Positions 1 through 64,000 of a DNA stretch of 64,000 nucleotides are shown piece by piece. The DNA is taken from contig OZ244653.1 of assembly GCA_965218795.1 (NCBI GenBank), positions 2,528,001-2,592,000 of the forward strand. The letters run 5' to 3'. Under the pieces are notes generated by a model. That model saw only the letters and a program-made list of their open reading frames with translations. It did no database searches and was not told the origin of the DNA. The DNA is from a bacterium. GTDB taxonomy: Bacteria; UBA8248; JACPRG01; G963555815. The position numbers and the translations under genes were made by a program. How positions within the stretch are numbered: position 1 is the stretch's first letter; each line of letters opens with the position of its first letter.

Positions 1-2
1 CC

Positions 3-1565
3 TTCGGCGGGAAGTTGGTCGATGAGCCCAACGCCTCGCTGGCCGCCCTTCTCGCCCGGGCCGCGGGCCGTCCCGTCCGGCTGGTGAACAACCGGACCGA
101 GGAGTTCCGCGCCGCCCGGCCGAGAGTGCCCATCCGCATCCGGATCCGCATGGGGGCGTCGTCGGAAGGAAAACTGCTGGCGAAAGATTCCGACATCCTG
201 GGCGACGCCGGCGGGTACTGCGGCCGATGCATGAGGGTCCTCAACAACACCCTAGTCCGCATGGATAATTGCTACCGTATCCCGGCCGTCCAGGCCCGGG
301 CGCGCGCGGTCTATACCAACCATCTTCCGACCGGCTCCTTTCGGGGAATGGGTAATCCCCAAATGGCCTTCGCGCACGAAGCCTGCCTCGATCACCTGGC
401 GGATTCCTTGGGAATGGACCCGGTCGAGATCCGGATGAAGAATGCGATCCAGGAGGGAGACACATCGATTCACGGATGGAAGATCACCAGTTGCGGGCTT
501 TCCGGCTGCATTCGCAAGGCGGCTGAAATCAGCGGGTGGAAGGAGAATCGAGGGACCCCGGACCGAAGGGATGGACCGCACAAATTACGCGGACTCGGGA
601 TTGCGTGCGCGGTTCACGTCAGCGGAAACCGTTCGCACGGCGATTGGGACGGGGCGAATGCCGAAATCCGAATTCGGGAAGACGGCCGGGCGCATCTCGT
701 GATTGGCGAGGGGGAGATCGGTCAGGGCGCCAATACGGTCCTTGCGATGATCGCCGCCGAAGCGATCGGCCTTCCCCTCGATCACATTGATCTTTCGCCC
801 GCCGATACGGACCTGACGCCCCTGGGATACGGCGCCCGCGCCAGCCGTCTGACCTTCGTCGCCGGCAACGCCGTCCTCCGCGCGGCGGAGAAAGTCAAAA
901 CCGAAATCGTCAACCTGGCGGCCGATGTCCTGGAGGCCTCACCCGAAGACCTCGAAATCCGGGACGGGAAGGTCTCTGTTTCGGGGAGCGGGGAGAAGGC
1001 GGTCACCGTCGAGACGTTGATCAAGGACTCTCTCTTCCGACCCGGCTGGGAGCCCATCGTCGCCAGTGCCACGTACGACCCCCCCTCGGCCATCCCCGAT
1101 GAGTCCAGATACGGAAATGTCTCGGGAGCCTACACCTTCACGGCCCAGATCGCCGAAGTCGAGGTCGACACCGAAACCGGATGCGTAGAAGTCCTTCGTC
1201 TCGTTGCGGCCGATGACATCGGAAGGCCCATCAATCCCCTGACGGCGGAGGGGCAGGTGGAGGGGGGCGTCATACAGGGGATGGGATGGGCGCTCTTCGA
1301 AAGGATAATCTTCGACGGGGGAGAAGTGATCAACGGAAGTCTGGGCGACTATCTCCTGCCGAAGGCGGAAGGGTCGCCGAGGGTCGAGACCGTTTTGGTC
1401 GAGACCGACGACCCCGTCGGCCCCTTTGGCGGCAAGGGAGGCTCGGAGACCCCCATCGATCCGACGGCCGCGGCCATTGCCAACGCTGTTTACCGTGCAA
1501 CCGGAGCGCGAATGACCACCCTGCCGATCACATCGGAGAAAATGTTGGGGGCTCTGAGGTCGTAA
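3..1565 (+). CDS. Xanthine dehydrogenase / 4-hydroxybenzoyl-CoA reductase family molybdopterin-binding subunit (5'-truncated by window edge)
   Basis: Frame is open from position 3 (FGGK motif). Contains FRGMGNPQ, EIGQG, AEVEVDTETG, GQVEGG and GPFGGKG motifs of the XDH Mo-binding subunit. Confidence 0.92.
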   Translation, partial: FGGKLVDEPNASLAALLARAAGRPVRLVNNRTEEFRAARPRVPIRIRIRMGASSEGKLLAKDSDILGDAGGYCGRCMRVLNNTLVRMDNCYRIPAVQARARAVYTNHLPTGSFRGMGNPQMAFAHEACLDHLADSLGMDPVEIRMKNAIQEGDTSIHGWKITSCGLSGCIRKAAEISGWKENRGTPDRRDGPHKLRGLGIACAVHVSGNRSHGDWDGANAEIRIREDGRAHLVIGEGEIGQGANTVLAMIAAEAIGLPLDHIDLSPADTDLTPLGYGARASRLTFVAGNAVLRAAEKVKTEIVNLAADVLEASPEDLEIRDGKVSVSGSGEKAVTVETLIKDSLFRPGWEPIVASATYDPPSAIPDESRYGNVSGAYTFTAQIAEVEVDTETGCVEVLRLVAADDIGRPINPLTAEGQVEGGVIQGMGWALFERIIFDGGEVINGSLGDYLLPKAEGSPRVETVLVETDDPVGPFGGKGGSETPIDPTAAAIANAVYRATGARMTTLPITSEKMLGALRS

Positions 1566-1769
1566 TCGCGTGAAAATCATCGGCTTGAGACGGGGCGGAG
1601 GCTTTCAAAACAGAGGCTGAGTATCCCCTTTCGCAAAGGGAACTCGAACCATCGATCTCGGCGCGTCAGCAGCCGTCGAACTATGCTATGTTGAATCGAT
1701 AAGGGAAAATTGCGCGAAATCAGCAGCCGGGAAATCCTCTGGTCATTCTGACCAGGCCGGGAAGAAGCG

Positions 1770-2762
1770 ATGGCGACGGTTTCAACCAAAGGGATGACCG
1801 AATCGGTTCTATGGCCGAGGCTTCGGGACTACTGGCTGCCCGTCGCCTTCAGCGAAGAGGTGGGCGACAAGCCCCTGCCCGTCCGACTGCTCGACGAACG
1901 CCTGGCCATCTGCCGCCTGGGCGATGAAGTTGCCGCCTTCTACGACCTGTGCATCCACCGGGGCACCCCCATCTCGCTGGGCCGGATCGAAAACGGCGAG
2001 GTCGTCTGCGCCTACCACGGCTGGTCGTACAATGCCGAAGGCCGCTGCACGCGAATCCCCTCGGTCCCCTCCGCGCACCCGATTCCCAAAAAGGCCTGCC
2101 TGACCCGGTACCGGGCGCAGGAGCGGTACGGGCTCGTGTGGGTTTTCATGGGGGAGGGGGAGCCTCGGGCGCCGATTCCCGCGTTTCCGCCCCTGGAGGA
2201 TCCGAGTTTCCACGTCATTTTTCGGGACAAACGGCATTGGGACTGCAGCGCCGCCCGGGCCATCGAAAACTTCTTCGATTTCGGACATTTCGCGTGGGTG
2301 CACGACGGAATCCTGGGAACCCGCGATCAACCGATCCCGCCTGAGGTCACGTTGGAAAGAGACGGCGAATACATCCGCTTCCAGGCCCATGAAAGACCCA
2401 ACTCCACTCACACCATTCCGCATGAGCGCAGGTACATCGTTTCCCGCCCCTTTTCGATTTACCAAAGGAAAGAGGAGCCCGACGGCAAGACGGAGGCGCT
2501 GATCTTCGTCTGTCAGCCCGTCAGCGCGGGTGAATGCTTCAGATTCATGTTTGTCGCCCGGAATTATGAAGGCGGCCCGTATGCGGGCAAAGAAAAAAAC
2601 TTTGCGCTCCAGGATTTGCTGGCTGAACAGGACCGTTTGATCGTCGAAAACCAGAGGCCCGAAGAGCTCCCGCTGGACCTTGCGGAGGAGCTTCACATCA
2701 AAGGTCCGGATGCCCTCGCGCTGGCCTACCGGAGATTCCTGGGAGATCTCGGCGTTGAGTAA
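1770..2762 (+). CDS. Rieske non-heme iron oxygenase, VanA-like (O-/N-demethylase type), copy A
   Basis: Rieske motifs CIHRG and CAYHGW; mononuclear Fe motif ENFFDFGHFAWVH; C-terminal EQD...QRPEELPLD. Confidence 0.93.
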   Translation: MATVSTKGMTESVLWPRLRDYWLPVAFSEEVGDKPLPVRLLDERLAICRLGDEVAAFYDLCIHRGTPISLGRIENGEVVCAYHGWSYNAEGRCTRIPSVPSAHPIPKKACLTRYRAQERYGLVWVFMGEGEPRAPIPAFPPLEDPSFHVIFRDKRHWDCSAARAIENFFDFGHFAWVHDGILGTRDQPIPPEVTLERDGEYIRFQAHERPNSTHTIPHERRYIVSRPFSIYQRKEEPDGKTEALIFVCQPVSAGECFRFMFVARNYEGGPYAGKEKNFALQDLLAEQDRLIVENQRPEELPLDLAEELHIKGPDALALAYRRFLGDLGVE

Positions 2763-3403
2763 GACCGGCTCCGTCCGTAACGACTCAAAGTAGAGGACTC
2801 CTTGATGACAACGGCCGGCACCAAAGGGATGACCGAATCGGTTCTATGGCCGAGGCTTCGGGACTACTGGCTGCCCGTCGCCTTCAGCGAAGAGGTGGGC
2901 GACAAGCCCCTGCCCGTCCGACTGCTCGACGAACGCCTGGCCATCTGCCGCCTGGGCGATGAAGTTGCCGCCTTCTACGACCTGTGCATCCACCGGGGCA
3001 CCCCCATCTCGCTGGGCCGGATCGAAAACGGCGAGGTCGTCTGCGCCTACCACGGCTGGTCGTACAATGCCGAAGGCCGCTGCACGCGAATCCCCTCGGT
3101 CCCCTCCGCGCACCCGATTCCCAAAAAGGCCTGCCTGACCCGGTACCGGGCGCAGGAGCGGTACGGGCTCGTGTGGGTTTTCATGGGGGAGGGGGAGCCT
3201 CGGGCGCCGATTCCCGCGTTTCCGCCCCTGGAGGATCCGAGTTTCCACGTCATTTTTCGGGACAAACGGCATTGGGACTGCAGCGCCGCCCGGGCCATCG
3301 AAAACTTCTTCGATTTCGGACATTTCGCGTGGGTGCACGACGGAATCCTGGGAACCCGCGATCAACCGATCCCGCCTGAGGTCACGTTGGAAAGAGACGG
3401 CGA
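1785..3403 (+). repeat. 584-bp direct repeat (1785-2368 = 2820-3403) between the two Rieske genes
   Basis: Both copies run from ACCAAAGGGATGACCG to GAAAGAGACGGCGA at offset 1035. Overlapping ORFs in other frames (1949/2984, 2012/3047) translate identically, so synonymous sites also match. Confidence 0.92.
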
Positions 3404-3803
3404 CGAGCTCCGTTTCTCTGCCTCGAGACCGGCGAGCGAACATCATGCGGTCCACGCGGTCGATCACCGAAACAATTACCGGGTGATCCGCCCCTTCTCG
3501 ATTCATCAATGGAAGGTGGAACCGGACGGAAAAACGGAGGCTTTCTGCTACACGGTCATGCCCGTCTCGGCAGGCGAGTGCAACCGGTTTTTCATGACGG
3601 CCCGAAACTATGAGGGCGGTCCCTACGGCGGCGACCAGCACGCCGAGCTTCAGAACATCGTGGCGGAACAGGACCGCGTTATCGTTGAGAGCCAGAGGCC
3701 CGAGGAGCTGCCTTTAGACCTCACCGAGGAGCTGCACATCAAGGGACCCGACGCGCCCGCCCTCCAGTACCGAAAGATGTTGGGAGAGCTGGGCGTTGAG
3801 TAA
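2805..3803 (+). CDS. Rieske non-heme iron oxygenase, VanA-like, copy B
   Basis: Same motifs as copy A; GAGG RBS upstream. N-terminal ~195 aa identical to copy A, C-terminal half divergent. Confidence 0.93.
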   Translation: MTTAGTKGMTESVLWPRLRDYWLPVAFSEEVGDKPLPVRLLDERLAICRLGDEVAAFYDLCIHRGTPISLGRIENGEVVCAYHGWSYNAEGRCTRIPSVPSAHPIPKKACLTRYRAQERYGLVWVFMGEGEPRAPIPAFPPLEDPSFHVIFRDKRHWDCSAARAIENFFDFGHFAWVHDGILGTRDQPIPPEVTLERDGDELRFSASRPASEHHAVHAVDHRNNYRVIRPFSIHQWKVEPDGKTEAFCYTVMPVSAGECNRFFMTARNYEGGPYGGDQHAELQNIVAEQDRVIVESQRPEELPLDLTEELHIKGPDAPALQYRKMLGELGVE

Positions 3804-3859
3804 AGCCCCGCCCACAGTCGTTTTGAGACGATCGACTCACCGAGGAAGGGACAGCGGCA

Positions 3860-5230
3860 ATGCCCTTCGATGATCCACGGGATTTTCTGGAGTATCTGGA
3901 GGAGCGGAAGGAGCTTCTACGAATCACCGATGAGGTGAACCCGGAATTCGATATCGGCGCCTACATCCGGAAGACCTCCGATCAGCAGGGACCCGCCCTG
4001 CTCTTCGAGAATGTCAAAGGGCACAATATGGTTGTCGTTGGCGGTATCTTCGCGACGCGACGGCGCGCGCTCATGGCCCTGGAAGCGCCTCGGGAGGAAA
4101 TCAACGATTTCTTCTTTGAAGGGATCATGAACCCCATCCCGCCAAGGCTGGTGGAGAGCGGACCTTGCAAAGAAGTCATTCTGAAGGGGGAGGACGTCGA
4201 TCTCGCTAACCTTCCGATCCCCATCTACGCCAAGGGAGACGGCGGGGCATTCATCACACACGGCGTCCAGATCAGCAAAGACCCCGATACGGGAACCAAG
4301 AATGCGTCCATCTACCGCATGCAGCTGCAAGGCAAGCGTCAGATGGGCGTCCTCTGTGAAGGGTACCACGACCTTTACCGCCAGTACGTCAAAGCCGAAG
4401 CGAAAGGGAGGCCCTTGGAGGTCGCCGTGGCGCTGGGAGTCGACCCGGTGGTGATGCTGGCCACGCAGGTTCGGGCAGGGTACGGTCAGGACGAAATGGA
4501 TTACGCCGGGGGGCTGAGACGCAAAGCGGTCGACCTGGTCAAATGCGAGACCGTGGATCTGGAAGTCCCCGCCGCCGCCGAGATCGTCATCGAGGGGCTG
4601 ATGATGCCTCACCATCGGGAGCCGGAGGGCCCGTTCGGCGAATACTCCGGCTACTACGGTCCGGCCCGGGAACGCCCGATTGTGGAGATCACGGCGATCA
4701 CCCACCGAAGGGATCCCATCTACCATGCGGGCCTGACGGGCGCGCCGATGACGGAAAACCATTTCCTGAAGGTCCTCCCGTATGAGATGACAATGTACAA
4801 GGATCTGAAGGCGGCCTTCCCGGGTATCCAGGCCGTCCACTACACGGCGGCGGGCTGCTGCGAGTACATGGTCTACGTCAGCATGGAGACCACCTTCCGG
4901 GGCGAGGGACGCAATGCTCTCATGGCCGTTCTCGGCCACGTTCTCCATCCGAAATACGCGGTCGTCATGGACGACGACATTGACATCTTCCAGGATGAGC
5001 AAGTGCTCTGGGCCATCGCCACGCGCGCCCAGCCCCGGGAGGACATCGTCGTCATCCCCAAGTACCCCAGCCCGGCGCTGGATCCGACGGTGCCCGAGGG
5101 GACGCTCGGATCGGCGATGGGCATCGACGCGACGCGGCCCTTTGGGGAGCCGTTCCCGGATGTCCCGGTGCATCCCGGCCTGGAGAAAATTCCCGACCTG
5201 GTCGCGATGGTCCGTGAGGGGACCGCGTAA
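3860..5230 (+). CDS. UbiD family (prFMN-dependent) decarboxylase
   Basis: DLANLP...DGGAFIT, NASIYR and EGPFGEYSGYY motifs; C-terminal DDDIDI...WAIATR and GIDAT. Confidence 0.93.
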   Translation: MPFDDPRDFLEYLEERKELLRITDEVNPEFDIGAYIRKTSDQQGPALLFENVKGHNMVVVGGIFATRRRALMALEAPREEINDFFFEGIMNPIPPRLVESGPCKEVILKGEDVDLANLPIPIYAKGDGGAFITHGVQISKDPDTGTKNASIYRMQLQGKRQMGVLCEGYHDLYRQYVKAEAKGRPLEVAVALGVDPVVMLATQVRAGYGQDEMDYAGGLRRKAVDLVKCETVDLEVPAAAEIVIEGLMMPHHREPEGPFGEYSGYYGPARERPIVEITAITHRRDPIYHAGLTGAPMTENHFLKVLPYEMTMYKDLKAAFPGIQAVHYTAAGCCEYMVYVSMETTFRGEGRNALMAVLGHVLHPKYAVVMDDDIDIFQDEQVLWAIATRAQPREDIVVIPKYPSPALDPTVPEGTLGSAMGIDATRPFGEPFPDVPVHPGLEKIPDLVAMVREGTA

Positions 5231-5288
5231 ACCCAACCGCATCGCAACATTTGGATTTTGATTCTTCACACGCCAAGGAGAGAACGAG

Positions 5289-6887
5289 ATGGCGGGCGCA
5301 TACGATGTGATTGTCATCGGCGCGGGGTCGAACGGCCTGACCCTGGCAAGTTACCTGGCGAAGGGGGGACAAAAAGTTCTCGTCCTCGAGCGGCTCCCTT
5401 ACCCTGGCGGGGGTGTCACCTCCCGGGAGATCATTCCTGGATTCACGACTTCCCCTCACGCCGTCAATCACAACTGGGTGCATACCGGACCCATCCGAAA
5501 GGATCTGGAGTTGGAAAAGTTCGGCTCCCAGTACATCTTCCCCGAGATCATTTACAGCCATATCTTCAGCGACGGACGAAGCCTGACCCTCTATCGGGAT
5601 CTCGAGTCGACCGTCGCCGAAATCGCAAAATTCTCGAAGAACGACGCGGCCCGATATCGCGACTGGATCCGGGAAAACGAACCAACGTTCGAATTCATCA
5701 CGCGGGCGACATACGCGCCGCCGCGGCCTTTTTCCAAACTCTTCGGATTGCTCGAAGAGACCCCGTCCGGCATGCGGGCCCTGAAGAACTGGCTCGGCAG
5801 CGTTGATGACGTAGCGGACGCCCTGTTCGAGGATGAATGCGTGAAGGTCTGGTTCATCGTCTATTGCAGCCAGACGGTCCAGGAACCCCACGCGAAAGGG
5901 ACCGGGCTGATCCCCGTCGCGCTGCTTGTCAACCAGCACCGGGCCGGCGGAAACTCTCTGTCGGTCGGGGGGTCCCAAAGCATGACGACGGCCCTCGTGG
6001 CCTGCCTCGAAGCGCACGGGGGCGAGCTCCGAACGGGTTGCCACGTCTCACGGATTCTGACGGATGGCGACCGCGCAACCGGTGTGGCCCTCTCGGACGG
6101 AACGAGGATCGAAGCCGCCCGCGCGGTCGTGAGCAACGCGGAGCCCCACCAGGTCTTTCAAGAGATGGTCGATGGAAAACACCTCCCGGAGGAGTTCAGC
6201 GACCAGATCCGCAATTTCCGGTTCGTCCACTTTACGATTTTCGGCCTTCATCTCGCCCTGGAGGAAAACCCCGTCTACCGATGCGAGGACGACGCGCCCA
6301 ACCAGGCATTCAACGCCCAGATTGGCATCGATACACAGGACGAAATCCGGAAGCACTTCTATGAGCTGAGCATCGGAGAACCGCCCGCCGAGCCCGGCTT
6401 TATGGTCCTCCACCCGACCCGCTACGATCCCTCCATCGCCCCCCCGGGCAAGCACGTCACGATCATCTGGCAATACGGCCCCTGTCATCCCCGGGGCGGG
6501 GACCAGCGTTGGGATGAGATCAAGGAGGAGTATGCGGACCTGTGCATGGGGGTCTACAAGCGGTTCACCAAGAATATGACGGACGCGTCCGTCATCGGCC
6601 GGTTGGCCTACACCCCGCTCGACATCGCCCGGGAGAACATCTCAATGGTCGGCGGAGACATGATCAGCGGTCAGACATTGCTGGACCAAGCCGGCGTCTT
6701 TCGCCCCTTCCACGGGTATCCGCCCTACCGGACGCCTGTCGATGGGCTGTACCTCTGCGGACCGAGCACCCATCCCCGAGGAGGATGTCACGGAGCCTGC
6801 GGGTACAATGCCGCCGGCGCCGTCGCCGAAGACATCGGGATGAAACCCTGGTGGGCCGGCACGGAGTATCCAATCCTGAAGAATTGA
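5289..6887 (+). CDS. Phytoene dehydrogenase-like NAD(P)/FAD-dependent oxidoreductase
   Basis: N-terminal VIGAGSNGL FAD-binding motif; C-terminal YRTPVDGLYLCGPSTHPRGG...GYNAA. Confidence 0.9.
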   Translation: MAGAYDVIVIGAGSNGLTLASYLAKGGQKVLVLERLPYPGGGVTSREIIPGFTTSPHAVNHNWVHTGPIRKDLELEKFGSQYIFPEIIYSHIFSDGRSLTLYRDLESTVAEIAKFSKNDAARYRDWIRENEPTFEFITRATYAPPRPFSKLFGLLEETPSGMRALKNWLGSVDDVADALFEDECVKVWFIVYCSQTVQEPHAKGTGLIPVALLVNQHRAGGNSLSVGGSQSMTTALVACLEAHGGELRTGCHVSRILTDGDRATGVALSDGTRIEAARAVVSNAEPHQVFQEMVDGKHLPEEFSDQIRNFRFVHFTIFGLHLALEENPVYRCEDDAPNQAFNAQIGIDTQDEIRKHFYELSIGEPPAEPGFMVLHPTRYDPSIAPPGKHVTIIWQYGPCHPRGGDQRWDEIKEEYADLCMGVYKRFTKNMTDASVIGRLAYTPLDIARENISMVGGDMISGQTLLDQAGVFRPFHGYPPYRTPVDGLYLCGPSTHPRGGCHGACGYNAAGAVAEDIGMKPWWAGTEYPILKN

Positions 6888-6903
6888 ACGAAGGAGGGTA
6901 CGG

Positions 6904-7641
6904 GTGGCATCGATTCAACCCTTCGAGATCCGGGTCAACGGCAATCCGGTTCCCGCGTATCTCGCCATGCCCGCCGAGGAAGGCCCCCACCCGGGCTTAA
7001 TCGTCATGTCGGAGATTTTCGGCGTCAACGAAAACCTCAAGAATGTCTGCATGAGACTGGCGGACCAGGGGTACGCGGCGGCGACGGTCGATCATTTCCA
7101 TCGTGAGGAAGAGTCCACCTCGCCCTTCGACCGACCGGAAATCGGGCTGGAGAAGCGTTCCAGGCTGAAGGACGTCGAGCTCATCGCGGAGATGCGCACC
7201 GCGGTCGATGATCTAAAAACCCTCGATGCCGTCAACGCCGATCGCATCGGCTCGCTCGGGTTCTGTCTGGGAGGACGCCTATCCTATCTGGCGGCCTGCA
7301 CGATTCCGGACCTGGCCGCCTGTGTGGTCTTCTATGGAGGGGGGATCGTCAATGACAGTCCAACGGAGAACATGCCGGTGCCCCCGGTCGAGATGACCGC
7401 GAACATCCGGTGCCCCGTGCTCGCCCATTATGCGGAAGAGGACCATACGGTCCCGCAGGAACACCTGGAACGAATCCGACAGGCCCTCAAGGACCACGGC
7501 AAAGAGCACGAGGTCATTCAGTACCCAGGCACCATCCACGGCTTCGCCAACGACAGCAAGCCGGACTCCTACGAGCCCGTGTCAGCCAAGCTGGCCTGGG
7601 AACGTACGCACGCATTTCTTGAAAACCACCTGAAGGCTTAA
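6904..7641 (+). CDS. Dienelactone hydrolase family protein
   Basis: EIFGVN, nucleophile motif GFCLGG, HGF and AWER; GGAGG RBS before the GTG start. Confidence 0.92.
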   Translation: MASIQPFEIRVNGNPVPAYLAMPAEEGPHPGLIVMSEIFGVNENLKNVCMRLADQGYAAATVDHFHREEESTSPFDRPEIGLEKRSRLKDVELIAEMRTAVDDLKTLDAVNADRIGSLGFCLGGRLSYLAACTIPDLAACVVFYGGGIVNDSPTENMPVPPVEMTANIRCPVLAHYAEEDHTVPQEHLERIRQALKDHGKEHEVIQYPGTIHGFANDSKPDSYEPVSAKLAWERTHAFLENHLKA

Positions 7642-7675
7642 AAGAACGATTGTGAGGCTCCTGCTTTGGTCCCCA

Positions 7676-7823
7676 TGTCATTTCTGAGCGAGGGGTCAAC
7701 GACTCGAGGTCATCGATCCTGGCGAAGAATCTTCTTCAACTCGGGGGGCATCCTCCAAAGCCGATGATTTTCGCGCTTGAGCGAATTCCGAACGAGGGTC
7801 GCTCACTCCTGTTCGGGATGACA
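7676..7823. repeat. Degenerate REP-like palindromic element
   Basis: TGTCATTTCTGAGCG...GCGAAGAATCT followed by an inverted ...TTCGGGATGACA end. Resembles GTCATTCTGAGCG-type extragenic palindromes but is degenerate. Confidence 0.4.
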
Positions 7824-7909
7824 GCGCTTTCGGTCCGTCTTTTGGGCATAACCCCATGCCAACGGAGTCCTTCCGCAGCCTTCCATGGACGGATCAGCCC
7901 GCCCGTGTC

Positions 7910-8016
7910 TTGGTTGAGCGTATTGGAGCTGGTCCAGGAACTGGGCAACGTCGCCGAGGCGTGTCGTCGGCGGGGCATGGGCCGCACGAGTTTCTACGAG
8001 TGGAAGCGGCGCTTTA
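7910..8016 (+). mobile_element. IS481-family transposase N-terminal HTH fragment
   Basis: LSVLELVQELGNVAEACRRRGMGRTSFYEWKRRF is the typical IS481 HTH start; the rest of the gene is absent. Confidence 0.85.
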
Positions 8017-8079
8017 TCCAGTCGGTCTCAATTGCGTTGTTAGGCAGACTTCCGTTTACGAAACAGCCTCCTGAGCCCT

Positions 8080-8330
8080 TGAATCGCACCCACTATTAGA
8101 GCCAACCCCCCCCCTACAATTGCTCCTGCTAAACCTTTGTCGATCACTCTATTCCAGTCAAGAATCCCTTCGAATCGATCTCCTTGCGGTTGCTGTTGCG
8201 CCTGTGGGGATGTGGGCAAGGCGCGGAGCGGCTTGTCCATCATATCCACAGGCGACTCGCCGCGGTAGGCCTCGACCGGGGGTTTTCCGCCGAGCGCCGA
8301 GTGCGGCCTTTCGGTATGGTTCGGGCGGTG
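8080..8330 (-). mobile_element. IS3-family transposase C-terminal remnant with possible terminal repeat
   Basis: NHTERPHSALGGKPP matches the integrase-core end (YNxxRPHSxL). TGAATCGCACC at 8080 looks like an IS3-type TG-starting terminus. Confidence 0.65.
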
Positions 8331-8394
8331 CATCCGGGCGGGGACTTCTCTTTCGTGCTGGTGTTCGCCCGGTTCGCGGGGAACGCGGCCGGCG

Positions 8395-9030
8395 TCAGCG
8401 CTTTCGGCCGCGGCCGGGTTGGCCGGCCTCTCCCGTCAGGCCGGGCAAGACCGCAACCTTCTCGGATTCTTCGACGTAACGGACAAAAAGATATTTATCC
8501 TCGATCCCGTCGGTGAGCTTGTTGGGTAAGCCCTCTTCGGTTCCGGCTTCGATCTTGGCCACGATAAAGTGATGCCGGTCGGTGGTGAGGACTTCGTCCG
8601 CTGCTTCGCGCATCTCGCCCAAGCTCCGTACGCTCCGGGCCTCCGGAATTCCAGCTCCCAAGGCCATTCCCGCGATATCGAACTCGCCCGACGTGTGGCT
8701 GGGCATCCCGCCATTGCACTCGTACATCTCGTTGTCGAATACGATCACGCTCAGGTTCTTCGGCCGCCGGTTCGCCAGGGTGGCCAGGACGCCCAGGTTC
8801 AACAGGACGCTACCGTCCGTATCCAGGCAAATGACCCTCCGGTGGGGCAGGCCCAGCGCGACGCCGAGCGCGAGGGGGATATGGCAGCCGAGGGCCATCA
8901 GGTATAGATTGGCTCCCTTGGGCTCGGGCCGCGCGTTGAACCACTCGTTCTGGATTCCTCCGAGGGAAACGATGCAGAGTTCCTCCTTCAACCGGTCGGC
9001 GATGACCTTCAACGCTTCGTACCGCTTCAT
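8395..9030 (-). CDS. TPP-binding decarboxylase beta subunit (sulfopyruvate/phosphonopyruvate decarboxylase, ComE-like)
   Basis: MKRYEALK start with ATGA overlap; ALGVALG...DTDGSVLLNLG...FDN TPP motif. Confidence 0.85.
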   Translation of the reverse strand: MKRYEALKVIADRLKEELCIVSLGGIQNEWFNARPEPKGANLYLMALGCHIPLALGVALGLPHRRVICLDTDGSVLLNLGVLATLANRRPKNLSVIVFDNEMYECNGGMPSHTSGEFDIAGMALGAGIPEARSVRSLGEMREAADEVLTTDRHHFIVAKIEAGTEEGLPNKLTDGIEDKYLFVRYVEESEKVAVLPGLTGEAGQPGRGRKR

Positions 9031-9527
9031 TGCACGATCTCCCCGCTGAAAACGACCGCGACGTGATATTTCGAGTTGTCGGCCGTCTTGTAGGCGTTTC
9101 CGATGGCCCGCCGAATCTCCTCCTCCTTGCGTACGATCACGTACGGTATACGCATGGCCTGAAGGAGCGGCTCCATCGTCATCCCGTGCGGGATGGCATA
9201 CCATTGATCCTCGCCCACGTCCCCCCGGTAGCTCATCAGCATGACAACGGGAATCCCGTGGGTCAGACCCAGGCGGGAGAGCGATTCCGTCGCCACCCGA
9301 AGGCCCGAGTTTTCCATGATGATCGCGGCCCGCTTCCCCGTCAGCCAGACCCCCGCGGCGATGGAGGCGCCCTCTCCCTCGTTCGTCACGGGGACGTGCT
9401 CGAAATCGGCATCCGAGGAAACCTTCTCGTACACCTCCTTCAGATAGGAATCCGGCAGGGTGCAAACAATGCTCACCCCGGCCTCCTTCAATCCCTGAAT
9501 GACGAGCTCCGCGCAACCCTTCTTCAT
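9027..9527 (-). CDS. TPP-dependent decarboxylase alpha subunit (ComD-like)
   Basis: LPDS, VTNEGEG...AAG, MENSG and SYRGD.GE motifs; translationally coupled to the beta subunit. Confidence 0.87.
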   Translation of the reverse strand: MKKGCAELVIQGLKEAGVSIVCTLPDSYLKEVYEKVSSDADFEHVPVTNEGEGASIAAGVWLTGKRAAIIMENSGLRVATESLSRLGLTHGIPVVMLMSYRGDVGEDQWYAIPHGMTMEPLLQAMRIPYVIVRKEEEIRRAIGNAYKTADNSKYHVAVVFSGEIVQ

Positions 9528-9580
9528 TTTTCACCTCGCTCGGATGGGTAGCGTCCAGACCATCTCACCCTGATCACAGG

Positions 9581-9610
9581 AGGATATCCAGCGGCCGGGA
9601 ACGTTGTCAA
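9581..9610 (-). promoter_or_regulatory. Candidate sigma70 promoter for the comDE-like pair
   Basis: TTGACA-N18-TATCCT on the minus strand, about 55 bp upstream of the ATG. Confidence 0.5.
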
Positions 9611-9750
9611 TTCGAGAATACCCGACTCTACGATCTTGGGTCGCGGGTCATTTTGGAGTTATGGATTCGCGGACTGGAAATGAAACCGGCCCGGGTCCTG
9701 TCTCGAGAAACCTCGAATTCCGCCGGATGTTTTCGGCCGGGGCATCCCGG

Positions 9751-9894
9751 GGGCAACGTATCGGAGCCTGCCCCTGCACGCATTTGGCGGGGGGTCTGCC
9801 GGCGGCGGGGCATGAGCCGCAGCCAGTTCTACGAGTACAAGTACCGCTTTCACAGACCCACGGGATGGAGGGCCTGTGTGACCTGCCCCCCTGA
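9751..9894 (+). mobile_element. Second IS481-family N-terminal fragment (frameshifted)
   Basis: GNVSE...CRRRGMSRSQFYEYKYRF / QTHGMEGLCDLPP spread across frames. Confidence 0.8.
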
Positions 9895-10143
9895 AACCGG
9901 CTATGTGGTGTGTGAATTGACTTAAAAGCGGTACAAATTTAGGAGACAGGTCACCTCGACTCGCTTGCCTTGCAGGTTGATCACCGACACGTTACTGGCC
10001 GGCTTTCGCCTCGAACGCCCGCCTTTGGCAGGAGGGATGTGGATGCTGGCTTCTTTCGACATGTCAGGCTGCCCTTTTGGGGCTTCACCCCTGCGGTGCG
10101 GAATCTGCGAAGCCATCTGCTCCAGGGGGTCGCTTCTTACGGG

Positions 10144-11121
10144 TCACCCTTTCTTGCCGGTCCGCAGTTGGTCCGCAATGACTGCGAAGACGATGATGGC
10201 GCCGATGACGACCATCTGGAGATAAGATGATACATTGATGAGATCCAACCCGTTGGATATGAGAGCCAGTGTGATCACTCCAAGGCAGACCCCCAAAACC
10301 GTGCCTTTGCCGCCTGTGAGTGCTACACCTCCTACGACAACGGCGGCGATGGATTCCAAGCCCAAGCCCGCTCCCGTCATGGGCTCACCCGAGCCTATCC
10401 GCGACGTGATCGTCACGCCGGCGATCCCCGTCAAGGTGCCGCAAATGACATAGGACAACAGGCGATAGCCCGTTACGTTGACCCCTGAAAGTCTTGCCGC
10501 TTCCGCGTTCCCGCCGATTGCATAAAAGTACCTGCCAAAGAAAAATTTTCTGAGGAGGAGATAGGTCAAAAGGAATGCAAACGCGGCGATCAGTGTGGGG
10601 ATAGGAAAGGGTCCGATATACCGGGTCCCCATGTAAAGAAAGGATTTCGGGAGCCCGAAGATAGGTTGTCCATTTGTGATGAAGAGGCCGGCGCCGCGTG
10701 CGGCGGACATCATCGCAAGTGTTGCGACGAAAGGGGACACACGAAAGATGGAAACGACGGTGCCGTTGATCAGTCCCACCAACGCCCCGCAGAGAATCCC
10801 GGCGAGAAAACCAACGGCTGTGCCGAATTCCAACGTCACAATGGATGTAATGACGCTGACCAGCCCAACGTTGGCGCCCACGGAGATGTCGAATCCGCCA
10901 CCGAGCATCGGGAACATCTGGGCGCATGCCACGATGGCCAGGAAAGCTCCCTGGCGGCTCACGTTCTGTAGATTCGTGAACGTGGCGAATCTGGGTTGAA
11001 GAAACGCAAAAAGGAAGAACAGAAGTATGATGAATAAGGGCAAGTAGCCGACATCGCCGAAGGAAAAGAACCGTTTGCTTCGGTCCAAGAAACCCGGTTT
11101 GACCTCCGGGTGGACAGTCAC
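10144..11121 (-). CDS. Sugar-type ABC transporter permease (RbsC-like)
   Basis: GGFDISVG, PFVATL, GGNAEAARLSG and IAAVVVGG motifs; GTGA overlap with the ATPase stop. Confidence 0.93.
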   Translation of the reverse strand: MTVHPEVKPGFLDRSKRFFSFGDVGYLPLFIILLFFLFAFLQPRFATFTNLQNVSRQGAFLAIVACAQMFPMLGGGFDISVGANVGLVSVITSIVTLEFGTAVGFLAGILCGALVGLINGTVVSIFRVSPFVATLAMMSAARGAGLFITNGQPIFGLPKSFLYMGTRYIGPFPIPTLIAAFAFLLTYLLLRKFFFGRYFYAIGGNAEAARLSGVNVTGYRLLSYVICGTLTGIAGVTITSRIGSGEPMTGAGLGLESIAAVVVGGVALTGGKGTVLGVCLGVITLALISNGLDLINVSSYLQMVVIGAIIVFAVIADQLRTGKKG

Positions 11122-12656
11122 GAGGCCGCCTCCCTCATTGGGTCGAGCCCGTGGCCGAAGGCCAGGTTCAAAATACGCCTTTGCGTGGCCTCTTCCCGTG
11201 TCAATTCCCCTGCGATGCTCCCCGCATAGAAGACCAGAATCCGGTCGGCGATAGCGAGGCATTCCGGAATCTCCGAAGAGATGAGGATGATGCCGGCCCC
11301 CTGCTGGACCAGTTCCGCAACGAATTGGTAGATTTCAGCCTTCGCGCCGATGTCGATGCCGGCCGTAGGCTGATCGAAAATGAAACACTTCGCCTGCGTA
11401 GACAGTATCTTGGCCAGAACGACCTTTTGCTGGTTTCCACCACTCAGGTTTTGAACAACCGTGTTCACAGTGGGCGCCTTGATATTCAAGCGGTGTCTGA
11501 AGTCCTCGGATATTCGTTCTTCCTCCTTATCACGGAGCCAAAAGAACCGACTCAGGCGGCGGAGGATGGAAAGGGAAATGTTCTGCCTGACGGTTAAAAT
11601 ATTGATGACCCCCTCTCGTTTTCTGTCTGATGGGATGTAGCCCAAGCCCAGACGAATTCCTCTCCGGGGGGAGCCGATCTCCACCGGTTGACCCCGTAAC
11701 CTGAGCGTTCCCTTTTCCACGGGTTCAATTCCGAAAAGCGCACGGCCCAATTCCGTCGTTCCCGAGCCCACCAGTCCCGTGAGACAAACGATCTCCCCTT
11801 CGTGCACATCGAGACTGACATCTCGAAAGAATTTTTCGCGGCTTAGATCCCTGACTTCCAACAGGGGTTTTCCAATGGGAACCTTGATCTTTGGAAACTT
11901 ATCTTTGATATCCCGACCGACCATCATTCGAATGATTTCCGTCAGCTCGACATCGGCTATCGGCATTGTCGAGATGGTCTTCCCGTCCCGGAGAACCGTT
12001 ATCCTGTCGCCTATCTCCTTTGCCTCCTCCAGGCGGTGTGAGATATAGATAACCGAAACACCGCTCGCTTTGAGACGCCGAATCAATCCAAAAAGGATCT
12101 TAACTTCACGGTCCGTCAATGCTGAGGTGGGTTCATCCAGGATCAGAATGCGGACGTCGTTGACCAGCGCCTTGGCGATGGCCACCATTTGCTGCTCGCC
12201 GATGAGAAGGTTCTGCACAAGCGCGTTCGGGTCGAGGGGGTACTCAAGCCTTTCCAGCACCTCGCGGGTTCTGGCCAACTGGGTGGATTTCGCGGTCACA
12301 AGGGGAAGGGTCGCCAGCCCTCGTTCCCGGCCGAGAAATACGTTCTCCACAACCGTAAGTTGGGGGACTAGGGGAAGCTCTTGGTAGATTGTGAAGATGC
12401 CGAGATTCTGGGCGTGACGGGGATCTCTAATTTTAACGGGCTTTTCGCCAATGAAGAGCGTTCCCTCATCCGGACGGTGTGCACCCGACAAGACCTTAAT
12501 CAACGTGGACTTGCCGGCGCCGTTTTCGCCGACAAGGACATGCACCTCACCTCTGCGAAGATCGAAGGAGATGTGTCGAAGCGCCACGACGCCCGGAAAA
12601 CGCTTCGTGATCTTCTCCGCTCTCAACTGGGCGGGAAGAGGTTCGGAATTGACCAT
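11118..12656 (-). CDS. Sugar ABC transporter ATP-binding protein (two NBDs, RbsA-like)
   Basis: GENGAGKST, LILDEPT, DRKREG and LSGGNQQKV motifs. Confidence 0.95.
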   Translation of the reverse strand: MVNSEPLPAQLRAEKITKRFPGVVALRHISFDLRRGEVHVLVGENGAGKSTLIKVLSGAHRPDEGTLFIGEKPVKIRDPRHAQNLGIFTIYQELPLVPQLTVVENVFLGRERGLATLPLVTAKSTQLARTREVLERLEYPLDPNALVQNLLIGEQQMVAIAKALVNDVRILILDEPTSALTDREVKILFGLIRRLKASGVSVIYISHRLEEAKEIGDRITVLRDGKTISTMPIADVELTEIIRMMVGRDIKDKFPKIKVPIGKPLLEVRDLSREKFFRDVSLDVHEGEIVCLTGLVGSGTTELGRALFGIEPVEKGTLRLRGQPVEIGSPRRGIRLGLGYIPSDRKREGVINILTVRQNISLSILRRLSRFFWLRDKEEERISEDFRHRLNIKAPTVNTVVQNLSGGNQQKVVLAKILSTQAKCFIFDQPTAGIDIGAKAEIYQFVAELVQQGAGIILISSEIPECLAIADRILVFYAGSIAGELTREEATQRRILNLAFGHGLDPMREAAS

Positions 12657-12681
12657 TCGGCGCAGAATCCAGGACGTGTTT

Positions 12682-13749
12682 TCAGCGAAGTGGAACTCGC
12701 CAGTTCTTCGGTGGAAATTCGTTCTCTAAATCCAGGTTCTTCAGGGTCTCCGGCGTAAAACCCTCCATCGACGCATAGATGAGTCTCGGAACGTTTTTCT
12801 CACCGTTCAGAATATGGACCCCCATCCTGACGACCGCCCGCCCCGTGAGGATCATGTGCTTTGCGATGGCATAGTGAACCTGCCCCTCTCGCATAAAGGG
12901 AACAAGGGCCTGATCAAGGCTGGAGGCGGCTATCTTGACTTTCCCCTCGCGTCCCGCCGCTCGGATGGCGTCCGCGGCGCCCGCCGTGTCGGGGAACGCC
13001 ACTCCGATCACATAGTCGATCTTGGGAAACGTCTGGAGAAGGTTTTCCATGATTTTGGTTTGAACCGAGCGGTCTTCATCCGCCCAGCGCTCAGCCAAGA
13101 TCTTGACGTTGGGATGTTGTTTCAAAACGTCGCGGGAACCACGGGAACGGTCAATCGTCCACGTGGCGCCGGCGGGTCCGCTCAGCATAGCGACATTGGC
13201 GGGTTTTCCGGCGGCATCTTTCACAATCCACTCCGCGATAATCCTCCCCATCTTGTAGTCCTCAGACAGAACGGTGGTCGTCCATGACTTCGTGTCACTG
13301 GTCTGGCCAAGATTGACGACAGGTGTCCCCTTCTTTACGACTTCGTCCGTTACAGCGACGTTCCCCTTAAAGCTGATAGGACCGGAAATAATCAGATCCA
13401 CTCCCATCTGGTGGAGGTTTTCCATCTGAGCGATTTGTTTGCTGAGGTAGGGGTAACCTCCGGCAGTCAGGATGGAGACCTTGAGTCCAAGCTCCTCCGC
13501 CTCTTTGACAAGGCCATACGCCTGATCCACCCAATACGGGTCTTTCAGGTGAGGAAAGGAAACGCCGATGTGGTATGCCTTCTTGGGTGTTGGCCGGGTG
13601 ACTTGATAAGGGAACCTTTTGCCGCTGTCGTCTACGCCCTCCCATGCAAACTCCCCGCCGGTCTTGGTTTGTCCTTGCGCGACTCCCGCAACGACAGGAA
13701 ACAGGGCAAAAAGCGACGCGAATATGACCCAAAAGATTTTCCGTCCCAT
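12682..13749 (-). CDS. Periplasmic binding protein type 1, TorT-like
   Basis: Signal peptide MGRKIFWVIFASLF...AQG. FPHLKDPYW...AGGY...Q segment resembles TorT; GPAGATW. Confidence 0.85.
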   Translation of the reverse strand: MGRKIFWVIFASLFALFPVVAGVAQGQTKTGGEFAWEGVDDSGKRFPYQVTRPTPKKAYHIGVSFPHLKDPYWVDQAYGLVKEAEELGLKVSILTAGGYPYLSKQIAQMENLHQMGVDLIISGPISFKGNVAVTDEVVKKGTPVVNLGQTSDTKSWTTTVLSEDYKMGRIIAEWIVKDAAGKPANVAMLSGPAGATWTIDRSRGSRDVLKQHPNVKILAERWADEDRSVQTKIMENLLQTFPKIDYVIGVAFPDTAGAADAIRAAGREGKVKIAASSLDQALVPFMREGQVHYAIAKHMILTGRAVVRMGVHILNGEKNVPRLIYASMEGFTPETLKNLDLENEFPPKNWRVPLR

Positions 13750-13908
13750 CTTGCACCCCCTTGATGGTTGCCTGGATGGACCAGGGATTTCTCCGATATT
13801 CCCCATGTAGATATCCGGACGACTCGAATGTTTCTTGACCTAGAATCGCCCACACAGATTTTATGGGCTGAGAGCCTGCTCCAAGTCCTCTCATTTCGGA
13901 ATCATGTA

Positions 13909-13938
13909 ACGCTAGCAGAAGAGTCTCAAATCTGTCAA
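13909..13938 (-). promoter_or_regulatory. Candidate sigma70 promoter for the ABC operon
   Basis: TTGACA-N18-TAGCGT on the minus strand, with an A-rich tract upstream. Confidence 0.45.
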
Positions 13939-14149
13939 ATGTTTTTTCTTTAATGTTTTTTCTTTGAGGTCTGTGAACGACAACTCCCTCTCCCGGTCGG
14001 CCTCTAAGTGACTCCTTCAACGGCTCATTGGGCAGGCGCCGCGGCTGTCGCTGAGGAGTACGCGCGCTCCCAATAATCCCCCCAGGGGGAGTCCCGGGCG
14101 CCTTTCAAATAGCGCCCTCCGTTAGGCCGTGTCCACGCATCGGGCCTCA

Positions 14150-14781
14150 GACCGGAGCGAACTGGAAGACGATTTCCGACCGGGAAACGCGATTGAGAAC
14201 ATCCCAAAAATCCGACGTTCGACGGAAAGGCCTCGAGGGGAAGGCTCTCATCCCGGGGAGGATCGTGTCTCAGTCCAAGCAAGTTGGGATCCGCCGACTG
14301 AGGTGGCCGATTCGCAGACCTGTTACGGCAGGAATACGGCTGCCAATTCCTTCGCGTGCGTCGCCGTCGTTATCGAGGTGGATACGGAAACTGGAGGGGT
14401 CCGGCTGGTAGAGATTGTCGTGGCCGACGACCTCGGCCGAGCCATCAATCCGCTCACTTTCGAGGGCCAAATCCACGGAAAAATCACTCAGGGACTCGGC
14501 TTGGCCCTATTCAAGCATCCCGCGCTGGATAGCGGGCAGTTTGTCAATGGTTACTTGGCAGATTACACCGTGCCAAAGGCGGAGGGGCTGCCGAATTTCA
14601 CCTCCATCCTTGTGGAGTCCAACGACCGAACGGCTCCATCGGCGCGAAAGGCTGCTCCGAATGCGCCTTGAACGCTTGCGGTGTTGTGATTGCCAACGCC
14701 GTCTACGATGCTGTCGGCCTCCGTTTGAAGGACCTGCCTGTTACACCCCAGAAAATCCTGAAGGGACTTCGAGAGAAATAG
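14150..14781 (+). pseudogene. C-terminal remnant of an XDH-family Mo-binding subunit
   Basis: WDPP, IEVDTETG and DDLGRAINPLTFEGQIHG, then a frameshift near 14630 into GAKGCSE and IANAVYDAVGLRLKDLPVTP. No N-terminal part. Confidence 0.88.
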
Positions 14782-14841
14782 GGGCGACGCAGAGGAGACG
14801 GGTTGGATGCATGGAACCGCAGAAAGGTCCCGGGTGAACAC

Positions 14842-15591
14842 TCAGGTCTCCCTGGCCTTCCGAGCCTTGGCGTACTCGTCATCGCCTTCCGTCCAGATGT
14901 TGATTAGCTCGTCGCTCTTCAAGACCCGGGCGAAACCCCGCCGCAAAGTGCGGATGGTGGACTCGTGGGCGTAGGGGTTGTCAGAAGAGACGCAGTCCTC
15001 GACAAACACGACGTGGTATTGCTTGAAGTATGCGGTGCGCGCCGTGGACTCACAGCAGAAGTTGGTCACCGTTCCGCAGACGACGCAGGTCTTCGTTCCG
15101 TGGTCGCGCAAGACATAGTCCAGATCGGTCCCGGCAAACGCGTCGTAGTTGTGCTTGCTGTCGATGATGCGCTCCCCCGCCTGTGGGGAGATTTCCGGAT
15201 AAATTTGAATTCCCTCGGAACCCTCAATCAGGGCGCCATCGCGGTGCGCATCCGAGAACTCGCGGAAATCGGCATAGCAGTCGGCGTTGAAGGTGATGGC
15301 GGTGTAGATGACCGGGACGCCAAGCCGGCGAGCGGCCTCGATCAACCTCTTGTTTCGGGGGATCTGCCGCAGGGCCTCGGGAATCCAGATGGGCGAGTTC
15401 GGGACGATGAAGTCGTTTTGGAGGTCCACCACAATGAGGGCGCACTCTTCCTTCAGGATCTCGAAAGCGTGATGCCGGTCGGTGTTGTAGTCTCCGTGCA
15501 AATTTTCGATGAGCTCCTTTTCTCCTTCGAAAAGCTCATCCGGCGTTCTGCCGAAGGTCTTCAGAAAGTCATTCACGACGTTTCCGCTCAT
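14842..15591 (-). CDS. Isochorismatase / cysteine hydrolase family protein (RutB-like)
   Basis: Triad context VVDLQNDF, SKHNYDAF and TNFCCESTAR; GGAGG RBS. Confidence 0.9.
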   Translation of the reverse strand: MSGNVVNDFLKTFGRTPDELFEGEKELIENLHGDYNTDRHHAFEILKEECALIVVDLQNDFIVPNSPIWIPEALRQIPRNKRLIEAARRLGVPVIYTAITFNADCYADFREFSDAHRDGALIEGSEGIQIYPEISPQAGERIIDSKHNYDAFAGTDLDYVLRDHGTKTCVVCGTVTNFCCESTARTAYFKQYHVVFVEDCVSSDNPYAHESTIRTLRRGFARVLKSDELINIWTEGDDEYAKARKARET

Positions 15592-15795
15592 CTGTGCCGA
15601 CCTCCTTATCAGGTTCGAAGCCTAGCTGCCTTCCTTGCCGCTGGTGCATGGAGTGGAGACGGGTAGATTACCCCACCTCCGGGTCAACCGCCGGACAGGG
15701 ATGTTGGAATGTGAGACCTGACCCTATCCGTGCGCAGGAACACAAATCGAAGATAGAAGGTCTGGTAAAACTTCGTAGATCATGGAAAGGAGGTC

Positions 15796-16488
15796 TCATA
15801 CCCCCAGGTATCTGGACTGAATGTCCTCCCGCTGCTTCAGCTGATTAGGCGGACCTTCAAATACAACCGATCCCTTGCTCAGGACATAGGCATAGTCGGC
15901 CACCTCGAGGGCCAGGGACAAGTCCTGCTCTACAAGCAGAATGGATTGCTTCTCCTTTTTCAGTCTTATGAGGGCTTGGGCGACTTGTTCCACGAGAAGG
16001 GGTGCCAATCCTTCGGTTGGTTCATCCATGAGGAGCAAATCAGGGTTGGTCATCAACGCGCGCGCAATGGACAGCATGGACTGCTCCCCGCCGGATAAGG
16101 TTTTGGCCCTCTGGCGCTTTCGCTCCAACAATCGAGGGAACAGCTCATAGACCCTGCCCAAGTCCCAGTCCCCGCCGCCGCGTTCCATGCCCAGGGTCAG
16201 ATTTTCGAGGACGGTGAGGGAGCCGAAGATCCGCCGCCCTTGGGGGACAATGCTAATACCCTGCTTGGCAATCTCATATGCGGGCCTGCCGGAAATGTCT
16301 TTACCCTTGTAGAAGATTGTTCCTCGGCGGGGGCGCGCGAATCCGACGATGGAACGAATCGTAGTGGTCTTTCCCGCCCCGTTTCTTCCCAATAGTGTAA
16401 CGACCTGTTCCGCGGCCACAGCCAGAGACACCCCCTGAAGCACGTAGCTATCGCCGTAATAGGTGTGAATGTCCCGGACTTCAAGCAT
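15796..16488 (-). CDS. livF: Branched-chain amino acid-type ABC ATPase (LivF-like)
   Basis: GRNGAGKTT, LSGGEQ, MDEPTEGLAP and LVEQ motifs. Confidence 0.92.
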   Translation of the reverse strand: MLEVRDIHTYYGDSYVLQGVSLAVAAEQVVTLLGRNGAGKTTTIRSIVGFARPRRGTIFYKGKDISGRPAYEIAKQGISIVPQGRRIFGSLTVLENLTLGMERGGGDWDLGRVYELFPRLLERKRQRAKTLSGGEQSMLSIARALMTNPDLLLMDEPTEGLAPLLVEQVAQALIRLKKEKQSILLVEQDLSLALEVADYAYVLSKGSVVFEGPPNQLKQREDIQSRYLGV

Positions 16489-16493
16489 TCGCG

Positions 16494-18293
16494 TTACCTC
16501 GCTTGGCGACCCAGGTAGATTCTCCGGACTTCCGGATTGATTCGGATTTCTTCCGTGGTTCCTTCCGCCAGTTTTTCCCCGTGGTGAAAGACCAGAATCT
16601 TCTCGGCGACCTGGAAGGCTACATCCATGTCGTGCTCGATGATGAGGACGGTAATCTCCCGGTGCAGGGAACGGATCATCTCGACAATCGGGCCGACCTC
16701 GGCAGCGGAGAGCCCCGCGGTCGGTTCGTCGAGCAGGAGGACCTTTGGTTCGAGCGCCAGCGCCATGACCACTTCGAGTTGACGCTGGTGGCCATAAGAG
16801 AGGTGCCGGACCTCGACCTCGCGTGCGTTCCAAAGTCCAATTTGCTCCAACCAAACCCGGGCTTCCTGATTGACTACGTCAAGACGGTGCACCGCTCTGT
16901 GCATCCTGAACTTGATTCCTTTGAAGCTGATAAGGGACAGTCGCAAGTTGTCCAGCACCGTAAGGGTGGGAAACAGGTTCGTAATCTGATACGTTCGGCC
17001 CAGGCCCAAGCCGGCGCGCTGGTACGCCGGGAGCCGGGTGATGTCTCGTCCAAAAAGCAGAATCCGTCCTCCCGTTGGCCGCAGCGAGCCACTGATGAGA
17101 TGAAACAGTGTTGTCTTACCCGCGCCGTTGGGCCCCAGAATCCCAACCCGTTCGCCCGCGCGGACTTCCAGTGAGGCGTCCTTGACGGCCGATAGTCCCC
17201 CGAAGTTTTTCGAGATATCCTCAAGCTGGAGAACTGAATTCCCCTCTGTCGTTCTCCCATTGGACCCCTGGAGTTTTGGGGCGATTGGGTCAGGTTGAAT
17301 CAGTTGGGTGATTCCCTCGGCAGATTCGATCGGAATATCCAACGCCGGCAAATCGTTTCCTGTAGACTTCCGGCGTCTGGCACTGATCCAGCCCATGATG
17401 CCGTCGGGGGCGTATAGCACGGTGAAGATAAAGATAGCCCCTAAGACAATCAGCCAACGCTCGATGTAGATGCTCAGGAAATTCCGGAGGGCGACTATCA
17501 CTACGGCCCCGATGATAGGTCCAACCAGCGTCCCGGTTCCCCCCAGGATGACCATCAGGATCGCCTCGGCTGAGAGCGCAAGGGAAAGGTCCAGTGGGCT
17601 CACGAATCCATTGTAATAGGCGCTCATGACCCCTGCGCATCCGGCGAAGAGGCCGCAAACCACGAAGGCGATATATTTATGGAGCCATACGTTATACCCC
17701 AGCACCCGCATCCTCGATTCACTATCGCGAAGCCCTTGAAGGGATAGTCCAAATGGAGAGCGGACAAGGAGATACATAGGCACCGCCGCAACGAAGAACA
17801 GAACCAGGGCCAGGTAATAAAAACTGAGTGTGGTGCTAACGGCGGCGAAGGGCCGGGGGATGTCAGGCAAGCCGTTATAACCGCCGGTGAACGAGCCCCA
17901 ACGGTTGGCGACGCCCCAGAGGATCTCACCCAAAGCCAGCGTGATGAGCATGAAGTAAAGGCCGATCGTTCTTAACGCGACAAGCCCGAAAAGGGCGCCT
18001 GTCAGGGTACACAGGGCCAGGGCGATTGGGACCGCCCCCCACCATGGGAAGCCGCCTCGCACGGCAAGCAATCCTGCCGTGTAGGCCGCGACACCGAAGA
18101 AGGCCGCATGACCCAGAGAAGGCAGTCCGGCATACCCCATCAGGATGTCCAGGCTCATGGCAAAGATGGAGAAAATAACCATCAGGACCAGGATGTGGAC
18201 GTAGAAAGAGGGCAGCCACGGGGGGAGAACGACGGTGGCCACCAACAATCCGAAGGTGACGCCCATCCGCTTCTTGTCCCAGAGTGCGCGCAT
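16494..18293 (-). CDS. Fused LivM permease / LivG ATPase
   Basis: N-terminal GYAGLPSLGHAAFFG and ILGG.G; C-terminal GPNGAGKTT, LSYG, LLDEPTAGL and IIEHDM. Confidence 0.92.
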   Translation of the reverse strand: MRALWDKKRMGVTFGLLVATVVLPPWLPSFYVHILVLMVIFSIFAMSLDILMGYAGLPSLGHAAFFGVAAYTAGLLAVRGGFPWWGAVPIALALCTLTGALFGLVALRTIGLYFMLITLALGEILWGVANRWGSFTGGYNGLPDIPRPFAAVSTTLSFYYLALVLFFVAAVPMYLLVRSPFGLSLQGLRDSESRMRVLGYNVWLHKYIAFVVCGLFAGCAGVMSAYYNGFVSPLDLSLALSAEAILMVILGGTGTLVGPIIGAVVIVALRNFLSIYIERWLIVLGAIFIFTVLYAPDGIMGWISARRRKSTGNDLPALDIPIESAEGITQLIQPDPIAPKLQGSNGRTTEGNSVLQLEDISKNFGGLSAVKDASLEVRAGERVGILGPNGAGKTTLFHLISGSLRPTGGRILLFGRDITRLPAYQRAGLGLGRTYQITNLFPTLTVLDNLRLSLISFKGIKFRMHRAVHRLDVVNQEARVWLEQIGLWNAREVEVRHLSYGHQRQLEVVMALALEPKVLLLDEPTAGLSAAEVGPIVEMIRSLHREITVLIIEHDMDVAFQVAEKILVFHHGEKLAEGTTEEIRINPEVRRIYLGRQAR

Positions 18294-18297
18294 GGCC

Positions 18298-19152
18298 TCA
18301 TTCCCTCCCCAGCAGGCCAGTCGGCCGCAAGGCGAGGATGAGGATCATGGGGGCGAAGAGGGTGAAATAAGAAAGCTCCGGGAAGAGGGCCTTCCCTAGG
18401 GAGTCGATAATCCCGACGAACAGGCTGCCCAGCACCGCCCCCCCCAGGCTCCCCAGGCCTCCGATGATGACGACCACCAGCGCCAGGGGCAGGACTTCGA
18501 AGTCCACCCCGGGGTAGGCCCCGATGTAGGCCGCGCCCACGGCCCCGCCCAGTCCCGCCAGGAACGCCGAGAAACCGAACATCAGGAAAAACAGCAGGCG
18601 GGTGTTGATCTTCATGGCGCGGGCCATCTCTTCATCGTCCACACACGCCCGGACGAAGGCCCCCACGCGCGTCTTTTCCTGAAAGAACCAAAGAAGAACG
18701 GCGACGGCGGCGCTGACGGCTATTACGAACAGCCTGTATTTCGGATAGTAGATGGGGCCGATTCGGGCGGCGCCTTGCAGCCATTGGGGAGAGGCCATGA
18801 CCATGGGCTCCCCACCCCAGATGACCAGCGACGCATCGGCGATGACGAAGGCGAGCCCCATCGTCAGAAGGACCTGCGGGAGGTCCTTCAGGTGAAACCG
18901 CTTGAGGAGGAACTCCTCGGTCAGACTTCCAATAACCATGACGGTCAGCGCCCCCAAAACCACTGCGAGCAAATAGCTTCCCGTCCATTTCACAACAGAA
19001 AGGGCCACATAAGCGCCCAGCATATAGAAGGAGCCATGTGCGATGTTGATGATCTTCATGAGACCGAAGGCGAGGGTGAACCCGCTCGACAGAAGAAAGA
19101 GGAGCGCCCCGAAGGCCAACCCGTTGAGCAGGTGCAGGCCCCAATACGTCAT
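18298..19152 (-). CDS. livH: Branched-chain amino acid-type ABC permease (LivH-like)
   Basis: NGL...GFTLAFG...INIAHG, IGGLGS and RPTGLLG motifs. Confidence 0.92.
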   Translation of the reverse strand: MTYWGLHLLNGLAFGALLFLLSSGFTLAFGLMKIINIAHGSFYMLGAYVALSVVKWTGSYLLAVVLGALTVMVIGSLTEEFLLKRFHLKDLPQVLLTMGLAFVIADASLVIWGGEPMVMASPQWLQGAARIGPIYYPKYRLFVIAVSAAVAVLLWFFQEKTRVGAFVRACVDDEEMARAMKINTRLLFFLMFGFSAFLAGLGGAVGAAYIGAYPGVDFEVLPLALVVVIIGGLGSLGGAVLGSLFVGIIDSLGKALFPELSYFTLFAPMILILALRPTGLLGRE

Positions 19153-19384
19153 TTGCGTCGAGCCGCTCCTCTCTTCGACAATCGGACTGAAGGCGCAACG
19201 ATTTGGAACAGTAAGATGGCGGAACAGTCGATTTCAGAAGGCCGCCCTGTCATGCGCCGTGCTCCGTCTCTCGGGATCGGTTCCTTCCTCCGACGGCTTT
19301 GCTCCCCTGGAGGAATCGGGGTGATAGGTTCTTTCGGGAGTGAGCGGCGGTCATTGGACCTGCAAAAAGTCCCATCCCGCCGCC

Positions 19385-20143
19385 TCAATTCATATGGCTG
19401 CCCCCTTCGACCAAGAGGGTCTGGCCTGCGATGAAGTCGGACCCATTCGACAGGAAAAACAGGACGGCTCCCACCAAATCTTCTGGATATTGCCCCCTCG
19501 AGATAGCGCGCATGCCTAGCAACGGCGCTTCTTCTTCATCAAAAAGTTCACCCCGAACTTCAGCCATGCTATCGCTCCTCGTCAGGCCGGGACCGATGGC
19601 GTTGACGCAGATGCCGTCCTTGCCCATGGATCTGGCCAATACACGGGTGAGGGTGATCACCGCCCCTTTAGACACGACATAGTGTGGAATGTCCGTATAC
19701 CCCAAGAAGGGAGTCACCGATGCGATGTTGACAATTTTTCCTGAGCCTTGGGCTTTCATGTAAGGGTACACCGCCCTCGAAGCCAGCCAGACACCTTTCA
19801 CGTTCACGGCCATCACCGCGTCCCACTGTTCTGTCGTGACTTGATCGATTGGGCAGTATCGGACGTTTGCACATATGGCGGCATTGTTGACCAATCCGTC
19901 GATCCGGCCAAATTCCTCGTAGCCGGTTCTGGCCAACGCTTCCATGGATCTTTCATCGGTTACATCGGATTGAATATATATCGCCTCTCCTCCGGCACTG
20001 CGGATGTCAGCGACGGCATCTTCTCCGCCCAGAATGTCAGCGACGACAACTTTACCGCCCTCTTTGGCGATATTCCGGGCATAGACCCTCCCGATGCCCC
20101 GCGCCGCCCCAGTGACGATAACGACCTTCTTCTCAAGTCGCAT
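19385..20143 (-). CDS. SDR family oxidoreductase
   Basis: TGAARGIG, NNA, YVVSK and NAIGPG motifs. Confidence 0.93.
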   Translation of the reverse strand: MRLEKKVVIVTGAARGIGRVYARNIAKEGGKVVVADILGGEDAVADIRSAGGEAIYIQSDVTDERSMEALARTGYEEFGRIDGLVNNAAICANVRYCPIDQVTTEQWDAVMAVNVKGVWLASRAVYPYMKAQGSGKIVNIASVTPFLGYTDIPHYVVSKGAVITLTRVLARSMGKDGICVNAIGPGLTRSDSMAEVRGELFDEEEAPLLGMRAISRGQYPEDLVGAVLFFLSNGSDFIAGQTLLVEGGSHMN

Positions 20144-20258
20144 GGTATCGTCCTCTCATGAGCCGAAATTGTCCCTTGGGCTTCCGGCGACCGTCAATTC
20201 CGCCGGGAGCCTTCGAAGAGCCATGGACCTTCTCACCGGATTGGAAAGCCCCTCCTGT

Positions 20259-21501
20259 TTATTTGCAATTCTTGCAAGGAGGGAAATCACGGGAATAGGG
20301 CGGGCTCTTCATGTATTCGCAAGGGTTGAAGGTCCAGAACTGGCTGACATTCGGGATGGAGTCAATCACCTCGTTGTCGAGTCCCTTCCCAGCTTTTTTC
20401 TTCACGACCTTTCTGATGTAAATCGTTTCGATTGGGTTGTTGTACTTGTCCAGACGGAGGGGGGAGCGCGGCGCGTCCCGCAAATCCACGGACTTCACCG
20501 CATCGATGAACTTGAGCTTGTCGGTCGGCAGGCCCGTTTTCTTCAGCGCGCGATCGAGCCAGAGGGCAGCCGTATACATCCCTTCCGCGTAATAAGAGGG
20601 GTCCTTCTGATAACGGGTACGAAATGCCTGGACGAATTTCTTGTTTTCCGGCCGCTTGAGGGTGGCCGCGTAGGAATGGGAGGTCAGAACGCCCATGGCT
20701 TCGCTGCCCATGTGCTTCAGGACGTCCTCGTCCGTCATGATGTTGGCACCGACTGATTGGAATCTTTGCCTTCAAGCCAAAGTCCTGATATGCCTTGAAG
20801 AATTTCGGGATGTGTGACCCCACCAGCAGACCAAAGACGGCGTCCACGTCCCGGCGGATCTGGCTGACGTAGGGCCCGTGGTCGGCGGCGTTCAGCGGAA
20901 CCCAGATCTTCTGAACCACCTTTCCGCCGGCCTCCTCGAACGTGCGCTGGAACCCGCCTACGCTTTCCCAACCGAAGGCGTAATCCTGACCCACTGTGAC
21001 CATTTTGCGGTAGCCCAGCTTCTTGTAGGCGTACTCACCAAAGGGGTGGTTGGTTTGGCTGCTCGTCCAGATCATGCGGACGATGTAGGGGCTCCGCTTG
21101 CGCTGCGTGAGGTCGTCGGCCGCCACGATGGGGAGAAAGAGAGGCACTTTGTTCTTGTGTGCGTAGCTCCGGACGGCGTAGCCCTCGAACGCCAGCAGAT
21201 AGCCAACCACAAAGTGCACCTTGTCGTTCTCGACAATCTTGCGCATCTTGGTGATGGCGTTCTGGGGTTTCGCTTCGGTGTCCTCCACGAAGAGCTTCAC
21301 CTTCATGCCGCCCAGCTTTCCGCCGGTCTGCTCCAGATACAGCTTGAAGCCCTCTACCATCTCCTGGGCGCTTTCCGCGACAAAGCCTGTAAGCGGTACC
21401 GGCAGACCGACCCGAAGTTCTTGCGCCGCCGCGGGTCCCGACACACCCGGCTAGGCACACAAGATAAATAGAGCGGCAAAAGTCATCATGATTCTTCGCA
21501 T
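20259..21501 (-). pseudogene. Liv-type ABC substrate-binding protein, disrupted
   Basis: MRRIMMTFAALFILCA, then in-frame TAG at 21451-21453, then PGVSGPAAAQELRVG. A frameshift near 20753 joins ORFs 20362-21444 and 20259-20738. Confidence 0.88.
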
Positions 21502-21575
21502 GGTTCGACCTCCCTCTTGTGCTCGTTCATTTGACTCATCAACCCACATCCTAACTGCCACAAGCCACTTTCTCT

Positions 21576-21974
21576 TTAGCTGTAATGGCCCTGGCCGATG
21601 ACAACTCCCGTTTCCATCATCGGGGCGTCGATCCGATTGTATTTGACGTTGTGATCCACCCCGGCCGGGATCCAGATCGCGGTGGTTTTCGTGAAGATGT
21701 AAAGCTCGTCGTTCAGAGGAACTTCGACTTCAAAAGACCCCTCTCCGCCGGCGAACATCAGGAGTTGCGGCTTGGGGTGGTGATGGATCTCGCAGGTTGG
21801 GTTCGGGTTGGGCAGCCCGGTTCTCCAGAAGATGTCGCAAAAGGCCTCGGCTTCAGGAACCAGCTCCGAGCTCATGTAGATTCGGAAAGGTTCCTCTTTC
21901 GGTTCTCCGTGATACAGGTATTCGGTGATGATCTTGGGTTCCGTGACAATGTATTTTTCATACTTGCGCGCCAC
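21576..21974 (-). CDS. Cupin-like hypothetical protein
   Basis: GGAG RBS before GTG; HHH...F.G and IWIPAGVDH cupin-like motifs. Confidence 0.7.
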   Translation of the reverse strand: MARKYEKYIVTEPKIITEYLYHGEPKEEPFRIYMSSELVPEAEAFCDIFWRTGLPNPNPTCEIHHHPKPQLLMFAGGEGSFEVEVPLNDELYIFTKTTAIWIPAGVDHNVKYNRIDAPMMETGVVIGQGHYS

Positions 21975-22100
21975 CGTTCACAGCTCCTCATCAAGAGTGG
22001 AAGAAAAGGGATTTTTTCGATTCAAGTCCCCTTCATGAAAGCGAGACATCCTCAGACGATTGCCCTCGTTTCAATGTAATGAAGACACCCGGTGACAATG

Positions 22101-22504
22101 TCATTCCACAACTGCAATCGCTTCGATTTCCACGAGGAATCTTGGGTCTGCAAGTCCTTGAAGGACGCAAAGGGTATTGGCCGGGGGATGATTTTTGAAG
22201 CGCCTCCCCACGAGACCGCGCCCCTTTTGGGCATCCTCTTGCTTGACCACGTAGGTGGTCAGCTTGATAACGTCGTCAAAGGCCGCGCCCGCCTCTGCAA
22301 GGGCATCCCGAAGGTTGGACATGACCGACTCCCCCCGGGCCTCGAAACCTCCTTCTCCGACAAGGTTTCTCTTTGCGTCACCCGCAACCTGTCCTGCGCA
22401 AAAGACGATTCGCTGTGCGCCTTCTACAACGATGCGGTGGGAGTAGGCGCTGAACGGCGTGTGAAGGGTCTTCGGTTGAAGAATTGTCTTCTAGATGGGG
22501 TCAC
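22101..22504 (-). pseudogene. RidA/YjgF/UK114 family protein with a frameshift near the start
   Basis: GTG...FFN, a one-base loss at about 22474, then PKTLHTPFSAYSH...FCAGQV...NL...DVIKLTTY...LVEIEAIA. Confidence 0.85.
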
Positions 22505-22768
22505 CTCTCTCGAAGATTAGCGTGAGGCAGCCGTTTGGTCTGCCGGAGAGTTTTTCAAGCGTATCAATCCAAATTTCTCATTTCCACTCGGGACAGACGC
22601 TGGACCCACAACTCATTCTCATTTGGAATCATTAGACTGTTCTCTACCGAACCTGTCAACTCCATGCTTACCGGTCTTTTCCGGGTCCGTTCCCTCCGCG
22701 CCGGCGGTTTGCACGGCGCCACGGAAATGGTCCAATATTATGGGTGGATTACATCCCTGAAACGATTG

Positions 22769-25270
22769 ATGAGGCTCCCGATGGTTTATGGACTCCGCGC
22801 CGATACGGTCTTTCGCGCGGTCATTGCGGCGATGATGGTCATGACGGCGGCGCACGCGACGGCGCAAGACGAGGCGGCCGACAGGGTTCCGTCGGTGGCG
22901 AGCCGCATTCCCCGCGCCACAGCGGAGGCGCCGCGTCCCGTCGCCGTGATCGACCGGCAGGATATCGAGATGTCGGGCATAACGAATGTCCGGAGACTGC
23001 TGCTGAGACGGGCGGTCTTTAACAGCTTCGGTCTCTACCGGCCGCTCGTCCTCGGAACCGGCCGGGCCGCGGTTCTCGTCAACGGGCGCCGCATCGCCGA
23101 CTCGACCCTCGATCTCGACACACTCCCCATCTCGGCCGTCGAACGCGTCGAGATCCTGGGTGACAGCGCCGCCGTCCTGCACGGCGGGCACGCCATCGCC
23201 GGCGCGATCAACATCGTGCTCAGGCGCGGTTACAAGGGCGTCGAGGTCCAGGTGAGCGGCGACCGACCGACCCAGCGGGGCGGCGATTCCGAACATGCGA
23301 GCGCCGTCTGGGGCGGTGCGCTCGGGCGCGGCCGTCTGACGATTGGTTTGGACCACTTCCGGCGGCAGGAGATCCGCGACGCCGACCGGGACTACAGCCG
23401 CGCCAAGTGGACGCCGGGTGGCCCGTTCTCCGAGACGCAGGGCGTCTCGGTCGGCGGCAACACGGTCTTCATCCGCACCGGTGCCGCCTCCTCGGTCGCG
23501 CGTCCCCTCGGCGACTGCAGAGAAAGCGTTTACACCGGCGTGCTCACCAATCCTTACGGTATCTCCGGAACGGGCTGCGGCTTCGCCTACGCCGATATCG
23601 CATGGCACTGGGAGCGAGTTGAGCGGAACGGCTTGTTCCTCAACGCCGATCACCCGCTCGGAGACAGCGTGGATATATATTTCGACGCCCGGGCCGCGCG
23701 GACCAACACCGCGTTTCGGTATGCTCCCTCGGTAGGCACCTTCGCCTTCACGAATACGCTCAACCAAAGACAGATCGTGGCCCACCGATTCGTCGGCCAC
23801 GGCAATCGCGACTGGCGGACGGAGCTGAAAGAATACGATCTCACGCTCGGCCTTCGGGGCCGGTTCGGCGACGGCATCGGCTATGACGCGCATCTCCGGT
23901 ACTATCGGCACGACGCCCTTGAGACCGGCGATACCTTCGTGAGCGAGAGCGCGATTCAGAAAGCCATCACCGATGGCCGCTATGACGTCGAAAACCCGTT
24001 TTCGACGGCTCCCGATCATCGGGCGGCGATTCGGGAAACCGGCCTCCACCTCAGCCGCGACCAGGTCACGGACCACAAGACGGCGCGCGCTTCGTTCGAC
24101 GGCGCGGCGTTCGCGTTCCGCGGCAACGATGTCCGCTGGGCCGCGGGCGCCGAGGTCGCGAACGAGGACTGGCGGGATATCTACGATTACCGGGACGTCG
24201 ACAACCGTTCCTACGAAGCGGGCGACGTGCTCGGGTCCGCCGGCAATTCAGCCTCCGGCCAGCGCCAGCGCTGGGCGGCATTCGCGGAAGTCTCCGTCCC
24301 GTTGCTCGACGATTGGGACCTCACCCTCGCCGGGCGGCGCGACGACTACGACGACGTGGGTGCGGCGTTCTCCCATCAGATCGCGAGCCGGTACCGGCTG
24401 AGCCGCAACCTCGCGCTCCGCGCGTCCTGGAGCGCGGGCGCCAGGGCCCCCAGCCTGCGCGCCCTGCACGCGCTCGAAACGCTCGACTATCCCTTCATTT
24501 GCGATACGAGCAATCTCGTCGGGACGCTCGCAGACTGCGACGAACTCCAGGTGCCGCGCGCGAGCGTCGGGAACCCGGACCTGAAACCGGACGAGGCAGA
24601 GAGTTTCAACTTGGGCGCCACGGCGAGCCTGGGATCTTTTTCCCTCAGCGTGGACTGGTTCCAGATCGAGCTCTCCGACGTGCCGCGCGAGTTGTCCGCG
24701 CAGGCCATCATCGATCTGGAAGCGGAAGGGAAGTTGCCGCCCAGAGCGCAGGTCGTGCGCGATGGCGGCGTGATCGCACGGATCGATAGCCCGTTGTACA
24801 ACAGCGGGGAAGTCGACGTTGCGGGTCTCGACTTTCGGGCCCGCGCCGGCTGGGAAACCGATTGGGTGGATATGACCCTCGACGCCAATTGGTCGCGCCT
24901 GACCCGGTACGAAAGCCGTGTGGCCGGTAGGAAGGACCCGGGCGACTATCCGCGCGACCGCGTCCATACGTCGCTTCGCGCGACCCGGGGCCGCGTCACC
25001 GCGAACTGGAGCGTCCACGCGGTCTCGGGCTATCGGAACGTATTGAGAACCGCCCGCTACAAGGCGTGGGTGGGGCACGATATCACGCTCCGCTATCGCT
25101 ACGCGTTCGGATACGGTGGGCTGGAATTTGTCGGCGGCGTCCTCAACGTCGGCGATCGCGGCCCGTCCACCGACCCCACCGCCCCCGGCCTGGAGAGCGC
25201 GGCCTTGACGCTCGATTCCTCCCTGGGACGCACGGTGTTCCTGACCGCCAAGTTCTCGTTCCGTTTGTGA
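22769..25270 (+). CDS. TonB-dependent receptor (start uncertain)
   Basis: Signal-like AAHATAQ; SRI...PVAVIDR; VLVNGRR, IERVE-like AVERVEIL and AIAGAINI plug motifs; GNPDLKP; aromatic C-terminal strand. Confidence 0.9.
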   Translation: MRLPMVYGLRADTVFRAVIAAMMVMTAAHATAQDEAADRVPSVASRIPRATAEAPRPVAVIDRQDIEMSGITNVRRLLLRRAVFNSFGLYRPLVLGTGRAAVLVNGRRIADSTLDLDTLPISAVERVEILGDSAAVLHGGHAIAGAINIVLRRGYKGVEVQVSGDRPTQRGGDSEHASAVWGGALGRGRLTIGLDHFRRQEIRDADRDYSRAKWTPGGPFSETQGVSVGGNTVFIRTGAASSVARPLGDCRESVYTGVLTNPYGISGTGCGFAYADIAWHWERVERNGLFLNADHPLGDSVDIYFDARAARTNTAFRYAPSVGTFAFTNTLNQRQIVAHRFVGHGNRDWRTELKEYDLTLGLRGRFGDGIGYDAHLRYYRHDALETGDTFVSESAIQKAITDGRYDVENPFSTAPDHRAAIRETGLHLSRDQVTDHKTARASFDGAAFAFRGNDVRWAAGAEVANEDWRDIYDYRDVDNRSYEAGDVLGSAGNSASGQRQRWAAFAEVSVPLLDDWDLTLAGRRDDYDDVGAAFSHQIASRYRLSRNLALRASWSAGARAPSLRALHALETLDYPFICDTSNLVGTLADCDELQVPRASVGNPDLKPDEAESFNLGATASLGSFSLSVDWFQIELSDVPRELSAQAIIDLEAEGKLPPRAQVVRDGGVIARIDSPLYNSGEVDVAGLDFRARAGWETDWVDMTLDANWSRLTRYESRVAGRKDPGDYPRDRVHTSLRATRGRVTANWSVHAVSGYRNVLRTARYKAWVGHDITLRYRYAFGYGGLEFVGGVLNVGDRGPSTDPTAPGLESAALTLDSSLGRTVFLTAKFSFRL

Positions 25271-25669
25271 AGCAGGGCCGCGTGTCGCCAGCCGGCGCCT
25301 TCGCGCTGAACTGGACATCGGCGGAGGCCGGCTCGGGGCATCCGGTGGCGGAATGGGTCGACAGGGCCGCGTTCGTGTGCTCTGGAATTGCGGCGATTCG
25401 CTTACGATATGCTTACGACCGACCGGGTGCGGCCGGCGGGTTGGGAACCCGGCAATCGTCGAAAACAGGCTCCGCAAGATCGGTGCCCCGCCGCCCCATC
25501 TTCTTGAACTGGCTGCCCACGCTGAATGTAGCGGGGGGTTGTTTTTGCCGTCCCCCTACACACGACGCTCGTAGCCTATTAGAGATAACTCTTCGGATTC
25601 AGTGGCACGGGGCTGGCGCGCCTCCCTCCGTGACTTTTGCATCTCAAGACCTCTGCATCAGTGAGTCCG

Positions 25670-25905
25670 AATTTTTGGGAATGATACGCTTGACGAGCCA
25701 GGCTTTTTTCTGGATTCCCGCTTCCGCGGGAATGACAGGCTGTTGTGCGTGGATCTCATTTGTCATTCCCGCGCAAGCAGGGATCCACCTCGAGGGAGAA
25801 ATGGACTTACGCGGCGCCTGACGGTCTCGAGGCGAGGTACGGGTCCACGGGAATCTCCGGAGAATGATACCCCTGGCAGGTCAAGCGTATCATCCCCGAA
25901 TTTTT
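25670..25905. repeat. Nested inverted-repeat element (REP pair inside ~30-bp imperfect terminal IRs)
   Basis: Outer GGGAATGATACGCTTGACGAGCCAGG / CCTGGCAGGTCAAGCGTATCATCCCC. Inner TGGATTCCCGCTTCCGCGGGAATGACA (25711-25737) / TGTCATTCCCGCGCAAGCAGGGATCCA (25761-25787). Confidence 0.85.
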
Positions 25906-26078
25906 CAAACCGAAAGAATCAAAATGATCCTTTACCCGCGTTTTTCGCTGGTGTCTGAGACGGGCTCCTTTTGTATATACTGGACCATCCACGATGATGT
26001 CCCCGGGCGTTATGGGGTCCGACCCGATTCCCGCCGTTACGGAGCAACCCTTGCGCTTCCCCGAAAGGATGACGACCG

Positions 26079-27110
26079 ATGAAGGAAAGCGACCTCTGGC
26101 CGCTGTTGCGCTCCTATTGGCATCCGGTCGCGCTGTCCGCCGACCTGAAGGATGAGAAGCCGCTCGCCGTTCATCTGCTGAATGAGCGTCTGGCGGTCTG
26201 CCGGCTCGGGGGGCGGGTGAAGGCCTATCACGATCTCTGCATCCACCGGGGGACGCCCCTGTCGCTGGGCTGGGTGGAAGGTGAGAACCTTGTCTGCGCC
26301 TACCACGGATGGGCCTATAACGGCGACGGGAAGTGCGTCCGCATCCCGTCGATCCCGACGGAGCACCCGATCCCCAAGAAGGCCTGTCTGACGCCCTTCC
26401 CGGCCCGGGAACAATACGGTCTGGTCTGGGTCTGCCTTTCGGATGAACCCGTCCACCCCATCCCCGACTTTCCGGAATACGACGATCCCGAATACCGGCT
26501 CTTCATGATCCAGAGGAAACGGTGGAAGGGCGGCGCGGCGCGCGTCATGGAGAACTTTGTGGACCTGGGGCACTTTGCGTGGATCCACGACGGCATCCTC
26601 GGGGACCGGTCACAGCCCATCACTCCGGAGGTTCACATGCACCGGGAAGGAGAGATGTTGCGATTCTGGTTCGACAACATCCCGGACAAGACCGCCCCGT
26701 TTATCCATCGCCGCAGCTACCGCCTCTACGCGCCTTGGACACTCCACATGCGAAAGGAAGAAGACCGGGGCAAGGCCAAGGTGTTCCTCGCTCCGCACAC
26801 GGCTCACTCGTCCAATGAGACGACGGAATACATGGTCGTTGTCCGAAATTATGATTTGGACGCTGCGGACGTCGTTCATGGGCCGGTGATCATCAAGGAC
26901 AAGGAGATTCAGGCCGAGGTGATGGATGATTCCGTCGAGGACCTCTTCCAACTCCATGACCTCCTCTTCGAGCAGGATTTCGAGATCGTCGAAAAGCAGC
27001 GGCCCGAGGAGCTCCCACTCGACTTGGCGGAGGAGCTTCACATCAAAGGCCCTGACGCCATCGCCCTGGCCTATCGGCGCATGCTGGGAGAACTGGGCGT
27101 GGAGACGTGA
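26079..27110 (+). CDS. Rieske non-heme iron oxygenase, VanA-like, copy C
   Basis: CIHRG, CAYHGW, ENFVDLGHFAWIH and QRPEELPLDLAEELHIKGPD; paralog of the genes at 1770 and 2805. Confidence 0.93.
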   Translation: MKESDLWPLLRSYWHPVALSADLKDEKPLAVHLLNERLAVCRLGGRVKAYHDLCIHRGTPLSLGWVEGENLVCAYHGWAYNGDGKCVRIPSIPTEHPIPKKACLTPFPAREQYGLVWVCLSDEPVHPIPDFPEYDDPEYRLFMIQRKRWKGGAARVMENFVDLGHFAWIHDGILGDRSQPITPEVHMHREGEMLRFWFDNIPDKTAPFIHRRSYRLYAPWTLHMRKEEDRGKAKVFLAPHTAHSSNETTEYMVVVRNYDLDAADVVHGPVIIKDKEIQAEVMDDSVEDLFQLHDLLFEQDFEIVEKQRPEELPLDLAEELHIKGPDAIALAYRRMLGELGVET

Positions 27111-27252
27111 GGACGACCGGTTTCCCGGGTGATGAAGAGAAGCTATTCTTCAAGGGGAAGTTGATACGGAGAAAACTCTCATCCGCGAAATGGCCGGCGC
27201 GCAAGTGCCCAAAAGGCGCCCCGGCATCTAATCCGAAAACAGAGAGGTGCGC

Positions 27253-28005
27253 ATGACGCTCCAAGGGAAAACCGCCATTGTGACGGGGGCCGCATCGGGT
27301 ATCGGCCGGTCGACGGCCATCCGGTTCGCGCAGGAGGGGGCCAACCTGACCATCGTCGACATGGACGGACCGGGATTGGCGACGGCCGCGGCGGAATGCG
27401 AGCAGGCCGGCGCCAAGGTGCTGGCCGTTGAGAAAAATGCGGCCGATTTTGATGAAATGGATCGGTTCGTGACCGAAACCAATAAGACCTATGGCGGGAT
27501 CGACATCCTCGTCAATACCATCGTCTTCCGCATCCGAAGTCCTTTTCTGGAGGTGAAGCCCGAGGATTTCCGGCGGGTTCTCGAGGTCAACGTCACGAGC
27601 TATTACTTCCTGACGCAGAAGGTCGTCCCCTCTATGATCGAACGGGGCGGAGGCAGCATCGTCCATATTGCTTCGCAGCTCGGCTACGTCGCCATCCCCG
27701 ATTATTCTCCGTACTGCACGTCGAAGGGGGCCATCCTCAACATGACCCGCGCGCTCTCCTATGAACTGGCCGACCGGAACATCCGGGTGAACTCCGTCGC
27801 GCCCGGGCCCACGGACACTCCGGGGATCAACAAAGGGTTTCAGGAAAACCCGCAAGCCCTCGAAAACCTGTTGGCGGACGTCCCGATGAACCGGCTCGGG
27901 AGGCCGGAGGAGATCGCGAACGTCTGCCTGTTTCTCGCCAGCTCCGCCGCCAGTTACATCACGGGCCATAACCTGGTGGCGGATGGAGGATACGTGACCC
28001 ACTGA
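27253..28005 (+). CDS. SDR family oxidoreductase
   Basis: TGAASGIG, YCTSK, NSVAPG and DGG motifs. Confidence 0.93.
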   Translation: MTLQGKTAIVTGAASGIGRSTAIRFAQEGANLTIVDMDGPGLATAAAECEQAGAKVLAVEKNAADFDEMDRFVTETNKTYGGIDILVNTIVFRIRSPFLEVKPEDFRRVLEVNVTSYYFLTQKVVPSMIERGGGSIVHIASQLGYVAIPDYSPYCTSKGAILNMTRALSYELADRNIRVNSVAPGPTDTPGINKGFQENPQALENLLADVPMNRLGRPEEIANVCLFLASSAASYITGHNLVADGGYVTH

Positions 28006-28045
28006 TTGGGCCCGGATGAGCAGAACCCGACGCTTGGAGGGAATC

Positions 28046-29263
28046 ATGGCCGATTCCGCATTCAATGAGGCATGGGCATCCCACACCTTCAGGGCATCCG
28101 ATTTCATGGAGGAGATCTGCGCGCTCGGGCCCCGCTTCATGGGTTCCGAGGGGGAGCGCAAGGCCCGCGAATACCTGTTGCGCGAGTTCAAGAATCAGGG
28201 TCTGGAAGAATGCGAAGCGGAGGCGATGGATTACCTCGGCTACCGGACCGAACGCGCGGCAATCCACGTCGCCTCCCCCGAAGCCTTCTCCATTCCCTGC
28301 GATGATTTGGGTCTGTCGGGGCTCACGCCCGAAGGGGGAATCGAGGCCGAGCTGGTTTACGCGGGTGAAGGAGAAGACGGTGATTACGCCGCACTTGCCA
28401 AAGGGGGGGGAGGCTGCATCGGAAAAATCGTGCTGGCCGACGCTTTCAAGTCCTACCAGGCCGTTCCCCGGGCGGAGGAAAACTGGGCCGTAGGTTTCAT
28501 CCTGGGGACCCGGCTGGAAGAGGAAGCCGTTCGGGTCGGAGTGACCAACCTGTCCGGCGTTCCGGGCAGGATCCCCGCCGCCGCCGTGGCTCCCTCACAA
28601 AGCCGGCGGCTGCAATCCCTCCTCGAAAACGGGCCCGTTCGTGTGCGGCTCGAGGTCACGGGCGAATACAGGGCTGATACGTCCCAGATCATCAGCGGGA
28701 CGGTCCCGGGGACCGAGACCCCCGAAGAAACCGTATTCGTTATTTCACATTTCGACAGTCACCGGATGGGTCCGCATGCGGCGGACAATGCGGCGGGGTG
28801 CGGGGCATTACTCGATGCAGCCGGATTCTTTCAGGGCGCTCGGCCTCGCCGGTCGATCCGGTTCCTCGGCTTCCCGGGCGAGGAGTTCGGTTTCCTGGGG
28901 GCCAGACGGTATGTTGCCCGTCACGCGCAGGAGATGAGCAGGGCGAAAGCGGTCGTCAACCTGGACGGCATGATCTGCTGCAAGGAGGGCCGAACCAACG
29001 CCGAATACACCGAAGAAACGCAGTCCCTGCTGGAACGGGTTGCGGAAGAGCACGGGATCCCGATAACCCAATGGTCCTGCCCGCCCCATGCTTACAGCGA
29101 CCACTATGAATTTCAGAAGGAGGGCGTTCCGGTCGTGTGGTTCTTCGAGTTGGACGATTATTATCACACCGAGCTGGATGTTCCGGAGAACATCGATAAC
29201 AACCGGTTTGAGAAACACACGAAGGCTTATGCGGACGTCATCTGGTCGCTCGCCCAGGACTGA
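28046..29263 (+). CDS. M28 family metallopeptidase/hydrolase with PA domain
   Basis: RFMGSEGE, SHFDS, ADNAAG, GEEFG, NLD, SDH and YHT..D motifs. Confidence 0.88.
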   Translation: MADSAFNEAWASHTFRASDFMEEICALGPRFMGSEGERKAREYLLREFKNQGLEECEAEAMDYLGYRTERAAIHVASPEAFSIPCDDLGLSGLTPEGGIEAELVYAGEGEDGDYAALAKGGGGCIGKIVLADAFKSYQAVPRAEENWAVGFILGTRLEEEAVRVGVTNLSGVPGRIPAAAVAPSQSRRLQSLLENGPVRVRLEVTGEYRADTSQIISGTVPGTETPEETVFVISHFDSHRMGPHAADNAAGCGALLDAAGFFQGARPRRSIRFLGFPGEEFGFLGARRYVARHAQEMSRAKAVVNLDGMICCKEGRTNAEYTEETQSLLERVAEEHGIPITQWSCPPHAYSDHYEFQKEGVPVVWFFELDDYYHTELDVPENIDNNRFEKHTKAYADVIWSLAQD

Positions 29264-29412
29264 TTTTCCCGGGCGTCCCGCAGATACGGAAGCCGCCGAT
29301 TGACCAACCCCCTTCGTCCGGCTCACGGGCGATGCGAAGGTCGTCCTTCCCGGTATCCGATTTCCCCGTAGACTTGATTCGGACTCCGAAAGAGCAGAAA
29401 GGGGTTACCGGC

Positions 29413-29830
29413 TCAGGGGGAAACGCTCCGGGAGAGCCTGGCCTCGGCTATGCGATCGCTCCCTTCAATCAAAGCGGCCGTCCGCATGTCCAGCCGATCT
29501 CTTTGGGAACGAAGAAGCGTCCGCTGGAATGCGCCGGTCAAAATTCTGTGTAAGCGTTCGTTGATCTCCTCCAGCGTCCACATGTAATTCTGGGTCCCCT
29601 GCACCGACTCAAAGCAGGAAACCGTCTTGATGGTGGTGGGGTGTTGGCGCCTTCGGCGACTATCTTGCACTGAATCCGCGGCGCGTTCTCCTCGGTGATC
29701 TGATTCTGGATGGCGGCCGGAACGAAAACGTTGCACGACAGCTCCAGCAACTCCTCGTTGGTCCCCTTCTCGCCCGTCGGATGAGTGTCCAGCGTCTTGT
29801 GCTCTTTGATGATGAGCGTCCGTGCATCTT
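29413..29830 (-). pseudogene. Glu/Leu/Phe/Val dehydrogenase C-terminal remnant
   Basis: [19 protein letters not shown]...VAEGAN.P, an internal deletion/frameshift, then VS.FE.VQ...W...DMRTAA. Confidence 0.85.
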
Positions 29831-30214
29831 TTTGAGCGATCGGGAAAAGGGACCGGGCAACTGAACCGCAGACAGGTTTTTCCTTATCATCTGTCCGAGA
29901 CCACCTACAACCCACCCCCAACTTCTTGAAAATGACGGACTTTTCCACTCCCCAGAATATGCAATGAGCGTACCAGGAACGATTGTGGATGAATTTTCAG
30001 GGGACTTACATATGAATGAAACGAAGATTGCTTTTTATCACCCGGTCTGTCAGCATACCGGGCAATTCTTTTCTTTCGTGCGGCGGGGAGTTGCGATGGG
30101 CTTGGTCTCTCCAGCCTTCAACGGCCGAATATCCCCTCTTGGGATGGACGCCTCAAGGATTTCTTCGGAATGCGAAAGAGGGCGGCACTCTCATCCCAGG
30201 AGGAAATTCTTGAA

Positions 30215-30733
30215 ATGAATTCACGACTCCAAAGGGTCGCGCAATGCTTGGCACTGTCCTCCTTCATCGTCTTCGCCGTTGCGGCGGCCCGGGCGGAAGT
30301 AGAATCAGACGTCGTCGCCGTGGGGAAAAAGGTTTCCTTCGAATATTCGGTGTCCGTTGAGGGCAAGAAAAATATCCTCGACAGCAACATTGGAAAGCCT
30401 CCCCTCACGTACACCCAGGGCTCCGGAAACGTCCTTCCGGCCCTGCAGACAGCCCTTCTTGGAATGAAAATCGGAGAAACAAGAGATGTCACATTAAAAT
30501 CCGAACAAGCTTATGGCGCCTTCGACCCGAAGGCGATCATCGAGGTCAAAAAGTCTCTCATCCCCGAAAATCTTCAAGAAAAGGGGCAGGAGTTGGTCGG
30601 CCCGGGGCCCTCGGGCGATGTTCGAAGGTTCAAGGTGCTCGAAATCAAAGAAAATACCATCGTCCTCGATTTCAACCACCCCCTTGCGGGCAAATCCATT
30701 ATGTTCAAGGTGAGAATTGTCAATATCGAGTGA
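30215..30733 (+). CDS. FKBP-type peptidyl-prolyl isomerase (SlyD/FkpB-like) with N-terminal signal peptide
   Basis: V..EY, G.G.VLPAL..AL.GM, AYG and LDFNHPLAGK motifs; hydrophobic leader ending ARA-E. Confidence 0.9.
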   Translation: MNSRLQRVAQCLALSSFIVFAVAAARAEVESDVVAVGKKVSFEYSVSVEGKKNILDSNIGKPPLTYTQGSGNVLPALQTALLGMKIGETRDVTLKSEQAYGAFDPKAIIEVKKSLIPENLQEKGQELVGPGPSGDVRRFKVLEIKENTIVLDFNHPLAGKSIMFKVRIVNIE

Positions 30734-30784
30734 ATTCAATTCCGAAAATTGCCGCCGATTCGATTCATGGTTAAGGAGTCGTCC

Positions 30785-31231
30785 ATGGCTTTCGCGGATA
30801 CCAAACGACTGACCACCCATGGTGCAAAATTGATGATGGCGGCCGCTATCTCCAGGGCGGAGGAGTTCGGCATCGCCGCAACCATCGCCATTGTTGATGC
30901 GGGCGGTCACCTCATCCTCCTGGAACGCATGGATGGGGGCCGTTTCCACACAGTCCACTCTTCTATCACCAAAGCCGCCTGCTCTTCTTCGAACAAGCGG
31001 CCGACGACAACCCGCGGCGCTCAGGGACAAGTCCTGGACACCGCGCACGCCCTCGGCTTGGCTCTGGCGGCGGGTCCGTCCCGATGGACGGCGATGGAGG
31101 GCGGATTCCCGATCATCGTGGACGGGGAATGCCTCGGCGGGATCGGAGTGAGCGGTGGAACCTGGGAGCAGGACGAAGAGATCGCCAAGGCCGCCGTCGA
31201 AGCCGTCGGGGCGGGCTTCCAGATTGCATAA
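30785..31231 (+). CDS. GlcG/HbpS family heme-binding protein
   Basis: IAIVDAGG...RMDG...KA and GGFPI...GGIGVSGG...D..IA motifs. Confidence 0.92.
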   Translation: MAFADTKRLTTHGAKLMMAAAISRAEEFGIAATIAIVDAGGHLILLERMDGGRFHTVHSSITKAACSSSNKRPTTTRGAQGQVLDTAHALGLALAAGPSRWTAMEGGFPIIVDGECLGGIGVSGGTWEQDEEIAKAAVEAVGAGFQIA

Positions 31232-31537
31232 ATCCGGCTCGATCTTCACTCGACAACGGCCTGCAATTCTCATTCCTCTCAAATGACTGATGGATACAAC
31301 AAACGGCAGAATCAGAATCTGCAAACGGTGGTTGTGAAGGCTTCTCACAACCGGGTGGGAGCGAGAGCCGGAGGCAGAACCGATTGGGTCAGGGGATCGA
31401 ATCGGTTACAATCTTGTCACTTCAAGTCAATCCGAACATCCCTCACTTCCTCTCTGGAAACATGTACGGGAAGATAGTAATGAATACGGAAGATCCATTG
31501 TCCGACACGTTGTAGTCCCCGAAAGGAGAATCACGTC

Positions 31538-32509
31538 GTGAAAAAAGGAAGAACATTACTCGTCCTGATTGCCGCCCTGGTCTTACTCGCCGCCGGTGCG
31601 CCAACGGCATCGGCCGAATACCCTGACAGGCCCATCCAGTTCATCATCCCCTTCGGAGCGGGGGGTGGAGCCGACATCGAGGGCCGGCTTCTCGCAAAAG
31701 AGATGAGCAAGGTTCTCGGCGAGCCGGTGGTCGCCGTCAACAAGCCGGGCGCGGGCGGGGCGGTCACTTACACCTACGTCAAGAACGCCAAGCCCGACGG
31801 ATACACAGTGGCCTGGAATTCCACTTCCATCCTGACGACAACGAATATCGGCAATGTGAACTTCACGCACGATGCCATGGATCACGTTGGACGCGTCGAG
31901 TTCCAGCCAATGCCCTTTGTCGTGCGGGCCGACTCCCAATGGAAGACGTTCAACGACTTCGTGGCGGATTGCAAAAAAAACCCCGGCAAGTACAAGGTCG
32001 CCAACTCAACGACCGGGAGCGCCACGCATCTGGCTGCCATCGCCATGACGAACGCCGCCGGCTGCAAAGTGATCCATCTGCCTTTGGGCATCAAGCGTCG
32101 AAACGCGGGGGTGCTGAGCGGAGAAGCCGACGCCATGGCCGCCCCGCTGACGGGCGCCATCCGTCTGGCGCGGGCCGGAAAGTTCCGCATCCTGGCGGTC
32201 CCCAGCGAGAAGCGGAACGCGGTCATCCCCGACGTGCCGACCATGAAAGAGATCGGTTATCCCGCAGTCCTTGATCTGTTCAGGGGGTTGAGCGTACCCA
32301 AGGGGACCCCCGCCGCGGTGAAGGCCAAATTGGCCGACGCCATGATGAAAGCCGCCAGGTCCCCCGCCTTCATGAAGCTTGCGAAGAAGAAGGGCTTCAC
32401 GGTCGAACCAATGGATTCAAACGCCTTCAGCGGATATCTGAACAAAATGGATCAGGATGTCATTGCCATCATGGAGAGCGCCGGAATCTATCAATCCAAG
32501 AAGAAGTAG
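31538..32509 (+). CDS. tctC: Tripartite tricarboxylate transporter substrate-binding protein
   Basis: YPDRPI..IIPFGAGG..D, NKPGAGG, PDGYT and PDVPT.KE.G motifs. Confidence 0.93.
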   Translation: MKKGRTLLVLIAALVLLAAGAPTASAEYPDRPIQFIIPFGAGGGADIEGRLLAKEMSKVLGEPVVAVNKPGAGGAVTYTYVKNAKPDGYTVAWNSTSILTTTNIGNVNFTHDAMDHVGRVEFQPMPFVVRADSQWKTFNDFVADCKKNPGKYKVANSTTGSATHLAAIAMTNAAGCKVIHLPLGIKRRNAGVLSGEADAMAAPLTGAIRLARAGKFRILAVPSEKRNAVIPDVPTMKEIGYPAVLDLFRGLSVPKGTPAAVKAKLADAMMKAARSPAFMKLAKKKGFTVEPMDSNAFSGYLNKMDQDVIAIMESAGIYQSKKK

Positions 32510-32600
32510 GCAGCCATCCTTCGGGGACCGTTCGGCCGAATCAGCGGCGGGACGGTCCCCAGGCTTCTCCTCTATCACCCATCTCCATCAGGAGCGCCGG

Positions 32601-33065
32601 ATGCGCACGAAAGAGATGACGGGTGCGCTTATCCTCATCGCGTTCGCCGTCGCGTATGGCCTTCTGACGAGCGGCTTGACCGAACGAACTCTTCCCAACA
32701 CGCCGGGGCCATCCTTTCTGCCATGGAATTTGACCGTTTGCCTGCTGGCCCTATCCGCGATTTGGCTGGGTCAGGCCGTCTTCTCCAAGAAGACCGCCGA
32801 CTCCGGGAAAAAACCCGCCCGAGAAGGGCCGTCCGGTGCGGCCGTGTGGGTCGGACTGCTGGCCTTCTTGGGCTATCTGACTTTGCTTCCCTACATGGGA
32901 TTTCTTGTCTCGACGCCGCCCTTCTTCGGCGTGCTGATGTGGACGTTCGGGGAAAGGCGTCCCGGATCGCTTTGCGCCTATGCCATTGCGCTCCCGCTGT
33001 TCTTTTACGCTTTGTTCAAGATGTTGTTTCAGATCCCGCTTCCCTCCTCGGGACTGATTGGATAG
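32601..33065 (+). CDS. tctB: Tripartite tricarboxylate transporter small membrane subunit
   Basis: PGP.FLP, four hydrophobic segments and F...F.IPLP; lies between tctC and tctA. Confidence 0.88.
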   Translation: MRTKEMTGALILIAFAVAYGLLTSGLTERTLPNTPGPSFLPWNLTVCLLALSAIWLGQAVFSKKTADSGKKPAREGPSGAAVWVGLLAFLGYLTLLPYMGFLVSTPPFFGVLMWTFGERRPGSLCAYAIALPLFFYALFKMLFQIPLPSSGLIG

Positions 33066-33080
33066 ACGGAGTCACGCAGG

Positions 33081-34595
33081 ATGAGCCCGGACGTCCTCGC
33101 CGGATTTTTTCAGGCATTTTCTCCAACCAGTCTGGCGGCGGTGGCTTGCGGAGTCGTCATGGGGCTGACGGTGGGCATGCTGCCGGGCATGACCATCAGC
33201 GCGGGAATCATTATCGTCCTGCCTCTGACCTTCGTCCTGAATCCGGTCACGTCGATTGCGCTCCTGCTCGGATTGTATGCGGCAGGAATGGCCGGAGGCA
33301 GTTTCTCGGCCATCCTGTTGAACATCCCCGGAACGCCGTCGGCTTCGGCGACCGCGATCGACGGGTACCCTATGGCCCATCGCGGAGAAGCCGGCCGCGC
33401 GCTGGGGACGGCCATTCTCGCCAGCTTTCTCGGCGGGCTCTTCAGCTCCGTCTGCCTTTTCCTGATTGCCCCCCTGATCGCCGATGTCGCTCTTCGTTTT
33501 CGGGCGGCCGACTTGTTCAGTCTCGTGTTTTTCGGTCTCACGATCATATGCAGCTTTGCGGTTGAATCCGTTGTGAAGGGGTTGTTGTCGGGGCTGATCG
33601 GTCTGATCCTCGTCACTGTGGGGCAGGACCCGGTCATGGGAACGCCGCGCTTCACATTCGGGAACGTGAACCTGCTTTCGGGGATCCAGTTCCTCACAGC
33701 CCTGATCGGTCTGTTTGCAATCCCCCAAATCGCGTCGGAACTCCTTTCGAGGCGCCGCGCCGAAACCTCCAGGAAGCAAATCACGGGGATCGGCAGGCTC
33801 CTGCCCGGGTGGACGGACCTGAAGCGGCTTCGGCTGCCCGTCCCCATCGGTGCGGCGATCGGCACATTCATCGGGAGCCTGCCCGGGGCCGGAGGGCCTA
33901 TCGCCGCGTTCATCAGCTACGACTATACGAAAAAGCTGAGCAAAGACCCCGACCAATTTGGAACGGGATGCGTGGAAGGGATCGCCGCGCCCGAATCCGC
34001 AAACAATGCCGTTTGCGGCGGAGCGCTCATCCCCATGATGACCCTGGGCATTCCAGGCGATCCCGTGACTGCGATTTTGATCGGGGCGCTGCTTGTCCAC
34101 GGGTTGGCCCCCGGCCCTCTCCTCTTCATGGAGCAGGGGGATTTCGCCTACTCCATCATTATTCTGTTCTTCGTTGCGAACATCTTCACGCTCATCGTTG
34201 CTCTGGCGGGCGCGCGGCTTCTGGTCAAGGTCATCGACCTTCCCAAGCGAATTCTCATGCCGACCATTGCCGTTCTCTGCGTCATCGGAAGTTACGCGCT
34301 GCGGAATTCTTTCTTCGATACCTTTGTAATGTTCGGGTTCGGAATTCTGGGCATCGCCCTGCGGTCGCTGAATATCCCGGTCGTCCCCCTGCTGCTGGCT
34401 TTGGTCCTGGGGCGTCAGATGGAGGAGCACCTCCGCGTCGCCCTCACCGGCTCCAAGGGAGACATCTCGATCTTTTTCACGTCGCCCATCAGCCTGAGCT
34501 TTCTGGTTCTCTCCGTCCTTTCGATCCTCTGGCCATTTGCGGCCGAGGCGCGCAAACGGAAAAGGCGAGGCCCATTGAATCGAGGAGAAAGATGA
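33081..34595 (+). CDS. tctA: Tripartite tricarboxylate transporter large membrane subunit
   Basis: GMLPG, ILLNIPGTP, DGYPM, APESANNA and LGIPG motifs. Confidence 0.95.
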   Translation: MSPDVLAGFFQAFSPTSLAAVACGVVMGLTVGMLPGMTISAGIIIVLPLTFVLNPVTSIALLLGLYAAGMAGGSFSAILLNIPGTPSASATAIDGYPMAHRGEAGRALGTAILASFLGGLFSSVCLFLIAPLIADVALRFRAADLFSLVFFGLTIICSFAVESVVKGLLSGLIGLILVTVGQDPVMGTPRFTFGNVNLLSGIQFLTALIGLFAIPQIASELLSRRRAETSRKQITGIGRLLPGWTDLKRLRLPVPIGAAIGTFIGSLPGAGGPIAAFISYDYTKKLSKDPDQFGTGCVEGIAAPESANNAVCGGALIPMMTLGIPGDPVTAILIGALLVHGLAPGPLLFMEQGDFAYSIIILFFVANIFTLIVALAGARLLVKVIDLPKRILMPTIAVLCVIGSYALRNSFFDTFVMFGFGILGIALRSLNIPVVPLLLALVLGRQMEEHLRVALTGSKGDISIFFTSPISLSFLVLSVLSILWPFAAEARKRKRRGPLNRGER

Positions 34596-35608
34596 TGAAC
34601 GCCGATCCGGTCCGCGTCGCCTGCATTGGAATGGGATGGTGGTCCGATGCGCTGGCCGACGCCATCCAGCGATCCGGAAAACTCCAGATCGTGCGCTGTT
34701 ACACCCGGACCGAGGAGAAACGCGCCGCCTTCGCAAAGAAGTACAATTGCGAAGCTGCGGCCTCATTGGGGGAGATCCTCGACGACCCCTCCGTGGAGGC
34801 CCTGATCAACACCACGCCCAACAACGTTCATCTGGAGACCTGCGCGGCGGCGGCGAAGGCGGGGAAACACGTGTTCGTCGACAAGCCCATCGCCAATACC
34901 CTGGCGGACGGCCGCGCGATCGTCCGGGCCTGCCGGGAAGGGGGCGTGCTCCTCGCCGTCGGCTATCAGCGGCGGCGGGAAAACCATTTCCGCTGGATCC
35001 GCGGGGTCATCGAGGAGGGTCGCTTTGGAACCCTGTCTCAGGCGGAAGCCAATATCGCCCGGCACCGGATGGGGAGGTTCGATTCGACCTCCTGGCGCCA
35101 CCAGGCTTCAGAGATGCCGGGCGGCGTCATGCTTCAGATCGGGCTCCATTACGTGGACGTGCTCGAGTACCTCATCGGGCCGGTCAAAGCCGTCAACGGC
35201 GCGATCCAGCACTTGGTGATGGAAGGCGAAAACCCGGACGTCGCATCCCTTCAGATGGAACATGAAAACGGGGTCCTCTCCAACCTCCTCGCCTGCTACT
35301 GCGCCTCGGATGAGCTGTACACCTTCAATGTGTATGGAACGGACGCTACGGCTTATTTCAACCTTCAGGAAGGCTTGCGCTTTCTCCCTCGGGGTCAAAC
35401 CGAACTGGAACGGGTGCAGTGCGAGGAAAACGATACCCTCGTGGAAGAACTGGAGGAGTTCGCCGCCTGCGCGCGAGGGAACGGACAGCCGGAAATGGAC
35501 GGGGGGAAATCCCTGACCTCCCTGGCCGTGATTCGGGCGGGGATCAAATCGGCCGCCGAAGGGCGGCGCGTGTCGATCGGAGAGATCCTGGGCTCGGACG
35601 ACGAATGA
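34592..35608 (+). CDS. Gfo/Idh/MocA family oxidoreductase
   Basis: IGMGWW, TPNNVH, GKHVFVDKP and GG.MLQIGLH motifs; ATGA overlap with tctA. Confidence 0.92.
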   Translation: MMNADPVRVACIGMGWWSDALADAIQRSGKLQIVRCYTRTEEKRAAFAKKYNCEAAASLGEILDDPSVEALINTTPNNVHLETCAAAAKAGKHVFVDKPIANTLADGRAIVRACREGGVLLAVGYQRRRENHFRWIRGVIEEGRFGTLSQAEANIARHRMGRFDSTSWRHQASEMPGGVMLQIGLHYVDVLEYLIGPVKAVNGAIQHLVMEGENPDVASLQMEHENGVLSNLLACYCASDELYTFNVYGTDATAYFNLQEGLRFLPRGQTELERVQCEENDTLVEELEEFAACARGNGQPEMDGGKSLTSLAVIRAGIKSAAEGRRVSIGEILGSDDE

Positions 35609-35677
35609 TCTCTCGGAGAAATCCGGAGTGCCGGGGCGGTCGATTCAAGACTCTTGCGCCACCCGCGCGCCATGCCC

Positions 35678-35869
35678 AGGTCGTTCGGAATCGCATGAAA
35701 CGCTGGAACGACAAGCAGCACCGGAATCGAGGACGCCGGCAACCCAAAGGCGAGACTCGCCAACAACGGGATCAGCGTCCGGGCTTGAAGGCTTCGCTCG
35801 GTCAGAAGCGGCAGCATCCCCATGATGGGGGTCAACGTCGTGAAAAGCATGGCGCGGAAGCGGTCCCGG
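35678..35869 (-). pseudogene. RND efflux permease C-terminal remnant (last two TM helices)
   Basis: RFRAMLFTTLT..GMLPLL.E.SLQA..LIPL..SLAFGL...LLVVPAF matches the AcrB/MdtB-family terminus. Confidence 0.8.
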
Positions 35870-36129
35870 CTGACGGAACGGGATTCGTTCGGGTGTTTCG
35901 CGGCCGCTGCTCCGGCAGGCGGCAAACCCTGCCCGAGCAATATCAATGGAACAATCAGGGGCTTTTCGGGACGCTCAACCGTATGGGGAGCCGCCATGTC
36001 CGTCCATCCCCGCTGATCGAATCCACCGCTCGTCAGGCCGTTCCAGTTGACGCGGGATGGATCCATCGGATCCGCCGGCAATCGTTTCACGAATCTCGCA
36101 GTACGATGCATCGAAAAGGAGGCCGACAA

Positions 36130-36471
36130 ATGCCGCTCATTCATTGGAACGAGATCGAAGAGATGAACATGGAGAATACGGCGCGGGCCCGGGTCGTGCG
36201 AACAGATCAGGTGATGGCGTGCCGGATCGTCGCTCCCGGAGGGATTCGGACGGAGACGCACACCCACCCCTTTGATCAAATCACCCATATGATGCGTGGC
36301 AAACTGAAGTTCCATCTGGGGGATGAGGATTATAAGATAGTCCGTCCGGGGGACGTCCTGGTGGTTCCGGCGGGAACGCCCCACGGAGGCGAGGTGCTTG
36401 AAAGAGCCGAATATATCGATTTCTTTTCGGCTTTGAATCCAATGTTTTCCCCCAATGCCACGAACCCCTGA
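36130..36471 (+). CDS. Cupin domain protein
   Basis: GGAGG RBS; HTHPFDQ...G and PGD....PAG.PH motifs. Confidence 0.88.
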   Translation: MPLIHWNEIEEMNMENTARARVVRTDQVMACRIVAPGGIRTETHTHPFDQITHMMRGKLKFHLGDEDYKIVRPGDVLVVPAGTPHGGEVLERAEYIDFFSALNPMFSPNATNP

Positions 36472-36518
36472 TATGCGGCATGCCCGCATCCATCAGGGCA
36501 AGGACCGGGAGAGCCGAC

Positions 36519-37289
36519 ATGGCCTATCATTTACGAATCATTCACTACGGGGATCAGGGGTTTCCGGGTTCGGCGTTCTTCCATCTCAGCCGATTCGGCG
36601 AGATCTTGAACATTCCCTTCTACTTCTGGGTCGCGCAAGGGGAAGGCCGGACCATCCTGATCGACACCGGGGTCAGTTCGGAGCAGGCAGCCGTCGAGAG
36701 TGAAAACACCGTCGCGCGATTTGGGGAAGAGTGCTCATGGAACGTTCCGCCTGAAAAAGATCCCGTCAAACAGTTGGGGGAACTGGGGATCACGCCCGAT
36801 ACGGTCGACGCGATCATATTCACTCATCTGCATCCCGATCACTCCGCCAACCTCCCGGCATTCCCGAAGCCTCAGCTCATCATGGCGCGGCGGGCATGGG
36901 AGGCCATTCATGCCCCCGCCCATCCCGCCCTCATCAAACCGGGGATGTACCCCGACTATGTCATGGAAGAGCTTGAACGGGAACTGGGCAAGCGATTTCG
37001 CCTTGTAGAGGACGGCGAGGACGTATTCCCCGGGATTCGCTGCTACCGTGTCGGAGGCCACAGCCCGGATTTGACTGTTGTCACGGTGGAAACGTCCGAG
37101 GGCGAGGTCGTGATTGCAAGCGATGCCGCTGTTCATTATGAAAGTTTGGATTTGAACTGGCCAACGGCCAGTTTCAACATGGCGGACTCACTGTACGCTT
37201 TGGACTTCATCAGAGGCAGAGGGGGCATCGTGCTCCCGGGTCACGATTGGGACGTTCTCAAACGGCACCCCTCAGGCGTCATTGGGTGA
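36519..37289 (+). CDS. Metallo-beta-lactamase fold hydrolase (N-acyl homoserine lactonase-like)
   Basis: LIDTG, THLHPDH, GHS, SDA and PGHD motifs. Confidence 0.9.
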   Translation: MAYHLRIIHYGDQGFPGSAFFHLSRFGEILNIPFYFWVAQGEGRTILIDTGVSSEQAAVESENTVARFGEECSWNVPPEKDPVKQLGELGITPDTVDAIIFTHLHPDHSANLPAFPKPQLIMARRAWEAIHAPAHPALIKPGMYPDYVMEELERELGKRFRLVEDGEDVFPGIRCYRVGGHSPDLTVVTVETSEGEVVIASDAAVHYESLDLNWPTASFNMADSLYALDFIRGRGGIVLPGHDWDVLKRHPSGVIG

Positions 37290-37580
37290 TTGCTTGATTG
37301 TGGAAACAAAAGGCAGCACCTATGGACGACAGGGGCTTCCCGGTTCGGACAACGGATGATTGACGGGTTTCGTCAAGGCCGACATAGACGCGAATACGAA
37401 TTTTTCCCGAACCCCGCCCACTGACACATAGACGGAAGCATGGGTTTTGCCTATTTTCGAGAAAATGAATTCTTTGAATCAGGCCCATAAAATGAAAGAA
37501 TAACAGTTCTATTTACAATTTCAACGCGAGTCATCGTAAATAGCACTTCCCCTCACTCCCACATTCGTCAGCGTCCGTTG

Positions 37581-37959
37581 CTACTGACCTGCCTGCTTCT
37601 TCCACTTCGCAAGTAGGGCTTGCTGCTGATCTTTGGACAGATTCGTGAACGCCTGTTCGGCCTTTTTCTCTGCCTTCTCCGGGTCGATTACACTCTCACG
37701 CTGGCGTCGGACGCGATGTCCGTACTTGTAATCACGCCATCGCGTATCAAAGTGAGAAGCCCAATAATCGGACCCTCACCTTCTACAGAAGCTGGAAAGT
37801 AGTACGTAGTATAGTTCGTCACTTCCTTCTGATTCACTTGGCATTTCCATACTTGATACCCGGGCCACTGTCCACAAGATCGTGGTTCTCCGGGGGCCGC
37901 TCAGCTTCGTATGCCTTGTTTGCCGCTTCGACTAATTTTAGAATCTGTTCTGAATTCAT
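37581..37959 (-). pseudogene. Unknown ~126-aa protein broken by two single-base deletions
   Basis: GGAG RBS and MNSEQILK start. Frames join at about 37837 and 37770 to give a continuous product ending ...QQQALLAKWKKQAGQ*. Span 379 nt = 381 minus 2. Confidence 0.5.
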
Positions 37960-38158
37960 CTTTTTCTCTCCTCTCTGTTGGGGAGGCGGTCTGGTCAAGA
38001 GTTGGCCATCAGACTGAGGGCTTTCCGCCAAATATCTGCAAGCGATCCAGAAACCGTACTCGCTCTCCGAACTCCTCCAAAGCGTTCGGCGGATGCTTGA
38101 TCGCCGCCGAGCCCTTCCCCCTGGAATCCCAGCCGCAGCTTCGCCTTCGTCACCCTGG

Positions 38159-40228
38159 TCAAGCGTCCAGCAGCTTCGAGAACTCCTCCAGGTCGTCGGT
38201 GGGCGCCTGGCATGTATAGTTCTCACAGAGATAGGCCGTCGCCCGTCCGTTCAATTGGCTCTTTCCGGCCAGCAGGGGAACCTCCTGTCCGACGGTCTCG
38301 AGGTCAGCGTTGGGGTCCATGAGGGCAACCACCTGATTCGGCCGAAACCGCCGCCGAACCGCTCGCAAAAGAACCCGCGTGTCTTCCGCATCGGACGCTC
38401 CGACGATGGCCACCTCTTGCGGGGTGTCCAGATAGAAATCCAGCGCAACGAAGAAGCGGGAGAAACCTGCCGGGACTTTCTCCATCATCGTCCTGAAGAC
38501 GCGGAAAAGATCGACACCCTTGGCCCGGAATTCGGCCTCACCCGTCAGCACCGCCAGCCGGAGAAGCGTTTCCGTCGCGACGGCGTTCCCTGAGGGGATG
38601 GCCCCATCCAGACCGCTCCTGGCCCTCGTCAACAGCTGCTCGTGGTTCTTTCCGGTGAAATAGAAGCCGCCCTCCTCTTCGTCCCAGAAATATTCAATCA
38701 GGACATTCATCCATCGCTTGGCCTCGCCGAGCCAGCGGGTATCGAAGGTCGTCTCGTACAAATCGGTGAAGCCGGCGGAGAGGAAGGCGTAGTCGTCAAG
38801 ATAGGCGTTGAGCCGGCTTCGGCCTTCCCGGTGGGTCGCCAGAAGCAATCCGTCCCGGCACATCTCGGAAAGAATGAAATCCGCAGCCCGACCGGCGGCT
38901 TCGGCGTAGGCCGGATCGTCCAACACCTGAGACCCTTTGGCCATCGCGGAAACCATCAACCCATTCCAACTGGTCAGGATCTTGTCGTCGAGGCCGGGCT
39001 TCACCCTGCCCTCACGAATTTTGAACATTTCCTTCTTTGCCGAGACGAGAAGCCTCCCGGCAGCCTCCGGTTCCATCCCGAGTTCCCGCGCGATTTCTTC
39101 CAGGGACCGATTGACATGGAGGGCGCTGGTTCCATGCTCAAAATTTCCCGCATCCGTTACATTGAAATACCGGCAGAAGACACGCGCGGCGTCTTCATCG
39201 AGATGCTCCCGTATCTCTTCCGGCCGCCAGACGAAGAACTTCCCTTCGACGCCTTCGCTGTCCGCGTCCTGAGTGGAGTAAAAAGGCCCGCGGGGATCCT
39301 GCATCTCTCGCAGGATGTAATCCAGCGTTTCCCGGGCCACGTCGGCATAGAATTCATTGCCTGTCGCCTGATACGCTTCCAGGTAGACGGGCGTGAGCAG
39401 GGCGTTATCGTAGAGCATCTTTTCGAAGTGGGGGATGAGCCACTGATCGTCGGTCGAGTAGCGGTGAAACCCGCCTCCGAGCTGATCGTACATCCCCCCC
39501 CGCGCCATATGCTGAAGCGTCTTTTCCACCATCTGGAGAAGCGTTTCTCTTCCGGTCTTTCTCCAGGCGCGAAGCAGCAGGGACAGGCTTCCGCTCGGCG
39601 GAAATTTCGGCGCGTTTCCGAACCCGCCATACCTTTCCTCGAATCGACCCTCCAGCTCCCTCACGGCGTTTCGAATCAAATCGTCGGTGAGCAGGTCGGA
39701 AGAAGGATGGACCCGCGACATCTGCTGCAGATTTTGCATGATCTGTTCACCGCTCTGACGGATATGATCCTTCCGGTCCCGATAGGCCTCCGCAAGGGCC
39801 TGGAGAAGCCCCTTGAAGCCGGACCGCCCGTAGCGGTCATCCGGCGGAAAGTAAGTCCCTCCATAGAATGGGCGCAGGTCCGGGGATAGAAAGACCGTCA
39901 TAGGCCAACCTCCCTGCCCGGTCATCATCTGAACGGCGTGCATGTAGATGTCGTCCAGATCCGGCCGCTCTTCCCGGTCCACCTTGATATTGACGAAGTG
40001 CTCGTTCATGACTGCGGCAATCTCGTCATTTTCGAACGATTCCCGCTCCATCACGTGGCACCAGTGGCACGCGGAATAGCCGATGCTCAGGAGGATGGGC
40101 CTGTCTTCGTCCCGCGACCGTCCAATGGCTTCATCACCCCAGGGGTACCAATCCACCGGATTATGGGCGTGCTGCAGAAGGTACGGGCTTGTTTCCCGGC
40201 TGAGACGGTTGGTCGATTTTTCACTCAT
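38159..40228 (-). CDS. yyaL: Thioredoxin domain-containing protein (YyaL/SSP411 family)
   Basis: [42 protein letters not shown] and DDKILTSWN motifs. Confidence 0.95.
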
Positions 40229-40535
40229 CGGAAACTCTACTCCCATTGAATGCGGAAGGCGTGAACAGACAGTGAGGGGGGTTCGCAGGCCGTTGGACGC
40301 CTGCCGTCTCCCTTATTTCCTATGTTAGCTGGAAACTTCGAATCGGCGAAATTTCAAATTCAATGAAATGGAATAACCGCGGGAGGGTCAGGGCGCGTCG
40401 GGTGGGAGAACTTAACGCCGAAGGGCGTCCGCATCGCCCGTCCGTTCCGCACAAAGGCTCGGGCGGCAGAAACCGTTGCAATCTCCACGGTTAGCCCGAG
40501 CCGTGCTCGAGCGGCAACGCCCGCTTCTAGGATGA

Positions 40536-43500
40536 TCAGTCCCAAAGCCAGTCCAGATCCGAGAATGCGAGCGCCTGATCGAAGTTCTCGATGTTGTCCT
40601 CGACATTGAGAATAAGGCATCGCTCATTGCCGCCGTTCTTCACGCCGCGCAAGCCTCTGCCGATCATCTGGAAATAGAGATTCGGACTGTAGACCGGCCG
40701 CGCCACGATGATGGCGCGAGTCTTAGGGGCGTCGAATCCCTCCCGGAATACGGCGTAGTTCACGAGCGCCTTGATCTCACCGCGCCGGAATTCCTCGACC
40801 ACTCGTCGGCGGGTCGCCGTCTCCGTCTCTCCGCTCACGGCCCTTGACTTGATGCCCTTCGCATTCAGAAGCGCCGCTACGGTCTGCGCGTGCTCGACCG
40901 ATGTCGCGAAGATGAGAGTAGGCCAACTCGGATCGACATAGGTTTCATACGCTTCGATGATACGCCTGGTGCGCTCGCGGTCCCCCGCGATGCGGTTTTC
41001 CACGCTCTGAGGAAGCCAGGGCGTGCGTTCCATTCCCTGTAATTCGCCGGCGTACAGGTGAAACACGCCGCCTTCGATAGTTTCGTGATCGGCGCGTGCG
41101 AGCACACGCATGTCTTGCAACTCGCCAATGACATCCTGAGGGTCGTCACTCCCAAACGCTTCGGCATCAAGCCGGTTACTGCCGTAACGTCTGGCCAACC
41201 AAGCGGTTTCTTCCTCGTTGTATCCACGATAGGGCGTTGCGGTGAGGCCGATCAGAAATGGCTCGTCGGCTGTCTGCCGGCGGGTCAAGCCGATTTCCTG
41301 CATGACTGAGGTAAAGGTCGGAGCAATAGATCGATGCGCCTCGTCGAAAACGACGAGCTTGAAGTCGGTCAGAAAACCATACCCGTCGGGCGAGTTCGAG
41401 AGTTTGGCGTTGAGCGTCTGGATTGTCGCGACAACGACATGGAGGTCGTTTGTCGGTAGCGGTCTCTGCTGTCCGGCCCACATCCTGGAGATGCGAAGCT
41501 GCGCTGTCTCGGCGCCGATGCTCGACCATACTTGCCGCCATGCCTCGACCGCCTGTTCGCACAGTTCGTCGCGGTCCGCGACCCAGAGGACCCCGCCGCG
41601 GAAGCCGTCGTCTCGCATAACCTCGACGATCGCCTGCACGGCGACGCGGGTCTTGCCCGATCCGGTCGGCATGCTGATCATCCCGCGCCGTTCGGCGCCG
41701 TTTGCGCGCCCGTTGTCGAGCATGTTCCGCACCTTGGTGACGATGGTCTCCTGGTAGTCGTGGAGTTCCGGGAGCGAGTACGGGCCTTCGACTTCCAGAA
41801 AGGGGTCGCGCTTCCTGTCCCGCTCTCCGGCCCATTCGGCGGAGAATCCGAGTAAGCGGACGAAATCAACAGCCCGCGCCGACCCGGCCCAACGTGTTGG
41901 CGGATCCAGGCGGTCCAGCACCCGCCGATACTGTCTGAGAGCGTCCGAGTGGTACGTGGCGATGGCGGCCTCGGCGATCTGGACGCCTGTCAGCGCAACG
42001 CCTTCGGCCTCGAGTATGGCAAGTAGCGAACGCGGCAGGTCACGGCGGAGCGCATCTTCTCCTACAGCGGCCAGGAGACGCTCGGCATCCGTCGAACATT
42101 CCCTTACGGCGGCGCGTCGTTCTTCGATTTCCTGCCGCGTCTCGCGTTGCAGTATCTTCTCAAGCTGACGTTCAACAAGATTCAGCTCCAGACCGTCGGA
42201 GACGAGCCGCAGTTCATGGCGGGCGTCATCGTTGTCCGTGCGGGCGAGATAAATGTTCGGAAACGTGAAAACGCACTCCGACTCGACGCTGCCGACAAGG
42301 ATTCTTTCACAGTGTATGAGTTGGCATGTCTTCCGATGCGCCGGAAGATGCTCTTCCAATCCCGGCCAGACGTCGGTCAAGGGGACCGGATCCTCTTCGC
42401 CGATGAATTCCGGCATCGGTTCCGCCAGATCGAATGCCTCTTTGATCCTGTCGGCCTTCGGGTGGGACAGCAATGCGTGCAGGGCTGACGGGCTTTTCGG
42501 CTGCGGCCCGAGCGCATCCTCGAACGGAACGATACCGTCGGGGGTTCGGATCCGACCGTGTTTTCGGAGCATGTGAATCGCTGGCGACTCGCAGGGCATC
42601 TTTTGGTAACTCTGCTGATTCGTACCCGTATGCTGCATCATCCACTTCTCGTAAGTGGCATCGAGGTTCAGCAGCGCATCGGTGTAGAGCACTTTGCCTT
42701 CGTCGGAAAGAACGGATAAGACTTCCAGTGGACCGACACCCTTGACCGAGGTAAATCCCAGATAACTCCATTGTGGAATATGAGGTAAACCATCCTGTTC
42801 ACGAAATCGGAGGCGACACGGGTGCCTGAATGAATGGAACCAAGGCTCCGAGGATAGGTCACGGCTATCTTGCGGTTCATCCGTCACGCCGAGCTTGCGC
42901 AGCAATTCAAGATCGGGTTCATGGAAGTCCGTGTCCACGGTGGTATCGTCGTCCCGGATCCTATCGCCGGGCACGATGTCGCCCGGCAAAAGCACGGAGT
43001 GAAGCGGCCGCCAGTCGCCGGACCGTGTTCGGACGCGGAGTTTTTCTAGCCAGAGTTCTCGACTTCGCCAATCTTTGTGTTCTCGAATGAGGGCACCTGC
43101 CGTCTGCGCCTCTAACTTACGTGCTGATATCCAAAATTTTTCAAGGAGGCCGGCTTCCGGTTCTCCGTCACCATCCAGCACGCGCTGCGCGATGAGCTTG
43201 AAACTGCTTTCGAGCGAAGGCGGCTTGATCCCGAGCTTCTTCAAGGCCGTGAGAGTGTCGCTATCCGATACGAGTTGGGGGTGTACGAATGAATCCGGGA
43301 TCAGAGCGTGTCCGCCATCCAGCGCCTCGTCAGGCAGGAAGACACGCTCGGGATCCGGTGTTTGCCAGTCACCGCATGCCGTCAGAACAATGTCCCCAAG
43401 GTTTTTCCCCGACCTTGCCTCAGGCGATATGAGCGCCGCCGTCTGGATTGCGGCCATGGAAGCGTCAACGGCGGCGTCCGACTCCTGTTCCGTCACAAGC

Positions 43501-44978
43501 GCCTCCAGCCACTTGGCGACCGTGGCCCTTGGTGCGGCTGGGGAATCGCCGGACCACCGTGGAGGGAACAACCGGTCGATGGCGGCGAGTCGGTTGCGCG
43601 TGAGCGCCTTGTGATGGAGCCAGTCCGACGGTCGGCCCGGATACGCCGCCCATCGCTCGAACGGCGCGAGGTTCAGGTCACCAGAGGTCAATTCTTTCGG
43701 GGGATAACCGATTTCCTCAGTGGCGCGCGGGTTCCCGTCTTGATCGGGAATGATTTCACGCTCGTGAAGATTCGAGAACAGGCGCTTGCGAAGCAGCTCA
43801 ACCTGCACGGAGTCGCCCGCCTCACGCCGGCGCGGCAGCGCGTCCAGATGTCGTGCGGGATCTGTTTCTGTCGCGAGTGAAGGCAGTTCGTCGGTGACCA
43901 TCTCCGCCGCGGCTCCGATCAACTCCTCGTTGTATGGACCCGGCAACAGGTTCTGACGGTCCTCGTTGGTTTTCCACGGCGCATTCAGGATGCCGGCGAC
44001 GAGGCTCGCAGTGTGCGTCGGGAAGAATGCCCAGAAGTGGCCTGGATCGGTCAGCCGAGCGAGCGGCGCGGCCCACCAGATAGGCACTTCGTCGCCGTCG
44101 TCGAGAGACCTCCGGTCGGCTCGGGCGTCGCCCGACAGCGGATGCGTGCGCTTGAACAGTTTCCAGTCACTGGTCGTATCGCCGGCGGCGAGAAGGTATT
44201 CGCCATCGACATAAAGGAGTTCGAGCTTTCGGTCGAGGTCCGATAGATCGTCGTTGAGCGTCAGTCGGCTGACATGCTGGACGAACAGAAGGAACTCCGG
44301 CGGGAAGTCGCGCATCTGCCGGGCGAGGGCGTCGTGCGCTTCAGGTTTGAGCGGCAGCCGCACGATGTTCGTCGCCCAATTCATGAGTTCGCGCAGAACG
44401 TCGTCATTATCCCGGCTCTCACGAGAGTCAATGGGCTCGGACAGGCGCAGTGCCGGGTAGCGCTTGGCGTCCGGCGCCACCCGTCGTATGCGCTCGCGTA
44501 TGCGCTCGCGCGAACGGGTGCGGTCGAAACGGAACGAGCCGGATCTGCTGAAAAATTCCGGGGCATCGGTGACGCCGAGAACGGACTTGAAGCCGAGGCC
44601 GAACCTGCCGATCTCGCTAGTCCCGCGTTTGGGCGACAGGTGCGAGAACATGAGCGCCTTCACGCCGTCCTTGTCGATCGGCTCCCCGTCATCGGCGCAG
44701 TACAGACAGTCTTCGGTCAGGCGGAGCGCGATGCGTCCGCCGTCCGACGTGCCAGCCAAAGCGTCCGCGCTGTTTTGGATCAGTTCGAACAGTTGGCGGT
44801 CAGCGTAGCCGCCGCGCGCCGTGTCTTCTTCCTGGTTGGCGTGCTCATCGACAAAGTTGGGCTGCTGCTCATAAGAACGGAGAGTCTTTTCCGACTCCTC
44901 GGCGATATAGGCACCCAACTCTCCTTCAGGTCCGGCCCAATCGTCAGCCCCTGGCGATCTATCTTTATCATCGCTCAT
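40536..44978 (-). CDS. Sacsin-type GHKL ATPase fused to a C-terminal SF2 (ResIII/DEAH) helicase (start may lie at 44987 or 45023)
   Basis: N-terminal FELIQNSADA, DDG and IGRFGLGFKSV; C-terminal MPTGSGKT, DEAH, LTATP, EGFD.P and QMIGRGLR. Confidence 0.9.
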   Translation of the reverse strand: MSDDKDRSPGADDWAGPEGELGAYIAEESEKTLRSYEQQPNFVDEHANQEEDTARGGYADRQLFELIQNSADALAGTSDGGRIALRLTEDCLYCADDGEPIDKDGVKALMFSHLSPKRGTSEIGRFGLGFKSVLGVTDAPEFFSRSGSFRFDRTRSRERIRERIRRVAPDAKRYPALRLSEPIDSRESRDNDDVLRELMNWATNIVRLPLKPEAHDALARQMRDFPPEFLLFVQHVSRLTLNDDLSDLDRKLELLYVDGEYLLAAGDTTSDWKLFKRTHPLSGDARADRRSLDDGDEVPIWWAAPLARLTDPGHFWAFFPTHTASLVAGILNAPWKTNEDRQNLLPGPYNEELIGAAAEMVTDELPSLATETDPARHLDALPRRREAGDSVQVELLRKRLFSNLHEREIIPDQDGNPRATEEIGYPPKELTSGDLNLAPFERWAAYPGRPSDWLHHKALTRNRLAAIDRLFPPRWSGDSPAAPRATVAKWLEALVTEQESDAAVDASMAAIQTAALISPEARSGKNLGDIVLTACGDWQTPDPERVFLPDEALDGGHALIPDSFVHPQLVSDSDTLTALKKLGIKPPSLESSFKLIAQRVLDGDGEPEAGLLEKFWISARKLEAQTAGALIREHKDWRSRELWLEKLRVRTRSGDWRPLHSVLLPGDIVPGDRIRDDDTTVDTDFHEPDLELLRKLGVTDEPQDSRDLSSEPWFHSFRHPCRLRFREQDGLPHIPQWSYLGFTSVKGVGPLEVLSVLSDEGKVLYTDALLNLDATYEKWMMQHTGTNQQSYQKMPCESPAIHMLRKHGRIRTPDGIVPFEDALGPQPKSPSALHALLSHPKADRIKEAFDLAEPMPEFIGEEDPVPLTDVWPGLEEHLPAHRKTCQLIHCERILVGSVESECVFTFPNIYLARTDNDDARHELRLVSDGLELNLVERQLEKILQRETRQEIEERRAAVRECSTDAERLLAAVGEDALRRDLPRSLLAILEAEGVALTGVQIAEAAIATYHSDALRQYRRVLDRLDPPTRWAGSARAVDFVRLLGFSAEWAGERDRKRDPFLEVEGPYSLPELHDYQETIVTKVRNMLDNGRANGAERRGMISMPTGSGKTRVAVQAIVEVMRDDGFRGGVLWVADRDELCEQAVEAWRQVWSSIGAETAQLRISRMWAGQQRPLPTNDLHVVVATIQTLNAKLSNSPDGYGFLTDFKLVVFDEAHRSIAPTFTSVMQEIGLTRRQTADEPFLIGLTATPYRGYNEEETAWLARRYGSNRLDAEAFGSDDPQDVIGELQDMRVLARADHETIEGGVFHLYAGELQGMERTPWLPQSVENRIAGDRERTRRIIEAYETYVDPSWPTLIFATSVEHAQTVAALLNAKGIKSRAVSGETETATRRRVVEEFRRGEIKALVNYAVFREGFDAPKTRAIIVARPVYSPNLYFQMIGRGLRGVKNGGNERCLILNVEDNIENFDQALAFSDLDWLWD

Positions 44979-45086
44979 GGAAACCATTGCAGTTGCCAGC
45001 CGTGGATCTGAACCGGATGCCACTCAGCCCGGTGGCCGATCAGTATCGCGAGATTTCAGTGGCTATTCTGCGTCAGGTAAGAGGGC

Positions 45087-45545
45087 TCACCCTTCGCCGC
45101 CAAAGGAGATCTCGTCCGGGAGCTCGTTGGCGTCATCGGACTGCCAAGGGAAAAATTCGTGGAGCTTCTCGCCAATTCGGGCAATGCCTTCGACCATCCC
45201 CTGGCTGAAGTCATCTTCCCGGAAGTGCGAAACCATCCGATCTTTCACATCCTCCCAGAAGTTCTCGGGCACCACCCTGTGGATCCCTTCATCCCCGAGA
45301 ATGGCAAACCGATGACTGGCCGTTGCGAGATAGATCAGCACGCCGTTCCGCTGAGCCGTCTTGTCCATCTCCAGCTGGAAGAACAATTCCTTCGCGTGGT
45401 CCAGGGGCTCCTCGGTGGGGCAGCGTCCTTCCAGATGGAGCCTGATCTCGCCCGAGGTATGATCCTCGGCCTTCTCGATGGCTTCCAGAATCCGCTTCTG
45501 TTCATCCGCGGAGAAGAACTTCTTTGGATTGTTCCTCCGTCTCAT
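45087..45545 (-). CDS. TPM domain membrane-associated protein
   Basis: AE..TSGEIR, T..RNGVLIY, GD.GI and NELPD motifs; third gene of the lemA cassette. Confidence 0.9.
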   Translation of the reverse strand: MRRRNNPKKFFSADEQKRILEAIEKAEDHTSGEIRLHLEGRCPTEEPLDHAKELFFQLEMDKTAQRNGVLIYLATASHRFAILGDEGIHRVVPENFWEDVKDRMVSHFREDDFSQGMVEGIARIGEKLHEFFPWQSDDANELPDEISFGGEG

Positions 45546-45579
45546 GTCTCTCCAGACCCCCTGAAGTACGAGATGGGAG

Positions 45580-46386
45580 CTACCAGCCTCCGCTGGCGCC
45601 GCCCCCGCCAAACCCACCGCCGCCGCCGGAGAAACCGCTGAACCCGCCGCCCCCGAATCCGCCTCTTCCCATGGAGGAGCCGCGATGGCTCATTCCGAAG
45701 AATATGGCAGATCCCAAGCCCCAATATCCGAGCCGCCGCCTGCGGAACCCGCCGAACCCGCCGAACAGCAACAAGAGCAACAGAAAATACCCGAGCCCTC
45801 CAAGGGAGAAACCGCCGCGCTTCCGCCGTTTCGCCCGCGGCTGGCCCTGATACTCGCCCTTTGTCGCCGCGACAATTCCCCGCAACCCTGCGACAATACC
45901 GCCGTAGTAATCTCCCTTGCGAAATCGGGGCGCGATCTCATTGCGGATGATTGTGCCGGCCAAGGCGTCCGGCAAAGCCCCTTCCAGCCCATATCCCACT
46001 TCAATTCGAAGCCTTCGATCGTCCTTGACCACGAGAAGGATCGCACCGTTATCCTTCCCCTTCCGGCCCGGTTTCCATTTCTCCGCCACGCGGATGGAAA
46101 AATCCTCGAGATTGTCTCCGGCTAACGTGGGAATCATGAGAACCAGGAGCTGGTTCGAGGTCTTCTCTTCAACTTCGGCCAACCCGCGTTCCAGGCCGGC
46201 CTTCTGTTCGGGCGTCAGCGTGCCCGTCAGATCCGTGACTCGGGTCTTGGGAGGCGGAGGGACGTCCAGCGCAGCCACCGAGACAGCGCCGACGCTCCCA
46301 CTCAGCACTGCGGCAACCGCTACAGGCGGGAAAAACTTCTTCATCCAAAAATGGGGCGAAATGAGAGATTGACCCATCCGAATCAA
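45580..46386 (-). CDS. TPM domain protein (YgcG-like) with Gly-rich tail
   Basis: DNG.ILLV..DDR..RIEVGYGLEG.LPD motif and GGGGFGGGGASGGW end. Confidence 0.93.
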   Translation of the reverse strand: MIRMGQSLISPHFWMKKFFPPVAVAAVLSGSVGAVSVAALDVPPPPKTRVTDLTGTLTPEQKAGLERGLAEVEEKTSNQLLVLMIPTLAGDNLEDFSIRVAEKWKPGRKGKDNGAILLVVKDDRRLRIEVGYGLEGALPDALAGTIIRNEIAPRFRKGDYYGGIVAGLRGIVAATKGEYQGQPRAKRRKRGGFSLGGLGYFLLLLLLFGGFGGFRRRRLGYWGLGSAIFFGMSHRGSSMGRGGFGGGGFSGFSGGGGGFGGGGASGGW

Positions 46387-46952
46387 AACTTGACCTTCGG
46401 CACTTTCTTCGCCCCCGCCTCGGCTTCGAAGAGCTGCATCCGTTGAAAATCGAATATCCCGGCGATCAGGTTGGCGGGAAACCGGCGAATGCCTGTGTTG
46501 TACTGTTGCACGGCAAGGTTGAACCGGCGCCGCTCGACGCTGATTCGATTCTCGGTTCCTTCCAACTGGGTCTGGAGCGCCAGGAAATTTTGATTCGAAC
46601 GGAGTTGCGGATACCTTTCAACCACGACCATCAGCCGGCCGAGCGCCGCGTCCAGGCCTCGGGCCGCCCGCATCTGCTGATTGACGTTCCCGCTCTTCCG
46701 GGCTTCTCCCCACTGGCTTCGCAAGCGCGTCACCTCGGTGAGCACCTCCCGCTCCTGCCGGGCGAACCCTTTAACGGTTTCGACCAGGTTCGGAACCAGA
46801 TCGGCCCTCCGCTGGTACTGGTTTTCCACCTGGGCCCAAGCGGTTCGCGCGGCCTCCTGCCTCCCCACGAGGGTGTTGTATCGCCCCCCAATGCTTCCGA
46901 AAATAATGAGCAGGATGACGACGACGATAATGAGCGGCAACCAGCGTTTCAC
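46383..46952 (-). CDS. lemA: LemA family protein
   Basis: W.QVENQYQRRADLVPNLV, E.YP.L and LEGTENRI.V.RR.FN motifs. Confidence 0.95.
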   Translation of the reverse strand: MKRWLPLIIVVVILLIIFGSIGGRYNTLVGRQEAARTAWAQVENQYQRRADLVPNLVETVKGFARQEREVLTEVTRLRSQWGEARKSGNVNQQMRAARGLDAALGRLMVVVERYPQLRSNQNFLALQTQLEGTENRISVERRRFNLAVQQYNTGIRRFPANLIAGIFDFQRMQLFEAEAGAKKVPKVKF

Positions 46953-47114
46953 GAATCACCTCATCCCCGAGACGTTTCATCCATTGTATGAACGAACCAT
47001 TCACTCTGTTCTTAAACAGTATATTCCAGGAAACGGCCATGCAAGCATAAGATGCGGCGTGCCGGCATCGAAGGCTTCGATCGAACCCGCACGATGTGAC
47101 CTCCCCCCGGAGAC

Positions 47115-47144
47115 TTGACCCGTCGATTTGTCGACGAGTAGATT
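47115..47144 (+). promoter_or_regulatory. Candidate promoter with a palindromic operator in the spacer
   Basis: TTGACC-N18-TAGATT with CGTCGA-TTTG-TCGACG (47121-47136) between the boxes. Confidence 0.45.
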
Positions 47145-47257
47145 GTCATCGAGGCAACGACCCTTTGGTTCTCATGCACCATGCTTGAAAATCATTCGTC
47201 CGGGCGGCCAATCGAGGGCGCCCTGAAACCTTCACCGGATCCAGTCGTTCGGATCCG

Positions 47258-47650
47258 ATGAAGTCCACGGATAGGGAGCGGGACGTGGTGGAAATCTATC
47301 TCGGGAACGAGGCGGACTTCGAGGAGGAAGGCCGCCGGGTCATCACAAAGGACGGGCTGGAGATTGGCGTGTTCCGGATCAACGGAAATTTTTTCGCCTA
47401 TGAAAACTATTGCGCGCACCAGGGAGGTCCCGTGTGTCAGGGGCGCCTGTTTCACAAGGTGGAGGAAAACCTCGATGCCGCTCAGAAGAGCAGAGGCCTG
47501 AGATTTTCGGAAGAGCATATCCATATCGTCTGCCCGTGGCACGGGTATGAATACGACATTGAAACCGGCATTTTCCCGGCGAATCCAAAACTCCGGTTGC
47601 GCAAGTTCGAAGTCGAGGTTCGCGGCGGAGAAGTGTATGTCCTGATGTAG
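47258..47650 (+). CDS. Rieske [2Fe-2S] ferredoxin-like protein
   Basis: CAHQGGP and CPWHG motifs with an extended spacer. Confidence 0.9.
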   Translation: MKSTDRERDVVEIYLGNEADFEEEGRRVITKDGLEIGVFRINGNFFAYENYCAHQGGPVCQGRLFHKVEENLDAAQKSRGLRFSEEHIHIVCPWHGYEYDIETGIFPANPKLRLRKFEVEVRGGEVYVLM

Positions 47651-47714
47651 AGGCGAACCGCGTCCCCTGCCCTTGTTCTCGGTCTCGGGGGCCGGATTTT
47701 CAGGAGTGAAACCG

Positions 47715-48935
47715 ATGGATTCGAAATTGGAGGAAACGACAGAGGTTCCCATTCAGCAAATCGATGTATATACCGACACCCGGGACATTCTCGCCCATGC
47801 GGAACAGCAGGCCCGGGAGCGAAACTATCAGGACTATGTCATCTTCGATGTCGATTCCCATCACGTCGAAACCGCATCGTGGAGCGAAGTGGCAAGATTC
47901 ATCGAGGACCCCGTCATTCGGTCACAGGCGGAGGACTACCACTCCTACCGGACTGGTTCTCCCCCCTACGGACTCAATGGGGACCTCGGCATGCGGTATC
48001 AGGACGTGGGGGGGCGGATCCCGCATCAAATGGACCGGCGTGAGAACATCGAAGAGAGCGACCTTCACCGCGATGTGGTCTTGACGCGCCGGGCCATGGA
48101 AAGTCTCGGCCTGGACTACATGGTCGTCTTTCCCACGGGAATGCTGAGCCTGGGGATGCATCCGCAGCTGCATATGGAGGTTCTACTGGGTCGCGCCTAC
48201 AACCGGTGGATGGTGGAAACCATACTGAAAGCGGATGAACGCATCAAGTCGATGCTCTACCTCCCGTTCAGCGATCCGGAAGCGGCGCTGCAGACCGTCG
48301 AGGAATTTGCCGGCGAACCCGGCGTGATCGGTTTCATGGTGACCAGCGTCCGCAACAAGCCTGTCCATGACAACCAGTACATGAAACTCTACGCAACGCT
48401 GCAGGAGCGGGGGCTCCCCCTCGCATTTCACGGCGGCTACTACTGGCAGGAACCGGTCATCGCCCAGTTTCAACGATTTCTGGGCATGCACGCCGTCGCG
48501 TTTGTCTTGTGGAACCTCGTTCATCTTGTCAATTGGGTGCTGCACGGCCTGCCCGAGCGCTTCCCAAACCTGGACGTCGTCTGGATTGAAAGCGGCGTTG
48601 CCTGGGTTCCTTTCATCATGCAGCGGCTGGATAATGAGTTTCTGCTCCGCTCGTCCGAGGCTCCCATGCTGAAGCGCCTGCCGAGCGAGTACATCCGTGA
48701 GATGTTCTTTTCGTCTCAACCCCTTGAACGAAGCGACCTCGATGGGCTGGAATTCATCTTCAGGAAAATGAACGCGGAGACCCAGTTGCTTTATGCGTCG
48801 GACTGGCCGCACCAGGACTTCGACCTGCCGAGCACCATCTTCGATCTCCCCTTTCTTTCCGATCAGGCGAAACGGAACATCCTCGGCGAAAACGCCCTCA
48901 AGCTGTTCAACCTCGAAAGGCCGGAACGCAAATAA
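47715..48935 (+). CDS. Amidohydrolase_2 family protein (ACMSD/LigW-like)
   Basis: DVDSH, AYNRW, ERFP.L....ESG..W, ASDWPH.D and ILGENA motifs. Confidence 0.9.
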   Translation: MDSKLEETTEVPIQQIDVYTDTRDILAHAEQQARERNYQDYVIFDVDSHHVETASWSEVARFIEDPVIRSQAEDYHSYRTGSPPYGLNGDLGMRYQDVGGRIPHQMDRRENIEESDLHRDVVLTRRAMESLGLDYMVVFPTGMLSLGMHPQLHMEVLLGRAYNRWMVETILKADERIKSMLYLPFSDPEAALQTVEEFAGEPGVIGFMVTSVRNKPVHDNQYMKLYATLQERGLPLAFHGGYYWQEPVIAQFQRFLGMHAVAFVLWNLVHLVNWVLHGLPERFPNLDVVWIESGVAWVPFIMQRLDNEFLLRSSEAPMLKRLPSEYIREMFFSSQPLERSDLDGLEFIFRKMNAETQLLYASDWPHQDFDLPSTIFDLPFLSDQAKRNILGENALKLFNLERPERK

Positions 48936-49064
48936 TCCGCCGCCACGGCGGGCATGACCAGGTTCAACCGGCGCGGGTGCATGGCTTCTCCCGAAGCCAT
49001 ATCCTGAATGACTGAAATTCGGGAGGATATCCGATAGGGCGGTGGCCGGCCGAATGGATCCGCG

Positions 49065-50057
49065 TCAGGCGTGAAGCTCGACGATATCTTCATCCTGCAG
49101 GACGAAATCCCGCGTCACCTTTTGACCGTCGAACTTGGATGATCCCCAAATTCGGGCGTGCTTCAAGTCTTTCCTGAAATCCTTGTGAATCGACTCGGCG
49201 AAATCCTCGACGGTGCCGCCGATGGGGAGAATAACGGGATCATCCCGGTCCGGGTCCTTGCCCGGCATTTTGGTATAGGCCCGGATGATTCGCAGCGCTT
49301 TGAAGAGCTCCGGTTTCCAAGCCTCCACCCCGTCCCCGGTTTCGGCCGAAAGACCGTAGACGGAAAACCGCTCTCCGTACAGGTCTCGGAAAATCTCCAG
49401 GTTCTCAGCGGCGTGCTCGGAATCCAGCTTCGTGGCCAAAACGAGGGCCGGCTTGAGTAAGTTCCCGAACCCGGGAGCGGCTTCGAATTCCTCCTCCATC
49501 CCCTCGGGAAATATCTTCCACCCCTTCAGAAGGCCGCGGATCTCCTTCATTTGCTCGAGCGGGTCTTCGCTCAGACTGATGACCAACAGGAAGGCGTCGG
49601 CTCCTCGCAGGACGTTGGGCAGCCAGACCCGGGCGCCTTCATAACAGACGGGCGGCAGATCCACCAATTGGACCTTGATGTTGAGGTAGGGCATCATGCC
49701 GGGCGCGGGCAACAGGGTGCTGTAGGGATAAGCCGCTACCTCGGGCGCAGCGCGGGTCAGCCGTTTCACGAGGCTGGATTTCCCCGCATTGGGCATACCC
49801 ACCAGCGCCACTTGCGCTGCGCCCTCCTTGAGAACGTTGACGCCAGTCCCTTTCCGCGCCGTCGCGGTTCTTTTTTGCGTGTCCTCTTTGAGCTGGGAAA
49901 GTTTCCGTCTGTGTTGAGCGATGAGCTTGTCGGTTCCCTTGTGATGCGGGATGACGCGCAACATCTCCTCGAGGGCCGAGATCTTATCCTGCACCGAAGA
50001 AGCGGCCCGATAGGCCTCCTCCGCTTTTTGATATTCCGGCGGAAGGTTGGCGGGCAT
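49065..50057 (-). CDS. DRG/Obg-family GTPase with C-terminal TGS domain
   Basis: HKGT N-terminal helix motif, GMPNAGKS, YPYST, TKLD, SAE; TGS-type IH...A.IWG...L.D.DIVE. Confidence 0.9.
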   Translation of the reverse strand: MPANLPPEYQKAEEAYRAASSVQDKISALEEMLRVIPHHKGTDKLIAQHRRKLSQLKEDTQKRTATARKGTGVNVLKEGAAQVALVGMPNAGKSSLVKRLTRAAPEVAAYPYSTLLPAPGMMPYLNIKVQLVDLPPVCYEGARVWLPNVLRGADAFLLVISLSEDPLEQMKEIRGLLKGWKIFPEGMEEEFEAAPGFGNLLKPALVLATKLDSEHAAENLEIFRDLYGERFSVYGLSAETGDGVEAWKPELFKALRIIRAYTKMPGKDPDRDDPVILPIGGTVEDFAESIHKDFRKDLKHARIWGSSKFDGQKVTRDFVLQDEDIVELHA

Positions 50058-50284
50058 GGCTCCGGCTCCAAATCGATGATTGAGTATATTTTATCAATGG
50101 AATCGGAAAATTCGCCTTCCTCAAGCCGCTGATGGACCGGAAATTTGCCGGCCACCTTACTTGTATCTTCGAACTCGGGCAAGACAGGTAGAGAAACTCG
50201 GAAGAATGAGATACCTTCAAGATCCATGTAGACGGGCAGACATCACAAAGCGAACATGACGACTCTTGGGCGAAAGGCATCAGA

Positions 50285-51355
50285 ATGGATACACAGGCCG
50301 GCGGCCTCCTCGTCATAGGGGTAGCGGCAAAAGCCTTATCGGAGGAAGAAAACAGGGTGATGCGGGACATCCGGCCCGCGGGGGTCATTCTGTTCGCCCG
50401 AAATGCGGAATCTCCCCAACAGCTTCAGGAGCTCTGCGGACAAATTGCTGAATGCATCGGCGAGCCCGGCCGCCCCCCCTTGATTCTTCTCGACCATGAA
50501 GGGGGACGGGTGCACCGGCTGGCCGAGCCGTTCACACATTTTCCGTCCCAGTGGATGCTGGGCAGAGTGGACGACGCTTCCTTGACTGAAGCCGTATTTC
50601 ATGCAATGGCCTCCGAGATTTCGGCCGCAGGAGCGAACGTTCAACTCGGGCCGGTGCTTGACCTGTGGACGCAGCCGGAAAACGAGGTCATCGGCGATCG
50701 GGCATTCAGCGCCCTGCCCGATCTTGCCGTACGCCACGGGACGGCTGCCATGCGGGGGATCCAAGCGGCGGGCCTCCTCCCCGTTGGGAAGCATTTTCCG
50801 GGGCACGGCGATACGCTCGCCGATTCCCATATTGACTTGCCCGAGGCCCATGCGGACCTCGACACGCTGCGAGGGCGCGAGCTCGCTCCCTTTCGAGGGT
50901 TGATTGAAAACGGTCTGCCTTCTGTCATGTCCGCCCATATCCTCGTCCCGGCAATGGATGGGGACCGTCCCGGCACCTTGTCCCCAACAATCATGACCGG
51001 ATTGCTGCGCGAAGAGCTTGGGTTTGAGGGTCTCATATTGACCGACGATATGGAAATGGGCGCGATCACCGAACATCACGACCCGGGCGAGGCAGCCGTC
51101 CTTGCCTTGGATGCGGGGTGCGACCTTCTGCTTTACTGTCACCGTCCGGACCGCCAGCGCGCCGCCCGGGACGCTCTGGAAAAAGCCCTGGGCACAGGAA
51201 GAATCCCGGAAGAACGATTGGATCTGTCGCTGGCGCGAGTCGCCGAGATCCGGAAGGCTCTCGCGGCCCATACATCTCCCGGCCTCGCGGTGATAGGATG
51301 CGACGCCCACAAGGAATTGCTCGGTCATGTCCATGAAAAGGCAAAAAGTTCCTGA
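50285..51355 (+). CDS. nagZ: Beta-N-acetylhexosaminidase (GH3)
   Basis: GVILFARN, DHEGGRV, KHFPGHGDT..DSH and TDD.EMGA motifs. Confidence 0.93.
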   Translation: MDTQAGGLLVIGVAAKALSEEENRVMRDIRPAGVILFARNAESPQQLQELCGQIAECIGEPGRPPLILLDHEGGRVHRLAEPFTHFPSQWMLGRVDDASLTEAVFHAMASEISAAGANVQLGPVLDLWTQPENEVIGDRAFSALPDLAVRHGTAAMRGIQAAGLLPVGKHFPGHGDTLADSHIDLPEAHADLDTLRGRELAPFRGLIENGLPSVMSAHILVPAMDGDRPGTLSPTIMTGLLREELGFEGLILTDDMEMGAITEHHDPGEAAVLALDAGCDLLLYCHRPDRQRAARDALEKALGTGRIPEERLDLSLARVAEIRKALAAHTSPGLAVIGCDAHKELLGHVHEKAKSS

Positions 51356-52165
51356 TGGAAGGTACAAAATAGCGCAGCAATTCGCTCTCTCGTGAGAATT
51401 TCAGGATTCCTGCCTTCGTCGACTCGTTATTTCAGTCCTTGCCGGAACAATGATGAAAGAATAGCCGATTCTTATAACTTACTGAACATATTGGGATTTC
51501 CAGGATTGGACGTCGGAAGTGTCTCCAAATCGCCTGCATTCGGCTCCAGATTCGCTTCCTGCTCAACTCTTTTGGAGGATCGCACCGAGCAAAACGGCTT
51601 CAAAATTGGAATCACCGCCAATTTGTGGGGCAATTTGGTATTTTCCTTGCACCCACCCTCTCACATTTGAACGAATTCTGATAAATCAAATGGAAATCGA
51701 AGAAATTCGACAGAGCCTGAATCGGTCAGGATTTGGCGAATGGCGGAAGTCATCCCGGATTGGGACCGACAACCGGCTCGGGCGGCTCCCGCCATTGGTT
51801 TATAAAGAATCTTCAGTGAAGGGGGGGATCTCACCCCACGCATCGTTGATGTTCTTGGGAGAACCTAACCGACCACGCCTAGAAGTGAAAATTGCTTATT
51901 TTACAGTCTTTTAGGTGATTCTCCCTTAACCGTTCCGTCTCCTTCCAAACATCGAATTCGTTTCGCCTTCAGGACACTATCCTATTCCAGGCCCTACCTA
52001 ATCAGCAACCATTTTACGCCATTTCACAAGATGGTTATTTTCCCGGTATACTAGACGTGCGTAGTTATCTACGCTGCCAAGCAAGGACGGTGGTACAGTC
52101 ATCAATTGATCGCAGGCACTAGTTCTTCAGCGTAAAAACAGTATCGCGTCAGCCGGACTTTGCGA

Positions 52166-53150
52166 ATGAAGAATAATCCTCTTCCAAGACTTGATGAATC
52201 ACCAAACGTTCGGAACAAATTGCTTCCGTATTGTCGTCTTAAATTCGGTGAAATTTGGATCGACAGTATTCGGGGCCACCGTGTCGGGTGCCTTGATGCC
52301 GCCGATGGCAGTGCAATAAAGGACATCATGACCGGTGAGGGGCACAACTGGCAATTCACGATCCGCCCTATAATCTTGCCGCATTCGAACTGAGGTCAAT
52401 TGCGGAGTTTATCGACTGGTGTCGAAGATGGATGTCCTATACGGAGGCCGTGCTAGCTTCCGATTCGTCCCTGTATGTCTGGCTTGGTGCCGATCAGAAT
52501 GATGGCTTCCAGCCGTTACCGGATTCCGTGCTCATGATGCGAGATCAACCGTTTCACCCACGAAGTTATATTACCATGAGGAACCAGCGCGGATATGGCA
52601 CTCAAAAAAACTGGATGGCGATCCGACAGGAGTTACTCTATTACATAAAGGGAAATCCGCGATTCAATGTAGACGCTGAATACACGGATATTCCGAAGGT
52701 CCTTCGCGGATACTATAAACAGGTAAATGGGAAGAGGATGGAAAATCTTGAAAGGAGTCGTTCCAATACGATTCGGGCTGGGAACGTCTGGGTTGATATT
52801 CAGCAGGTCTTTTACCGAATGGAGGAGAACATCTCCGGTTGCTACGCTCAAAAGCCTATAAAGTGCATTGATCGAATTATTCGAGCAAGCTCAACTCCCA
52901 ATGATTTGGTGATTGATTTTTTTGCACACTCTGGAACAACCTTGCTCGCATCCGAGATTCTCGACCGAAGATGTTTCACAATTGACATCGATCCAATCTA
53001 TGCCGAGATCGCCATTCGTCGCCTTGAACGATTTCGCGCATCCGGGCGAATCGGGTGGCAGAATGGGCATCCTTTCGAGGACGATTTACCCAATATCGGG
53101 CTGGACGCTGCTCTCACGCCTGAAACGGCCAGCCAAAGAACGTTGTTCTA
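52166..53150 (+). pseudogene. N4/N6 DNA methyltransferase (beta class), frameshifted; 3' end uncertain
   Basis: One-base loss in the G run at 52339-52342. Restoring it gives AQLAIHDPPYN (motif IV), with QKP and DFFAHSGTT (motif I) downstream. As given, the frame reads on into the next gene. Confidence 0.85.
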
Positions 53151-53162
53151 TGTTTTGATTCT

Positions 53163-53882
53163 ATGGAACATCTCCAGGAAGAACTCAATTCGCTACTGGC
53201 GCAGCTACCAAATAAGGAGGAAATTCAAGACCGACTTGATTCCCTCGTATCGGTTTATCCTTTTAACGAATACGAATACCTTATCTCCACACTGCTCGCA
53301 ATGGACGCTCTCACTCTGGACGGCTATCACGAACTCCGTGACAGCTACATTAGCAGGAATCTCTACCTCTACATCTTTGAAATCAGCGCACCTCGTTCTT
53401 TTGGGGAAACCTGGGCGCAAGGCCGCTTGAAGGAATTGGTACCGGACCTGCCAAAACCATCAAAGAAAACTGATCCATCCTACTCGGGACAATACGACCT
53501 TTACCTTGAGGGTATTCGTATCGAGGTCAAAGCATCGCGCGCGGTAGACGCAAATATGGATGAGCCACTTTACGTCAAAGCGCTCGCCTCAGATTCAAGC
53601 AAGGACTTTTGGATGAATTTTCAACAAATGAAGCCGAGTTGTTGCGATGTTTTTGTGTGGATTGCGGTGTGGCGTGACATTATTCGGTATTGGGTTCTGT
53701 CTTCATATGAAGTTGAAACAAACCATTACTATTCTAAAGGCCAGCACCGTGGCAATGTCGGCGAAGGCCAGCTTCATATCAGACATGACAACATCCAATA
53801 TTTCGCAAATTATGAAGTGAAATCCAACAAGCTCGAAGAAGCGATTCGTGCAGCATATGACCGGCAAGCCGAAGAGCAATAA
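53163..53882 (+). CDS. Putative type II restriction endonuclease (PD-(D/E)XK)
   Basis: FGE.W...YD...IEVKAS nuclease core and FQQ.KP; directly follows the MTase in an AT-richer segment. Confidence 0.72.
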   Translation: MEHLQEELNSLLAQLPNKEEIQDRLDSLVSVYPFNEYEYLISTLLAMDALTLDGYHELRDSYISRNLYLYIFEISAPRSFGETWAQGRLKELVPDLPKPSKKTDPSYSGQYDLYLEGIRIEVKASRAVDANMDEPLYVKALASDSSKDFWMNFQQMKPSCCDVFVWIAVWRDIIRYWVLSSYEVETNHYYSKGQHRGNVGEGQLHIRHDNIQYFANYEVKSNKLEEAIRAAYDRQAEEQ

Positions 53883-54381
53883 CTGCGTCCCACTCCAATT
53901 GAGTGAACAGCCGTTGCACCGGAAATGATATCACCGGATCGTAAGGCGAACAACCGCCCCTGGAGCTATCCGAGTAGTGCAGTGTCGCTTCAAGCGACTC
54001 GCAGCGTAACTTAAAGTCGATCACCTGCGTCAAGACTTACCCAGCATCGCCGGTTGCCGAAAGTCGGTGCAAATGATTAGGCAATCCAAACAGTCCAGCT
54101 TGTCTTATCAAATTTTTCTCCGATGGACAACCGCAGGGAAGCATAGTGAAACCAAAATCGAATTTTCCTCTGAGGTTCGGAAAAGATCGGGTTTGCCGCT
54201 CAATCGCCGCTCGGACTGCAATCCCTTGCGGCAACCGAGCTTCCGGCAGATCGCGAATGCGTAGGCGATGCTCGTTTCCACCACCTTATGGCGGAAGCTA
54301 TCTCACACACCACGGCAAATCGCCGAATTGACGGTGAAGGGATTCAGGGATGAATGCCCGGCAATAAAGAACCGGGGCCGC

Positions 54382-56820
54382 TCAGGCGGGTACAGAGACC
54401 TTTTCCAGCTCGATGCGGCAATCGTTGAAAGCGGCCCCTTCCGAATATCCCGTCGTACGGTCCGGGGTGAGGAAATTGGCCGCGCCCAGATCGGGCGAGC
54501 CCCCCGAATACACCCGCACCGTCCCGGGAGAGGTGTTCGCTGTGACTTCGACCTCGATCTCGGTCTCGCCCCGGTCGTTGAACAGACGGACACGGTCGCC
54601 GTCCTGGATACCGCGGGAAGAGGCGTCCTCGGGATGCACCCAAGCCCGGTTGTACCCCAGACGCTGGAGCTTTTCGTGATTAGAAAACGTCGAATGGGCC
54701 CGGAAGATGGATTTCGGCGACACGAGCGTCAAGGGGAACGGTGAACCCGCCTTTTCCCGATGATCCCGTCCCTGCTCAAGGCCAGTCGAAGCCTCGCCGT
54801 CAGCCGCCCATTCGGGAAGGGGTGAGGCACCCCACGAGAGCACCTGCTCGCTGTATAACTCGATCTTCCCCGATGGCGTATCCACCTCCCAGGTGTCTTC
54901 CAGTGGGGGCATGTCCACGTCCAGGATGCCTTCGCGATCCAGCCGCTCCATGGTCACGTCCCGGAGCCACGGAAAGCGGGGGTCGTTCCGAGCCAGCTCG
55001 ACGACCTCCTCCACCCATTCGTCCGACGTCCTCCAGGGGAACTCCTCTCCATAACCCATGCGCCGCGCCAAGCCGCAAATGATCTCGAAATCGTCCCGGC
55101 TCTCTCCCCTCGGCTCGACGGCCCGGCGGGCGAAGAAGAGCTGCCGCCGGGGATCGAGGTGGCGAAGGTCCTGAATGTGCGTCGGCGCGACCTCGCTCCC
55201 CTCGATGATGCTCGTCCGTTCGAGGAACGTGGAAACCGGGAGGAACACATCCGCGTACTGGGCCGTGGGGGTCATGAAGAGGTCTGAGACGGCCACGAAA
55301 TCAAGGGCCTTCAACGCCCGGATGGTCTTCCGTCCGTCCGGATTCTGGCTGACGGGATTTCCCCACATGACGAGCAACGCGTGCAGGTCCGTCCCGTAGG
55401 TCTCAGGGTTCAGCACGGCTTCGGCCAGACGGCTGACCGGGAACCGATCCTTCACCGGGTTGGGGACGGCATAGCGCATCGCAGTGTCCGAAATGCCGAT
55501 GGCATAGAACCGCCTGAGGCCGACGGGGTCTTCCGCGCGAGCCAGGGGCTTCTGCTGGCCGGGCGCCGCCATCCCGCGAACCCGTCCGGTGACAACGTTC
55601 AACAGGGCAATGGCCTGAACGGCGGCCTCTCCGCTCCGGTTTCGCTGATAGCCCCCCTGGGAGACCTTCACTTTGGCCTGTCTCGATTTCCCCAGGAGCG
55701 CCGCGGTCTGCCGAATCACAGCCTCTGAGAGGCCGCACACCGAGGCTGCCTTCTCCGCGGGCCAAACCTCCGCCGCTTCCCGAAGCCTGAGATAACCCGT
55801 CCGGCAGGCGATCCCGCCTGGAGAAGCCGAGGCGGTCAGCGCGGCGTCCAATCCGGGGGGGGAGTCCGGCCCGGGCGGAACCGGATGCAGGCGGCCCGCC
55901 GCGTCGGAGACCATAGGCGCATCGGAGCCGCGCTGGACGACGTCTTTTTCGCGGAGAAACCGGCCCGTGTCCTCCCGCACCAGGAGCGGGGCGTTCGTAT
56001 GACCCGCCAGGAAGTCTTGATCGTCCCATCCGTTGGCGAAGATCTCGTTCAGCAGGGCCAAGGCCAGGGGCACATCCGTTCCGGGCCGAACAGCCAGATG
56101 GACATCAGCCAGTCGCTGTACGGAGAGACTCCGGACGGGATCGACGAAGACGATCTTCGTCCCCTTCCTTCTCGCCCGCTTCAACGACTGGGCGGGGCCC
56201 CGAACGCCCGTCTCCAGAGGATTGTACCCCCAGATGACGACAGCTTCGCAGTCTTCGTCCGGCGGAAGCGACACGTGCCATGAGCCGTACAGGGCCGCCG
56301 AGGCCTCCACGTACGCGGCCCAGCAGAGGTCGCCGCGTTCCGAGGCCGGAACGAATCCTCCCCACAGGTTGAGCAGGCGGTGGATGCTGAACTTGGCGCC
56401 CTTGGAGCCGCCGGGCAGTCCGTGCTGGCCGACATAATTGTAGAGCGCCACCGCGCGGTTCCCATACCTGGATTTCACGCGCTCAAGACCCTCTGCCACG
56501 ATATCCAGGGCCTCCTCCCAAGAGATTTGGCTCCATTCCCCCGAACCGCGGGGCCCGGTCCGCTTCATGGGCGAGAGGATGCGATCCGGATGGTTCAACC
56601 GGTCGATGAGCTGGAATCCCTTGATGCAGGGCGGGAACCTCATCTTTGGATGCGCCCGCAGCTTGACCGGCAGGCCGTCCGCCATCTCCACCAGCAGGCT
56701 GCAAGGGTGGTTGCCGCAGTGAGGCGCGCAGAGCGTGCTTTTTGGTTCCATGATCAAAGGATACTCCGGATCCGGGGGCTCATGGCCCCGGAAACCCCGT
56801 GGCTTCCCGGCATCTGCCAT
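54382..56820 (-). CDS. Molybdopterin (bis-MGD) oxidoreductase, DMSO reductase superfamily
   Basis: CAPHCGNHPC...CIKG, R.GPRGSG, WG.NP, PGTD, TPSGKIE, HSTF and HPEDA..RGI.DGD motifs; no twin-arginine signal seen. Confidence 0.92.
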   Translation of the reverse strand: MADAGKPRGFRGHEPPDPEYPLIMEPKSTLCAPHCGNHPCSLLVEMADGLPVKLRAHPKMRFPPCIKGFQLIDRLNHPDRILSPMKRTGPRGSGEWSQISWEEALDIVAEGLERVKSRYGNRAVALYNYVGQHGLPGGSKGAKFSIHRLLNLWGGFVPASERGDLCWAAYVEASAALYGSWHVSLPPDEDCEAVVIWGYNPLETGVRGPAQSLKRARRKGTKIVFVDPVRSLSVQRLADVHLAVRPGTDVPLALALLNEIFANGWDDQDFLAGHTNAPLLVREDTGRFLREKDVVQRGSDAPMVSDAAGRLHPVPPGPDSPPGLDAALTASASPGGIACRTGYLRLREAAEVWPAEKAASVCGLSEAVIRQTAALLGKSRQAKVKVSQGGYQRNRSGEAAVQAIALLNVVTGRVRGMAAPGQQKPLARAEDPVGLRRFYAIGISDTAMRYAVPNPVKDRFPVSRLAEAVLNPETYGTDLHALLVMWGNPVSQNPDGRKTIRALKALDFVAVSDLFMTPTAQYADVFLPVSTFLERTSIIEGSEVAPTHIQDLRHLDPRRQLFFARRAVEPRGESRDDFEIICGLARRMGYGEEFPWRTSDEWVEEVVELARNDPRFPWLRDVTMERLDREGILDVDMPPLEDTWEVDTPSGKIELYSEQVLSWGASPLPEWAADGEASTGLEQGRDHREKAGSPFPLTLVSPKSIFRAHSTFSNHEKLQRLGYNRAWVHPEDASSRGIQDGDRVRLFNDRGETEIEVEVTANTSPGTVRVYSGGSPDLGAANFLTPDRTTGYSEGAAFNDCRIELEKVSVPA

Positions 56821-57048
56821 GCGCCGGGTCAGAATGACGATTTTCTATTGTAACCCAGTTCAATGGGAATGAGCCATCCGGAGAGGACGATGAAGGTCAT
56901 GTCCACGAGGGCGATCTTCAGCTTGCCCTTCATACAGAGAAGCCTCGGCTTCATCTGCGGCTTCACGCTGATGACGGCAATGGACAACGCGCTCGGCTGA
57001 CGCGAAGGCTGTCCCTTGCCCCCTTCCGTGCTGGGCTATAATGCGCTG

Positions 57049-57918
57049 ATGTTTTCCTGGATGCCCACCGAAGCCGCAGCTATCCTGGTTTCGCTTATTT
57101 TCGCCATTCGGAACATCATCGTCCGGGCCGGGCAGCAATACGCCACTCCCCTCATCAGCACATTCGCCGTCACGCTGATCACATCGGTATTTCTCGTCCC
57201 CTTGACGCTTTACGAATGGTCGGGATATCTGATCAACTGGACGGGGATTTTCTGGTTCGTCATGGCGGGCGTGACCGCTCCGGGCCTCGCGCTGTTGCTT
57301 TACTTCGCCAGCGTCCAGCGTATCGGGGTGGCGCGGGCTTCTCCCATTGCCAGCATCCAGCCGCTGATCTCCCTCGTCATCGCCGTGATCTTTCTCGGCG
57401 AGCGTCCGAGCATCCCCGTGTACATCGGCTCCCTTATGGTGGTGGGAGGGGTTGTCGTCCTGACCAGCGAGAAGGGGCAGCTCCGCTGGACGCTGAAAGA
57501 AATTTCCATCCCCCTGCTGGCCTCGATGTTTTGGGGCGTATCCACCATTTTCCGGAAGCTGGGGATGAATGCGACCCCCTGGCCGTCCTTCGGCGGTCTG
57601 GTCATTGCCATTGCGGCCCTGGCGACCCTTGTGGCGGCATCGCCGATGTTCGAGCGGGGGAACCGATGGCGGCTCGAGCGGCCCGGGGTGCCTTACCTTC
57701 TGGCTGCCGGTTTGTTTCTCGGAGCGGGATTCTACTTCCACATGTTCGCCCTCGGGCTGGGGATGGTGGCGCGCGTTGCGCCGCTCGCAAACTCCTCTCC
57801 CGTGATGACCGTCATCCTGACGGCGATATTTCTCCGCCGTATCGAGGTCGTGACGGCCCGGGTGCTCCTTTCCACGTTCGTCATTTTCGCCGGCGGGGCG
57901 TTGATTACAGTCTACTAG
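57049..57918 (+). CDS. DMT/EamA family transporter
   Basis: Two repeats of about five TM helices; FLGER motif. Confidence 0.88.
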   Translation: MFSWMPTEAAAILVSLIFAIRNIIVRAGQQYATPLISTFAVTLITSVFLVPLTLYEWSGYLINWTGIFWFVMAGVTAPGLALLLYFASVQRIGVARASPIASIQPLISLVIAVIFLGERPSIPVYIGSLMVVGGVVVLTSEKGQLRWTLKEISIPLLASMFWGVSTIFRKLGMNATPWPSFGGLVIAIAALATLVAASPMFERGNRWRLERPGVPYLLAAGLFLGAGFYFHMFALGLGMVARVAPLANSSPVMTVILTAIFLRRIEVVTARVLLSTFVIFAGGALITVY

Positions 57919-58042
57919 CACTCGGCAGGCGATTCCTACCAGCAAAAACGTGTAAAATTGACGCACCGGGGGGAGCGACCCAACGCGGTCCGTTTGATCG
58001 CTCTGATTCGTCTCCTCACGGTCATGCCAATGGAGGCGCCCC

Positions 58043-59239
58043 ATGCTCAAGGCAACCAAGGATATCGCGCTGGCGACCACAATCACCGGCTCCCTGCCCC
58101 GCCCATCCTGGTACACGGCCAACCTCGCCGGGAGACCCTTTCGACAGGCCATGGCCGAAAGCGTTTTCCGCGAACAATACAACGATGCGGTTTCCTGCTT
58201 CATTCGGGATCAGGAACGCGCGGGGCTCGACATCCTCACGGACGGCGACTGCCGATTCGATACCGACGTCGGGGGACGGTCATGGGTGACCTACCCCGCC
58301 CAGCGGATCAACGGCATGACGGGCTACGACCACACCACCCGGCACACGAATTGGGGAGGGACGGCGCCGGGCGAGCTTCTCTATGAGGTCCTCGAGGCCA
58401 GGATGCTCCCCATCGTGACCGAAAAGGTGAGCCGGGGACCGCTGGAGTTCGGCCCGGTTTGGAAAGCGGCCCAGAAGATGACCCGGAAGCCCGTCAAGTT
58501 CGGAACGATCACGGCCGAATGCCTCGAATCCACCTGCGGCAACGAGTACTACGAAGACCGGCGGGAGCTTGTCATGGACTTGGCGGCGTTGCTCAATGCG
58601 GAGGCCCTGGACCTGGCCAGGGCGGGCTGCCCCATCGTTCAGATGGAGGAACCTTGGGTCCACCGTCTCCAGCACCATGAAGATGATCGGGGAATGGGGA
58701 TCGATTTCTACGTTGACGCCTTCAACCGGACGGTACAGGGCCTCGGCGAGCTGACAGAGGTCTGGTGCCACACCTGTTGGGGAAGCCCGGCCGCCCAGCG
58801 CTTTTACGATGAAGGAGAGCAGAGATACGCCCGGTCTCTGGAAAAGCTGAACCGGCTTCAGGCTGATGTGATCACCGTGGAGGCCGCCAATTCGCCCGAA
58901 TGGGAGTTCGAGGCCATCGGGAAGACGATCGCCGAGAAGAAAATCGCAATCGGCGTGGTGGACCACCGAACCCTTCAAATCGAAACCCCTGAACAAATCG
59001 CCCGCATGGTTCGCGAGGCTTTGAAACACATCCCCCCCGAACGCCTGATCCTTTCCTCCAACTGCGGTTTCGGCCGGGAGGGAATGAGCCGGCGCCACGC
59101 CTTCTACAAAATGGCAGCCATTGTCCGCGGCGGGAATATCGTCCGGCGGGAGCTCGGGATTTCCGAGGCCGACTGTCTGGCCGAAGACCCCCGCTTCCTC
59201 CTCGTGGACAAGGATGAGCGCCCGTATCCGCCGCAATGA
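58043..59239 (+). CDS. Cobalamin-independent methionine synthase II (MetE C-terminal-like) family protein, copy A
   Basis: TGSLPRP, QERAGLDILTDG, Q.EEP, zinc ligands HTCWG and SNCGFG. Confidence 0.9.
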   Translation: MLKATKDIALATTITGSLPRPSWYTANLAGRPFRQAMAESVFREQYNDAVSCFIRDQERAGLDILTDGDCRFDTDVGGRSWVTYPAQRINGMTGYDHTTRHTNWGGTAPGELLYEVLEARMLPIVTEKVSRGPLEFGPVWKAAQKMTRKPVKFGTITAECLESTCGNEYYEDRRELVMDLAALLNAEALDLARAGCPIVQMEEPWVHRLQHHEDDRGMGIDFYVDAFNRTVQGLGELTEVWCHTCWGSPAAQRFYDEGEQRYARSLEKLNRLQADVITVEAANSPEWEFEAIGKTIAEKKIAIGVVDHRTLQIETPEQIARMVREALKHIPPERLILSSNCGFGREGMSRRHAFYKMAAIVRGGNIVRRELGISEADCLAEDPRFLLVDKDERPYPPQ

Positions 59240-59290
59240 GCGCAAATCGACACGACGGCCTGACGATGTGAATCCGGGAGAGCCATCCAT

Positions 59291-60469
59291 TTGATCACAG
59301 CGACCCAAGACATCCCCCTGGCCACCACGATTACGGGTTCCCTTCCCCGCCCTTCCTGGTTTACCGCCCGATTGGGGGAAAGGCCATTCCGGCTGGCTAT
59401 GGCCGAGAGCGTCTTCCGCGAGCAGTACGGCGACGCGGTGGCCTGCTACCTGAGCGATCAAGAGCGGGCGGGACTGGACATCCTGACGGACGGAGACTGC
59501 CGGTTCGATACGGACGTGGCCGGAGGCGGCTGGGCGCTGTACCCGGCCCGGCGCATCCAGGGAATGACGGGCTACGTCCATACGCCGGAGCAGACGAATC
59601 AGGGCGGATCGAAACCCGGTGACCTGGTGTACGAGGTTCTCGAGGCCCGCATGCCGCCGATGGCGACGAGCAAACTCGGCCGCGGACCGTTGGAGTACGG
59701 TCCCATCTGGAAGACCGCGCAAAAAATGACGCGCCGGCCCGTCAAATTTGGAACCATTACGGCGGAATGCCTCTCGTCCCATTGCGGCAACGAGTTCTAC
59801 AAAGACCGGCAGGAGATGATCATGGACATGGCGGCCGTCCTGAACGAAGAGCTTCTGGATCTGGCCCAAGCCGGCTGCCCCGTCATCCAGATGGAAGAGC
59901 CCGTGGTCCACCGCCTGGACTACCATGAGGGCGATCAGAGGGCGGATTTCCATATCCAGGCGTTCAATCGTACCGTTCAGGGGTTGAGGGAACGGACGGA
60001 GGTCTGGTGCCACACCTGCTGGGGGAGCCCGGCATCCCAGCGCTTCTACGGCGAGGGCGATCAAACCTATGCCCGCTCCCTTGAAACGCTGAACGAGCTC
60101 GACACGGACGCGCTCACCTTCGAGTTTGCCAGCTCGCCCGAGTGGGAGTTCGAGGCCATCGGGAGCGTGATCCAGGAAAAGAAAATCGCCATCGGCGTCG
60201 TGAGCCACCGGACGCTTCAGGTGGAATCACCGGAAGAGGTGGCCCGAATGGTCCGCGAGGCGCTGAAGCACATCCCGCCCGAGCGCTTGATCCTGTCATC
60301 CGATTGCGGGTTCGGCCGCGAGGGGGTGAGCCGCCGCCATGCCTTTTACAAAATGGCGGCCATCGTCCGGGGGGCCAACATCGTCCGCAGGGAGCTGGGC
60401 CTGCCCGAGGCCGTCTGCCTGGCCGAGGATTCAAAGTTTACGCTGGTGGAAAGCGGACCGGATCCGTAG
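59291..60469 (+). CDS. Cobalamin-independent methionine synthase II family protein, copy B
   Basis: Colinear paralog of copy A with HTCWG and SDCGFG; TTG start after GGGAG. Confidence 0.9.
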   Translation: MITATQDIPLATTITGSLPRPSWFTARLGERPFRLAMAESVFREQYGDAVACYLSDQERAGLDILTDGDCRFDTDVAGGGWALYPARRIQGMTGYVHTPEQTNQGGSKPGDLVYEVLEARMPPMATSKLGRGPLEYGPIWKTAQKMTRRPVKFGTITAECLSSHCGNEFYKDRQEMIMDMAAVLNEELLDLAQAGCPVIQMEEPVVHRLDYHEGDQRADFHIQAFNRTVQGLRERTEVWCHTCWGSPASQRFYGEGDQTYARSLETLNELDTDALTFEFASSPEWEFEAIGSVIQEKKIAIGVVSHRTLQVESPEEVARMVREALKHIPPERLILSSDCGFGREGVSRRHAFYKMAAIVRGANIVRRELGLPEAVCLAEDSKFTLVESGPDP

Positions 60470-60497
60470 TCCGGCCGGACCCGGTCCGGCTCCAGTA

Positions 60498-60527
60498 GAA
60501 ACGCCCGGGCTCAGGCCCGGGCGTTTC
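60498..60527. terminator. Hairpin between convergent genes (likely bidirectional terminator)
   Basis: Perfect 13-bp stem GAAACGCCCGGGC-TCAG-GCCCGGGCGTTTC. Confidence 0.7.
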
Positions 60528-60560
60528 GGATGGATGCCTCCGCTCGGCATTCCCCTTCCG

Positions 60561-61576
60561 TTAATTGCTGGTCGGCAGGAACTGGTTGGTGTACAGATCC
60601 TTCACCGCCACGGCGCATGGGTTCTTCCCCAGACCGCTCATGATCGCGTTCCGCGTGAACTTCATTTTCTTCTCGGTCATGTAGCCCAGCCCGTACTGGA
60701 TGGTCGTCTCCGTCAGCATGGAATTGTTGGCGGTCTGCCACTTGAGCATTTCCGACCGCTTCTTCGACTGCGGATTGTGCTTGAGAAGGATGTCCACGGC
60801 TTCCCCGGGGTTCTTGGAGGTCCAGGCCAGGCTCTTGAGGGAGGCGTGAATGAACCGACGGACTTGATCCGGGTTGCTCTGGATGCGTGTATCCAGGGTG
60901 TTCAACGCGAGGGAGTAAAGATTCATCCCCCAGTCGGAGAAAACAAGCCGGTGAATCTTTTTCCCGATCTTTTCGGCGCCCTCCACGATGTTGTGATCGA
61001 CGCTGGTGAAGGTGGCGATGGAATCCACCTTTCCCGCGTACATCGACGGGGCCATGGCCGAAGGAGGCATGGCCACCCATTTCACCTTGGCCATATCCAC
61101 TCCGTTCACTTTCGCAAAGAGAGGAAAGACCGTCCGCAGCGAAGACCAGACAGGAGCGCCGACCGTGCGGCCCTCGAGGTCTTTGGGTTTCATGATGCCG
61201 GAACCCGCCAGGGTGTAGACGACATTGAGGTCTTTCGCCAGAAAGACACCGATAGCCCGGATGCCCACGTTTTGCGCGCGCGCCTTGATGATTTCCCCCA
61301 TGTCCGCCAAACCGAATTCAGCCGCCTTGCCCACGACCGCTTTCACGGCTTTGGCCGACCCCGCTCCCTTGATAAAGGTCAGGTCCAGGCCGTTTTCCTT
61401 GTAGAAGCCCTTCTCCTTTCCGGCGAACCAGGCCGATTGCTGTCCGTCTGCCACCCAATTCAGGATGAAGCGGACCCCCTCTCGGCAGAGGCCGTGCCGG
61501 TCCATAGGATGAGTCCCAAAGACAGCATCGCCAGCGTCCCAAGACTCCGATAGGAGAGATTTCGGATCGGGTTCAT
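60561..61576 (-). pseudogene. NMT1/THI5 (SsuA-like) ABC substrate-binding protein, frameshifted just after the signal peptide
   Basis: MNPIRNLS...TGTASAE, a shift in the 5-G run (61475-61479), then VRFILNW...KGFYKENGL...GS, I..PKDL.G. Confidence 0.85.
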
Positions 61577-61624
61577 GTCGTCTATATGGACGCCTCCCGG
61601 TTTGCGAGGGACGATTTGGTGTTT

Positions 61625-61800
61625 CCGGACAACAGGTTGCAGTTCTATATGCGGCCTGTTTGTGCAGGGCTTGTGCCTGCTGGCCCCGATGGAATCTGCC
61701 GACCCGCGCCTCATTCTCCTTGAGGGCTTTTCGCCCCTGACGACATGCAGGCTTGGCGGATCGCGGTCTGACCTGTTGGCCATCACACCTTGTCGTACCT
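61625..61800 (-). ncRNA. Predicted bridge RNA / seekRNA of the IS1111-group element (boundaries approximate)
   Basis: Two stem-closed internal loops whose unpaired segments match the target flanks (CATGTCGTC; TCAAGGAG) and the circle junction (ATTCCAT; CATATAGAA). Confidence 0.8.
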
Positions 61801-61857
61801 TGCGCAACCTTTCAGCGTGCCACCTCCTTGGTTGGTGGTTCCTGTCGCCAACCGCGC

Positions 61858-62671
61858 TTACGCGGCCTGACTGACAAAATTTGGTTGGTACGCCCGGACA
61901 TGGGCCAGCAAGGCCCAGATCGTGCGCGCCGTCTTGTTCGCCAGCGCAACAGCGACGACGTTCGCCGGCCGGCGCTCGGCCAGTCGCGCTCAGCACCCCG
62001 ACACCGGGGATCTCCGCGATCCGCTGGCTGGCCGCATTGTCCCGATGCCACAGCTTGAGCCGCCGCTCGATATCGCCAATCTCCTCGTCGAGCCGGGCCA
62101 CACGCGCCCACTGCTCACGCAAGGTCTCCACGACCATCGCCGGCAATCGTTCCGAGACCCGCTCAAGGGCCACGGCCATACCCCCCCCTCATACCGGCCC
62201 GGCCTTGCAGCATGACTTCGCCGTATTCGGCCAACAGACCGCGCAGGCCGTTGAATCTGGGCGGTGCGGAACTTCACCAGCTGCTGGCGCATGCGATGCA
62301 GCGCCAGGACCGCCTGTTGCTCCTCGCTCTTGAGCGCAACCGTCTTGATGCCGGGCTGCTGCACCGCCGTCCAGAGCGCGCGTGCGTCATGTACATCGCT
62401 CTTGTTGCCGCCCACGAACGGTCCTGACCATCTTTGCCGGCAGAAGCCTGACCGCGTGGCCCAGCTCCTGCAGCCGGCGCGACCAGTGCTGCGAGCCGCC
62501 GCACGCCTCCATGCCAATCAGGCACGGCGCGCGATTGGCGAAGTGCTCCAGGAACTTCGCCCGTGTCAGCCTCAGACCCATGATCTCGCCCGTCTCCATG
62601 TCGACCCAGTACAGTTGAAACACCCTTTTCGCCGTATCCACGCCCACGACCGTTCTGCCAGTCTTCATCAT
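61858..62671 (-). pseudogene. IS110/IS1111 transposase with frameshifts and an internal deletion
   Basis: VGVDTAK, GMEACG, NKSDVHDA, IPGVG and VALANK.AR..WALL. Frameshifts at about 62421, 62251 and 62181; segment between GVLSAT and LAERRP missing at about 61981. Confidence 0.92.
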
Positions 62672-62890
62672 TGGACCCTCCGGTTGGCTTGGGAAGAGTT
62701 TATTCTTCCCCCTTGGGCACTGTGATGCCGTCGGCCCCCGTGGGTCCACTTTAGCCCTCTCGCCGTCCAACATCAGGGAGTGGGAGGCGTCCATTCCATT
62801 CTCCCTAAGAAGAATCCTCATTGTCGCTCCAGCCGCATGTGCGGGAACCTGCATTTCTGATCGTTGCTTCGTCATCAGGCCGGTCGGCCC

Positions 62891-63652
62891 TTACGTCATC
62901 ACGGCGCCGCCGTCGACGACAACGAGCTGACCGGTCATGAAGTCGCTGGCTGAAGAAGCCAGATAGAGCATCGTCCCCTGAACGTCACGGGGGAACTGGT
63001 CCCGCCTGAGACATCGCGTCGTTTGCGACCGCCCGGTCGCGTTTTCCAGAAACGGCTTCTCCATCTCCAGGACTTTCTCGCTCAGCGTAAACCCGGGGGC
63101 CAGGGTGTTCACAGTGATTCCAAAATCGCCCGTCTCCCGGGCCAGTGCGCGGGTCATCCCGTGGACGGCTCCTTTGGACGTCACATACTGAAGAAATCCG
63201 GAAATCCCCCTTTCCGCGGTCGGCGAGCCGATGTTGATAATCTTCCCGCTCCCCTGCTCCTTCATATGGGGGAAGACCGCCCGGCAAAGCAGAAAGATAC
63301 CCTTGACGTTGACGGCCATGACGCGGTCCCACTCATCGGCGGAGATTTCCCAAAACGGCTTGAAGGCGAGGTCCGCCCAGAGGGCCGCGTTGTTGACCAG
63401 GATGTCTACGCCCCCAAAGGCGCCGACGACCTCTTCCACCAGCCGCTGCACGGATCCCTCGTCCGACACGTCGATGTGAAATTCGGTGACTTGGCCGCCT
63501 TCGGCCTGGATCTCCCGCGCCGCAGGGGCGGCATCAATCAAATCCGCCATCGCCACCCGCGCGCCTTCGCCCGCCAGCGTCCTCGCATATTCCTTCCCGA
63601 TCCCGCGTCCCGCGCCCGTGACCAGGATCCGCGTTCCATCCAATTGACCCAT
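62891..63652 (-). CDS. SDR family oxidoreductase
   Basis: TGAGRGIG, NNA, YVTSK, NTLAPG and DGG; clear paralog of 19385-20143. Confidence 0.93.
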   Translation of the reverse strand: MGQLDGTRILVTGAGRGIGKEYARTLAGEGARVAMADLIDAAPAAREIQAEGGQVTEFHIDVSDEGSVQRLVEEVVGAFGGVDILVNNAALWADLAFKPFWEISADEWDRVMAVNVKGIFLLCRAVFPHMKEQGSGKIINIGSPTAERGISGFLQYVTSKGAVHGMTRALARETGDFGITVNTLAPGFTLSEKVLEMEKPFLENATGRSQTTRCLRRDQFPRDVQGTMLYLASSASDFMTGQLVVVDGGAVMT

Positions 63653-63711
63653 TGACGCCCCCAACCCAGTTCAAGCGTACAAGATTCGACGAGAGGGATC
63701 CGGTCTGCCGA

Positions 63712-64000
63712 TCACCGGAAGAAATAGTCGGACTCCGGAACCTCCCGCTCTCGTGTGAGGAGGCGCCTCTGATCCTCAGCGCTCGGCACGGCGATGGTCG
63801 CGAGGTAATCCCGAGTGAAAACATTGACCAGACTTTTCGCATCCCGTCGCACTTCACTGCGCACGGAGGCATATAACTGATTGAAATCCAGGGCCATCAG
63901 CCGTGCGCGGATGACCTGGAACTCGCCGATATGATAGGGAACCTGCCGTGGGGTGTTCTTCCAGGCTGTCAATTCGCCCGTGCTCGGCGACACCATAATC
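63712..64000 (-). CDS. C-terminal part of an unidentified protein (truncated by window edge)
   Basis: Frame is open to the window end and co-oriented upstream of the SDR; no motif recognised. Confidence 0.45.
   Translation of the reverse strand, partial: IMVSPSTGELTAWKNTPRQVPYHIGEFQVIRARLMALDFNQLYASVRSEVRRDAKSLVNVFTRDYLATIAVPSAEDQRRLLTREREVPESDYFFR

Follow-up and report, generated by a model that had tools for sequence, protein, structure and literature searches.

A decayed IS1111-group insertion sequence lying between a Shine-Dalgarno sequence and its start codon, from a clade that appears to home to translation-initiation regions

The segment at 61583..62799 (minus strand) of the window, i.e. 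the whole 64,000-nucleotide stretch of bacterial DNA analysed here, is, at a probability of roughly 0.8, a decayed RNA-guided insertion sequence (IS) of the IS1111 group, which was placed by its RNA between the Shine-Dalgarno (SD) sequence and the ATG of a host gene and whose clade homes to translation-initiation regions. This reading is carried by the anatomy of the element, by the covariation of guides with their flanking DNA, and by the co-oriented placement of the elements at real gene starts. In the mechanism proposed, a DEDD recombinase would have carried out site-specific recombination between the SD and the ATG of an NMT1-type gene, in the orientation of that gene, with the site chosen by an RNA from the 3' non-coding region of the element. 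One strand of the putative target loop of this RNA is complementary to GACGACATG (spacer plus ATG), the other equals AAGGAGA plus the first left-end bases (SD plus core), and elements of the clade would home to the translation-initiation regions of arbitrary genes.

Read along the minus strand, the locus consists of a short-chain dehydrogenase/reductase (SDR) gene (62891..63652; Pfam adh_short, E 6e-56), a 90-nt spacer, the sequence ...CTTAGGGAG, the insert of 1,217 bp, and AGACGAC-ATG. The last of these leads into the target gene, which encodes an NMT1/THI5-like periplasmic binding protein (60561..61576, minus strand; Pfam PF09084, E 4e-40) and has the same orientation as both the IS and the SDR gene upstream of it. 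The start codon of the target gene (ATG 61576-61574, minus strand) is now parted from its own SD, the host GGGAG (62801..62805, minus strand), which is stranded upstream of the IS and lies 6 nt before an ATG within the left inverted repeat of the element; the duplex energy of this GGGAG with the anti-SD motif amounts to -7.1 kcal/mol. The N-terminus that begins at ATG 61576-61574 resembles a signal peptide and can be aligned with those of two homologues (67% and 78% identity), both with an unbroken SD-spacer-ATG, and on this alignment the ATG is the true start of the NMT1-type gene.

On the minus strand, the left junction of the IS reads ...CTTAGGGAG followed by AATGGAATGGACGCCTCCC, and the right junction ...GGGAGGCGTCCATAT followed by AGACGACATGAAC. 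A GA core dinucleotide is found in a left copy (62800..62801, minus strand), the G of which is the final base of the host GGGAG, and in a right copy (61581..61582, minus strand). The ends had been set at 61584-62800 with an AG core in a sequence-only reading of the window; as the triplet AGA stands at both junctions, this is an equivalent way of writing 61583-62799 with a GA core, and either choice restores the identical site. The GA-core ends, set by comparison with relatives, agree with those of the relatives, whose core is AA or GA. Removal of the element and one core copy rebuilds AGGGAG-ACGAC-ATG, just as the sequence-only reading had it when it placed the IS within the SD region, and the uninterrupted allele would be AGGGAGACGACATG. 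An assembly artefact at the insertion is unlikely, since both occupied junctions recur in contigs of the public run X1 and the left junction in X12, a run from a different study. The empty allele, which the same reading had proposed to look for, was found neither as a contig bridging the IS site in four public runs nor in the closest homologous loci (67% identity in genome G003 and 78% in a metagenome contig), which have other neighbours and other spacers; because no such allele was recovered, the exact crossover point is inferred, with an ambiguity of 1-2 nt. The earlier description of the IS as splitting an operon stands unproven: the stretch from the SDR gene to the IS is free of terminator-like sites, which speaks for it, but in the two closest homologous loci the place upstream is not taken by the SDR gene, which speaks against it. 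A search of the SDR-IS spacer against Rfam gave merely a sub-threshold snoRNA match.

The element is bounded by a perfect pair of 13-nt subterminal inverted repeats, ATGGACGCCTCCC on the left (62782..62794, minus strand), which holds an ATG that is in phase with the reading frame of the transposase, and GGGAGGCGTCCAT on the right (61586..61598, minus strand), lying inside the family-based ends by 5 nt (left) and 3 nt (right). The element contains the remains of a transposase gene with a DEDD/RuvC-like N-terminal part (61858..62671, minus strand) and a 3' non-coding region (61584..61857, minus strand), which, according to an alignment and consensus fold of 35 relatives, would encode a seekRNA/bridge RNA; the non-coding ends measure 275 nt on the right, downstream of tnp, vs 128 nt on the left. 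The subterminal repeats thus have a length within the range of 7-17 bp, the longer non-coding region is the one downstream of tnp, and the guide RNA has a strand X placed 5' of a strand Y, the two overlapping at the GA core. Because these features match the group definition in the accessible part of Siddiquee et al. 2024 (PMC11187229), the element can be assigned to the IS1111 group of the IS110 family.

A second copy of the element (copy 2; G000:C1:784841-786273; 1,433 bp; 99% identical to the window copy) is present in the same genome, which holds only these two full copies, and the decay of both can be followed by comparison. A frameshifting run of eight G residues at 62181-62188 in the transposase is common to the window copy and copy 2, and one relative is without such a run. 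The window copy alone, as compared with copy 2, carries 1-nt insertions at 62254 and 62423 as well as a deletion of ~218 bp at ~61982/61983, by which the Transposase_20 domain with its GL-P----TG motif is gone. The window fragment reaches 23.2 bits against PF01548 (DEDD), under the cut-off of 29, vs 43.2 bits for the N-terminal ORF of copy 2. Copy 2 is frameshifted too, and its two reading frames match PF01548 and PF02371, the latter at 74.6 bits with GLVPRHSGTG in the translation. Its intact relative L009 scores 79 bits against PF02371 and 313.5 bits against the NCBIfam model NF033542 (IS110 family RNA-guided transposase; cut-off 140). With a transposase that has lost its C-terminal domain and suffered three frameshifts, the window copy, a decayed and non-autonomous element, is most likely immobile.

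It is against this background that the idea of a reversible switch at the window locus, raised in the sequence-only reading, has to be judged. IS492, a member of the IS110 family, is said to be the model for such a switch by precise excision; no sign of excision, by comparison, was found at the window locus in the contigs of four runs, none of which joins across the IS. An actively switching window copy, turning the binding-protein gene off and on through precise excision and re-insertion, would be compatible with the intact ends, inverted repeats and seekRNA gene of the element, and with the formation of circles by IS1111 and IS110 family members (PMC11187229, in the part available). The broken transposase, however, speaks against it, as does the lack of a replacement: copy 2 is frameshifted, and a search of the whole genome with the transposase of one relative returned the two broken copies together with remnants and a single distant copy that contains stops, and no intact homologue. 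The target gene is itself frameshifted at a run of five G residues (61475-61479) that splits the signal peptide from the mature part, a lesion present in contigs of two studies, and is probably a pseudogene; moreover, the -35 element of the predicted junction promoter, discussed below, is degenerate. Such a switch is therefore very improbable at this locus.

The right non-coding region of the relatives has a conserved scaffold and two variable stretches that flank a small hairpin. Their consensus fold contains 35 predicted pairs, 12 of them with compensatory changes, and lets X and Y face each other in an internal loop bounded by helices, with the donor stretch in a second domain; Rfam held no family match for the 3' non-coding region of the window IS. 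In the window element, strand X of the putative target loop, CATGTCGTCA (61738..61747, minus strand), is complementary to the right target flank GACGACATG, start codon included. Strand Y, AAGGAGAATG (61712..61721, minus strand), equals the left target flank (the SD) plus the core and the first left-end bases, and forms the direct repeat D4. The donor guide CATATAGAA (61643..61651, minus strand) has the sequence of the circle junction (tip of the right end, core, first left-end base). Taken together, the two target-loop strands read CATGTCGTC (the complement of GACGACATG) and AAGGAGAATG, which is to say an SD, a spacer and a start codon, and the encoded target of the window element is AAGGAGACGACATG, with a consensus SD, a 5-nt spacer and ATG. 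The earlier suggestion that the element may target translation-initiation regions had been made to depend on guides encoding GGAG plus a start codon, and such a content is indeed what X and Y hold.

A protein-guided scan of the genome contig collection confirmed 529 relatives, and 80 of the 529 loci were examined. Both ends were located in 52 of these 80 loci, with the ends of relatives placed by motif anchors, and 28 loci (27, then L072) were dropped on account of contig ends, diverged anchors or truncated copies. Addition of the two copies of the own genome gave 54 sites, of which 50 are unique, from 32 assemblies that belong to several phyla according to their record titles; many of the sites come from related elements and are not phylogenetically independent. 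In a separate scan of 101 related genomes, all finds came from one other family of the class to which the host belongs, where 11 of 42 genomes carry the element, and the host's own family had none (0 of 6).

Set against 19,200 random positions in the same loci, the insertion sites are strongly biased towards gene starts. An ATG follows the core within 0-10 nt in 45 of the 50 unique sites (control 13.8%), and the first ATG falls 4-6 nt after the core in 40 of the 50. That ATG opens an ORF of at least 60 aa at 31 sites (5.5% in the control), an SD-like left flank is present at 37 (20%), and all three features coincide in 27/50, compared with 1.15% of the control positions (n=19,200). Of the downstream ORFs, 23 out of 38 have a Pfam family match, and several of these matches start within the first residues of the ORF. 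The families are unrelated to one another, comprising thiolase, PhaC, ZnuA, ExbD, SbmA/BacA, an ABC ATPase, TldD/PmbA, other transposases and more, and the orientation of the element is always that of the target gene. Counted by distinct guide type, the SD/ATG placement holds for 30 of 35. The exceptions are the guide types L055, L071, L073, L077 and L108, which occupy sites without an ATG and three of which are without A-T in X; the copies L041-L047 and L066 sit in repeated sequence.

The guides covary with the sites that they occupy. At 30 of the 50 unique sites, X in reverse complement and the right flank of the same site have at least 6 exact nucleotides in common, vs 2.5% of 2,374 mismatched pairs of guide and flank; for Y and the left flank, at least 7 of 9 nucleotides agree at 33 sites, vs 11% of 2,362 mismatched pairs. 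Within the 35 distinct guides, position 2 of X is A in 32 and position 3 is T in 30, and positions -6 to -1 of Y, before the left-end bases, are nearly all purines with the consensus GGRGAA. Variation in the clade thus concerns mainly the part of the guide that reads the spacer, and the GGRGAA strand and the A-U opposite the start codon are kept. The first base of X is A in most guides and has no pairing with the G of ATG, so that part of the ATG preference is left unexplained by Watson-Crick pairing.

Relatives in E. coli give a similar picture. Elements in E. coli that are annotated as "IS110 family" or "ISEc66 family" transposase have ~65% DNA identity with copy 2, and in all six contexts inspected, which were taken from the top of the hit list and are not a random sample, and of which one bears the ISEc66-family annotation, GGAGA or AGGAA lies on the left and an ATG 6-8 nt past the right end. 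In four of the six (vapB, mtnK, a DUF5406 gene and a transposase pseudogene) PGAP starts the gene at this ATG; the remaining two have their annotated start shifted, tnpC being called from within the IS and a DUF932 pseudogene being marked as having its N-terminus missing. The transposase of the ISBcen4 family on a Burkholderia plasmid has 64.7% protein identity to the transposase of a relative, and the one copy inspected on that plasmid gave no clear guide-flank match. The ISEc66- and ISBcen4-family elements, so named in RefSeq annotation, differ from the window element in the sequence of their inverted repeats and guides. A published statement on the target of either family was not found in the literature; the supplement of PMC11187229 lists ISBcen4, and the three end/guide motifs sought there were absent from it.

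Within its own genome, copy 2 lies between ...CATGGAG and AAACGAT-ATG of a gene for a pyridine-nucleotide-disulphide oxidoreductase (Pyr_redox_2). The check proposed earlier, whether other copies sit just upstream of start codons, comes out in favour with copy 2, with the unique sites of the relatives and with the E. coli contexts. With just two full copies in this genome, it might be supposed that a specific 14-nt target merely happens to fall at two gene starts. The best match to this target in the genome is the occupied window site itself, with 1 mismatch, the copy 2 site having 2-3; no unoccupied site has 1 mismatch or fewer, and sites with 2 mismatches number 47 vs 25.6 expected from base composition. 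Coincidence is nonetheless hardly credible in the face of the same placement in 30 of 35 guide types, in 32 assemblies and in 6/6 E. coli contexts, and of target genes that are unrelated.

The joining of the two IS ends had been predicted to create a promoter, and in silico this prediction is upheld both for the window element and for its clade. The putative -35 element TCGCAA lies at 61602..61607 (minus strand), and the -10 element TAGAAT arises only once 61584-61583, the core and 62799-62798 are joined, giving TCGCAA-N17-TAGAAT as the sequence-only reading had written it. The junctions of the relatives have the form TTGNNN-N16/17-TA(A/G)AAT, in which the -10 hexamer, TA(A/G)AAT or CA(A/G)AAT, is always split by the junction. 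Of 36 distinct end sets, 34 have a homologous -35 element starting with TTG, in two cases as TTGCAA, in keeping with the earlier surmise that the C of TCGCAA is a decayed T, and both hexamers have at least 4 of 6 consensus positions in 24 of the 36. The predicted junction promoter is accordingly a feature of the clade by comparison of its ends, the -35 element of the window copy (TCGCAA) being a degenerate outlier. A joint between the two IS ends was absent from the contigs of the four runs, in which rare forms would not be seen.

Circle formation by members of the IS1111 and IS110 families is described in PMC11187229, and a promoter created at the circle junction is established for ISEc11 in the same paper, insofar as its text was accessible. 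By analogy with the family (PMC11187229 and PMC11208160, each consulted in part), the elements of the clade would undergo RNA-guided recombination at the 2-nt core, pass through a circular intermediate and assemble a promoter at its junction, which would drive the transposase gene after excision. The integrated element, for its part, may rely on read-through from the host promoter; a simple scan of 61400-63000 revealed no sigma-70-like promoter and no terminator-like site, which fits such expression from the host gene. Insertion would take the SD away from the target gene and thereby lower its translation, seeing that the nearest SD-like sequence, in the right repeat, stands 16 nt from the ATG; this GGGAGG was considered as a replacement SD for the target gene and judged too far away.

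What the elements might gain from such sites is a separate matter. The ATG at the left end stands 6-7 nt past the host SD in every element examined, and in 14 of 38 distinct left ends, among them that of the window element, the frame that it opens continues without a stop into tnp. An N-terminally extended transposase starting at this ATG was pursued and set aside as a weak lead. A tentative proposal, rather doubtful at present, is that the constant guide positions of the clade spell an SD plus a start codon and would thus allow an element to land, co-oriented, at almost any gene start. The ATG of the left repeat would there replace the host ATG at the same spacing of 6-7 nt, the host promoter and ribosome-binding site (RBS) would drive transposase and guide RNA in a mobility dependent on host expression, and the target gene would stay off until precise excision. 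It is also possible, if on the unlikely side, that the SD/ATG association is a mechanical by-product without benefit to the element by way of captured transcription or translation, whereby the purine run and the A-U would be fixed by the recombinase-RNA complex and gene starts would merely resemble that constraint. This would agree with the position of the constant guide residues, which adjoin the core and the closing helix, and with the lack of protein conservation in the extension that starts at the left-end ATG, different elements using different frames of similar DNA. On the other hand, the guides L071, L077 and L108 are without the A-U, insert at sites without an ATG and yet persist, so that these positions cannot be strictly required, and a by-product does not readily account for an orientation that is always that of the target gene or for the constant distance of the left-end ATG from the host SD.

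RNA-guided IS110/IS1111 recombinases are under development for genome editing, and the natural targets usually named for them, among them REP elements, attC sites and transposon ends, are sequences specific to the element in question. In the present case a generic functional site, the translation-initiation region, appears to be the common target of an entire clade, by means of a guide of which one part is constant (SD, AU) and another free (spacer). Homing of this kind would account mechanistically for the preference for RBS/ATG sites that is cited for IS900 and IS901, would explain how an element with a specific target finds sites in many hosts, and predicts that single genes are silenced in a polar and potentially reversible manner. 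Where annotation is concerned, an "IS110 family transposase" situated 6-8 nt upstream of a start codon would mark a gene severed from its SD, and gene callers may mis-set the start of such genes, as in the case of tnpC.

Amongst the closest known systems are ISEc11, ISPa11 and ISKpn4, IS1111-family elements with a 3' seekRNA, and the accessible part of Siddiquee et al. 2024 (PMC11187229) describes several traits common to these and the window element: a DEDD transposase, subterminal inverted repeats, a long non-coding region downstream of tnp, a circle-junction promoter (predicted in the window element), and a seekRNA in which the top-strand match lies 5' of the bottom-strand match, the two overlapping in the target. 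They differ, as far as that part goes, in that the constant guide part of the window clade corresponds to SD plus start codon and the variable part to the spacer, a combination by which many unrelated genes would be targeted at their start. With the bridge RNA of IS621 (Durrant et al. 2024, PMC11208160, likewise available in part) the window element would share a core dinucleotide common to donor and target, as well as a bispecific RNA in which an internal loop binds the target and a further loop the donor. The RNA of IS621, however, lies in the left end and targets REP elements, whereas that of the window element lies in the right end and has its donor guide in a second domain.

On its anatomy, the window element is like IS900 in its choice of site and is not a member of the IS900 group. 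IS900 and IS901 are of the IS110 type, are not known to have long subterminal repeats, and carry the transposase gene opposite to the target gene. The window element, in contrast, has its transposase co-oriented with the target gene and a guide RNA that is directly readable, and its 13-nt repeats and downstream non-coding region set it apart from an IS110-type architecture, in which long subterminal repeats are absent and the non-coding region precedes tnp. The likeness consists in insertion between RBS and start codon, a targeting that is cited for IS900/IS901 of Mycobacterium avium (IS110 family) in the portions of PMC2942039 and PMC8141618 that were accessible, the latter of which also mentions a "host expression dependent" hed ORF. 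A statement on the targeting of ribosome-binding sites by IS1111-type elements was not found in the open-access literature, of which the paper by Siddiquee et al. (PMC11187229) was available in part, and its target logos may already display the pattern. The precedent for insertion between an RBS and an ATG is hence that of IS900 and IS901, and what is added here is the apparent homing to SD and ATG by a clade of the IS1111 type.

A run of eight G residues (G8) is common to both copies of the IS in the source genome (G000), lying at window positions 62181-62188 in the copy upstream of the NMT1-type binding-protein gene and at about positions 2111-2118 of L002, the locus of the second copy, and in both it shifts the transposase frame by +1. 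The transposase of the intact relative at L009 was found to be without this run. Because the two copies that share it occupy different sites, either the element moved in its frameshifted state, by virtue of slippage or with help in trans, or the run was spread by gene conversion.

Remnants of related elements were also located elsewhere in the same genome. In one of these (L005, G000:C1:5086463-5086639) a seekRNA scaffold survives, and its two guides differ from those of the IS; another (L004/L006) spans G000:C1:2653797-2654087; and in a third (L007, G000:C1:1322233-1322268) what is left is a right-end tip of 36 bp, after which the sequence reads ...TGTCATG.

In the relative at L039, the right flank consists of another copy's seekRNA scaffold, starting at ...AAATGAGGCG, and the Y loop (the target-loop strand) of that scaffold is itself similar to an SD-ATG site; the arrangement reflects either insertion beside or into the Y loop of another element or a rearrangement. 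At L041-L047 and L066 (eight copies from two assemblies, with 7/8 in one assembly), the element was found repeatedly in one repeated sequence, with ...CCCTCGCCCCCTTTGGGG on the left and AGAGGGATGCGGAGGCTTGGCGAG on the right, and this recurrence suggests that the target is a repeat or another mobile element. At L207, in E. coli, the gene that follows the IS is the tnpC of an IS66 element; its annotated start falls within the IS, and the start-codon call appears to have been misled by the insertion.

The NMT1-type binding-protein gene carries a frameshift of its own, at a G5 run on the minus strand (window 61475-61479) some 33 codons into the gene, which places the mature part out of frame with the signal peptide. 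Given that the run is of equal length in contigs of two public sequencing runs from two studies (X1 and X12), the frameshift is probably real and the gene a pseudogene. Just downstream of this gene region, a pair of paralogous ORFs, each about 395 aa long, lie in tandem on the plus strand (window 58043-59239 and 59291-60469). In this bacterial family, binding proteins of the NMT1 type show a huge expansion, with 73, 64, 39, and 17 matches in four of the genomes G001-G006 and only one in a small 2.1-Mb genome of the same set.

In four metagenome runs, the summed contig depth across window 61567-62862 was tens to hundreds of times higher over the IS than over its flanks, and the sampled communities are thus rich in relatives of this IS family.

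What the first reader, a model, noticed from the sequence alone, without database searches (positions are those of the whole stretch)
61625..61800. Bridge/seek RNA with guides that match both the real insertion site and the element's own circle junction
Seen (minus strand): the empty site reconstructs as TTCTTAGGG-AG-ACGACATG and the excised-circle junction as CCATAT-AG-AATGGAATGG. In the 3' non-coding end, loop 1 is closed by GATCCGC/GCGGGTC and GCCT/AGGC and has an inner hairpin AGGGGC-GAAAA-GCCCT. It carries CATGTCGTC (61739-61747), the exact 9-nt reverse complement of the right target flank GACGACATG, and TCAAGGAG (61716-61723), a 6/8 match to the left flank TTAGGGAG. Loop 2 is closed by GCAG/CTGC and carries ATTCCAT (61689-61695), complementary to the left end ATGGAAT, and CATATAGAA (61643-61651), an exact 9-nt copy of the junction. 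Established: IS110/IS1111 recombinases are guided by an element-encoded RNA with target- and donor-binding loops, located in the downstream non-coding region in the IS1111 group. Inference: all four guides and an AG core can be read here, giving a target consensus like TCAAGGAG-ACGACATG, which resembles an RBS-spacer-ATG.
Basis: partly seen in the sequence, partly recalled or inferred. Interest (0 to 1): 0.85.

Follow-up and report, generated by a model that had tools for sequence, protein, structure and literature searches.

The report
Bridge RNA of an IS1111 element
The flagged stretch is the guide ("bridge" or "seek") RNA gene at the tail of a decayed IS1111-type insertion sequence lodged between the ribosome-binding site and the start codon of a transporter gene; it is a well-supported new example of a mechanism first described in 2024, not a new kind of system.

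Summary
The element (window 62800..61582, minus strand, 1219 bp) is an IS110-family, IS1111-group insertion sequence. It has DEDD and Transposase_20 domains, a perfect 13-nt subterminal inverted repeat and a 276-nt non-coding region 3' of the recombinase gene.

I compared 80 homologous loci from other genomes. The 3' region folds into two internal loops closed by stems with compensatory changes. The loop segments co-vary with the DNA beside each insertion: 63 insertions, 50 guide pairs, and 0 of 5000 permutations reach the observed match on either side. The donor-loop segments track each element's own ends. So the bridge/seek RNA reading is supported.

Corrections:
- Only one base (G here), not AG, behaves as the shared core across the family.
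- The left-target match is not significant in the window alone.
- The window copy's recombinase gene is broken, and so is the genome's only other copy.

Many relatives also sit between a GGAG-like ribosome-binding site and an ATG that opens a gene.

Verdict: a new member of a known kind, of moderate interest.

The parts
61582..62800 (-). Whole insertion sequence (1219 bp), IS110 family, IS1111 group. A decayed copy.
   Evidence: Ends were defined by 99% identity to a second, 1434-bp copy in the same genome (G000:C1:784841-786274) and by the subterminal inverted repeats.
62801..62808 (-). Left target half TTAGGGAG. It holds the Shine-Dalgarno-like GGGAG of the interrupted gene.
   Evidence: It matches the left target guide TCAAGGAG at 6 of 8 positions. 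Left flanks follow their own guides across the family.
62782..62794 (-). Left subterminal inverted repeat ATGGACGCCTCCC, preceded by the 6-nt extension AATGGA (62800..62795).
   Evidence: the repeat finder pair I1: 13 nt, 100% complementary.
61858..62670 (-). Recombinase pseudogene. Defects: extra bases at 62423 and 62254, a G8 run at 62181-62188 that shifts the frame, and a deletion of about 217 bp with its junction within 61983-62000. The deletion removes the GL.P....[ST]G motif.
   Evidence: ORF fragments in three frames. Comparison with copy 2. The motif is present in copy 2 and absent from all frames of the window copy. Pfam PF01548 and PF02371 match copy 2. NCBIfam NF033542 matches.
61620..61786 (-). 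Conserved bridge/seek RNA module (167 nt) holding both loops.
   Evidence: Alignment A1 of 53 distinct homologues. Consensus fold. 96.3% of cells are paired against 28-43% for slid controls, and 12 pairs show compensatory change.
61756..61763 (-). 5' arm of stem P1 (CGATCCGC). It pairs with 61707..61700 (GCGGGTCG).
   Evidence: 6 of 8 pairs changed on both sides across the family (helix 2).
61739..61747 (-). Right target guide CAUGUCGUC, on the 5' side of the target-binding loop. It is complementary to the top strand of the right flank, including the core G.
   Evidence: 9 of 9 complementary to 61582..61574. The best-register match is 9 of 10 here and at least 7 in 52 of 61 insertions. Controlled test.
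61724..61737 (-). Inner hairpin of the target loop (GGGGC GAAA AGCCC).
   Evidence: 3 of 4 pairs show compensatory change (helix 4).
61716..61723 (-). Left target guide UCAAGGAG, on the 3' side of the target-binding loop. It has the same sense as the left flank.
   Evidence: 6 of 8 match with the window flank and 6 of 8 with copy 2. Family: own flank 5.83 against other flanks 3.12 of 8, 0 of 5000 permutations. Its last base equals the left-junction base in 52 of 53 insertions.
61712..61715 (-). AAUG, nearly invariant (the single exception seen is AACG in L077), directly after the left target guide. It is identical to the first four bases of the left end. Role unknown: a handshake-like guide or an extension of stem P2.
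   Evidence: Alignment A1. Inference only.
61689..61695 (-). Right donor guide AUUCCAU, on the 5' side of the donor-binding loop. It is complementary to bases 2-8 of the left end (ATGGAAT).
   Evidence: 6.31 of 7 paired, 0 of 5000 permutations. Changes C<->G, U<->A and A<->T occur in step with the left end.
61643..61651 (-). Left donor guide CAUAUAGAA, on the 3' side of the donor-binding loop. It equals the right end CCATATAG plus the first AA of the left end.
   Evidence: The two variable positions agree with the element's own right end in 29 of 32 distinct combinations. The 3 exceptions differ only at the core base.
61586..61598 (-). Right subterminal inverted repeat GGGAGGCGTCCAT, followed by ATA (61585..61583) and the shared core base G (61582).
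61574..61581 (-). Right target half ACGACATG. The ATG at 61576..61574 is the start codon of an NMT1/THI5-like binding-protein gene.
   Evidence: Pfam PF09084 matches the downstream ORF.
61602..61608 (-). -35-like hexamer (CTCGCA/TCGCAA). In the computed circle it lies 17-18 nt upstream of a -10 TAGAAT, formed by TAG of the right end (61584..61582) and AAT of the left end (62800..62798).
   Evidence: In 47 of 47 distinct computed junctions of the family, the best -35/-10 pair has its -10 across the joint. Not tested experimentally.

Best explanation
Window 61786..61620 (minus strand) is the gene for the bridge (seek) RNA of an IS1111-group insertion sequence.

How the RNA is built (shown):
- It has two internal loops on a conserved scaffold.
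- Target loop: the 5' side (CAUGUCGUC) pairs with the top strand of the right target half, and the 3' side (UCAAGGAG) pairs with the bottom strand of the left target half.
- Donor loop: AUUCCAU pairs with the start of the element's left end, and CAUAUAGAA pairs with the bottom strand of its right end.

How it works (inferred by homology with IS621, ISEc11, ISPa11 and ISKpn4):
- A DEDD/Ser recombinase tetramer holds the RNA.
- The RNA brings the excised circle junction and the target together.
- Strands are exchanged at a single shared base (G here).

This copy landed between the Shine-Dalgarno GGGAG and the ATG of a transporter binding-protein gene, in the same direction as that gene.

What is shown: the anatomy, the structure conservation and the guide-to-flank co-variation. 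What is inferred: RNA production, protein binding and the chemistry.

The copy is decayed. Its recombinase gene is broken, so it can no longer move by itself.
For: Identity of the element:
- Pfam DEDD_Tnp_IS110 (4.5e-11) and Transposase_20 (8.2e-21) match the two halves of copy 2.
- NCBIfam NF033542 'IS110 family RNA-guided transposase' scores 147.6 and 160.8 bits against a cut-off of 140.
- The subterminal inverted repeat is 13 nt and perfect.
- The long non-coding region (276 nt) lies 3' of the gene.

Structure:
- The RNAalifold consensus of 53 distinct homologues puts all four guide segments in internal loops.
- 31 pairs are 96.3% paired, against 27.9-42.9% when slid.
- 103 cells show compensatory change, against 33.3 +/- 6.1 in shuffles (0 of 500).
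- G-U pairs are common (for example 26 G-U and 20 A-U at one pair), which suits RNA.

Target guides (63 unique insertions, 50 guide pairs):
- Right guide against own flank 5.10 of 9; against flanks of other guide groups 3.28.
- Left guide 5.83 against 3.12 of 8.
- 0 of 5000 group-level permutations reach either value.

Donor guides: 29 of 32 combinations are concordant with the element's own right end, and the left-end guide gives 0 of 5000 permutations.

Within the genome:
- A second copy with the same guides sits at a similar site, CATGGAG | A ACGATATG.
- An 86%-identical RNA remnant has 12 of its 24 differences inside the 21 nt of the target guides and 1 in the 16 nt of the donor guides.

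Other support:
- The guide order (top-strand match 5') is the one reported for IS1111 seekRNAs (PMC11187229, Results).
- The computed circle junctions carry a -35/-10 pair across the joint in 47 of 47.
- Contigs of one metatranscriptome cover 61656-61771 with 0 differences. This is a weak hint only.
Against: - No RNA, circle or empty site was observed directly. The RNA-library contigs cannot show transcription, ends or strand.
- Rfam 15 has no matching family.
- The left-guide match in the window is not significant alone (2473 of 3000 shuffles).
- Copy 2's right flank differs from the guide at 2 of 9 positions, one of them at the core.
- The register between the right guide and the flank drifts by -2 to +2 bases among insertions. 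Either my end calls are imprecise or the pairing is more flexible than assumed.
- Insertions within one genome and related elements are not independent. Permuting by guide group lessens this problem but does not remove it.
- 16 of 82 loci were left out of the counts because no right end was found within 480 nt. 15 of those 16 still hold the RNA region.
- Both recombinase copies in this genome are frameshifted, and no other close homologue is present.
Confidence: 0.9

Rival explanations
1. It is a bridge RNA gene by descent but a fossil here. With both recombinase copies broken, the RNA and the ends no longer do anything, and the sequence is drifting.
For: - The window copy has two 1-bp insertions, a shifted G8 run and a deletion of about 217 bp that removes the catalytic Ser/Thr-Gly motif.
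- Copy 2 carries the same G8 frameshift.
- tblastn of the genome finds no other close recombinase; the next best is 40% identical.
- The -35 of the junction promoter is weaker here than the family consensus.
Against: - The 167-nt RNA module is 100% identical in both copies, while the window's recombinase gene has decayed.
- Both ends and the inverted repeats are intact, so the copy could still be moved in trans.
- The G run reads 7, 8 and 9 in contigs of three public runs, and 7 would restore the frame. The frameshift may therefore be a homopolymer assembly error or a reversible slip.
- The neighbouring gene also has a frameshift at a G5 run, which raises the suspicion of assembly errors.
Confidence: 0.45
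2. The co-variation reflects DNA-DNA guide pairing within single-stranded DNA at the element end, as in IS200/IS605, and not an RNA.
For: Co-variation between loop segments and flanks cannot by itself tell RNA from single-stranded DNA. No RNA was observed directly.
Against: - The recombinase is a DEDD/Transposase_20 protein that matches the NCBIfam model named 'IS110 family RNA-guided transposase', not an HUH enzyme.
- For four IS1111 elements the RNA was co-purified and shown to be required (PMC11187229, Results read).
- The stems tolerate many G-U pairs.
- The segment is held in a metatranscriptome assembly (weak).
Confidence: 0.03
3. The matches are chance complementarity inside a structured 3' untranslated region or terminator.
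For: Short matches are easy to find. The 6/8 left match is not significant in the window alone.
Against: - The 9-nt match is reached by 7 of 3000 shuffles.
- The family-wide guide-flank co-variation gives 0 of 5000 permutations on both sides.
- The donor guides track the element ends.
Confidence: 0.01

Closest known systems
seekRNAs of the IS1111-family elements ISEc11, ISPa11, ISKpn4 and ISPst6 (Siddiquee et al. 2024, PMC11187229)
   Same: - The recombinase gene is followed by a long 3' non-coding region, and the element has subterminal inverted repeats with a left-end extension.
- The RNA carries one segment complementary to the top strand of the target, lying 5' of a segment complementary to the bottom strand.
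- The two matches meet at the insertion point.
- No multi-base target duplication is made.
- A promoter is formed at the circle junction.
- Relatives show natural re-targeting: a conserved scaffold with changed guide segments.
   Different: - The target here is a ribosome-binding site plus a start codon, not a REP, an attC site or the ISEc11 site.
- The RNA here was not purified or sequenced.
- I did not align this RNA with those published RNAs, so scaffold homology to them is untested.
- The recombinase is only about 42% identical (C-terminal half) to IS5075-family proteins on plasmids.
IS621 bridge RNA (Durrant et al. 2024, PMC11208160; Hiraizumi et al. 2024, PMC11208158)
   Same: - It has two internal loops, one reading the target and one reading the donor (the circle junction).
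- Each loop has a segment for the bottom strand of the left half and one for the top strand of the right half.
- A core is shared by donor and target.
- The recombinase is DEDD plus Ser.
   Different: - The IS621 RNA lies in the left end, 5' of the gene. Here it lies in the right end.
- The order of guides within each loop is reversed.
- The IS621 core is the dinucleotide CT. Here only one base behaves as shared.
- Handshake guides were not identified here.
IS900 and relatives of mycobacteria (IS110 group)
   Same: They are reported to insert between the ribosome-binding site and the start codon of host genes. The source is the title of Doran et al. 1997, seen only in the reference list of PMC8141618; the consensus site itself is recalled, not seen.
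   Different: - They belong to a different subgroup, without subterminal inverted repeats.
- As recalled, the recombinase gene there is opposed to the host gene. Here it is co-directional.
- No RNA guide analysis of IS900 was seen here.
IS200/IS605 guide sequences
   Same: Short element-encoded segments pair with the target and the ends to set the cleavage sites.
   Different: Those are DNA-DNA pairs in single-stranded DNA and use an HUH transposase. Here the protein family and the stem G-U pairs point to RNA.

Membership tests
IS110 family, IS1111 group | DEDD (RuvC-like) N-terminal domain | tested here: met
   PF01548 matches the N-terminal ORF of copy 2 at 4.5e-11. The window copy matches it at 90-97% in three frame pieces.
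IS110 family, IS1111 group | C-terminal Transposase_20 domain with the motif GL-P----S/TG | tested here: met
   PF02371 matches at 8.2e-21. GLVPRHSGTG is present in copy 2. In the window copy the motif is deleted, so the feature is met for the element type but not for this copy's gene.
IS110 family, IS1111 group | Subterminal inverted repeats of 7-17 bp with a short terminal extension | tested here: met
   The repeat is 13 nt and perfect, with 6 nt outside it on the left and 4 nt on the right.
IS110 family, IS1111 group | The longer non-coding region lies downstream of the recombinase gene | tested here: met
   276 nt downstream against about 130 nt upstream.
IS110 family, IS1111 group | Site-specific insertion without a multi-base target duplication | tested here: met
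   One shared base in 49 of 53 insertions; the preceding base is shared in only 10 of 53. Similar sites for the two copies in this genome.
IS110 family, IS1111 group | Promoter assembled at the circle junction | tested here: inconclusive
   The computed junctions carry a -35/-10 pair across the joint in 47 of 47. No circle was observed. The window's -35 is weak.
Bridge/seek RNA | Conserved fold with two internal loops | tested here: met
Bridge/seek RNA | Loop segments co-vary with the target flanks (one per strand) and with the donor ends | tested here: met
Bridge/seek RNA | IS1111-type order: the top-strand match lies 5' of the bottom-strand match | tested here: met
   Right guide at 61747..61739 and left guide at 61723..61716. 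The order is as described in PMC11187229.
Bridge/seek RNA | The RNA is made, binds the recombinase and is required for transposition | not testable with these tools
   The only hint is that contigs of one RNA library cover 61656-61771.
Rfam families | Match to a curated covariance model | tested here: not met
   No family matched in 61000-63500 at E <= 1, apart from a chance sR14 hit at 62854-62906 (19.1 bits against a gathering score of 38). This speaks to Rfam's content, not against the reading.

The most novel reading that the evidence does not exclude
This element belongs to a widespread clade of IS1111 elements found in Alpha-, Beta- and Gammaproteobacteria and in Acidobacteria MAGs, and on an E. 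coli plasmid.

The clade's RNA guides are tuned to the generic translation-start signal. The left guide is itself a Shine-Dalgarno copy (GGAG-like in 37 of 50 guide pairs). The right guide begins with the complement of the start codon (NAU in 43 of 50).

Because the element enters co-directionally between the ribosome-binding site and the ATG, it silences the gene's translation, while the host promoter reads into the promoter-less recombinase gene and the RNA.

The G7/8/9 run inside the recombinase gene may act as a slip-strand on/off switch.
Probability: 0.35. Interest if true: 0.6.

Novelty: new member of a known kind. Interest (0 to 1): 0.4.

Why it matters
- **For this genome.** It explains why the binding-protein gene has lost its ribosome-binding site. 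It also marks two copies and three remnants of one element.
- **For the field.** The family gives about 50 natural guide variants on one scaffold, each with its insertion site. That is a ready-made test set for the pairing rules of IS1111-type recombinases: register, single-base core and tolerated mismatches. These rules are less worked out than those of IS621.
- **For annotation.** This RNA has no Rfam family, so it is missed by routine annotation.
- **Biology.** The apparent preference for ribosome-binding-site/start-codon sites, if selected, would show how a promoter-less element secures its own transcription. It would echo the old IS900 observation in a different subgroup.

Tried and rejected
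- **Rfam**: no family. The sR14 hit lies outside the region and is below threshold.
- **Empty site**: I searched 40 relatives with the whole region. The left flank matched in G004 and G006, and the right flank in G003. No genome had both flanks adjacent, so the pre-insertion site stays a reconstruction. DNA contigs of runs X1, X2 and X5 run from each flank into the element ends, so those samples also carry the insertion.
- **RNA run X19**: its contigs lie only on 61656-61771. The rest of the 1.8-kb stretch, including the recombinase gene, has no cover. Absence of cover in contigs at depth 2-4 proves nothing, so I do not use it as evidence of a processed small RNA.
- **'AG' dinucleotide core**: rejected as a family rule.
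- **Right donor guide pairing with the start of the inverted repeat rather than left-end bases 2-8**: considered because ATGGA occurs twice. The co-variation favours bases 2-8 but does not exclude the other.
- **Handshake guides as in IS621** (PMC11208158 passages): I could not assign them. The conserved AAUG after the left guide may equally extend stem P2 by pairing with the NAU at the start of the right guide.
- **Guide-predicted target in the own genome**: 0 sites with up to 1 mismatch, 3 with 2, and 40 with up to 3. There is no perfect vacant site.
- **Naming the nearest ISfinder element**: not possible. Plasmid annotations say only 'IS110 family transposase'.
- **Literature on IS1111-group elements aiming at ribosome-binding-site/start-codon sites**: I found none in the held library.
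  - (IS1111 + Shine-Dalgarno): 4 papers, 3 of them listed; none on this by the listing.
  - 4 papers; the words occur in other contexts.
  - 0 papers.
  - Supplementary tables of PMC11208160 and PMC11187229 (predicted RNAs, target logos) are closed and may already list relatives of this element.
- ****: the window's own row was mis-located by my script and counted as a miss.
- ****: L008 and L018 have wrongly called left ends and were kept, which works against the result.

Full report
**What is there.** On the minus strand the window holds a 1219-bp element from 62800 to 61582. Its left flank ends ...TTCTTAGGGAG and the element begins AATGGAATGGACGCC. It ends ...GGCGTCCATATAG and is followed by ACGACATGAAC. 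That ATG (61576..61574) opens the signal peptide of an NMT1/THI5-like binding-protein gene. A short-chain dehydrogenase gene lies upstream. The same genome holds a fuller, 1434-bp copy at 99% identity (G000:C1:784841-786274). Its two open frames match Pfam DEDD_Tnp_IS110 and Transposase_20 and the NCBIfam model 'IS110 family RNA-guided transposase'. The element has a perfect 13-nt subterminal inverted repeat. Its long non-coding region (276 nt) lies 3' of the gene. These are the features that Siddiquee et al. (PMC11187229, Results read) and Durrant et al. (PMC11208160, passages read) give for the IS1111 group.

**The observation.** Every string and coordinate in the finding is correct. In the window alone, the 9-nt complement of the right flank is unlikely by chance (7 of 3000 shuffles). 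The 6/8 left match is not (2473 of 3000).

**Comparative test.** A scan of one genome per species returned 80 loci whose recombinase C-terminal half is 63-88% identical. With the window and copy 2 that makes 82 loci.
- In 66 of the 82 I could find the right end within 480 nt of the stop codon.
- Of the 16 misses, 15 still hold the RNA region. They sit at contig ends, are interrupted, or have a diverged repeat. One has no RNA region.

The non-coding regions align well. RNAalifold on 53 distinct sequences gives two internal loops. When I counted that structure, 96.3% of cells were paired, against 27.9-42.9% for slid controls. Twelve pairs changed on both sides. Compensated cells numbered 103, against 33.3 +/- 6.1 in shuffles (0 of 500). 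All four guide segments are unpaired in this fold.

**Guides against flanks.** I took the loop segments by alignment column and the flanks from each locus, which gave 63 unique insertions with 50 distinct guide pairs.
- The reverse complement of the 5' loop segment matches its own right flank at 5.10 of 9 positions, against 3.28 for the flanks of other guide groups.
- The 3' loop segment matches its own left flank at 5.83 of 8, against 3.12.
- Permuting flank sets among guide groups never reached the observed values (0 of 5000 on each side).

With the best of six registers, 52 of 61 insertions match at 7 or more positions. The window scores 9 of 10 and copy 2 scores 7 (which has no control of its own). 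Elements whose guides are not ribosome-binding-site-like also have flanks that follow them, for example GTCATGGA with gtgtcatgga, or AGTGGGAG/TGGGCCTGT with cgcgtgggag^gggcctgtg. So the segments are programmable and not merely conserved.

**Donor loop.** The two variable positions of the 3' segment agree with the element's own right end in 29 of 32 combinations. The 5' segment co-varies with left-end bases 2-8 (0 of 5000 permutations).

**Evidence within the genome.** An RNA-only remnant (G000:C1:5086463-5086639) is 86% identical. Twelve of its 24 differences lie in the 21 nt of the target guides, and one lies in the 16 nt of the donor guides.

- The base next to AATGG is the same at both junctions in 49 of 53 insertions, and it equals the last base of the left target guide in 52 of 53. 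The base before it is shared in only 10 of 53. Only one base (G here, A in most relatives) behaves as the core. The 'A' of 'AG' is shared here because the ribosome-binding site ends in AG.
- In three of the four exceptions, one of them copy 2, the right-junction base departs from the element's own guides. This suggests that it comes from the target.
- The register of the right guide drifts by up to two bases among insertions. I cannot tell imprecise end calls from real flexibility.

**State of this copy.** Relative to copy 2, the window copy has extra bases at 62423 and 62254 and a deletion of about 217 bp that removes the GL.P....[ST]G motif. Both copies have a G8 run (62181-62188), where intact relatives read straight through: in them the two halves abut in frame. 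The genome has no other close recombinase. Contigs of three public runs show 7, 8 and 9 G at this run, and they lack the two extra bases. The downstream gene also has a frameshift at a G5 run. Homopolymer assembly error, real decay and reversible slippage all remain open. The RNA module itself is identical in both copies.

**Mechanism.** By homology with IS621 and with the IS1111 elements tested by Siddiquee et al., I infer the following steps:
- The excised circle forms a promoter across its joint. The computed junctions carry a -35/-10 pair with the -10 across the joint in 47 of 47. Here it is CTCGCA-18-TAGAAT.
- The RNA, transcribed with the recombinase gene, is bound by the recombinase.
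- The donor loop holds the joint and the target loop holds GGAG|G|ACGACATG.
- Strands are exchanged at the shared base.

None of these steps was observed here. One metatranscriptome assembly holds contigs over 61656-61771. That shows presence in an RNA library and nothing more.

**Family-level pattern.**
- In 27 of 60 unique right flanks, an ATG within 16 nt of the core opens at least 80 codons. The figure for random positions in the same loci is 200 of 2600.
- The left guide is GGAG-like in 37 of 50 guide pairs, and the right guide starts NAU in 43 of 50.
- On an E. coli plasmid, a relative ends 5 nt before the annotated start codon of a 'plasmid stabilization protein' gene, with ACGGAG on its left.

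The element is always co-directional with the gene it interrupts. I read this as a clade that aims at translation-start regions, which would let host transcription feed a promoter-less element. That rationale is inference. A precedent exists in another subgroup: IS900 'targets translation initiation signals' (title of Doran et al. 1997, seen only in the reference list of PMC8141618). My searches of the held library found nothing on this for IS1111-group elements. The closed supplements of the two 2024 papers may cover it.

**Verdict.** It is a new member of a known kind. Bridge/seek RNAs in the right end of IS1111 elements were predicted for 93% of catalogued members (PMC11208160) and demonstrated for four (PMC11187229). 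Interest is moderate. It rests on the start-site targeting and on the natural guide series, not on the mechanism itself.

Noticed in passing
window 62181-62188 (and the same run in copy 2, L002 about 2111-2118): The G run inside the recombinase gene is 8 long in both genomic copies, which shifts the frame. Contigs of three public runs read 7 (X5), 8 (X2) and 9 (X1), and 7 would be in frame. It could be a homopolymer assembly error, a polymorphism or a slip-strand switch.
   Followed up: partly
window 61475-61479: The NMT1/THI5-like gene downstream of the insertion is itself split by a frameshift at a G5 run. A 38-codon signal-peptide ORF runs from 61576, and the main ORF runs 61505..60561. Together with the G8 run, this suggests homopolymer errors in the assembly.
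   Followed up: no
L005 1501-1677 (G000:C1:5086463-5086639): This is a solo remnant of the RNA module with re-written target guides (TATGGATAGGC and ATGTGGAG). It is cut at both ends. It abuts a different short repeat (…CCGGGGACCC…CTGCCTG.GCAGGAATGACGG) that recurs about 350 bp further on.
   Followed up: partly
L007 about 1501-1535 and L004 about 1410-1701 (own genome): There are two further remnants. One is the terminal 35 bp of a right end followed by CCTGTCATG. The other is an internally deleted relative whose right end is followed by AGCTGTATGG, inside what looks like the C-terminal part of an integrase-type transposase gene.
   Followed up: no
window 61712-61715: AAUG after the left target guide is nearly invariant in the family (AACG in L077) and equals the first four bases of the left end. 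The guide plus AAUG therefore copies the left junction made by insertion. It could act as a handshake-like guide, or it could pair with the NAU at the start of the right guide.
   Followed up: partly
L019 about 3300-3450: After a first right end, the flank reads AATGAGGCGCGGGTCGG..., which is the second half of the RNA module again. A second right end follows, and its flank fits the element's guide. This looks like an insertion into, or a recombination at, the left-guide/AATG spot of another copy, that is, self-targeting.
   Followed up: no
L024, L025, L027-L029, L032: Six or more copies, most of them in one MAG, sit in the same repeated sequence (CCCTTTGGGGA ^ AGAGGGATGCG). It matches their guides and is not a gene start. 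The clade also colonises dispersed repeats.
   Followed up: no
L098 2300-2320 (E. coli plasmid CP057155.1): A 54%-identical relative lies between ACGGAG and the annotated ATG of the antitoxin-like 'plasmid stabilization protein' gene of a RelE/ParE pair. Its loop segments match both flanks.
   Followed up: partly
window 58043-60469: Two tandem, clearly paralogous ORFs of 398 and 392 aa lie on the plus strand just downstream of the interrupted operon. I did not examine them.
   Followed up: no
window 61651: The window and copy 2 have C where the family, the L005 remnant and most public contigs have G (CGCAUAUAG against CGGAUAUAG). The C lengthens the match of the left donor guide to the right end by one base.
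   Followed up: no
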